This document shows, in pieces, positions 1 through 31,334 of a DNA stretch of 31,334 nt (its first letter is position 1; every line of letters begins with the position of its first letter). The position numbers and the translations under genes are program-made. Source of the DNA: a virus (Duplodnaviria; Caudoviricetes); the IMG/VR virus record IMGVR_UViG_3300010362_000071, positions 1 to 31,334 of that record, one strand, 5' to 3'. The notes beneath the pieces are model-generated. The model was not told the origin of the DNA, did no database searches, and saw nothing but the letters and a program-made list of their open reading frames with translations.

Positions 1-1
1 C

Positions 2-856
2 GTGCTCGTGACGGATGACATCAGGCGCGTGATCGCCCGGCTGCGCCAGAACGGCGCCCCGCCCTACACCCGCTCCATGTACAAGGGCGTCGTCGATCCC
101 TTCGTCGAGATGGACATCTCCAAGGACTCGACCTTCCAGCTCGCCGGCACCTTCAGCCAGATCGAGACGCTCAAGGATGCCGTCATCGGCCGCTGGATGG
201 GGGTCGAGTGGATGCGCTCGAACGGCATCCCGATCATCTCGCTCCTGCCGGCGACCAGCTACACCATCGCCGCCACTGGCACGACCACCATCCCTGCCGG
301 CGGTGTCGGCTTCGATCAGTCGCAGACCGTCCGTGTGCTGATCACGAGCATCGACCCGCAGACCGGCTTCGAGACCAAGGTCGGTCCCGAGCAGGCCGTC
401 AGTAACGGCGGCGCCGCCTTCGCCGCCACCGCCCAGGTGAACAGCGGCGCCCCGACCGGCACCTACAAGATCTACTCCACCATGATGGGTGGTGCGATCG
501 GCACCGCCACCCTCCAGCTCCGCGTGAAGCACATCTCGGGCACCGCCGACTTGATCCAGCTCGTCAAGTCCGGCGCCCCCACCGTCGCCACCGCGTTCGT
601 CGTCACCGGCTCCGGCCCGGTCGCTCCTCCTGCCCCTCCCGCGACCATCAACGTCCACATCAGCTACATCTGCGGCCGTGGCTACCTGGGTGCGACGACA
701 CTGGATAGTCTCAAGACCTACGTGGTCCCTGCCACTGCCAGCGAGTCCGATCCTCTGGCTCAGCGCACCAAGGCCGGCTGGAAGCAGATGTTCAAGGCCA
801 TGATCTTGAACCCCGACTTCGGCACCCGCATCGAGAGCGCCTCGGCCTTCGGGTGA
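2..856 (+). CDS. Major capsid protein, N4-gp56-like (5'-truncated)
   Basis: C-terminal SDPLAQRTKAGWK matches the DPLxQRxxxGWK motif of N4-gp56-type capsids; IGRWMGVEWMRSN matches the conserved IGxxxGVxFxxS strand; ORF is open at the window edge. Confidence 0.85.
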   Translation: MLVTDDIRRVIARLRQNGAPPYTRSMYKGVVDPFVEMDISKDSTFQLAGTFSQIETLKDAVIGRWMGVEWMRSNGIPIISLLPATSYTIAATGTTTIPAGGVGFDQSQTVRVLITSIDPQTGFETKVGPEQAVSNGGAAFAATAQVNSGAPTGTYKIYSTMMGGAIGTATLQLRVKHISGTADLIQLVKSGAPTVATAFVVTGSGPVAPPAPPATINVHISYICGRGYLGATTLDSLKTYVVPATASESDPLAQRTKAGWKQMFKAMILNPDFGTRIESASAFG

Positions 857-908
857 GCCGACAGGCTAGCGTAATACGCCCGCACAGCTATCTAGTTAGG
901 AGTCGCCT

Positions 909-1448
909 ATGGCACGCCGCCCCGATCCGCCCGACGATGACGACGTCCCTTCCCGGCCACGCGCCACCAACGGACGGGTCGAGGCGGCAGCCCCCGAGCC
1001 CGACGACGACAGCCCGCGCCCGAAGCCCCTCTCAGAGCTTTCGGATAAGGGTCTTCTTAAGAGGCTTTTCCGCTATACTGAGGAATATCAGATGCTCGCT
1101 GGCGACCCCTCCCCGGCCGCCGTCAGCCGGCGCGTCGAACTCACTCGCACCATGCGTGCGGTGCAAGCAGTGCGAGACGCGAGGGAGCCGCTCGTCGAGG
1201 TGACGGTCCCGCGCTCTGTCACGGGCGAGCCCTTCACCCTCGGCCCCAACGTCTACCCCCCGGGCGTCTACCACGTCCGTGCATCCATCGCCCAGTACTT
1301 GCTGTGGCTCATCTCGGAGGGCCGGCGCATCGAGATGAACCGGCTGAAGGCCACCAACCGCGAGATCGAATTCGGCACCATCGGCAGCCGCGCCAAGATG
1401 GTGAAGATCAGCCGGGGCGACGTCGACGACGACTGGGCGAACAGGTAG
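909..1448 (+). CDS. Hypothetical virion-module protein
   Basis: AGGAG RBS upstream, GC3-rich codons, directly after the capsid gene. Confidence 0.75.
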   Translation: MARRPDPPDDDDVPSRPRATNGRVEAAAPEPDDDSPRPKPLSELSDKGLLKRLFRYTEEYQMLAGDPSPAAVSRRVELTRTMRAVQAVRDAREPLVEVTVPRSVTGEPFTLGPNVYPPGVYHVRASIAQYLLWLISEGRRIEMNRLKATNREIEFGTIGSRAKMVKISRGDVDDDWANR

Positions 1449-1514
1449 CGGCTGAAGTACCTCTCAAAGCCACGCACACTCAGTCGGTGCGTGCTCTACC
1501 TCTGGGACCTGCAC

Positions 1515-1961
1515 ATGCCGACACGCGACAAACCCTACAGCTTCACGACCGAGACCGCCCGCGCTGCCCAGAAGAAGCGCACGTCGCGCGAGAAGGCCCT
1601 CTCCGCCGTGCGCTCCGGGCAGGCCGAGCCCTGGCGCTACGGCCCCTACCGCATCGTCATCACGCGCCGCGTCACCGAGGAGGAGCAGATCTCGGTCGAG
1701 TGCTACGAGCCCACCCGTGAGCGCGCGATCGAGACCTACGGTGCGGTGATGGCCGCCATGCGCGACGCCATGATCGCCCACAACGAGAAGGTCGTCCTGG
1801 TCCATCAGTCCCATCTCCAGAAGCTCGACCGCATGGTGGAGCGTCGGGGCGAGGTGGTGCGCGAACTCGACGAGCGCATCGAGAAGCAGCGCGAGTGGCT
1901 CCGCGAGTCGGGCGCCGAGGTCCCCGACGCCCCGGGCGCCGACGGGGAGGACGATGCGTAG
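1515..1961 (+). CDS. Hypothetical protein with C-terminal coiled coil
   Basis: GC3-rich ORF overlapping the next start; start uncertain (1491 or 1515). Confidence 0.7.
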   Translation: MPTRDKPYSFTTETARAAQKKRTSREKALSAVRSGQAEPWRYGPYRIVITRRVTEEEQISVECYEPTRERAIETYGAVMAAMRDAMIAHNEKVVLVHQSHLQKLDRMVERRGEVVRELDERIEKQREWLRESGAEVPDAPGADGEDDA

Positions 1962-2646
1962 CTCGCGCGGCACGATCATGGAGCAGGCCCTCCAGCGGGT
2001 CGGCAACACCTCCAAGACCATGTTCGACCAAGCGCGGATAAGGCTAAATAGAATCCTACATGATCTCCACCAGGGCTGGGACTGGCCCTTCCTCTGGACC
2101 ACCATCACGCTCCCGCTCGCTGCCGACGGCACCGTCACGCTCCCGGCCGACTTCGTGAAGGCCGAGGACGATCAGTCGCTGGTGGTCCTGTCCGCGAACG
2201 GGCAGCCGATGCGCCGCGTCGTCCAGGAGGTCGACCATCGCACCTTCGCCGCCCTCACGCAGAGCGGCGACGTCGCCGGCACCATCCCGCGCATCTGGAC
2301 CATCGACTATGCGACCATGACGGGGCGCGCCTGGCCACGCAACGCCGCGTCGGTCGAGCTGCGCTACAAGTTCCTCCCACCCGACATGCCGACCACCGAC
2401 ACGATCGCCTACGACGCCGACATCCCGTCCTTTCCCTGGGACACCTTCCTGATGGACGCGCTCGCCGAGTGGGGCATGGCCTACGAGGACGATCCCCGGA
2501 GAGCCGAACAGCTAACTATAAATGAGGCTATGCTGCAACGGCTGCGTGGCGCCACCTGGCCCGAGCGCAGCTTCCCCTCGACGGTGCCCTTGGACCCCGT
2601 CTTCTTCTCGACCCCCACCTGGGGCAGCGGGCGCGGAGGGCTCTAG
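1954..2646 (+). CDS. Putative head-tail adaptor (tail tubular protein A-like)
   Basis: 230 aa, position before the nozzle, LNRILHDL...WDWPFL and LPADF motifs typical of podophage adaptors. Confidence 0.7.
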   Translation: MRSSRGTIMEQALQRVGNTSKTMFDQARIRLNRILHDLHQGWDWPFLWTTITLPLAADGTVTLPADFVKAEDDQSLVVLSANGQPMRRVVQEVDHRTFAALTQSGDVAGTIPRIWTIDYATMTGRAWPRNAASVELRYKFLPPDMPTTDTIAYDADIPSFPWDTFLMDALAEWGMAYEDDPRRAEQLTINEAMLQRLRGATWPERSFPSTVPLDPVFFSTPTWGSGRGGL

Positions 2647-2649
2647 GCG

Positions 2650-4791
2650 GTGGCCGCCCCCAAGGACGCCCCCGAGCTGGCCTTCCGTCTCCGCAAGTTC
2701 CAGGGCACCAACACCGACTTGGACAGTGCGTTTCTCGGCCCGTCCCTCGTGACGCGCTCCGAGAACTGGGCACCCACCCAGGCCTACCGCTTGGGCAAGC
2801 GCCCCGGCACGACGCTCCTCTCCGAGCTAGCGGGCGGCGTGCTTTCGATCACCGATCTCCTGGTCACCAACGTCCCCGGCGGTCTCTCCGTCCTCTACGC
2901 CTACTGCCGCACCTCGACCAACGCCGTCATCGCCAGCTCCATCGCCGAGGCCGTCCCCTTCCTCACCAACCCCCCCAACGTCAGCTTCCCGAACAAGGAC
3001 GCCGTCGGCCGCATGGTCCGCTTCCGCGACAGGGTCTATGCGGGCAACGGGGTCGACCCGATGAAGACCTGGAAGGTCGGTGATCCGGCTGGCACTACGC
3101 CCTTGACCCTCGGTGCCCTCGGCCTCCTCACTGGCGGCTCCGTCATCGCCGTGCCGTCGGGCACCCAGGCGAGTCAGTTCGCCCTCGTCGCCCCCGGCAC
3201 CTATCAGTGCTGCTGGGCGCTCTACGACACCGTCCAGGGCATCTACCTCTCTCGCACCAATGCGCTCACCGATCCCGCAACCGCCATCTCCCCTGGTGTC
3301 GTCGTGACGACCGGCACCAACGATGGCGGCATGGTGCTCGAATGCACCGCGCCGAGCGCCGCCCTCGCCGCGAACCAGGTCTATCGCCTCTTCATCGCTC
3401 CGCGAAACTTCCCGCTGGAGTACGCCACTGCCCAGGGCGCCGACTGGAAAGCCAACGAGAAGCGTCGCATGACGGCCATCGACGTCTCCGACTTCCGGGT
3501 GCCCATCGGCGGCGTCATGCGCACCGGCAACATGCTGCTGGTGTGGAGGAACCGTGTGGTGTTCGCCGGTATGCGCGACGAGCCCTTCTCCATCTTCTCG
3601 ACCGACACCATCCTCCCCGGGACCGAGCAGACCACCTTCAACCAGGGCGTCTTCTTTCCCTTCGGCGCCGTCGTCAAGCTCCCCGACACCGTCACCGGCA
3701 TCGGCACCGCAGGCGTGACGACCGATCTCGACGTCACCGCTCCGCTCCTCTTCTTCACCGCCAGCCGCACCTTCCTCTGCCAGGGCGATCCCTTCTCCAC
3801 CACCGAGCCTGCCACGCTCCTCGAGGTGTCTAGCAGAGTAGGCTGTGTGTCACACGACAGTATAGTTAACACTCCAGCAGGGACCATCTTCGTCGGCATG
3901 GACAGCGTCTACTTGATCCCGCCCGACGGCGGCTACCCCCAGGACATCGGCTGGCCCATCGCCGACCAGATTCGCGCCGTCCACCCCGGTGTGCGCAAGG
4001 AGATGTGCGCCGTCTTCCACAAGCAATTCTACAAGCTCGCCCTCCCGCCGGGAGAAAGCGGCGAGTGGTGGCTCGATCTGCGCCAGGGCGTCACCCAGAT
4101 TCCGTCGTGGTGGGGACCGATGACCGCCAAGGGCCGCGCCTTCTCCGCCATGGTCACCGACCCGAACAACGTCGAGGAGATCGATCGGGGCTACGGTGCC
4201 GTCGCCGCCAGCGACCGCATCCTCCGCATCCACCAGGTCGGCATCTACACCGACTCGGTCCCCATCTCGGGCAGTGGCAGCGCGGGCTCGACCGTCGGCT
4301 TGACCGGCATCACCTCCGTGCTCCGCAGCGGTCGCTTCGACGCCGACATGCCCTTCGATGCCAAGGTCTTCACTCGCCTCCGTCTGATCGCCGTCACCAA
4401 CGGGGAAAGCCAGATCGAGGTGCTCTTCGAGACCGACGGCGGCGAGACCTGGCCCTGGGACGCCATCCTCCTCGGCCGTGGCATGCGCGGCACGGGCAAG
4501 TTCCGCCACACCGTCGCCCCCGTCCCCCCTGGCCCCGCCCGCGAGGAGAGCTGGAACCATCTCGTCCCCGAGGGCCTCGCGCAATTTGGCACCGTCGCCC
4601 CCGTCGAAGTGCAGACCATCTCCCCCGCCCGCAGGCCCCGTGGCCTCTCGGCCGTCGTCACGCTCATGCACGGCCCCGAGCCGACAGCCGTCACCCAGTT
4701 CCTCCCCCAGGTCGAACTCCGCGACTTTGAACTCCTCTTCCTCCCCGTCGTCCGCAAGGTGCGCTACCTCCAAGAAGCAATCGGAAAGTGA
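2650..4791 (+). CDS. Putative tail nozzle/hub protein (tubular protein B / P22 gp10-like)
   Basis: 713 aa beta-rich protein with VGCVSHDSIV...IFVGMDSVY and KVFTRLRL motifs seen in this class; GTG start 3 nt after the adaptor stop. Confidence 0.75.
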   Translation: MAAPKDAPELAFRLRKFQGTNTDLDSAFLGPSLVTRSENWAPTQAYRLGKRPGTTLLSELAGGVLSITDLLVTNVPGGLSVLYAYCRTSTNAVIASSIAEAVPFLTNPPNVSFPNKDAVGRMVRFRDRVYAGNGVDPMKTWKVGDPAGTTPLTLGALGLLTGGSVIAVPSGTQASQFALVAPGTYQCCWALYDTVQGIYLSRTNALTDPATAISPGVVVTTGTNDGGMVLECTAPSAALAANQVYRLFIAPRNFPLEYATAQGADWKANEKRRMTAIDVSDFRVPIGGVMRTGNMLLVWRNRVVFAGMRDEPFSIFSTDTILPGTEQTTFNQGVFFPFGAVVKLPDTVTGIGTAGVTTDLDVTAPLLFFTASRTFLCQGDPFSTTEPATLLEVSSRVGCVSHDSIVNTPAGTIFVGMDSVYLIPPDGGYPQDIGWPIADQIRAVHPGVRKEMCAVFHKQFYKLALPPGESGEWWLDLRQGVTQIPSWWGPMTAKGRAFSAMVTDPNNVEEIDRGYGAVAASDRILRIHQVGIYTDSVPISGSGSAGSTVGLTGITSVLRSGRFDADMPFDAKVFTRLRLIAVTNGESQIEVLFETDGGETWPWDAILLGRGMRGTGKFRHTVAPVPPGPAREESWNHLVPEGLAQFGTVAPVEVQTISPARRPRGLSAVVTLMHGPEPTAVTQFLPQVELRDFELLFLPVVRKVRYLQEAIGK

Positions 4792-4804
4792 TAGAGGGAT
4801 CGCG

Positions 4805-5566
4805 ATGGCATACACGCGCCCGCCCAAGGCCGCCGGCCACAACACCTACGCGGGCGAGGTCGCGGCCGGCAAGCGTGACATCATAGACGTCGAGGTAGAC
4901 GCCGACTTCGACAAGCTCTACGGTACCATGGACGGCGGCATCGTCAACTCGAACATCTCCGACGACGCGGCCATCGCCTACACGAAGCTCGCCCTCGCCG
5001 GCCGCATCCTCGACCGCGACCTGACCTTCCCGCCCTCCCACAGCCCCCCTGGCCCGAGCGGTGGCGGCGTCGACGCCGCCCGCCTCTTCGGCTCGCTCCC
5101 GACCGTCACCGTCCCCACGAACTTCATCACCAACATCAACCAGCTCACCCCCGGCACCACCGTCCAGTTCATCGAGGCCGCCAGCCGCGCCGACACCTTC
5201 GAGATCACCGGCTTGACCAATCTCTTCGACCGCACCTACACCAGCCGGGGTGGCCACATCTTCTTCATCGGTGTCGTCACTGGCTACATCGAACTCACGA
5301 CCGGTGTCTCCGACGTCCACGGCGTCGTCCATGCCAACATCCAGCGCGACTTCTCCGTCGTGGTCGACGCCACGACCCATGCCGAGATGACGGCGACGGG
5401 GATCGCCGGCACGCTGCGCTTCCCCTTCACGCTCGTCGTGCCATTTAACTGGGCCGCCATCGGTCCCTCCTTCCACGTCACTCTCGGCACCACTCGCGAC
5501 GCGCTCAGCGCCGGCGTGCGGGCCTTCCATACCTTCTCCGCCTTTCTCACCTGCGAACAGGCTTAG
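4805..5566 (+). CDS. Putative short tail fibre/spike
   Basis: ATG at 4805 after GAGGG; N-terminal EVDADFDKLY resembles podophage fibre anchor helices; beta-rich C-terminal domain. Confidence 0.55.
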   Translation: MAYTRPPKAAGHNTYAGEVAAGKRDIIDVEVDADFDKLYGTMDGGIVNSNISDDAAIAYTKLALAGRILDRDLTFPPSHSPPGPSGGGVDAARLFGSLPTVTVPTNFITNINQLTPGTTVQFIEAASRADTFEITGLTNLFDRTYTSRGGHIFFIGVVTGYIELTTGVSDVHGVVHANIQRDFSVVVDATTHAEMTATGIAGTLRFPFTLVVPFNWAAIGPSFHVTLGTTRDALSAGVRAFHTFSAFLTCEQA

Positions 5567-5568
5567 CT

Positions 5569-6120
5569 ATGACACCTACCATAAGGCTAGCTACTCTAGT
5601 AGACCTCCCTTCCATCAGGCTTCTCTGGAAAGCCATGGAGGCGGAGCTGACCGTCCCCTACCCCGAGCACGTCTCGGACGCCGTCGACACCTTCACGCGC
5701 TCGATCGCGCTCGCGCTCAGCCAGCAGCCCCCGACCGTCTTCTGCTTCCTCGGGCAGTCCGCCGACGCCGCGATGCCCGACGCCTGGCTCCTCTACGAGA
5801 TCCAGGTCCGCCAGCTCGGCGAGCCCCAGAAGATGGCCTTCGTCCACTACACCTACGTCGCCCCACCCGCCCGTGGCCTCGGCATGGCAACGAAGCTCGC
5901 CACCCTCGCCGCCGAGCACATGGCCGCCCAGGGACTCACCCACGTCGAGTTGACGACCCGCCCCGATCTGGGCGCCCTCTGGGCCGATCTGGGCTTCCTC
6001 TGCTACGAGCACCGCTACCACGCCCCCTTGGCCCGCGCCCAGGTCGGGCTGGAGGAGCGCGGTCGGCGCCACAATGCGCTCGCCGGCAACGGCATCGACC
6101 GGGAGGTGAGTGATGCGTGA
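5569..6120 (+). CDS. GNAT-family acetyltransferase
   Basis: IRLATLVDL start, YVAPPARGLGMATKL acetyl-CoA-binding motif A, LWADLGF motif B. Confidence 0.85.
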   Translation: MTPTIRLATLVDLPSIRLLWKAMEAELTVPYPEHVSDAVDTFTRSIALALSQQPPTVFCFLGQSADAAMPDAWLLYEIQVRQLGEPQKMAFVHYTYVAPPARGLGMATKLATLAAEHMAAQGLTHVELTTRPDLGALWADLGFLCYEHRYHAPLARAQVGLEERGRRHNALAGNGIDREVSDA

Positions 6121-6991
6121 CAGTCGTCGCTACCACCGTCGCCATGGCCCGCGCCTGGAGCGCCACTTCAACTTCTCGAACAGCTCCTCCGACCCCCAGG
6201 TCGTCTCCCCCTTCGGCCGCATGCCGAACCGGATCGCCGAGCGCGCCGCCGGCCAGTTCACCAACCCCCTCACCCAGGGCTTCGGCTACAACCCCTCCCC
6301 AGGCTTCGAGCGCGGGCTCGCCACGAACCCCTCTCCCCTGGCCAACTTCATCCGCCAGAGCCGCGCCAACATGGCCAACTACATCCCGCAGGCGCAGCAG
6401 CTCTCCAGCCAGATCACCGCTGGCGCCAACCAGGCCTACGGCGGCTACCAGGCCGCTGTCGACCAGTTCATGGCGCAGCTCCCCGGCTTCCAGGAGCAGG
6501 CCGGTGCCGCCACCGGTGCCGCCCGCACCGCCCTCGAAGACGCCATGAGCCCGCTGCCGGGCCGTGCGACGTACCAGGAAGCCGCTCGCCGCGCTCTTGC
6601 CCCTGCCCGCGAGGGAGCAGCCGCTCGTGGCATGCTGGAGGGCGGCCAGGCGCAAGTCGGCGAACAGAACATGCTCTCTGACTTGGCCTTCAACGTGCTC
6701 CAGAACGAGCAGGCGAACCGCCAGGCCGCCATCCAGGGCTTGACCGGCGCCACGGGCTTCGGCGCGCAACTCGCCGCCGCCGGCCCCGAGATGCAAAACC
6801 AGCTCTTCCAGGCCTACCCCCAGCTCGCCCAGCTCCTCTCCGGCGCCCAGCAGCTCCCGATGGAAGCCCAGAACCAGATCCTCCAGTTCTTGACCGCCGC
6901 TCAGGACCCGACCTTCTCTCTGCTCCGCATGGTGCTGCCGTCGGTCGCCAACCAGCAGTCCTCCTTCGGCATGGGCGTCCTCTCGGGGTGA
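6113..6991 (+). CDS. Putative internal virion/DNA ejection protein
   Basis: GGGAGG RBS; Q/A/G-rich helical composition; position after GNAT and before a large SLT-containing protein. Confidence 0.65.
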   Translation: MRDSRRYHRRHGPRLERHFNFSNSSSDPQVVSPFGRMPNRIAERAAGQFTNPLTQGFGYNPSPGFERGLATNPSPLANFIRQSRANMANYIPQAQQLSSQITAGANQAYGGYQAAVDQFMAQLPGFQEQAGAATGAARTALEDAMSPLPGRATYQEAARRALAPAREGAAARGMLEGGQAQVGEQNMLSDLAFNVLQNEQANRQAAIQGLTGATGFGAQLAAAGPEMQNQLFQAYPQLAQLLSGAQQLPMEAQNQILQFLTAAQDPTFSLLRMVLPSVANQQSSFGMGVLSG

Positions 6992-6994
6992 GCC

Positions 6995-9900
6995 ATGGGC
7001 GGCCAGTTCCTGGATGCGCTTCGTCGTGCCGCTGGCGGCGTCAGCTCCGCCGCGCAGTCCCCCATCGTCTCGGGCGCCGCCCAGATGCCGCTCCAGCTCG
7101 GCTCCACCCTGGCCCAGCTCCCACTCGCCTACTTCCAGAACTACCTCCAGAAGTTCCGCGCCCCGGGCATCGTGAACCAGATCAACGAGGCCAAGCTCGC
7201 CGACCTCCAGTCAACCGCCCTCCAGGACCCGGCCATCCGTGCCGCCATGCCCTACCGGCCCGACATCGCCCGCTTGATCGGCACGCGGGTCGAGCCGATC
7301 GCGGGCGGCCTCCCTCCTCCCGAGCGTGCACTCCCCGGCATGCGCTCTCTCTACCGCGCCGGCGTCGTCCGCACCGGCCAGCCCGGCCTCCCGATGGCGC
7401 TCCCTCCGCTCACCGAGACCACCGAGTCGCTCGCGCGTGAGAAGGCCCGAGCCGACATCACCCAGAGCTACGCCAGTGCTGAACTCTCTAGAGCCAAAGC
7501 CGGCCAGCTCACCACCAACAACCCGAACCCTCCCGACGGCCTCCCCCCCGACCAGTCCGCCTGGGTGAACACCCAGATTCGCGACAGCCTGACCGGCCGC
7601 ACCTGGGTCTGGGAGCTTCGCGTTGCCCCCGGTCGCCCCGGCCAGCAGGGCGCACCGGGACCGGGGCAGCAGGGAGCCGCTCCGGGCGCTCCTCCCGGGC
7701 GACGCATCTCGCTCGCCCCGGGTGGCGGCGGCGGCGGCGCGATCGCGGGCTTCTCCCCCGCCCAGAACGATCTCATGCGCTCGCCCATGTACGACGAGAC
7801 CGCCCGGCGCTACGGCTACATGCCGAACCTGCTCCGTGCGGTAAGCTGGCAGGAGTCTGGCTTCAATCCGAACATCGCCCCGCACCTGACCAAGCACGGC
7901 TGGGTCCGTGGCCTGAACCAGTTCCTCGATTCGACTGGCGCCCAGTACGGCATCGATGCCACCAACTGGCGTGAGCCGGCACTCCAGATCGAGGCCCTCG
8001 GCCAGCACTTGCGGAAGCTCGGTGCCAACTCCGCCAGCATGCAGTCGATCTACGACGCGCTCGTCAAGTACCACGGTGGCGGACCGCAGAGCGTGGATCA
8101 GCTCGGCGTGACGAGCGACGCCTACGCCAAGGCGGTGCTCCAGAAGTGGCAGCAGCTCGACGATGCTCAGGTCGGCTTTGTCGGCGGTGGTCCTCCCGGC
8201 ACCGAGCCGTCTGCCGGTCAGCAGCCCGCCGAGCCCGCTCCCACTCAGCAAGCGCAAGCTCCCGGCCAGCCCCCCGGCGCCCCACCCGCTCCCCGGATGC
8301 CGAGCTTCCAGGAGATCAACCCCGAGCCGCTACCGGCTGAGCCCGCTGGCGCACCTCCGACGACGACGACCACCCTCGCTCCCGCCGCCCCCGCCGGTGG
8401 CGGCCCGCAGCCCGAGCCTCCTCGCCTTGGTGGCACTCCATCACAGCAGCAGCCACCTCAGCTTGGCATGAGCGAGCCCGCCCCTGGCCAGCGCACCCAG
8501 GCCGACTGGGACATCTTCGGCCCCGCCCCTGAAGACCAGGCAACGCAAGGGAGCCCCTCTGGCGCCTTCCCCGAGCCTGGCCCTTCTCCCACCACTGGCC
8601 AGCCCACTCCCGTCGCCACAGCCGCCCCTGGACGCCAGCTGGCGGCCCTCCCGCCGCCGGAGCGTCGTCTCGGGTCGGTGAGCGGCGCCTTTCTCGGTCC
8701 CGCCGAGGCCGCTGCCGCTCCCCCTCCAGCTCCGCCACGGCCGCCTCCCGCTGCGCCCCCGTCGACGCTCGCCCCGAGCCAGCAGATCGGCCAGACCCTG
8801 GCCCCCCCGGAAGCGAACATCCCTGCCCCTGGCCCCGCTCCGATCCCTCAGGGTGTCGGCCCGACCCCGGTCGTCCCGGCCACGACCACCCCGGGCGCTC
8901 TGCCGCTCGCGCCGAGGCAGGCCGCTGCGGGCGGCGCCCCTGGTCAAGCTCCCCCCGGGGCGAGCGGAGCGCCTGGCGCCCCAGCACCCGGTGGCACGAT
9001 CCCGCCGGGCGAGCGCATCGTCGGCTCTATCCGTCCCGGCTTCGGCCTCGATTTGAACTCCCCCGATCTCGGTGTCGCGCAGGGCATTCAGCAGGGACAG
9101 CGCCGTCCCGGGTCGAGCGGTGTGGCGGGCACGCTGCCGGTCGTCGACACGGACCCCTCGCCCCTCTTCCCCGACACCAACACCCGCTACGTCACCATGC
9201 CGACGGGCGAGGTGAAGCTCAATCCGCAGGTCCCCGTCACTCCCGACGAGACGCTCATGATGGACGCCGTCGCCCACACGCCCGGTGCCTCCGAGTACGT
9301 GCGCCAGACCTACACGAGCCAGATCGGCCGCCGCTACCCCGACGCCGCCACCGCGCGCCAGAACGCCGTCCAGGACTTGAAGGTCCGCCGCGTGATGCAA
9401 GCCTACACCCAGGAACTCAACCAGGGCCGCATCACCTCGGCCAACAAGGTCGCGCAGGTGGCCCGTGCGCAGATCGCCAAGGACTTTCTCGCTACCTATC
9501 TCACCCAGGTGCGCCGCATGGACCCGCAGGGCAACATGGCCCCGGACTATAACCGCGATGGCAACCCCCGCATCGCGCTCGACGCCCTCTCCGACAACCC
9601 CGAGTGGATCGACTTCTCCCAGCAGCCCCTGACCGCCCCCTTCGGCCAGGGCGGTCCCGGCATCCCGCTCTACGTCCAGCACTTCCTCGGCATGGACCCG
9701 AGCTGGATGTCGATCCGCCAGATGGCGATCTACGGCGACGGTGCGGCGATCATCCTGATGGCGAATCTCGGCTCCGCGCAGAACGCGGTCCGCGCCCTCG
9801 GCGACGTCGGCAACCTGGCCGTCGCCGAGCAGGAGATGGTGATGCGCAACCTGATCCCGTCTCCTCGCGACAGCCGTGGCTTGGCACTCGGCAAGGTGCT

Positions 9901-10174
9901 GCACTTCAATCAGATGCTGAACACCATCCAGCAGCGGCTCTCGAACGGTCAGACCGGCGAGCAGGCCGTGCGCGACGTCATGCGCTCGGAGGGCCAGGGC
10001 TACATCGACACCTCCCGCGCCTACGCCGACGCCCACTACGCCCAGCAGCCACCGCCGGGACCGTCGCTCTTAAACATCCCGACCCAGACCCAGCCCCAGG
10101 ACTACCAGGCCCTCGCCGGTGCCTATAACCCGCAGCCCATCCTGCCCCCCTACGACGGCACGGGGATGCAGTAG
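6995..10174 (+). CDS. Internal virion/ejection protein with lytic transglycosylase (SLT) domain and long Pro-rich linker
   Basis: LLRAVSWQESGFNP (catalytic Glu), GLNQFLDST and ALVKYHGG correspond to SLT motifs; 1059 aa. Confidence 0.8.
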   Translation: MGGQFLDALRRAAGGVSSAAQSPIVSGAAQMPLQLGSTLAQLPLAYFQNYLQKFRAPGIVNQINEAKLADLQSTALQDPAIRAAMPYRPDIARLIGTRVEPIAGGLPPPERALPGMRSLYRAGVVRTGQPGLPMALPPLTETTESLAREKARADITQSYASAELSRAKAGQLTTNNPNPPDGLPPDQSAWVNTQIRDSLTGRTWVWELRVAPGRPGQQGAPGPGQQGAAPGAPPGRRISLAPGGGGGGAIAGFSPAQNDLMRSPMYDETARRYGYMPNLLRAVSWQESGFNPNIAPHLTKHGWVRGLNQFLDSTGAQYGIDATNWREPALQIEALGQHLRKLGANSASMQSIYDALVKYHGGGPQSVDQLGVTSDAYAKAVLQKWQQLDDAQVGFVGGGPPGTEPSAGQQPAEPAPTQQAQAPGQPPGAPPAPRMPSFQEINPEPLPAEPAGAPPTTTTTLAPAAPAGGGPQPEPPRLGGTPSQQQPPQLGMSEPAPGQRTQADWDIFGPAPEDQATQGSPSGAFPEPGPSPTTGQPTPVATAAPGRQLAALPPPERRLGSVSGAFLGPAEAAAAPPPAPPRPPPAAPPSTLAPSQQIGQTLAPPEANIPAPGPAPIPQGVGPTPVVPATTTPGALPLAPRQAAAGGAPGQAPPGASGAPGAPAPGGTIPPGERIVGSIRPGFGLDLNSPDLGVAQGIQQGQRRPGSSGVAGTLPVVDTDPSPLFPDTNTRYVTMPTGEVKLNPQVPVTPDETLMMDAVAHTPGASEYVRQTYTSQIGRRYPDAATARQNAVQDLKVRRVMQAYTQELNQGRITSANKVAQVARAQIAKDFLATYLTQVRRMDPQGNMAPDYNRDGNPRIALDALSDNPEWIDFSQQPLTAPFGQGGPGIPLYVQHFLGMDPSWMSIRQMAIYGDGAAIILMANLGSAQNAVRALGDVGNLAVAEQEMVMRNLIPSPRDSRGLALGKVLHFNQMLNTIQQRLSNGQTGEQAVRDVMRSEGQGYIDTSRAYADAHYAQQPPPGPSLLNIPTQTQPQDYQALAGAYNPQPILPPYDGTGMQ

Positions 10175-10176
10175 CC

Positions 10177-11967
10177 ATGGCCGACTGGCGGCTCCCGAAG
10201 TACCAGGCCCTTGTCAGTGGCGCCGCGTCGGGCGATCCGCAGGCGCGCCAGAAGCTCGACTACCTCCGCCAGAGCGACCCCGCGCTCACGAGCCGGCTCG
10301 ATCGCGAGGCTCAGCCCGGCACCACGGCTGGCGAGGTGATGGGAGGTGCGCTCGCCGGGGCGCCCGAGCCGACAGCGCCGACGGCGCAGCCCACCCAGCC
10401 GCCGTCGCCACCCACTCCCACACCGCCGCCGGCTCCGCCGACAGCGCCCGCAGCGCCCGCAGCCCCCGGCGCCGAGAACTTCCCGAGCTGGCTCACCGCT
10501 GCCGCGAAGGGTGCCGGCCCTGCCCCCGACGTCTCGGGCCGCAACTTGGCTCCCTGGATCCCGACGACCAGCGGCCGTCTCCTCTCCACCCTCGCCGGCT
10601 CGGAGCCGCGCATCCCGGAGCCTCACTACCTAAAGGGCCTCCAGGACCGCTGGACCCAGACCTGGGAGCAGGCGAAGGCCGACTGGGGGACCGACGTTTC
10701 CCGGGAAACAAGTCAGGCCTCCGCGACCGCTCTCCCCCACTTCGCTCGCCAGGGCATGGCGCTCGCCGAGGGCGGACAGGAGGGCGCCATCGACGTGCTC
10801 CGCCAGTGGATCGAGTCGCACTTCGCTGTCAACTCAGACGGCAGTCTCAACCTGAACGCGCCGCAGTACGGCGACATTGCCGGCCGCGCCGCCAAGGTGC
10901 TCGCCATCCTGCCGATGGTGAACGAACTCGCCCGCATCGGCTACAACAACTGGCCCTCCCAGGTCCGCCGCGATCTCACGGCCTGGGACGAGGCGCGCAA
11001 CGTCACCTACCCCCGCATGCTGGAGGAGCAACGCGCCCAAAACCTGGCGCTGCGCCGTGGCTACGAGGCCGACGTCTCCGCCCGCAGCGAGCGCATGGCA
11101 GCGGCCGAGGCCGAGCGCAGTGCCCGGGGAGCTGCCGCCACCGAGACGCGGCGCCTGGAGCGGCTGCGTGCCGGGGAGGAGTACAGCGCCGGCGCGGAGC
11201 GTGCGGCCAGCGGTGCGCAGCAGACCCTGCGGGAGGCCGATCTCCGGCTCGCCGACTTCTTCCGCGCCGCCGAGCCGAACCCCGAACTCTCCTACCGCAG
11301 CCAGGCGCTCGCTGCCTCCCGCGAGCCCCCCGACATCATGGGCGCTCCCCCCACCGACATCACGCTACGTGGCCAGAGCTACTTCCCGGGCAATCGCCAG
11401 GGACCGATGACGATCGCCGACGTCACTCGCGAGCAGCCGGGGCTCATCGCTGCCCGCGCGCGTGTGCACGGTGCCAGTGCCGCCCGCGTGGACGCCAGTG
11501 CGCTCTTCGACCGTGCCGCTGCCTCCACCGACCCTGCCACCACGCAAGCTCTCCTCCGCCGTGGCTACGAACTCCTGGAGCGCCACTTCCCTGGCATCCA
11601 GCGCGACCCGACCTGGCAGTCTCTCGTCCAGCGTGCCGAGCGGGTCGAGCAGCTCGGCGCCCCCGTCCCGCCGCAGCCTCCCATCACGCCCGAGCCCGTC
11701 GTGCCTCGTCCCGACTACGCGCCGCGTCCCGAGATGCCGGAAGCTGGCCGTGGCCCCCGTCCCGAGCGTCCGACATACCGCGAGGCTCGCAACCGCACCC
11801 TCGGCCGCGCCGTCGCTCCGGCCCGCGTGGTTGCCAAGTACGGCTTGATCGGCGCCGCCGCCGGGGCGAGTGGCCAGGTGGTCGCACAGCTCTTCAAAGC
11901 CTACACCGACGCGCTCGGCAGCGAGGCCGCCGCCCCGGTCCCGCCAACGCGGGGCACGGCGCGCTAG
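10177..11967 (+). CDS. Putative internal virion protein
   Basis: 596 aa, coupled to the upstream gene, last gene of the structural operon, Pro-rich N-terminus then helical. Confidence 0.65.
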   Translation: MADWRLPKYQALVSGAASGDPQARQKLDYLRQSDPALTSRLDREAQPGTTAGEVMGGALAGAPEPTAPTAQPTQPPSPPTPTPPPAPPTAPAAPAAPGAENFPSWLTAAAKGAGPAPDVSGRNLAPWIPTTSGRLLSTLAGSEPRIPEPHYLKGLQDRWTQTWEQAKADWGTDVSRETSQASATALPHFARQGMALAEGGQEGAIDVLRQWIESHFAVNSDGSLNLNAPQYGDIAGRAAKVLAILPMVNELARIGYNNWPSQVRRDLTAWDEARNVTYPRMLEEQRAQNLALRRGYEADVSARSERMAAAEAERSARGAAATETRRLERLRAGEEYSAGAERAASGAQQTLREADLRLADFFRAAEPNPELSYRSQALAASREPPDIMGAPPTDITLRGQSYFPGNRQGPMTIADVTREQPGLIAARARVHGASAARVDASALFDRAAASTDPATTQALLRRGYELLERHFPGIQRDPTWQSLVQRAERVEQLGAPVPPQPPITPEPVVPRPDYAPRPEMPEAGRGPRPERPTYREARNRTLGRAVAPARVVAKYGLIGAAAGASGQVVAQLFKAYTDALGSEAAAPVPPTRGTAR

Positions 11968-13409
11968 CCCTCTCCCTCCTCCTCGTCTGCCAGCTCACTC
12001 GCCCCGGCCTCCTCGACCCCTGCCGGCCCTGCTTCCCGCCGCCGCTTCCACTCCGTCATCTTCCCCTCGCCCCGGCGCCTGACCTCGTGTGCCTCCAGCA
12101 GGAGCTTGAGCGTGCGGTCGATCTCCTCGGCATTCGCTCCGGCTCCCCTGTGCATGCGCCTGATGATGAGTAGCCGCTTCGCCCACCCGCCGTCGCGCTG
12201 GCGGCGCTCCAGCATGCGCAGGATCTTCGACGGCAGCTGGCTCTTCTTTGACCGCCCCATCTCTCGCGTACACAGCTCGCGGCCCGGCTCCAGCTCCCGC
12301 AGCCACGCCATCGCCGTCTCGATGTGCGCCCACTGAATCGGGGGCAGGGCGCGCAGCGGATCGGGCAGCTCCGTCTTGTGCTTGGTGCGCCAGGCGACCC
12401 ATGCGGGGTCTCTGCCGACCAAGTCCGCCACGTTCAAGATCATGGCGGTACGCAGAATGTGGCTGTCCTTGCGCGGCCAGTAGCCCGTCTGGAGCCCGTC
12501 GTCCTTGGCGAGCAGCTCGTCGCGCCGCTCCCTGCTCCGATACCATGTCGTGAACCGTTCCTCGGCCTCCGGGGTGAGCAGCATCGGCCCGCGAATCCAC
12601 GTTGCCCAGTCGAGCCCCGCGACCAGCCGGGTCTGCACGTCGCCCACCTCGCGCGCTCCGTTCATCGAGACCAGCGGGTTCAGCTCCCGGTCGGTCTCGT
12701 TCGCCCACACCCAGATGGTGCGGCCGAAGAAGCCACCCTGGAGCATCTGCTCCGGTAGCTCCTTAGCTATACCACTCTCTGTAGTACAGGCTATCATCCC
12801 TATACAGGGATTCCTGAGCGTATGCTCCCAGCTCATGTACTTGACGCTGTATGTCCGTGGCCCGAAGCTCATGGTCTCGGGCTCGTAGAGACCGAAGGGA
12901 GCGTCGTTCAGCGGCACGATGTGGGTGGCGAGCGTCTCGTTGAAGCTCTCCTTGGAGAAGAAGCTCCCCAGCTCCGGCGCCGCGATCAGTGCCACTGCAT
13001 CTGCTGGCACCTCGATCTCGATCAGCTCCCCGTCCGCCCCCGGCACCAGCTCCCTCGTCGCAAACGGCATCCCGGCCTCGTCCTCTGGCGTCATCGCCCG
13101 CACGAGCCGCTGTGCCGACAGCCTGGAGGGGAGCACGTTGGTGAGCCCGTAGCCGGGCGGCAGCCCCGTGAAGAGGTCGATGCCGGCGTTCATCGCCGTC
13201 GTCTTCTTGACGATCCCGCTCCCTCCGACCAGGCACAGCATCACCTGCGCCCCGAAGAGCGGAAACCTGCCCCCTCGCGGCATCCACACCCGCCGCCCCA
13301 TCGCGTGCCCGAGCACCGCGACACCGACCCACTTGTTGTAGATCGTCGGGCTCTCCAGCTCGCGTGTGTACTCCAGGTAGAGGTCGAGCCACGACCTCGC
13401 TATCGCCAT
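11964..13409 (-). CDS. DUF3987/YfjI-like P-loop protein (putative helicase), probable C-terminal wHTH
   Basis: WLDLYLEYT.ELESP..YNKW, LVGGSGIVKKTTA Walker A-like and GGFFGRTIWV motifs; AAGGAG RBS supports ATG at 13409 rather than 13529. Confidence 0.7.
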   Translation of the reverse strand: MAIARSWLDLYLEYTRELESPTIYNKWVGVAVLGHAMGRRVWMPRGGRFPLFGAQVMLCLVGGSGIVKKTTAMNAGIDLFTGLPPGYGLTNVLPSRLSAQRLVRAMTPEDEAGMPFATRELVPGADGELIEIEVPADAVALIAAPELGSFFSKESFNETLATHIVPLNDAPFGLYEPETMSFGPRTYSVKYMSWEHTLRNPCIGMIACTTESGIAKELPEQMLQGGFFGRTIWVWANETDRELNPLVSMNGAREVGDVQTRLVAGLDWATWIRGPMLLTPEAEERFTTWYRSRERRDELLAKDDGLQTGYWPRKDSHILRTAMILNVADLVGRDPAWVAWRTKHKTELPDPLRALPPIQWAHIETAMAWLRELEPGRELCTREMGRSKKSQLPSKILRMLERRQRDGGWAKRLLIIRRMHRGAGANAEEIDRTLKLLLEAHEVRRRGEGKMTEWKRRREAGPAGVEEAGASELADEEEGEG

Positions 13410-13494
13410 CGACCATCTCCTTTCTCGCGGCTCGTAAGAGGAAAGTGCTGAAACGCTTTGTCCCACTTCCCCCGGCCGGCAGAAACGCTGCTTC

Positions 13495-13689
13495 CTAATC
13501 CACCTCCTCGTACAGATCAACGTCGCCATCGGCGCCGACGAAGCTGAAGTCGACTGGCCCCCGGCCCGCCACCTCCATCGTCACCGTGTCGGTGACTGCC
13601 GGCGTGCGCCCGCCCAGCTCCAGCTCCTGGACATGCATGGTGCCGTCGCGCTCAACCAGCCATCGCTCTCTTCTCTGCCTGCCAGACAT
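13495..13689 (-). CDS. Small hypothetical protein
   Basis: Fills the gap between polymerase and DUF3987 genes; start uncertain. Confidence 0.35.
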   Translation of the reverse strand: MSGRQRRERWLVERDGTMHVQELELGGRTPAVTDTVTMEVAGRGPVDFSFVGADGDVDLYEEVD

Positions 13690-16264
13690 CCTCGAACTCC
13701 TCCTGCTCGACGAGTTCGGCCTGCTTCCACTCGTGCATCCCGGCCCCCCAGCGCCACCCGAGCTTCATCCCGACGGGCATTTGAAGCTCCCACGGCCCAC
13801 CGACCCCCTGGTAGGTGCGTGGCGCTCGGAGCAGTCGGGTCGCCAGCTCTGCCAGCTCCCACAGCTCCGAGCACGGTCCATCGAGCACGATCGCGTCGTG
13901 TGCTTGCAGCACGATGCGGCTACGCATCCGTGCGCGCTTGATCGCCGACCAGACCGGCAGCCAGCCCTGCTGATTCAAGAGCACGCCCACCTCCGACTGC
14001 GGGCCGAAGGCGTAGGCCTGCTTGTAGTCCTCCTTGCCGAGGATGCGGCCCGTGAAGCGGAGGTGACGGCCCCAGCTGTTCTCAAGCCGCCGCGCCTCGA
14101 TCACCTGCTTTCTCACCCAGGCCTGCCACCTGGCGATGTAGGGCCTCGCTGCCATCACCTTGTCGATGATGTCCTGGCACTCCTCAGGGGCCAGCACCAC
14201 CTCGCCCTCGGTCTCCTTCACCAGCACTTCCGAGAACCGCACCCCCTCCATGCCGTAGTTGGTGGCGTGGCGGCCGCGCTTGCCGACGTTGTCGCGCTCG
14301 GCCTTGGTGACGTCCTCCATCCCCTTCCCGAGCACCTCCGACGCCATCAGCCGGTGCTGGTCCAGCTCGAGCGGTGGAGTTCTAGCTAGCTCTAGTGCTC
14401 GCTTGTCCCCGCTGCTGCCGTCGACGATGCGGCTCTCGGCCTGACTCAAGTCCAGCTCCACCAACATCCACCCCGGCTCGCTCGCCGTGAACATGGAGCG
14501 GATCGAGTGGAGCTGGTTCTGCAAGTTGGTGCCGACCCCGGTCGGTGGCGTCTGCGCCTTCGCCCGCCCGGTCACGGTGAGCGGCCGGAAGAGCGAGCGC
14601 ATGCGGCCGTCCTGGTCGAGCCGGGTCGGGGCCGTGAACTGCGCGCGCTTCTCCTGATGCCTGAACTGGAGGATCAAGTCGGTGACGACGGCGGCCTTCT
14701 TCGGGTAGCGCACGTGCATGCGGCGCAGCGCCACCTCGTCGGCGGTCGGCCGCCCACCCTTCTTGTAGGGCTTTATCTTTAAGTCTGTGTAGAAGTACTT
14801 AAGGATGGCAGGATTAGATAGTCCACCTTTAGGTTGGTTCTTAGCCTTGCTAGCCTTGCCGGACTTGAGGATGCGCGGCCCCGTCGTCAGCGGATAGCCG
14901 ACGGCCTCCGTCATGGCATGGCGCAGCCGCTCCAGCTCAGAGAGCGCCGCAGCATGGAGCCGTGCCCGCTCGGCGCCGTCGACCGTCATGCCGGTGAGCG
15001 AGAGGTCGAGGCTCGCCCACATGAGTTTGCGGTAGTGCCAGCGATACGTCGAGGCGAGCCCGTCCCGCTCCAGCCGATAGGCATAGACGTCGCACAGCTC
15101 GGCGGTGTGCCTGGCGTCCTTGCCGCAGTAGCGGAGAAACTGCTCCCAGTTGGCCGTCTTTCTCTTGTAGCCCCCCCTCGGCCCGACCTCGGTCTCCTTC
15201 GACTCCTCCTTCCAGAAGATGGTACGCAGATCACGGCTCGCGCAGTAGGCGAGGCTGTGCTGGTCTGCGGGGTCGAGCAGGTGATGCATCGCCAGCGTGT
15301 CCCACCTCCAGCGATGCACCGGCAGCTTGTGCCACCTGAGCAGAAAGGTGTCGAAGAGCCCGTTGTGAAAGGTCTTCACCAGGTCCGACGCGAGGAAGCG
15401 CGCCAGCCAGAACCAGCCCCACTTGATCGTGCCCCGTCCCGACGGATCGATCAGCGGAATGACGAGGCTCTCCGCCCCGCTCTGCGCGAACCCTGCACAG
15501 AGGAGCTGCGCCCCTGCCGTCTCCAGGTCCACGGCCAGGTCCAGCCCCGCGCGCTCTGCCGCCTGCAACCAGCCGGCGCACTGCTTCGGTGAGCTGGCGA
15601 CGAGATCGAGCCCCTCCTCGACCGGCGGACACCCCGCCGCCACCTCCTCGGCGATCCTCCTCCAGTCCCCGCGCCACGCTTCATAGCCCAGGTTGCCGTA
15701 CAAAAAACTGGCGGGATGCACCGTGGGAATCATCCGCACCGCTATGCTGGTGTTAGACTTGTACTCTAGAAGACTACCACGGTACTGGCCGATGCGCTTC
15801 GGCCAGACGATGCCGGTCCCCGGCCGCTCCCTCCAGCTCCCGGCCTTCTTGCCCGAAACGGCTCCAAAAATGGGAAGCGGCTCCCGGAGAAGTGTATTCA
15901 GGGCTAGATTGCCGGTCGGCACAATGACTCGCCCACGGGTATCCTCGGCCAGGAGCGCCTGAAGCCGGCGGTGGCAGTGCTCCTGCCACCACGCCACCTG
16001 CTTGGGGCTCAGCTCCTCCACGTTGTTCGAGGGAGGCCGCTCCTCGCAGACGTTCTCGATCCGCACGTCCTCGCGCTGGATGCCGAGCGGCGTCCAGCCC
16101 TCCTGCTGCTGGAGCCTGCCCGCCTGGCCGACGAACGGCTCCCCGTGGAACACCTCGTCCCGCCCGGGCGCCTCGCCCACCAGGATGATCCTGGCGTCGG
16201 TGGGGCCGACACCGCGCACCACCCGCGACCTCCCTCCGTGGAACGTCGGCATCAGCCCCACCAC
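13652..16264 (-). CDS. polA: Family A DNA polymerase fused to N-terminal family-4-like uracil-DNA glycosylase and 3'-5' exonuclease (SPO1-like architecture)
   Basis: UDG motifs VGEAPG, PFVGQAG, VHPASFL; ExoI DLET, ExoII HNGLFD, ExoIII YCGKD; Pol motif A DLSQAESR, B KRGRHATNYG, C AHDAIV; start may be ATG 16252. Confidence 0.93.
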   Translation of the reverse strand: MVGLMPTFHGGRSRVVRGVGPTDARIILVGEAPGRDEVFHGEPFVGQAGRLQQQEGWTPLGIQREDVRIENVCEERPPSNNVEELSPKQVAWWQEHCHRRLQALLAEDTRGRVIVPTGNLALNTLLREPLPIFGAVSGKKAGSWRERPGTGIVWPKRIGQYRGSLLEYKSNTSIAVRMIPTVHPASFLYGNLGYEAWRGDWRRIAEEVAAGCPPVEEGLDLVASSPKQCAGWLQAAERAGLDLAVDLETAGAQLLCAGFAQSGAESLVIPLIDPSGRGTIKWGWFWLARFLASDLVKTFHNGLFDTFLLRWHKLPVHRWRWDTLAMHHLLDPADQHSLAYCASRDLRTIFWKEESKETEVGPRGGYKRKTANWEQFLRYCGKDARHTAELCDVYAYRLERDGLASTYRWHYRKLMWASLDLSLTGMTVDGAERARLHAAALSELERLRHAMTEAVGYPLTTGPRILKSGKASKAKNQPKGGLSNPAILKYFYTDLKIKPYKKGGRPTADEVALRRMHVRYPKKAAVVTDLILQFRHQEKRAQFTAPTRLDQDGRMRSLFRPLTVTGRAKAQTPPTGVGTNLQNQLHSIRSMFTASEPGWMLVELDLSQAESRIVDGSSGDKRALELARTPPLELDQHRLMASEVLGKGMEDVTKAERDNVGKRGRHATNYGMEGVRFSEVLVKETEGEVVLAPEECQDIIDKVMAARPYIARWQAWVRKQVIEARRLENSWGRHLRFTGRILGKEDYKQAYAFGPQSEVGVLLNQQGWLPVWSAIKRARMRSRIVLQAHDAIVLDGPCSELWELAELATRLLRAPRTYQGVGGPWELQMPVGMKLGWRWGAGMHEWKQAELVEQEEFEDVWQAEKRAMAG

Positions 16265-16295
16265 TCATCCAGCCAGGCGTCGATCACCCGGTCGG

Positions 16296-17012
16296 TCAGT
16301 CCTCGTCCTCGTCGTCCTCCTCCTCCACCTTGGCCTTCGCCTTTGCGGCGCTCGGGGCCTTGCGTGCGGGGGGCTCGTCGTCCTCCTCGGCCCCGGCCTT
16401 CGCCTTTGCCGGCCTCGCCCCGACGGCCTCCTCCTCGTCGCTCGGGGGCTTCCTCGCGGGCCTCGCCGCCCCGGCCTGCCCGTTCCCCTTCGCCCCCGTC
16501 GCCCGGCGCCCGTCGCGGCCCCTCGCGCCCCCGGCGTCGGCCTCCAGCAGCTCCCCCACACCGACGAAGTCCTCGTCCTGCTCACGGAAGTATTCCCCGT
16601 TCACCCGGTTGCGCCAGTTGCCGTTCTCGTCCTTCTGGCGGGTGACGTGGCAGCACACCTCCTGGCCTTGCGCGGCGTCCATCCACTCCTCGTCGTCCCC
16701 GTCCTGCGCCGCCACGCTCGCTCTTTTCAGCAGCCGCTTCAGCTTCTTCGCCCCGATCGACCCATTCCAGGTCTCCTGCTGCTTCGCCTTCGGGTCGTCC
16801 TCGGTGCCGACCTGGAACCAGTCCATCAGCCGCGTCCCGGCGTTCTTCTTCGGCTCCGTCACCACCAGCTCCGCCGTGTACTGGCGCACGTTGGGGGTGC
16901 GGGCGTTCTCGCTCGTCACCCCGCGCTCGATCGACTCGATGACGCACTTGTAGCCCCCGGCCGGCACCGGCCCCGAGAACTCTTGGGTCTCTCCCAGAAA
17001 CGCTTTCGCCAT
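16296..17012 (-). CDS. Putative single-stranded DNA-binding protein (DUF669-like)
   Basis: PVPAGGYKCVIESIE N-terminal motif, OB-like core, long acidic C-terminal tail; downstream of Sak4-like ATPase. Confidence 0.72.
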   Translation of the reverse strand: MAKAFLGETQEFSGPVPAGGYKCVIESIERGVTSENARTPNVRQYTAELVVTEPKKNAGTRLMDWFQVGTEDDPKAKQQETWNGSIGAKKLKRLLKRASVAAQDGDDEEWMDAAQGQEVCCHVTRQKDENGNWRNRVNGEYFREQDEDFVGVGELLEADAGGARGRDGRRATGAKGNGQAGAARPARKPPSDEEEAVGARPAKAKAGAEEDDEPPARKAPSAAKAKAKVEEEDDEDED

Positions 17013-17041
17013 AGGCTCCTCTCCTTCTTCGTATGGTGTGG

Positions 17042-17257
17042 CTAGCTCGCCTTCTTCGTCGTCGTCGTCATCTTCCAGCCCTTCTTCGCGAGCAGGTCGA
17101 TGATCGCTTCCGTCACCAGCCGACTGATCGGCAGGTTCTCCGTCACGGCATAGAGCTTCAGTTCGCGGTAGACCATTTGCGGCACGCGGGTCGCCAGCTG
17201 CACGACGCTTTCGCCCGTCGGGATCACCTGGACCTGCTGCGGCTTGCCTTTCCGCAT
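17042..17257 (-). CDS. Ribbon-helix-helix DNA-binding protein
   Basis: VQLATRVPQMVYRELKLYAVTENLPISRLVTEAIIDLL has the RHH beta-alpha-alpha pattern; GGGAGG RBS before ATG 17257. Confidence 0.8.
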   Translation of the reverse strand: MRKGKPQQVQVIPTGESVVQLATRVPQMVYRELKLYAVTENLPISRLVTEAIIDLLAKKGWKMTTTTKKAS

Positions 17258-17297
17258 CCCCTCACCTCCCTTCTTGCAATATGTTAGCTCACTCCTA

Positions 17298-17486
17298 CTA
17301 CTTCCTGGCGGGGCGGTCAAGACGGCGGCGCTCGGGCTCCCTCGCCTGGAGCGTCGTCTGCAACTCGCGCAGCGCCACGGCCAGCTCGCCATTGAGTGTC
17401 GCCTGCTCGCTCCGCAGCTCGTCGACTAGCCGATAGATGGCGTCGGCGGCCAGGGCCTCGCTCGACGTGGGCTTACTTGCCGCCAC
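17298..17486 (-). CDS. Small coiled-coil hypothetical protein
   Basis: Overlaps upstream stop, AAGGAG RBS, heptad pattern. Confidence 0.55.
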   Translation of the reverse strand: MAASKPTSSEALAADAIYRLVDELRSEQATLNGELAVALRELQTTLQAREPERRRLDRPARK

Positions 17487-18300
17487 CGCTGCGCTCCTTC
17501 TGGCGGCGGTCGTAGTTCTTCCACAGACGCCGGTAGTCGCCGTAGCTCGGGTCCGCCGCCCTGATCTGGGTGCCAGCCTCCCAGTACTCGTCCGACTCGG
17601 TCTGCAAGAGGCCCATCTTCTTCCCGTCCTCGCCGCGCTCCAGGTAGGCGCGGTAAATCTCGGGCCACTGACTGGCGAACGACTCCATCAGGCGACCAGG
17701 GAGAAAGGGGGCTCGCACCATCGTCCCCTCGGCCTCCACCTTGGTCTTGCTGACGTGCAGGCCGATCGCGACGTTGCAGTGCAGCGCGGGGAGCTGGATC
17801 AGCAGGATTTCCTCCAGGACGTCGACCGCGCCGCCGTACCACTTCCTCGGGTCCTTCGCCTTCGGGTTGAGTTCGTACTGGTGCATCTTCCTGGCCTTCA
17901 GGCTGGCACTCGTGACCGTCTCGAAGCAGAACGTCCGCACCTTGCCCTTCTCGACCTCGGCGTTGAGCCGGTTCAGGCGCTCAAGGAACGCCACGGCCGC
18001 CTGCGGCTCGTCGACGATCGGATCGTGGTAGTACTCGATGCGCGCCGCTAGCTCGCCATCTGGAGCAATGACCTCCCGGAAGTCGATGCCGTGCTTGTCG
18101 CGCTGGACATCGCTCACCCGTCCCAGCTCCCAGTACGGCATGTCCTTGCCGATGGCGTCGAAGTGGGCGACGTAGATCGGCTGCGGCATGGTGGCGAAGA
18201 ACGTCGTCTTCCTCGTCCCCGGCCCCCCGTAGCACGCGATGTGCAGATCGGGTCGGTGCTTCAGCTCGACCACCTTCTTCTTCTCCTCGGACTCAGCCAT
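17473..18300 (-). CDS. AAA_24/Sak4-like ATPase
   Basis: YGGPGTRKTT Walker A-like motif, RecA-like layout, located between PD-(D/E)XK nuclease and SSB-like genes. Confidence 0.72.
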   Translation of the reverse strand: MAESEEKKKVVELKHRPDLHIACYGGPGTRKTTFFATMPQPIYVAHFDAIGKDMPYWELGRVSDVQRDKHGIDFREVIAPDGELAARIEYYHDPIVDEPQAAVAFLERLNRLNAEVEKGKVRTFCFETVTSASLKARKMHQYELNPKAKDPRKWYGGAVDVLEEILLIQLPALHCNVAIGLHVSKTKVEAEGTMVRAPFLPGRLMESFASQWPEIYRAYLERGEDGKKMGLLQTESDEYWEAGTQIRAADPSYGDYRRLWKNYDRRQKERSGGGK

Positions 18301-19273
18301 CACTCGCTCCTCTGCTCACGGCCAGCGGCTCCCACGGCTCCACCCGAAACGCCGCCCGCAGCGCGTTCTTGTTCGTGTTGCGCCCCAGCCGACACCACTC
18401 CTTCATGTCGCAGAACGTGCACCCGTCATTGAACCGCCCCTGCATCGACACCTCGCTCACCCCGGGAGCCCCCTCGCGCTCGGCGAGTGCGAGGAGCATC
18501 TGATACTGCTCGACCAGCCGCAGTGCCGAGAGATGCCAGGCCGCCAGCTCGACCTCGCTTCTGGTGACGTAGACGTAGTCGTAGCTCGCATGCCTGACCG
18601 AGCACTCGGTGTACGGGACCCCATGCTCCCTGCACGTTTTGGACGATGTGTGCGGGTCGGGCAGCTCGATCACGTGCAAGACGACGCCCTCGACCTGGTG
18701 CGCGCTCGCCTGTCTGCCGATCCACACCTGCCCGCTCCACTGCGAACTCGTCTTCTGCTTCTCCTTCCACCACTCCGTGATGCGCTTGGTCGTCTTGTGA
18801 TCCATCGACCACTTCCCGCCCGCATCGCTTTTCCGCACCATGGCATCCACCCTGGCGACGTAGAGCACGCCGATGGCGAGCGGCGCCTGGATCGGTGCCT
18901 CCACGGCGCCCTCCACCACCCGGAAGGGGAAGTGCTCATCCAACTGATCCAGGTGCTGGTGAAAGATGGCCTCCACCCGCTCGGGGGCGAAGCGGGCATC
19001 GCTCCCGCCGAGCACGTCCTCGTCGTTCGCTTTCAAGTAGTGCTCGACGGCGCTCTCGTACTCGGCCGCCATGATCCGCACCGCCCTGTTCCTCTGCCGA
19101 TGCGTCATCCAGTGCTCCATGCCCGAGTGGATGGCGTGGCCGGCCTGGAGCGCCAGGCTCTCCGTCCTCGGTGCCAGTCCCAGGCAGAAGCGGAGGTAGG
19201 CATAGGTGTGGCACTTCGCCACCCCCGAGAGGATCGTGTTGTCGACGACCAGGTCAGGCGCCGTCGTCCGCAT
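18293..19273 (-). CDS. PD-(D/E)XK exonuclease (RecB/Cas4-like)
   Basis: GHAIHSGME, ARVDAMV and DHKTT catalytic motifs; N-terminal Cys plus C-terminal CTFCDMKEWC Fe-S-type ligands. Confidence 0.85.
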   Translation of the reverse strand: MRTTAPDLVVDNTILSGVAKCHTYAYLRFCLGLAPRTESLALQAGHAIHSGMEHWMTHRQRNRAVRIMAAEYESAVEHYLKANDEDVLGGSDARFAPERVEAIFHQHLDQLDEHFPFRVVEGAVEAPIQAPLAIGVLYVARVDAMVRKSDAGGKWSMDHKTTKRITEWWKEKQKTSSQWSGQVWIGRQASAHQVEGVVLHVIELPDPHTSSKTCREHGVPYTECSVRHASYDYVYVTRSEVELAAWHLSALRLVEQYQMLLALAEREGAPGVSEVSMQGRFNDGCTFCDMKEWCRLGRNTNKNALRAAFRVEPWEPLAVSRGASDG

Positions 19274-19427
19274 CGTCCCCTCCTCGTTTGGTGTCGGTCT
19301 CGGCGAGCGATTCGCCGAGCGCGTGCTGGTAGCCTGCCAGGAACGCGAGCCGGAGATTGTACTCGGTGTCCTTCAGGAACGGGCGCACCGCAGCACGCAT
19401 GGCGCGCTCCAGCTTCTGCTTGCTCAT
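19254..19427 (-). CDS. Small hypothetical protein (57 aa)
   Basis: ATG 19427 preceded by AGGAGGGACAAGC leader and a promoter; overlaps the nuclease start. Confidence 0.65.
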   Translation of the reverse strand: MSKQKLERAMRAAVRPFLKDTEYNLRLAFLAGYQHALGESLAETDTKRGGDDADDGA

Positions 19428-19460
19428 GTGCTTGTCCCTCCTACTACAGTGAGCTGCTAG

Positions 19461-19484
19461 ATCATAGCAGTGGTGAAATGTCAA
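19461..19484 (-). promoter_or_regulatory. Leftward sigma70-type promoter (extended -10)
   Basis: TGcTATGAT extended -10; TTGACA present but only 12 nt upstream. Confidence 0.55.
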
Positions 19485-19498
19485 CAGTCCCTCAGTCC

Positions 19499-19738
19499 CT
19501 AACAGTCGCGCCGGGGCTCGCACCAGCACCCGAGCTTTTGATCTGGCGATCCATCGGCGGGTGGCGCTCCGTACACCTCGCTCCAGTGCCTGACCTCGCC
19601 CTGGTCGCCGAGTAGCTCCCGACACACGTCCTCCGACTCGACCACCTCGGTGACGATGGGGCGCTGTGGCCCGCCTGGGTCGGTCGCCGGGTGGCCCCAG
19701 CACCAGAGCTGCCAGAGGAGTGCGACGATCGGCAGCAT
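19499..19738 (-). CDS. Small putative exported protein
   Basis: Hydrophobic N-terminus MLPIVALLWQLWCW, several Cys, GGAGG upstream. Confidence 0.5.
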   Translation of the reverse strand: MLPIVALLWQLWCWGHPATDPGGPQRPIVTEVVESEDVCRELLGDQGEVRHWSEVYGAPPADGSPDQKLGCWCEPRRDC

Positions 19739-19742
19739 GGCG

Positions 19743-20084
19743 TCAGTGCCCGACCTCCTCTCGGGGTCGCTCCAGCGCGATCCCGCACACCTCGGCCAGC
19801 ATCGGATCCCCGGCGAGCATCATCGCCTGCACCAGGATGCAGGTTGCCTCCAGCGAGAGCGTCGCCATCAGCTGGCGCACCTCGTGGGCGAGCTGCTTGA
19901 GCGTCGCCTGGCGTGCGTCGATGACGCCGTCCAAGATGCCGTAGCGCGCCGCCAAGTCGGCGAGCGCCTGGTAGCCCGCACTGGCCTCCTCAAGATAGCG
20001 GTGCATCAACCTGAGCGTGCGGGCGAACAGCGCCTCCTCGTCCTCTCCGCACACCACCACCTGGTCATTCTTTATCGTCCGCAT
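19743..20084 (-). CDS. Hypothetical helical protein
   Basis: ATG 20084 after GGAGAAGGA; overlaps upstream gene. Confidence 0.65.
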   Translation of the reverse strand: MRTIKNDQVVVCGEDEEALFARTLRLMHRYLEEASAGYQALADLAARYGILDGVIDARQATLKQLAHEVRQLMATLSLEATCILVQAMMLAGDPMLAEVCGIALERPREEVGH

Positions 20085-20286
20085 CGTCCTTCTCCTCTCT
20101 CTCTGGCTCCCGCTCCAGCGCGTGGCTGCGGCAGATCGGGTTGCCGTTCTCATCGAGATCGTAGCCCATGATCCGCCGTCCGCACCGACTGCACTGCACC
20201 GCCTGTGGCATCGTCCCCCCCTTCGAGAGCCAGTCCATCGTCAGCCAGAAGGCCTGGACCTTCTCCTTGATCGTCGGTTTCTTCAT
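20065..20286 (-). CDS. Small zinc-finger protein
   Basis: CSRC...CRSH motif. Confidence 0.6.
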   Translation of the reverse strand: MKKPTIKEKVQAFWLTMDWLSKGGTMPQAVQCSRCGRRIMGYDLDENGNPICRSHALEREPEREEKDDADDKE

Positions 20287-20416
20287 CGCTCCGAAATCTC
20301 CAGGGTACCTATCCCTCGCCCTTCTCTCCCCTGGCCGTCCCCACGCCGTGGTGGGGCATCAAGTGCCGGCTCCGCATGTGGCGACGGGCGCACATTTGCG
20401 TCATGTCGTCGTGTCG

Positions 20417-20737
20417 TTACTGTCCACGCTCCTCTGGCTCTGGTGGCGCCACCACCTTCGTCATCCCGCCAGTGACGCGCTCGATCGCCGCCGGCAGTGC
20501 CGCCAAGACGAGCTTCATCTCGTCTGCTGCCACCGCTGCCAGGACGCTCGCCGTCCCATCCTCCCTGGTGACGATGCCAAAGATGCCCGTCACCCGGTCA
20601 AGCGCCAGCTCGCGCTGCGCATCATGGAGGGCCGACTTGAGCACGCGGACGACGTTGCGCCGCTTGGCGGCCGGGGTCTCTGCCTTTCTCCGTTCGATGG
20701 CGACGGCGTCGACCGTCGGCTTGTCGTTGATTGTCAT
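20417..20737 (-). CDS. Hypothetical protein
   Basis: AAGGAG RBS, GC3-rich codons. Confidence 0.7.
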   Translation of the reverse strand: MTINDKPTVDAVAIERRKAETPAAKRRNVVRVLKSALHDAQRELALDRVTGIFGIVTREDGTASVLAAVAADEMKLVLAALPAAIERVTGGMTKVVAPPEPEERGQ

Positions 20738-20760
20738 AATATGTCTCCTTCCCCTCCTAT

Positions 20761-21645
20761 CTAGCCATGCTCTAGCTCCTCGGCAACCAGCTTGGCGACG
20801 TCCGCCCGCGCTCCCTTGATGGCGTCACGGACCAGCTCCGTGAGGGTCGACTCCAGCTCGCGCAGCGTGCGCTCGGCCCGCAGCGAGAACATCTCCAGAT
20901 GCTCCCGGCGCCCGTTCGTCTCGGCCACTGCCACTCCTCTTGGGTGAGCCAGCTCGGCCGTCGCCACACCGGGGATGAGCGCATGCTTCTGTGGCCGCCT
21001 CCCCTTCCTGCGCCTGGTCGGCACCGGGGGCCGCTCCCCCATCTCCACCCGGTAGAGCCGCTGGTTGCCGAGCCGCGCCACCTCCAGCGCCACCTTCCCC
21101 CCGTTGCGCAGCTGCGTCAGCGTCGTCGTCGAGGAGTCCTTGGTGCAGCTCGTATAGCCGAGCCCCCGCATGGCCCGGAACAGCTCCTTCGCCGTGAACC
21201 ACCTTCCCTCGGTGGCCATGGTCCACTCGTAGACCGCCACATAGAGGTGCTTGCGCCTGGCGGGGGGTGGCGCCGTCACGGCTGGCTCCTCCTCCGCTCG
21301 CTCCACTGTCACTGTCGTGTCGTCTGCCATCGTCGTCTCCATCTGCGGCGCCTCGCTCGCCGCGCATGCTGTTGTTGGTTCTGCTGTAGGCACTGTCACC
21401 CCCATCCGGCGCTCCACGAAGGCCGCTACCTCGGCCATCGGATCGAGCGGCCCGGCCGCCACCTGCTCGCGGCGCCGCTCCTCACTACGCCGGCGGCGCA
21501 GCTCGCGGTGCCAGCACCGCTTCTTGTGGTAGAGCTGCTTTCGGACCCCACCATTGTGCGGCACCATCTCCTGCACGGCGTTTCTGTGCTGCACGACTGG
21601 CAGCCCACAGAACCCGCACAGCATGCCTGGTTTGGGGACTCTCAT
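20761..21645 (-). CDS. Putative DNA-binding protein (N-terminal Zn finger, central winged HTH, C-terminal coiled coil)
   Basis: CGFC...HKKRC; FTAKELFRAMRGLGY...TTLTQLRNGG...LYRV wHTH pattern. Confidence 0.62.
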   Translation of the reverse strand: MRVPKPGMLCGFCGLPVVQHRNAVQEMVPHNGGVRKQLYHKKRCWHRELRRRRSEERRREQVAAGPLDPMAEVAAFVERRMGVTVPTAEPTTACAASEAPQMETTMADDTTVTVERAEEEPAVTAPPPARRKHLYVAVYEWTMATEGRWFTAKELFRAMRGLGYTSCTKDSSTTTLTQLRNGGKVALEVARLGNQRLYRVEMGERPPVPTRRRKGRRPQKHALIPGVATAELAHPRGVAVAETNGRREHLEMFSLRAERTLRELESTLTELVRDAIKGARADVAKLVAEELEHG

Positions 21646-21824
21646 GGCGTCAGCCCACTGTGATCCCGTACCGCTTCGAGGAATGCGCCCGCGTCAAAGC
21701 GTGGATCGAATCGCTGGAAGTATGCCAGGAAGGCTGCGAGCACCGTGCGTGCCTCTTCCGTTCCGGCGTACTGGCGCCGCTGATAGAGATACTCGGTTAC
21801 CCATTCGCCCTGCTCTCGTGTCAT
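21642..21824 (-). CDS. Small phage early protein (PRFD..F motif family)
   Basis: DPRFDAGAFLEA resembles the NPRFDxxRFxxA motif of a small phage protein family; ATGA coupling on both sides. Confidence 0.65.
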   Translation of the reverse strand: MTREQGEWVTEYLYQRRQYAGTEEARTVLAAFLAYFQRFDPRFDAGAFLEAVRDHSGLTP

Positions 21825-22114
21825 CGTTCGCCCTCGCGTCGAGCGTCGGCGCGAGCCTCCATCGCCGCGACGTAGGCATCCTCGGCCTGCTCCTCGGCCG
21901 CGTGGAAGAGCTGTGCCTCCAGCTCCGCCATGGCCTCGGGCGGGAGGTGGCCGAGCAGATTCAGCCCCGGCTGGCCCTTCTTCGTGAGCATGACGGCCTC
22001 CAGCTCACACCCTCCCGGATCCCCCGGGTCCCAGCCCTCGGGCGCCACCGGGAAGTCCACACTCCCGTGCACGGTGACTTCTAGCTCGATCGCCGTCGTG
22101 AACCTGACTGCCAT
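21821..22114 (-). CDS. Acidic hypothetical early protein
   Basis: First gene after a promoter, ACAAGGAGGGACAAGC leader. Confidence 0.75.
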   Translation of the reverse strand: MAVRFTTAIELEVTVHGSVDFPVAPEGWDPGDPGGCELEAVMLTKKGQPGLNLLGHLPPEAMAELEAQLFHAAEEQAEDAYVAAMEARADARREGER

Positions 22115-22139
22115 GCGCTTGTCCCTCCTTGTTGGTGCT

Positions 22140-22168
22140 ACCTTATAGCACGCTCAACCCGATGTCAA
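22140..22168 (-). promoter_or_regulatory. Leftward sigma70-type early promoter
   Basis: TTGACA-N17-TAAGGT; shares TTGACATCGGGT with the promoter at 23216-23243. Confidence 0.75.
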
Positions 22169-22446
22169 GACCTATCTCGCCTCGCTACCTTCCTAGCCGC
22201 GATGCCCTTGCTGACGAAGTCCGCCGTCGGGACGCAGCGCCGGTGGATGTGCCCGCTCTCCTTCCCCGTCCACTTGGTCCCCCGGATGCGGTGGGAGAAG
22301 CCGACCTCTCCTGACCCGACGTGCCCCCCGCACCGCACACACACCGCACCGCCCCCGCTGCCCGAGAGGAAGAAGGTGCGCCAGGTCTCGTAGACCTCGC
22401 GGGTGGGGGGGAAGAGCCACTGGATGCGCCGTGCAAGCCCAGTCAT
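22165..22446 (-). CDS. Small zinc-binding protein
   Basis: CVRC...HRRC; ATG 22446 overlaps the upstream stop (ATGA). Confidence 0.6.
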   Translation of the reverse strand: MTGLARRIQWLFPPTREVYETWRTFFLSGSGGGAVCVRCGGHVGSGEVGFSHRIRGTKWTGKESGHIHRRCVPTADFVSKGIAARKVARRDRS

Positions 22447-22613
22447 GGCTCCCCCCGCATGCGCCGCACCATCACGAGCACGCTCACCTGCCCGAGCACG
22501 AGGCACAGCTCCCACACCGCCCAGGCGCGGAGGTCGCCGTAGCGCCTCCAGGCTCGCTCATCCTCGGCCTCTGCCTCCAGGAGTCCCATCGGATCGAACC
22601 CATGCTTGCTCAT
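22443..22613 (-). CDS. Small hypothetical protein, possibly membrane-associated
   Basis: ATG 22613 in ATGA overlap with GAGG RBS; hydrophobic C-terminal half. Confidence 0.55.
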   Translation of the reverse strand: MSKHGFDPMGLLEAEAEDERAWRRYGDLRAWAVWELCLVLGQVSVLVMVRRMRGEP

Positions 22614-23164
22614 GGCGCCACCTCGGCCATCTTCTCGGTCTCGGCCATCTTCTCGGTGATGGCCTTCCGCACCTCCTCGGCCAGCTTCTTCCCTCCCAGC
22701 GCATGGGGCTCGATGGCCTCCATCAGGGCCGTCTGTGCCTCGGTCAGCTCCACCACCTTGACGCGCACCCGTGCTGCCAGGGCCTCGATGGCGACGCGCT
22801 CCTCCCCAGCCAGGGGCTTGTAGACACTGCTGCTCCAGTTGGAGACGCTGTCCTTGGCGCCCCCCTGCCACGTCACCAGGACGTCCCCAGTGCTCGCGTG
22901 GATGCCCCTCGCGTGGCCGTGGACGAGCTTGCCGTTCTCGGGGACGACGTAGGTGAAGGGGACGGCGACGCTGAGCTTGGCCTCCTTCACCTTCACCTTG
23001 AGCACGGCCCGCAGCTCGTCATCGGTGCTGGTCGGCCCTGCCACCATGTTCTCCCGGCTGGGCTCCTCTCCGTCTGCGTGGGCGTAGAAGGTGCCGTACT
23101 CGGTGACCGTGAACACGAGCCAGGTCTGGTCGATCTTCCGTCGCGTGTACTTCGTGAACGTCAT
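22610..23164 (-). CDS. Hypothetical early protein
   Basis: ATG 23164 preceded by ACAAGGAGGGACAAGCG; first gene after a promoter. Confidence 0.78.
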   Translation of the reverse strand: MTFTKYTRRKIDQTWLVFTVTEYGTFYAHADGEEPSRENMVAGPTSTDDELRAVLKVKVKEAKLSVAVPFTYVVPENGKLVHGHARGIHASTGDVLVTWQGGAKDSVSNWSSSVYKPLAGEERVAIEALAARVRVKVVELTEAQTALMEAIEPHALGGKKLAEEVRKAITEKMAETEKMAEVAP

Positions 23165-23215
23165 CGCTTGTCCCTCCTTGTCTGTCCTAGCTTGTTGTTC
23201 TTGCTTGCCTGCCAT

Positions 23216-23243
23216 AACTTAGCACACTAGCACCCGATGTCAA
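23216..23243 (-). promoter_or_regulatory. Leftward sigma70-type early promoter
   Basis: TTGACA-N16-TAAGTT with extended -10 TG. Confidence 0.72.
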
Positions 23244-23250
23244 GCACCCC

Positions 23251-23643
23251 CTACTCCTCGCCCTCCTGGAGCACCGCAGTCGGCTGGAGGCGCCAGGCGA
23301 GCTGGTCGAAGCCGCAGGCCGGGCACTCCTCCCCTGGCCTGACCTTCCTCTGGCTGCCCCACTTCCTCGACCACCGCTTGTCGGGGTGGTGGAGCTGGAC
23401 GTGGATGCGTACTTCGAGGGGGGCCAGCTCTGTCGTGGTGTCGGGGTAGTCATAGGGAAACACCCACTGCGGGCAGATGCGGCAGCGGAAGCGGTAGGTC
23501 GGCATCTTGACCCCCTCCACCCGCACCTTGGTGCGCCGCATGGAGAGGCACCTGCTGACGGGCATGCCGCTCTTGGTCCGCTTCCACTTTACGAAGCGTA
23601 AGAAGCCCCTTTGACGCTGCATATGCTCCCGTTCGCGATTCAT
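23251..23643 (-). CDS. Zinc-binding hypothetical protein
   Basis: MPTYRFRCRIC...HVQLHH...CPAC; AAGGAGG before ATG 23643, alternative start at 23505 with GGAGG. Confidence 0.6.
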   Translation of the reverse strand: MNREREHMQRQRGFLRFVKWKRTKSGMPVSRCLSMRRTKVRVEGVKMPTYRFRCRICPQWVFPYDYPDTTTELAPLEVRIHVQLHHPDKRWSRKWGSQRKVRPGEECPACGFDQLAWRLQPTAVLQEGEE

Positions 23644-23751
23644 CCATTCGCCTCCTTAGCGGCTATTCTAAACATAGCCACAGTGTTTCTGCCAGGGTTA
23701 AACGGAAAAAGCCTTACGGGTCAAGGCTTTTCCTCGAAAGCCTCTGACCCC

Positions 23752-24089
<338 letters not shown>

Positions 24090-24241
24090 TGGGAAATTGA
24101 GGTGGTGGCTGAAAATCCAAGAAATCGGCTACTTAGCGAGGATAAAATGGGGTAAAGTTAAGGGATGTTCCTATATTTGCGATTTCTAGCCGAAATCATC
24201 TCCAATACCCCAAATTGCGGCCACTTTTCCCCCCTATACGT

Positions 24242-24383
24242 GATCCTGAGCTGAAAACCCTTTCGCGTGCGTGATCCTGAGCTTCATTTCTTTCTAGCAG
24301 CCGGAGTGTGGCCGGAGAACGCCCCGCGCGATCCTGAGCTTCGCCGCGCTCGCGCGCGCGATCCTGAGCGCCTGATCCTGAGC
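24242..24383 (+). repeat. Five direct repeats of GATCCTGAGC
   Basis: Copies start at 24242, 24273, 24330, 24360 and 24374. Confidence 0.92.
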
Positions 24384-24527
24384 TGGGGGAGCCCGCCCGA
24401 GGGGCCGGGCGCCTGCCAGCACCTCCAGGGAGCGCGCCCCGCGCGTCGCGCGCGCCTGCGCGCCGCGTGCGCGCGTTCCGTCTCTGCGCCGCGACGGCGC
24501 CGGCCGCCGGGCCTGCCAGGCCCTAGC

Positions 24528-24556
24528 TTGCAATATGTTGGCACCCGTGCCATGGT
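24528..24556 (+). promoter_or_regulatory. Rightward sigma70-type promoter of the AAA-VWA operon
   Basis: TTGCAA-N17-CATGGT with extended -10 TG. Confidence 0.55.
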
Positions 24557-24605
24557 GGTGCTCCCGCCGGGCACGGTGCCCGGCCGGAACTCGAAGGAGA
24601 CCGAG

Positions 24606-25334
24606 ATGGCAACTCGCAAGTCGACCGCAACCAAGGTGGCGCACCACGTGATCGAGGACCCGTGGGGAGTCTTCCTCTCCGTCGCGGCCTACGTCCGGCG
24701 CATCCTCCTGCACTCCGAAGCCCCTGGCACCGGCAAGACGTCGGCGGGGCGCGCCCTGGCCGAAGCCCGGGGCTACGACTACGTCGCGGTCACGCTCGCC
24801 GAGACGACCCAGGTGACTGATCTCCTGGGGCACCTCATGCCGGTCGGGCCGGATGAGTGGGCCTGGCACGACGGTCCCATCGCTGCCGCCATCCGTCGCG
24901 GCCGCACCGTCATCGCGCTGAACGACCTCCCCAACGGTGGCGCCGATGTTCAACATGTCTGTTACTCGCTGCTCGAAGCCGGCAAGAACGCCGTCATCAC
25001 CCTTTCCAACGGCGAGGTCCTTCCCATCCCGAACAGCGTCGTCATCGTCGCCTCGCAGAACCCGAAGCCGGAGGAGACGCTGACGCCAGCCGTCATCTCC
25101 CGTTTCCAGGTCGTCCTCGACATCGGCGACAACGTCTCCCCGATGCTCCTCGATGCGCTCCCTGACCACCTCCGCAGCATGGTCGCCGACCACCGCATGG
25201 CTGCTCGCGAGGCCTTCGCACTCCTCGACCTCGTGGCCGAAGGGTGCCCGCCCTTCGCCGCCGTGCAGGCCGTCCTTGGCACCGAGCGTGCTCGCGACTA
25301 CGGCGACGCGCTGGCGATCGCCCTGGCATCCTGA
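24606..25334 (+). CDS. MoxR/CbbQ/CobS-like AAA+ ATPase
   Basis: APGTGKTS Walker A, DLLG...WHDGPI helix-2 insert, IVASQNP sensor I, LTPAVISRF arginine finger; AAGGAG RBS supports ATG 24606. Confidence 0.85.
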   Translation: MATRKSTATKVAHHVIEDPWGVFLSVAAYVRRILLHSEAPGTGKTSAGRALAEARGYDYVAVTLAETTQVTDLLGHLMPVGPDEWAWHDGPIAAAIRRGRTVIALNDLPNGGADVQHVCYSLLEAGKNAVITLSNGEVLPIPNSVVIVASQNPKPEETLTPAVISRFQVVLDIGDNVSPMLLDALPDHLRSMVADHRMAAREAFALLDLVAEGCPPFAAVQAVLGTERARDYGDALAIALAS

Positions 25335-25357
25335 AGGCACGAGGAGGAGCAACCGAG

Positions 25358-26638
25358 ATGGCTCGCAAACCAACAGTCTACCCGGAGCTGATTAAGCCGG
25401 GCGCCTGGCAAGTCGAGGAGTGGCGCCCCGATGGCAAGGGCTCGCCATGCCCCTGCACCGACACGGCCGGCCGGCGCATGCTGGTGCCCGCTGGCCATGG
25501 CCCCTTCGCTCGTGAAGTCAAGTTTCACGAAATGCTGCACGTGAAATACTCGCCCGAGGTGGTGCCGTCGGAAGCCGAGTGCGGCGCCACCACCATGTCC
25601 GTACTCGCCGCCGAGGACGCTCGCATCAATCTCCTCGGAGCGCGCATCCGCCCGCACGACGCCGCCCGCTACACCCCGACGGCCGATGCCTTCACTCTGG
25701 CCCAACGCATGACGGTGCGCGCCATGGCGCAAGTGGCCACCGCATGCGTTGGCTTCGCGACGTGGGAGCAACACCTAGAGAAGCTACGAGCCGACTTCCT
25801 GAACCTCTACCGCATGGAGACGCTTCCCATGTGGCTCCGGGACCACGCGGCTAACCTCTACCGCGCCATCGGCCAGGTGAAGCGGGAGGCCCCGGCCTTC
25901 ATCGAGCGTTACAGCCGGAGGTGGGAAGGCACGCTCGCCCTGGCACGGTGGCTCGACAAGTTCGACGACGGCAGCCCACAGCCACCACCCGAGCCACGCG
26001 ACAAGGGCGGCGAAGGTGACGAGGACGGCGAGTCGGAGTATGGCGAGAAGCCGGACACGACCGACGGCACGCCTGGCTGGGGCACCATGGAAATCGAGAC
26101 GCCGCCCCTGACGGTGCGCCACCGTGTCGCCGGCGGTCGGCGCTTCACGCCATCAGCAACCGGCGTGGCTCCTCGCAACTGGGGTCGGCTCGTCACTGGC
26201 CAAGTCTTCTCGCGCCCGGCGAAGTCCCGCACCACACCGGACGCCGTCTTGATCGATCAGTCCGGTTCCATGCACTGGGATTCGGCGAAGCTTCACGAGC
26301 TGGTGGGCCGCATGCCGGTCGGCGTCATCGCTGGCTACTGCGGCGACGGCGGGCGCGGTGTGCTCAAGATTCTCGCTCGCGACGGCCGCATGGTGGAAGA
26401 GTCCGAAGTCGAGCCATACACAGCGGGAAACGAGATTGACGGCCCCGCACTTCGCTGGCTAGCAAAGCAGAAGGGTCGCAAGGTGTGGGTGAGCGACCAG
26501 GCCGTGTGCTCCTCGCGCTCGCATGACGACGGCGCGCTCCTCCGTGACTGCAACAGCATCCGCGCCGCCGCCGGCATCAAGGTCTGTCTGTCCACCGAGC
26601 CACGCGACATCATGGCGACGCTACGAGGAAAGAAGTAA
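25358..26638 (+). CDS. HEXXH metallopeptidase-like + VWA domain protein (CobT-like MoxR partner)
   Basis: HEMLH...EDARIN in the N-terminal part, acidic linker, LIDQSGSM MIDAS motif, VWVSDQ; GAGGAG RBS before ATG 25358. Confidence 0.8.
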   Translation: MARKPTVYPELIKPGAWQVEEWRPDGKGSPCPCTDTAGRRMLVPAGHGPFAREVKFHEMLHVKYSPEVVPSEAECGATTMSVLAAEDARINLLGARIRPHDAARYTPTADAFTLAQRMTVRAMAQVATACVGFATWEQHLEKLRADFLNLYRMETLPMWLRDHAANLYRAIGQVKREAPAFIERYSRRWEGTLALARWLDKFDDGSPQPPPEPRDKGGEGDEDGESEYGEKPDTTDGTPGWGTMEIETPPLTVRHRVAGGRRFTPSATGVAPRNWGRLVTGQVFSRPAKSRTTPDAVLIDQSGSMHWDSAKLHELVGRMPVGVIAGYCGDGGRGVLKILARDGRMVEESEVEPYTAGNEIDGPALRWLAKQKGRKVWVSDQAVCSSRSHDDGALLRDCNSIRAAAGIKVCLSTEPRDIMATLRGKK

Positions 26639-26644
26639 GCTAGC

Positions 26645-26684
26645 AAAGGTGGGCGCTCCCTTCGGGGGGCGCCCGCTTTTTTTT
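26645..26684 (+). terminator. Intrinsic terminator
   Basis: GGGCGCTCCC-TTCG-GGGGGCGCCC stem with C(UUCG)G loop followed by T8. Confidence 0.92.
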
Positions 26685-26871
26685 CCGTAGCGTGCTACCG
26701 ATTCCGTAGCGGCCGTCAAAGGACTGGCCAGCAGACAGTGAATCTACCTTTCTAGCACCGCCCTGGCGCGGCCGAGCGAGGCTTGCTGAGCGATACCTCC
26801 CCGGCCTCGCGAACACGAGCGGAGAAGTCGCTCCTTGCGTCCGGGCGCATCTGTGAGTAGTTAGCGTTGCT

Positions 26872-27570
26872 ATGGCCTGGAGCTATCTCGGCAGCACCGT
26901 GGCAGACGGTGACGTCACCTTGGAGCCACTTCCCCCGCCCGCTGGCGGCTTAGCAGGCTCCGACTGGGAGATTCTCGCCCTCTCCCTGGAGGGCCTCCAC
27001 GCTCCGGCCATAGGAGAACGCCTCGGCCTGCCCGTGGCCGCCGTGCTCCGCATCACGGGAAGCGCCGACTTCCGCGACCAGGCCGCACGCATCGAGAAGG
27101 CCCTGCGCGCGAAGATCACCCGCGCCGGGGACTACGAGCCGCTCACCGCAGCACGGGCAGAGGCGCCGAAGGCCATGGCGAGGATGATCCAGCAGAGCCG
27201 GGTGGAGCGTGATCCGAGGGTCAGGCTGGCGGCCCATCAGGCGATCCTCAAGTATGCGGGGGTCGAGCCGGCGAGAAAGCTGGAGGTCACCACCCCCGAC
27301 CGCATCCTGGAGCAGATGACCCCCGACGAGCTGGCGTTGTTTGCGGCAAAGCGGCTGTGGCCAGCCCGCTTCAGGGACACGCTCCGCGCCTTCCTGCCCC
27401 CCGCTATCGCGGATGGCTCCGGCCTTCGGCCCGCTCGCCTCCCCACAGACACGACCGTCGACATCACGCCCGAGCCAGCAACGAACGGCACCCCCATCTC
27501 CACCGCACCACCAGCCGACCTCCCCCCTGCCAGCCGCCCAGGAGCTGACTCTCCAAAGACCGGGAGTTGA
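26872..27570 (+). CDS. Putative terminase small subunit
   Basis: N-terminal HTH (APAIGERLGLPVAAVLRI), RVRLAAHQAILKYAG helix typical of TerS, upstream of TerL. Confidence 0.62.
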   Translation: MAWSYLGSTVADGDVTLEPLPPPAGGLAGSDWEILALSLEGLHAPAIGERLGLPVAAVLRITGSADFRDQAARIEKALRAKITRAGDYEPLTAARAEAPKAMARMIQQSRVERDPRVRLAAHQAILKYAGVEPARKLEVTTPDRILEQMTPDELALFAAKRLWPARFRDTLRAFLPPAIADGSGLRPARLPTDTTVDITPEPATNGTPISTAPPADLPPASRPGADSPKTGS

Positions 27571-27595
27571 CAGGCCATCTAGCAGCGAGTAAGCC
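27567..27595 (+). promoter_or_regulatory. Candidate rightward promoter for the intergenic RNA
   Basis: TTGACA-N17-TAAGCC; -10 resembles the TAAGGT/TAAGTT boxes of the early promoters but lacks the final T. Confidence 0.45.
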
Positions 27596-27601
27596 TTGCT
27601 C

Positions 27602-27771
27602 CGCCATCACCGTCTCCACCGTCGCCCGCACCGCGACGGCCCCACACGGGCATCGGGAGGTCACTGGCCGGTTTGGGAGCTTGTCCCTCCTTGTCGGCCA
27701 GGGCCTCTCAGCCCCCGGCTCGGAGCTGCCGCTTCGCGGACGGCTTGGGGCTGAAGCCCCCTCGCCTTTCT
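27602..27771 (+). ncRNA. Candidate structured small RNA with anti-RBS seed
   Basis: Non-coding terS-terL gap tiled by hairpins (27619-27639; 27657-27707; 27708-27754); loop of the central hairpin carries GCTTGTCCCTCCTTGT, antisense to early-gene leaders. Confidence 0.5.
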
Positions 27772-27787
27772 GCTATAGGCCCTGGCC

Positions 27788-28588
27788 ATGCCGAGGAGGC
27801 CAACACGGTCCCCGGGGCATCTGGTCGACACGCACACCCCGCTCCTCGCCCCTGACACCGGCGGCGACCCCTTCCGGCTCGACCTCCCCGAGTCGGAGGA
27901 GCTACAGCTCGCCGCAAAGGCTAGGCTACGTAGCTTACAAAGGGAACATTCAGAAAGCTACCGAGATAAGCCCTACCGCTTCCTGGTCGAGTGCGTCTGG
28001 ACGCTCGACCAGGCGACCCAGCAAGTGCGCCGCTTTCCCGACTACGACGACCCCTCCCCGACCTGCACGTGTCGGCCCGGGGGCTGCAAGAACTTCGTCG
28101 ACCATCTCGTCGCGAGGTGGCTCCATGAGAAGCGGTTTCTGGTTCCGAAGAGCAGACGGGTGCTGGTCAGCTGGACGATGGTGGCGCTGCACTGCTGGCT
28201 CGCCCGCTTCTTCCCCGGCACCACGGTGGCGTTTGTCAGTCGCAAGCAGGGGCTCAATGACTCTGAGGGGGCCGCCGAGCTGGTCCGGCGCGTCAAGTTC
28301 ATCGAGGAGCACCTTCCCCTCGATCTGGAGCCTCTTCCCTTCCAATACAACTTCGCAAGGCTAAAGTACCCATCTATTGGCTCAGAAATCATTGGAGTTG
28401 CACAGGGAGCTGACCAGCTCCGCCAATATACACTAACAGCTATATTTGCAGATGAGATGGCCTTCTGGGAGCTAGCCGCCGACACCTACTCGGCAAGCAT
28501 CCCCACCCTGGAAGGTGGCGGCCGCTTCACGGGCGTCTCCTCCGCCAACCCCGGCTTCTTCAAACAAGCCGTCTTCGATAGCCTCTGA
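27788..28588 (+). CDS. terL: Terminase large subunit, ATPase domain only
   Basis: PKSRRVLVSW Walker A region, LRQYT...IFADEMAF Walker B, VSSA coupling motif; stop about 12 codons after motif III with no nuclease domain. Confidence 0.85.
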   Translation: MPRRPTRSPGHLVDTHTPLLAPDTGGDPFRLDLPESEELQLAAKARLRSLQREHSESYRDKPYRFLVECVWTLDQATQQVRRFPDYDDPSPTCTCRPGGCKNFVDHLVARWLHEKRFLVPKSRRVLVSWTMVALHCWLARFFPGTTVAFVSRKQGLNDSEGAAELVRRVKFIEEHLPLDLEPLPFQYNFARLKYPSIGSEIIGVAQGADQLRQYTLTAIFADEMAFWELAADTYSASIPTLEGGGRFTGVSSANPGFFKQAVFDSL

Positions 28589-28638
28589 GGTGCTGGGAAG
28601 ATGCACCTCAGAACGGGCATAGCCCTGAAGACCTGAAG

Positions 28639-29328
28639 ATGGGCAACCGGAGCGCCACGACGGGAGTGAACCCGCTCTCCATCCTGCGCAGCGTCGTTGG
28701 CGGGCTCGTCATGGATCGGCTGCGCGACACCGTCCTGGGCGGCCAGGGGGGCGCCACGAGCACCCCGTCCGCCTCCCCCTCCGGCGCCTTCCTCGATCAG
28801 GTGAGCTACCCGACGCCACCGACACCGTATGCAGGCACCAGCCTCCTCTCCCAGCACCTGGACCCGACAACTACCTACCTTTATAACCAGCCTCCCCCCA
28901 TGGCGGCAGCGCCGACCACGACGACGACGACCCTCCCGTCCCAGCCTGCGCCCCAGGGTCAGGTGGAGCGCGCCGCCGCCGCCGAGACCCTGCTCCAGGG
29001 CTACCCGAACGTCGCCGAGCTGCGAGCGAACATCCGTGACAACTACCAGCACCTCCGCCGCCTCCTCCGAGACCCGCACGCGACCGAGAGCCCATTTGCC
29101 CGCTCGCTTGTGAGTTCGCTCATCAACCAGGGCGCCATCACGCTCACCCCGACCGACTTCGACATGGGCGACCTGCCCCGCGTGCGCGGCAAGCAGAGCG
29201 TCGCGCGCTTGATCGACCTGGTCGACCAGGTGCGCGCCGCCGGCCAACCCATCTCGCCACGTGAGATCGATGCTCTCAGGCTTCTCGGAGTCATTCCGCC
29301 ACGCGAGGTGACGAGTCGGAGGAAGTAG
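28639..29328 (+). CDS. Hypothetical protein (Pro/Thr-rich linker, helical C-terminal domain)
   Basis: GC3-rich ORF co-oriented with terL; start uncertain. Confidence 0.62.
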   Translation: MGNRSATTGVNPLSILRSVVGGLVMDRLRDTVLGGQGGATSTPSASPSGAFLDQVSYPTPPTPYAGTSLLSQHLDPTTTYLYNQPPPMAAAPTTTTTTLPSQPAPQGQVERAAAAETLLQGYPNVAELRANIRDNYQHLRRLLRDPHATESPFARSLVSSLINQGAITLTPTDFDMGDLPRVRGKQSVARLIDLVDQVRAAGQPISPREIDALRLLGVIPPREVTSRRK

Positions 29329-29415
29329 AGGAGGTCCGATGGAGAGCGACTGCTCGGGACTGCGGCAGACCTTGTCCCTCGATCGATCTCTAGCTGCCCT
29401 GCGATGGAGTGTCTG

Positions 29416-30201
29416 ATGGAGAGCGACTGGTTCCTGATCGGCCTGCTCGGGAGCATGCTCGGGGGAAGTGCGGCAGCGGGCGGCGCCGGTGCGGCCGGGG
29501 CCGCTGGCGCCGCAGGGGCAGCAGGGGCGGCCGGTGCCGGGGCGGGCCTTGCCTCGACCGCCGCCTCTGCCGCCGCCCCTGCCGCAGCCTCCGCCGCCGG
29601 TGCGGGGGGAGCCGGAGGGGCGCTCGCTGGCCCCGCCGCAGGCTCCGCTGGCGCAGCCGTCCCCGCCGCTGGCGCCTCCAGCTCTGGCGGCGGCATCCTG
29701 GGCGGCCTCTTCGGCCACGGCGCCAGCTCCGCTGCGGGAGCTGGCTCCGCCGCCGCTCCCCAGGTCCTCCAGGCCGGCACCCCCGCCGGCCAGCTGATCG
29801 AGCCCTCCACTGGCGGCCCTCCCAGTGAGGGCGTCCTCGGCGACTTGGCGAACCGCCCCGGCCCCCAGCTCGGCTCCGCCCTCCCTCCGGCGAGCCAGGC
29901 GACCGTGAACCAGCTCGGCCGCGTTGGCCTCCCCGATTTGACCCAGGGGCCGTCGGGCTCGCCCATGCTGGACCAGCTCCTCTCCGGCCAGGGCGGGGGC
30001 ATGCGTGGCGCCATCGTGAACCCGCTCCTCTCCGGTCAGAACCCGCTGACGGGTGGCGCGCTCGCAAACCCACTCTCCCAGTTCACCCAGCAGCTCTCCC
30101 CCGCCAACCGCGCCCTTCTCTCCCAGGTGCTCACGGGGCGCGGCAGGCAACGGCAGACGAGCGTGCTCGGCAACCTGGGCTCCCGCTTCTTCGGGGGCTG
30201 A
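29416..30201 (+). CDS. Gly/Ala-rich putative virion protein
   Basis: GGAG before ATG 29416; hydrophobic N-terminus followed by GAA-type low-complexity repeats. Confidence 0.62.
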   Translation: MESDWFLIGLLGSMLGGSAAAGGAGAAGAAGAAGAAGAAGAGAGLASTAASAAAPAAASAAGAGGAGGALAGPAAGSAGAAVPAAGASSSGGGILGGLFGHGASSAAGAGSAAAPQVLQAGTPAGQLIEPSTGGPPSEGVLGDLANRPGPQLGSALPPASQATVNQLGRVGLPDLTQGPSGSPMLDQLLSGQGGGMRGAIVNPLLSGQNPLTGGALANPLSQFTQQLSPANRALLSQVLTGRGRQRQTSVLGNLGSRFFGG

Positions 30202-30301
30202 TGCCCCCGAGCAGCGGGAAACGCGCGTGGCGCTGAAGCACGGAGCCTGGCTGGTAGACAGTCCTCGAATCTGCTAGGGGGCCACCCAGAGGAGGCACGG
30301 A

Positions 30302-30574
30302 ATGGCAGCCACCATCACCGCCGCAGGGACGTGGACACCGCTCAACGTCGACTTCTCTCGCACGCCGAAGACCGGCCCGAACCTGATGGTCGGCAACATG
30401 ATGCAGCTGGAGCAACTGAAGAGCCAGGACCTCCCCGAGCTGACCCAGTTCGTCCAAGCCATGGCCGACGGCTACGGCATCCCCTTCAACACCGCCAAGC
30501 AGATCTTCTACCACATCGTCGTTGCCTTCATGGGCCGTGAAACTCCGTCTGTCAGTCGCTCCTACGCGGCCTAG
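30302..30574 (+). CDS. Hypothetical protein
   Basis: GAGGAGG RBS, GC3-rich codons. Confidence 0.75.
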   Translation: MAATITAAGTWTPLNVDFSRTPKTGPNLMVGNMMQLEQLKSQDLPELTQFVQAMADGYGIPFNTAKQIFYHIVVAFMGRETPSVSRSYAA

Positions 30575-30593
30575 GAGCCGCCTCCAGTTCGCC

Positions 30594-30782
30594 ATGGCCG
30601 CCGGCAAGAAGAACTTCATCGCGGGCGCCATCAAGCGCCCTGGCCAGCTCCACCGCGACTTGGGCGTCCCCCAGGGCAAGAAGATACCCTCTAGCAAGAT
30701 AGCAGCCGCCGCCGCCAAGGGAGGCAAGGTCGGCCAACGAGCCCGCTTCGCCCAGACTCTAAGCAAGTTAAGAAAGAAGTGA
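30594..30782 (+). CDS. Small basic phage protein (AIKRPG.LH..LGVP.GKKIP family)
   Basis: MAAGKKNFIAGAIKRPGQLHRDLGVPQGKKIP...GQRARFAQTL resembles a Lys-rich family recurrent in phage head modules. Confidence 0.72.
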   Translation: MAAGKKNFIAGAIKRPGQLHRDLGVPQGKKIPSSKIAAAAAKGGKVGQRARFAQTLSKLRKK

Positions 30783-30785
30783 TCT

Positions 30786-30953
30786 ATGCCTGCTAAGAGC
30801 AAGGCGCAGCAGAAGTTCATGGGTGCCGAGCTGGCGCGCAAGCGTGCTGGCAAGTCGACCAAGACGGGCATGTCCGAGTCCGAGCTGGCGGACTTCGCCG
30901 CCACCAAGCGCACTGGGCTCCCTGCCCGCGTGAAGCAGAAGAGGAAGCGATGA
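30786..30953 (+). CDS. DUF3008-like small basic protein (55 aa, not in ORF track)
   Basis: Hand translation: MPAKSKAQQKFMGAELARKRAGKSTKTGMSESELADFAATKRTGLPARVKQKRKR. Confidence 0.78.
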   Translation: MPAKSKAQQKFMGAELARKRAGKSTKTGMSESELADFAATKRTGLPARVKQKRKR

Positions 30954-31063
30954 ACAGCTACCTGTTGACGACGATCCGAGCCACGTACTCGACCGTGGCT
31001 CCGACCGTCATCTGGGACGCCGAGCTGGCCCGCATGCTCACCAGCCAGCCGGACTGGAGCTGA
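30950..31063 (+). CDS. Small hypothetical protein (37 aa, not in ORF track)
   Basis: ATGA overlap with the upstream gene and GAGG RBS; MNSYLLTTIRATYSTVAPTVIWDAELARMLTSQPDWS. Confidence 0.45.
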   Translation: MNSYLLTTIRATYSTVAPTVIWDAELARMLTSQPDWS

Positions 31064-31067
31064 TGCC

Positions 31068-31334
31068 ATGATCCAATCGATCGAGCAGATGCCGCTCGCC
31101 CAGCGCATCCCCACCCTGGTCGAGGGCATCATGTCGGCCCGCGCCCGAAAGGAGCAGGACACCGCCGAGGAGGCCTCCTTCATGGACATGCTCGCCAAGG
31201 CCGAGGCCGAGCTGCCCCCCGACTCGGGCATCCCCCTCTCCGGCCTGATCGCCGACAATCCCTACAAGTCGGCCGCACCGACAGCGCCACCAGAGCAGGA
31301 GGGCGATGCCGTCGATCCGGCCACGGGAAAATCC
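31068..31334 (+). CDS. Hypothetical protein (3'-truncated)
   Basis: GGAG RBS, ATG 31068, open to the window end (MIQSIEQMPLAQRIPTLVEG...). Confidence 0.65.
   Translation, partial: MIQSIEQMPLAQRIPTLVEGIMSARARKEQDTAEEASFMDMLAKAEAELPPDSGIPLSGLIADNPYKSAAPTAPPEQEGDAVDPATGKS

Follow-up and report, generated by a model that had tools for sequence, protein, structure and literature searches.

A candidate antisense RNA to shared early leaders in the terminase gap of an uncultured soil phage family

Our analysis points to a small structured RNA, encoded between the two terminase genes of an uncultured phage, that would act as an antisense shut-off of several early operons, most likely at the early-to-late transition; we give this reading a probability of about 0.68. 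The DNA analysed (the window) is a partial phage contig of 31,334 bases with 67% G+C, complete to 70% by its record's own estimate, and it belongs to a family of uncultured soil phages. An initial annotation of this DNA had suggested a trans-acting antisense RNA in the gap between terS and terL, which might also gate terL. The first suggestion is upheld by a conserved structure on the + strand, a predicted promoter of its own and a loop that matches the early leaders and changes with them, while the gating of terL found no support. One RNA that addresses several early operons through a private spacer tag, with its anti-Shine-Dalgarno (anti-SD) half hidden, would be a compact way of retiming translation without a protein regulator. 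The phage antisense RNAs treated in the available part of a review act on one gene each and mostly in lysogeny decisions (PMC12197685), whereas the gap RNA apparently addresses several operons. No description of an RNA antisense to a shared early leader was found in the literature searched, which was mostly open-access text.

The terminase gap and its predicted promoter

Virion genes lie on the + strand of the window; they are followed by a replication and early arm on the − strand, with primase, DNA polymerase A, SSB, Arc-like RHH, Sak4 and exonuclease genes, and then by a pair of AAA ATPase genes, terS and terL on the + strand. One DNA sequencing run, possibly the source of the contig, confirmed its assembly at the DNA level only, and among the sequencing runs listed none of RNA carried it. 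A contig search found no close prophage in genome contigs, the terminase had no cultured-phage relative among 50,697 phage records, no related locus was recovered with the AAA ATPase as bait, and an atlas search gave no family for terS. A 30-sequence profile of the terminase ATPase (27788-28588) matches T4 gp17 (E=3.9e-8). The gap between the two terminase genes measures 217 nt (27571-27787), as previously annotated, and holds or adjoins the following features.

26872..27570, + strand: terminase small subunit, a weak match (phrog_2538, E=0.004; down to 2.5e-5 in four relatives)
27567..27572, + strand: −35 hexamer TTGACA of the predicted RNA promoter, found upstream of 11 of the 12 covariance-model matches
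27590..27595, + strand: −10-like TAAGCC at 17-nt spacing, without the last T (homologue comparison)
27603..27611, + strand: conserved 5' motif GCCATCACC, the predicted RNA start (CCATC(A/G)C across relatives)
27619..27639, + strand: small 5' hairpin, lineage-specific, absent or different in several homologues
27650..27714, + strand: core long irregular hairpin presenting the seed (z-score, model R3, arm-swap test, pair counts)
27675..27691, + strand: apical hairpin with stem GGGAG/CUCCU and loop CUUGUCC, which starts with a YUNR motif (fold)
27679..27695, + strand: seed, antisense to the common early leader (pairing)
27747..27760, + strand: 3' hairpin GGGGC-UGAA-GCCCC, a possible 3' boundary, with no conserved U tail
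27771..27779, + strand: extended −10-like TGCTATAGG just ahead of the terL ATG, possibly a separate leaderless promoter
27788..28588, + strand: terminase large subunit, ATPase domain only, 266 aa (profile and PHROG terL)

The promoter described in the initial annotation, TTGACA-N17-TAAGCC, is present at 27567-27595. Its −35 hexamer overlaps the terS stop in the window, not in all relatives, and in the twelfth covariance-model match (L062) the −35 region is cut off by the contig end. Among 11 homologues, the −10 has TA at 17-nt spacing in 9 and the last T in 1, and it is because this T is missing that a consensus promoter scan omits 27567-27595. The CCATC(A/G)C start occurs in 10 of the 12 seed-bearing elements and also in the seedless L033 and L038. 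The −35 and the spacing are the conserved parts of the promoter, its −10 is weak, and no terminator is conserved among the relatives.

For the 3' part, mutually exclusive folds had been proposed. The 8-nt pairing of 27708-27715 with 27747-27754 does exist; neither it nor a U-tailed terminator recurs in relatives. The promoter and hairpin of L028/L029 are inverted together relative to terL, with the seed staying on the promoter strand, and in several relatives terL has a promoter-like site of its own (TGCTA at 5-8 nt spacing ahead of ATG is also present in L026, L054 and L058), which speaks against the gating of terL by the RNA. Because of the L029 inversion, the separate promoter-like sites ahead of terL and the lack of a conserved U-tailed terminator, the RNA unit is regarded as separable from terL.

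Some further elements were noted around these genes. A conserved GCGTGTAAACGC, readable as a GNRA-capped hairpin or as a DNA palindrome, lies ahead of terL, 83-184 nt past the seed, in L030, L031, L032, L034 and L036, and C(UUCG)G hairpins are found downstream of the seed in L034, L054, L058 and L069. The terL gene is split, with a stand-alone ATPase of ~250-270 aa family-wide; in L033, a separate gene several kb downstream of the ATPase (8035-8889) matches the C-terminal, nuclease-like part of terL. Elsewhere in the window, 13652-16264 codes for a family A DNA polymerase with a fused N-terminal uracil-DNA glycosylase-like domain, and an AT-rich non-coding stretch (23700-24400) separates the divergent arms. 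This stretch contains a 33-bp inverted repeat (23748-23780/24061-24093), a CTA tandem run near 23945-23997 and five GATCCTGAGC repeats (24238-24386), and is likely a replication origin or genome end.

Conservation and fold of the hairpin

The relatives compared were loci encoding relatives of the terminase ATPase. Their units consist of a TTGACA promoter, a GCCATCAC start, a long G·U-rich hairpin and a seed loop, with the seed core 82-158 bases further on, past the CCATC(A/G)C start; the unit occurs once per genome, in 12 distinct elements, in each case on the strand of the promoter. The first extraction of these units required TTGACA, so the link between promoter and hairpin is not demonstrable from that set. 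A covariance model seeded with the L054/L058 hairpin alone, holding no promoter information, picked up, at E<0.02 and on the right strand, the window together with eight more homologous loci. The refined model R3 gave 12 matches in 77 sources, one per genome and 11 of them distinct, including L031 and L034, which were outside its training set; the twelfth distinct element, L069, was missed by R3 and found by motif.

On the TerL tree, L033 and L038 form a sister clade; they retain the promoter, the 5' motif and the long hairpin with a different, 6-nt loop (L033 2187-2310, L038 2146-2265), and may possibly carry the same RNA with another target tag; their records do not cover the early region, and their leaders thus fall outside the loop-leader comparison given below. 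Among the best 8 matches per locus in distant relatives (43-56% identity), no clear repeated match pointed to other seed-leader pairs near terL.

The 13-bp stem reported previously (27657-27670 with 27695-27707) is real, with one bulge and one U·G pair. The open 16-nt loop that it was said to enclose is wrong: GGGAG (27675-27679) pairs with CUCCU (27687-27691), only the 7-nt loop at 27680-27686 is exposed, and in the predicted fold this 5-bp apical stem hides the anti-SD half of the seed. All 12 distinct elements are predicted to form a long hairpin tipped by the seed, the apical stem having 4-6 bp and the loop 6-8 nt. The apical-stem variants GAAG/CUUC, GGAG/CUUC and GGGG/CUCC retain pairing on the promoter strand, and a YUNR motif opens the loop in 9 of the 12 elements.

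The core at 27650-27714 folds with z=−3.1 on the + strand and z=−1.3 on the − strand, and whole-RNA z-scores favoured the promoter strand in 8 of 12 rows, with a tie in 1 and the opposite in 3. When arms were swapped between elements, L054 and L058 being treated as interchangeable, in 10 of 11 elements the 5' arm had its best partner in the 3' arm of the same element (mean −35.6 kcal/mol for own and −22.3 kcal/mol for swapped arms). In 10 of the 11, at most 4 of 300 shuffles did as well as the own arms, the exception being L069 (61 of 300). The promoter strand also gave the stronger arm duplex in 10 of 11, and it has 30 G·U pairs where the other strand has 6. In a structure-fitted alignment, which is biased to structure by construction, 96.7% of cells pair and both sides have changed at 19 of 23 pairs, far above shuffled and slid controls. 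On the evidence of these sequences, the gap holds a conserved, strand-specific RNA element. RNAalifold gave no consensus pair on a plain MAFFT alignment (A2) because the hairpin arms were out of register in it, and the model derived from that alignment (R1), being sequence-only, was set aside.

Tagged early leaders

The 16-mer of the seed occurs exactly at 22117, 23166 and 27679 and with 2 mismatches at 19430. These 4 matches in the window compare with 0.30 expected, none of 100 shuffles reached 4, and an exact copy within the 217-nt gap has an order-2 Markov expectation of 6e-8; a chance origin of the copies is excluded. An RNA from the gap would pair perfectly with three minus-strand leaders over 17, 16 and 13 nt, as had been claimed. 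The three leader copies stand 1-2 bases ahead of an ATG, and on the minus-strand side of the gap copy no start codon follows, also in agreement with the initial annotation. The leaders and their promoters are listed here.

23166..23182, − strand: target leader 1, 17 nt, of gene 22610-23164 (pairing; rank 2 of 221)
22117..22132, − strand: target leader 2, 16 nt, of gene 21821-22114 (pairing; rank 1 of 221)
19430..19442, − strand: target leader 3, 13 nt, of gene 19254-19427 (pairing; rank 3 of 221)
23210..23243, − strand: early promoter, TTGACA and a TGCTA-N5-TAGCA-type repeat with 1 mismatch, over the −10
22136..22168, − strand: early promoter, TTGACA and a perfect TGCTA-N5-TAGCA repeat
19455..19484, − strand: early promoter, TTGACA and a perfect TGCTA-N5-TAGCA repeat; short spacing, an extended −10 reading being likely

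The gene at 19254-19427 is the first before a run of exonuclease, Sak4, RHH, SSB, DNA polymerase and primase genes, and no antirepressor match was found among the target genes. Within the window, the TGCTA-N5-TAGCA inverted repeat (at most 1 mismatch) is present only at the three target promoters, and the corresponding early promoters of L029, L031, L036 and L102 carry a related GCTACCATGGTTAG motif. These operator-like repeats lie at 19455-19469, 22136-22150 and 23210-23224, and the Arc-like RHH gene at 17042-17257 encodes a candidate binder. The window has five TTGACA hexamers, three of them ahead of target genes and a fourth, on the + strand, ahead of the gap; 5 seen against 3.0 expected is no enrichment, and their placement alone is informative. 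The early promoters mostly have a TAnnnT −10 and the shared repeat in the spacer, whereas the RNA promoter mostly lacks the last T, a difference that would fit delayed, activator-dependent firing of the RNA.

Two observations outside these leaders can be added. A partial seed copy, TTGTCCCTC, lies at window positions 29367-29378, in the spacer ahead of an Ala/Gly-rich gene. Viral contigs with an exact, single-copy 16-mer (25 loci) were tried as relatives and rejected, as model R3 found the hairpin in 0 of 25.

A calculation that includes the opening costs of both RNAs placed the three window leaders at ranks 1-3 of 221 SD-bearing starts, a ranking that is partly circular because the seed was defined by complementarity. 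Their values run from −14.5 to −20.5 kcal/mol, the next start has −9.6 and the median is +0.9. By the same calculation, the two tagged leaders of the complete relative G001 rank 1-2 of 261, and tagged starts make up 7 of the top 9 of 290 in the complete relative G002, where two of them are alternative starts of one leader and another tagged leader ranks 15. The tagged leaders of L031 rank 2-3 of 70, and in L029 one leader is first of 39 and the other falls outside the spacing filter. As modelled, the ranking shows selectivity of the seed over ordinary SD sites. Co-folding ranked two window leaders 1 and 5 and left the third outside the top 14, in which no target of G001 or G002 appeared either; it was replaced by the opening-cost calculation because it cannot hold the outer stem closed during loop pairing.

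Comparison of loops with leaders was based on 26 tagged start sites, from which 19, early or promoter-proximal and belonging to 7 genome groups, were kept. The 7 dropped sites came from a genome without the seed or from regions that are late or coding, and one of them has A after GGGAC in an A-loop genome. Opposite the 19 early leaders, the variable loop base gives 16 Watson-Crick pairs, 1 G·U pair and 2 mismatches, and in none does the leader carry the other group's base. Genomes with CUUGUCC or UUGUCC loops (the window, L026/27, L029) have leaders with GGGAC-A (5) or -G (1, the wobble), and those with CUAGUCC loops (L030/63, L031, L034, L036) have GGGAC-U (11) or a mismatch (2). On the TerL tree, from which L034 was dropped (wrong frame) and where L062 is unlabelled, 2-3 switches of this base are needed, which are few independent events. 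The co-variation of seed and leaders that the initial annotation had asked about is thus borne out at the variable base and not along the whole seed, since only 10 of the 19 leaders have their longest run, ties included, with the seed of their own genome. In the genomes compared, co-evolution of loop and leader appears clear at one position only and loose beyond it.

Proposed role, alternatives and known systems

From the sequence, its conservation, the predicted fold, the complementarity and the co-change of one loop base, we infer the transcription, pairing order, repression and timing of the gap RNA as follows. The gap would encode a structured RNA of ~150-190 nt. A sigma-70-type promoter of its own, where the packaging/virion region begins, would drive its synthesis, and the product would be a free sRNA or else the 5' segment of a late transcript. 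The long stem of this RNA would hold up the small apical hairpin, whose 6-8-nt loop CU(U/A)GUCC would make first contact by pairing with GGAC(A/U)AG, the putative private spacer that separates the Shine-Dalgarno from the start codon in promoter-proximal early genes. Next, the weak apical stem of 5 bp would open and pairing would spread over the Shine-Dalgarno to 13-17 bp. The resulting duplex would block ribosome loading on several early operons simultaneously, and the sequestered anti-SD half would spare ordinary late and host mRNAs. Early translation would in this way most likely be shut down at the early-to-late transition, and DNA-level control via the inverted repeats in the tagged early promoters may act alongside the RNA.

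The initial annotation had offered either an early-to-late switch or immunity as the role of the RNA. For immunity, superinfection exclusion or carrier-state upkeep, a resident genome would make the same antisense RNA constantly and silence the early genes of itself or of incoming kin, with c4 of P1/P7 as the model and the loop variants as immunity groups. The joint switching of loop and leaders between relatives agrees with such a job, constitutive expression is conceivable from a host-type promoter, there are operator-like repeats and an Arc-like RHH gene, and c4 provides a precedent (described in part of PMC12197685). However, no tyrosine integrase, serine recombinase/resolvase or ParA was found in the two complete relatives (G001 and G002), where a single sub-threshold HTH_3 match was seen, and therefore a lytic timing role is preferred. 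In addition, the unit sits at the head of the packaging region, and cross-pairing between genomes still reaches 8-15 bp, poor for exclusive groups. We consider a role in immunity improbable.

A little less probable still is a reading in which the leader tag serves initiation, as a strong or protein-read signal, and the hairpin mainly works in cis as a late leader or acts as a general anti-SD RNA on host mRNAs, with the match to phage leaders being secondary. The seed contains CCUCCUU, which resembles the 3' end of 16S rRNA, and L033 and L038 have a hairpin with another loop at the corresponding place. The start-associated sequences (SAS) of Cluster K phages, discussed below, are kept at 10-17 copies where no antisense loop exists. 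Yet it is the non-SD spacer that the exposed loop bases would pair with, the anti-SD half being sequestered, binding at other SD-bearing starts is much weaker (median about +1 kcal/mol), and the unit is inverted relative to terL in L029.

Very little weight falls on the remaining two alternatives. The pRNA of phi29 is the analogy for a structural RNA of the packaging motor, and the position between terS and an ATPase-only terminase gene, in a split terminase, would suit one here; but there is no Rfam match, L033 has a separate terL nuclease-like gene, and the 13-17-nt leader match and its co-change would be left unexplained. That the 16-mer is a dsDNA operator or the leftover leader of a decayed minus-strand gene is unlikely as well: its four window copies are identical or nearly so as DNA, but the reversed copy sits at the hairpin tip in 12 of 12 elements with the arms rewritten, stem changes are of G·U type on the promoter strand, and the forward copies stand at RBS distance from a start codon while the reversed copy has neither a start codon nor a minus-strand promoter.

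The proposed antisense shut-off of early operons by the gap RNA can be compared with known systems. The Rfam search called for by the initial annotation returned 0 matches at gathering score for the window; at E<=1 there were also 0 in four Cluster K loci and five homologous loci, and E<=10 yielded just one 16-bit miRNA chance match. The CI RNA of P4 is a phage antisense RNA of the c4 type. The c4 RNA of P1/P7 is described, in the available part of PMC12197685, as a phage-encoded, trans-acting and structure-dependent RNA whose loop bases block translation at a ribosome-binding site. The gap RNA would work like c4, since it is phage-encoded, trans-acting in our model and has complementary loop bases opposite ribosome-binding sites, and it is not a member of the Rfam C4 family. 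Unlike c4, it has one apical loop on a long rod and not the c4 fold, its targets are several separate early operons where c4 has the ant mRNA, and its phages are apparently non-temperate. The sar RNA of P22 and OOP and aQ of lambda set developmental timing via phage mRNA (same part of PMC12197685); they act on one gene each, mostly from that gene's opposite strand, whereas the gap RNA lies 4-8 kb from several targets. YUNR motifs, according to sections of PMC6562991, accelerate antisense pairing in certain systems but have no such effect in others. The same sections cover hok/Sok and pIP501 RNAII/III, which share a YUNR recognition-loop motif with the gap RNA but are cis-encoded pairs with long complementarity; the U-turn in the gap RNA is putative.

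By analogy of layout, the closest system would be the SAS/ESAS of Cluster K mycobacteriophages. In passages of PMC3203893, the SAS is a 13-bp SD-containing tag with upstream inverted repeats and a single opposite-orientation copy in four phages, its function being left between RNA and protein binding; in passages of PMC11373665, late transcription of Adephagia starts between gene 92 and gene 93, with the SAS role still called unknown. Like the soil-clade tag, the SAS/ESAS of Cluster K and of Cluster EF Microbacterium phages contain the SD, are conserved beyond 16S pairing before non-structural genes and have a promoter with an inverted repeat upstream of the tagged genes, and Anaya, Adephagia, Angelica and CrimD have one reversed SAS copy without a gene, as in the window gap (parts of PMC3203893, PMC7302621 and PMC11373665). 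In the soil clade, an SD-containing repeat stands before start codons at the 3 window leaders and at 19 leaders across 7 genome groups. The tag sequence is nevertheless different and does not match the Cluster K 13-bp consensus, the phages are unrelated, tagged genes number 2-7 in the soil clade and 10-19 in SAS phages, and the Cluster K loop is fully open with 10-11 nt, whereas the soil-clade loop has 6-8 nt above an apical stem. The same parts of these three papers do not propose the reversed copy as an RNA.

In Adephagia and Anaya we located the reversed SAS within the gene 92-93 gap, where a long hairpin of the late strand (z −2.1 to −4.9) carries it in its 10-nt loop. Among 14 Cluster K late leaders (10 among the 30 matches listed of 168 BLAST records and four taken by name), the antisense loop is exact in 6 and absent in 5, and 3 have a degenerate pyrimidine loop; phages with no antisense loop in the late leader still carry forward SAS copies. 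For most K1-type phages the parallel is real, but the upkeep of SAS does not depend on it. In DarthP, Shandong1 and Tierra, the SAS is unchanged and does not follow the altered loop, and AnnaSerena showed no reversed SAS copy at 1 mismatch. We tentatively suggest, at somewhat less than even odds, that SAS could be address labels for a single loop RNA made from the late promoter, which would act as a whole-regulon early-to-late switch of independent origins, with the soil family and Cluster K1 as two examples. This model would give a concrete answer to the function of SAS, left open in papers from 2011 to 2024. With their reversed SAS in a hairpin loop at the start of late transcription, Adephagia and Anaya make the idea testable in a cultured phage of M. 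smegmatis mc2 155.

The Cluster K late leader (L112 1185-1375, the Adephagia gap 92-93; L113-L125) is itself a conserved RNA of several hairpins, for which the four loci scanned gave no Rfam match; in 6 of the 14 phages the anti-SAS loop is found on its second long hairpin. The 5' motif of the soil-clade RNA has a passing likeness to the starts of these late leaders. A SprT-like gene bears the leader tag in three soil-clade relatives (L102 12836-13570, L036 5219-5884 and L029 1398-2027, all weak Pfam matches), and the SprT gene 75 of Adephagia also has an ESAS promoter, as described in part of PMC11373665.
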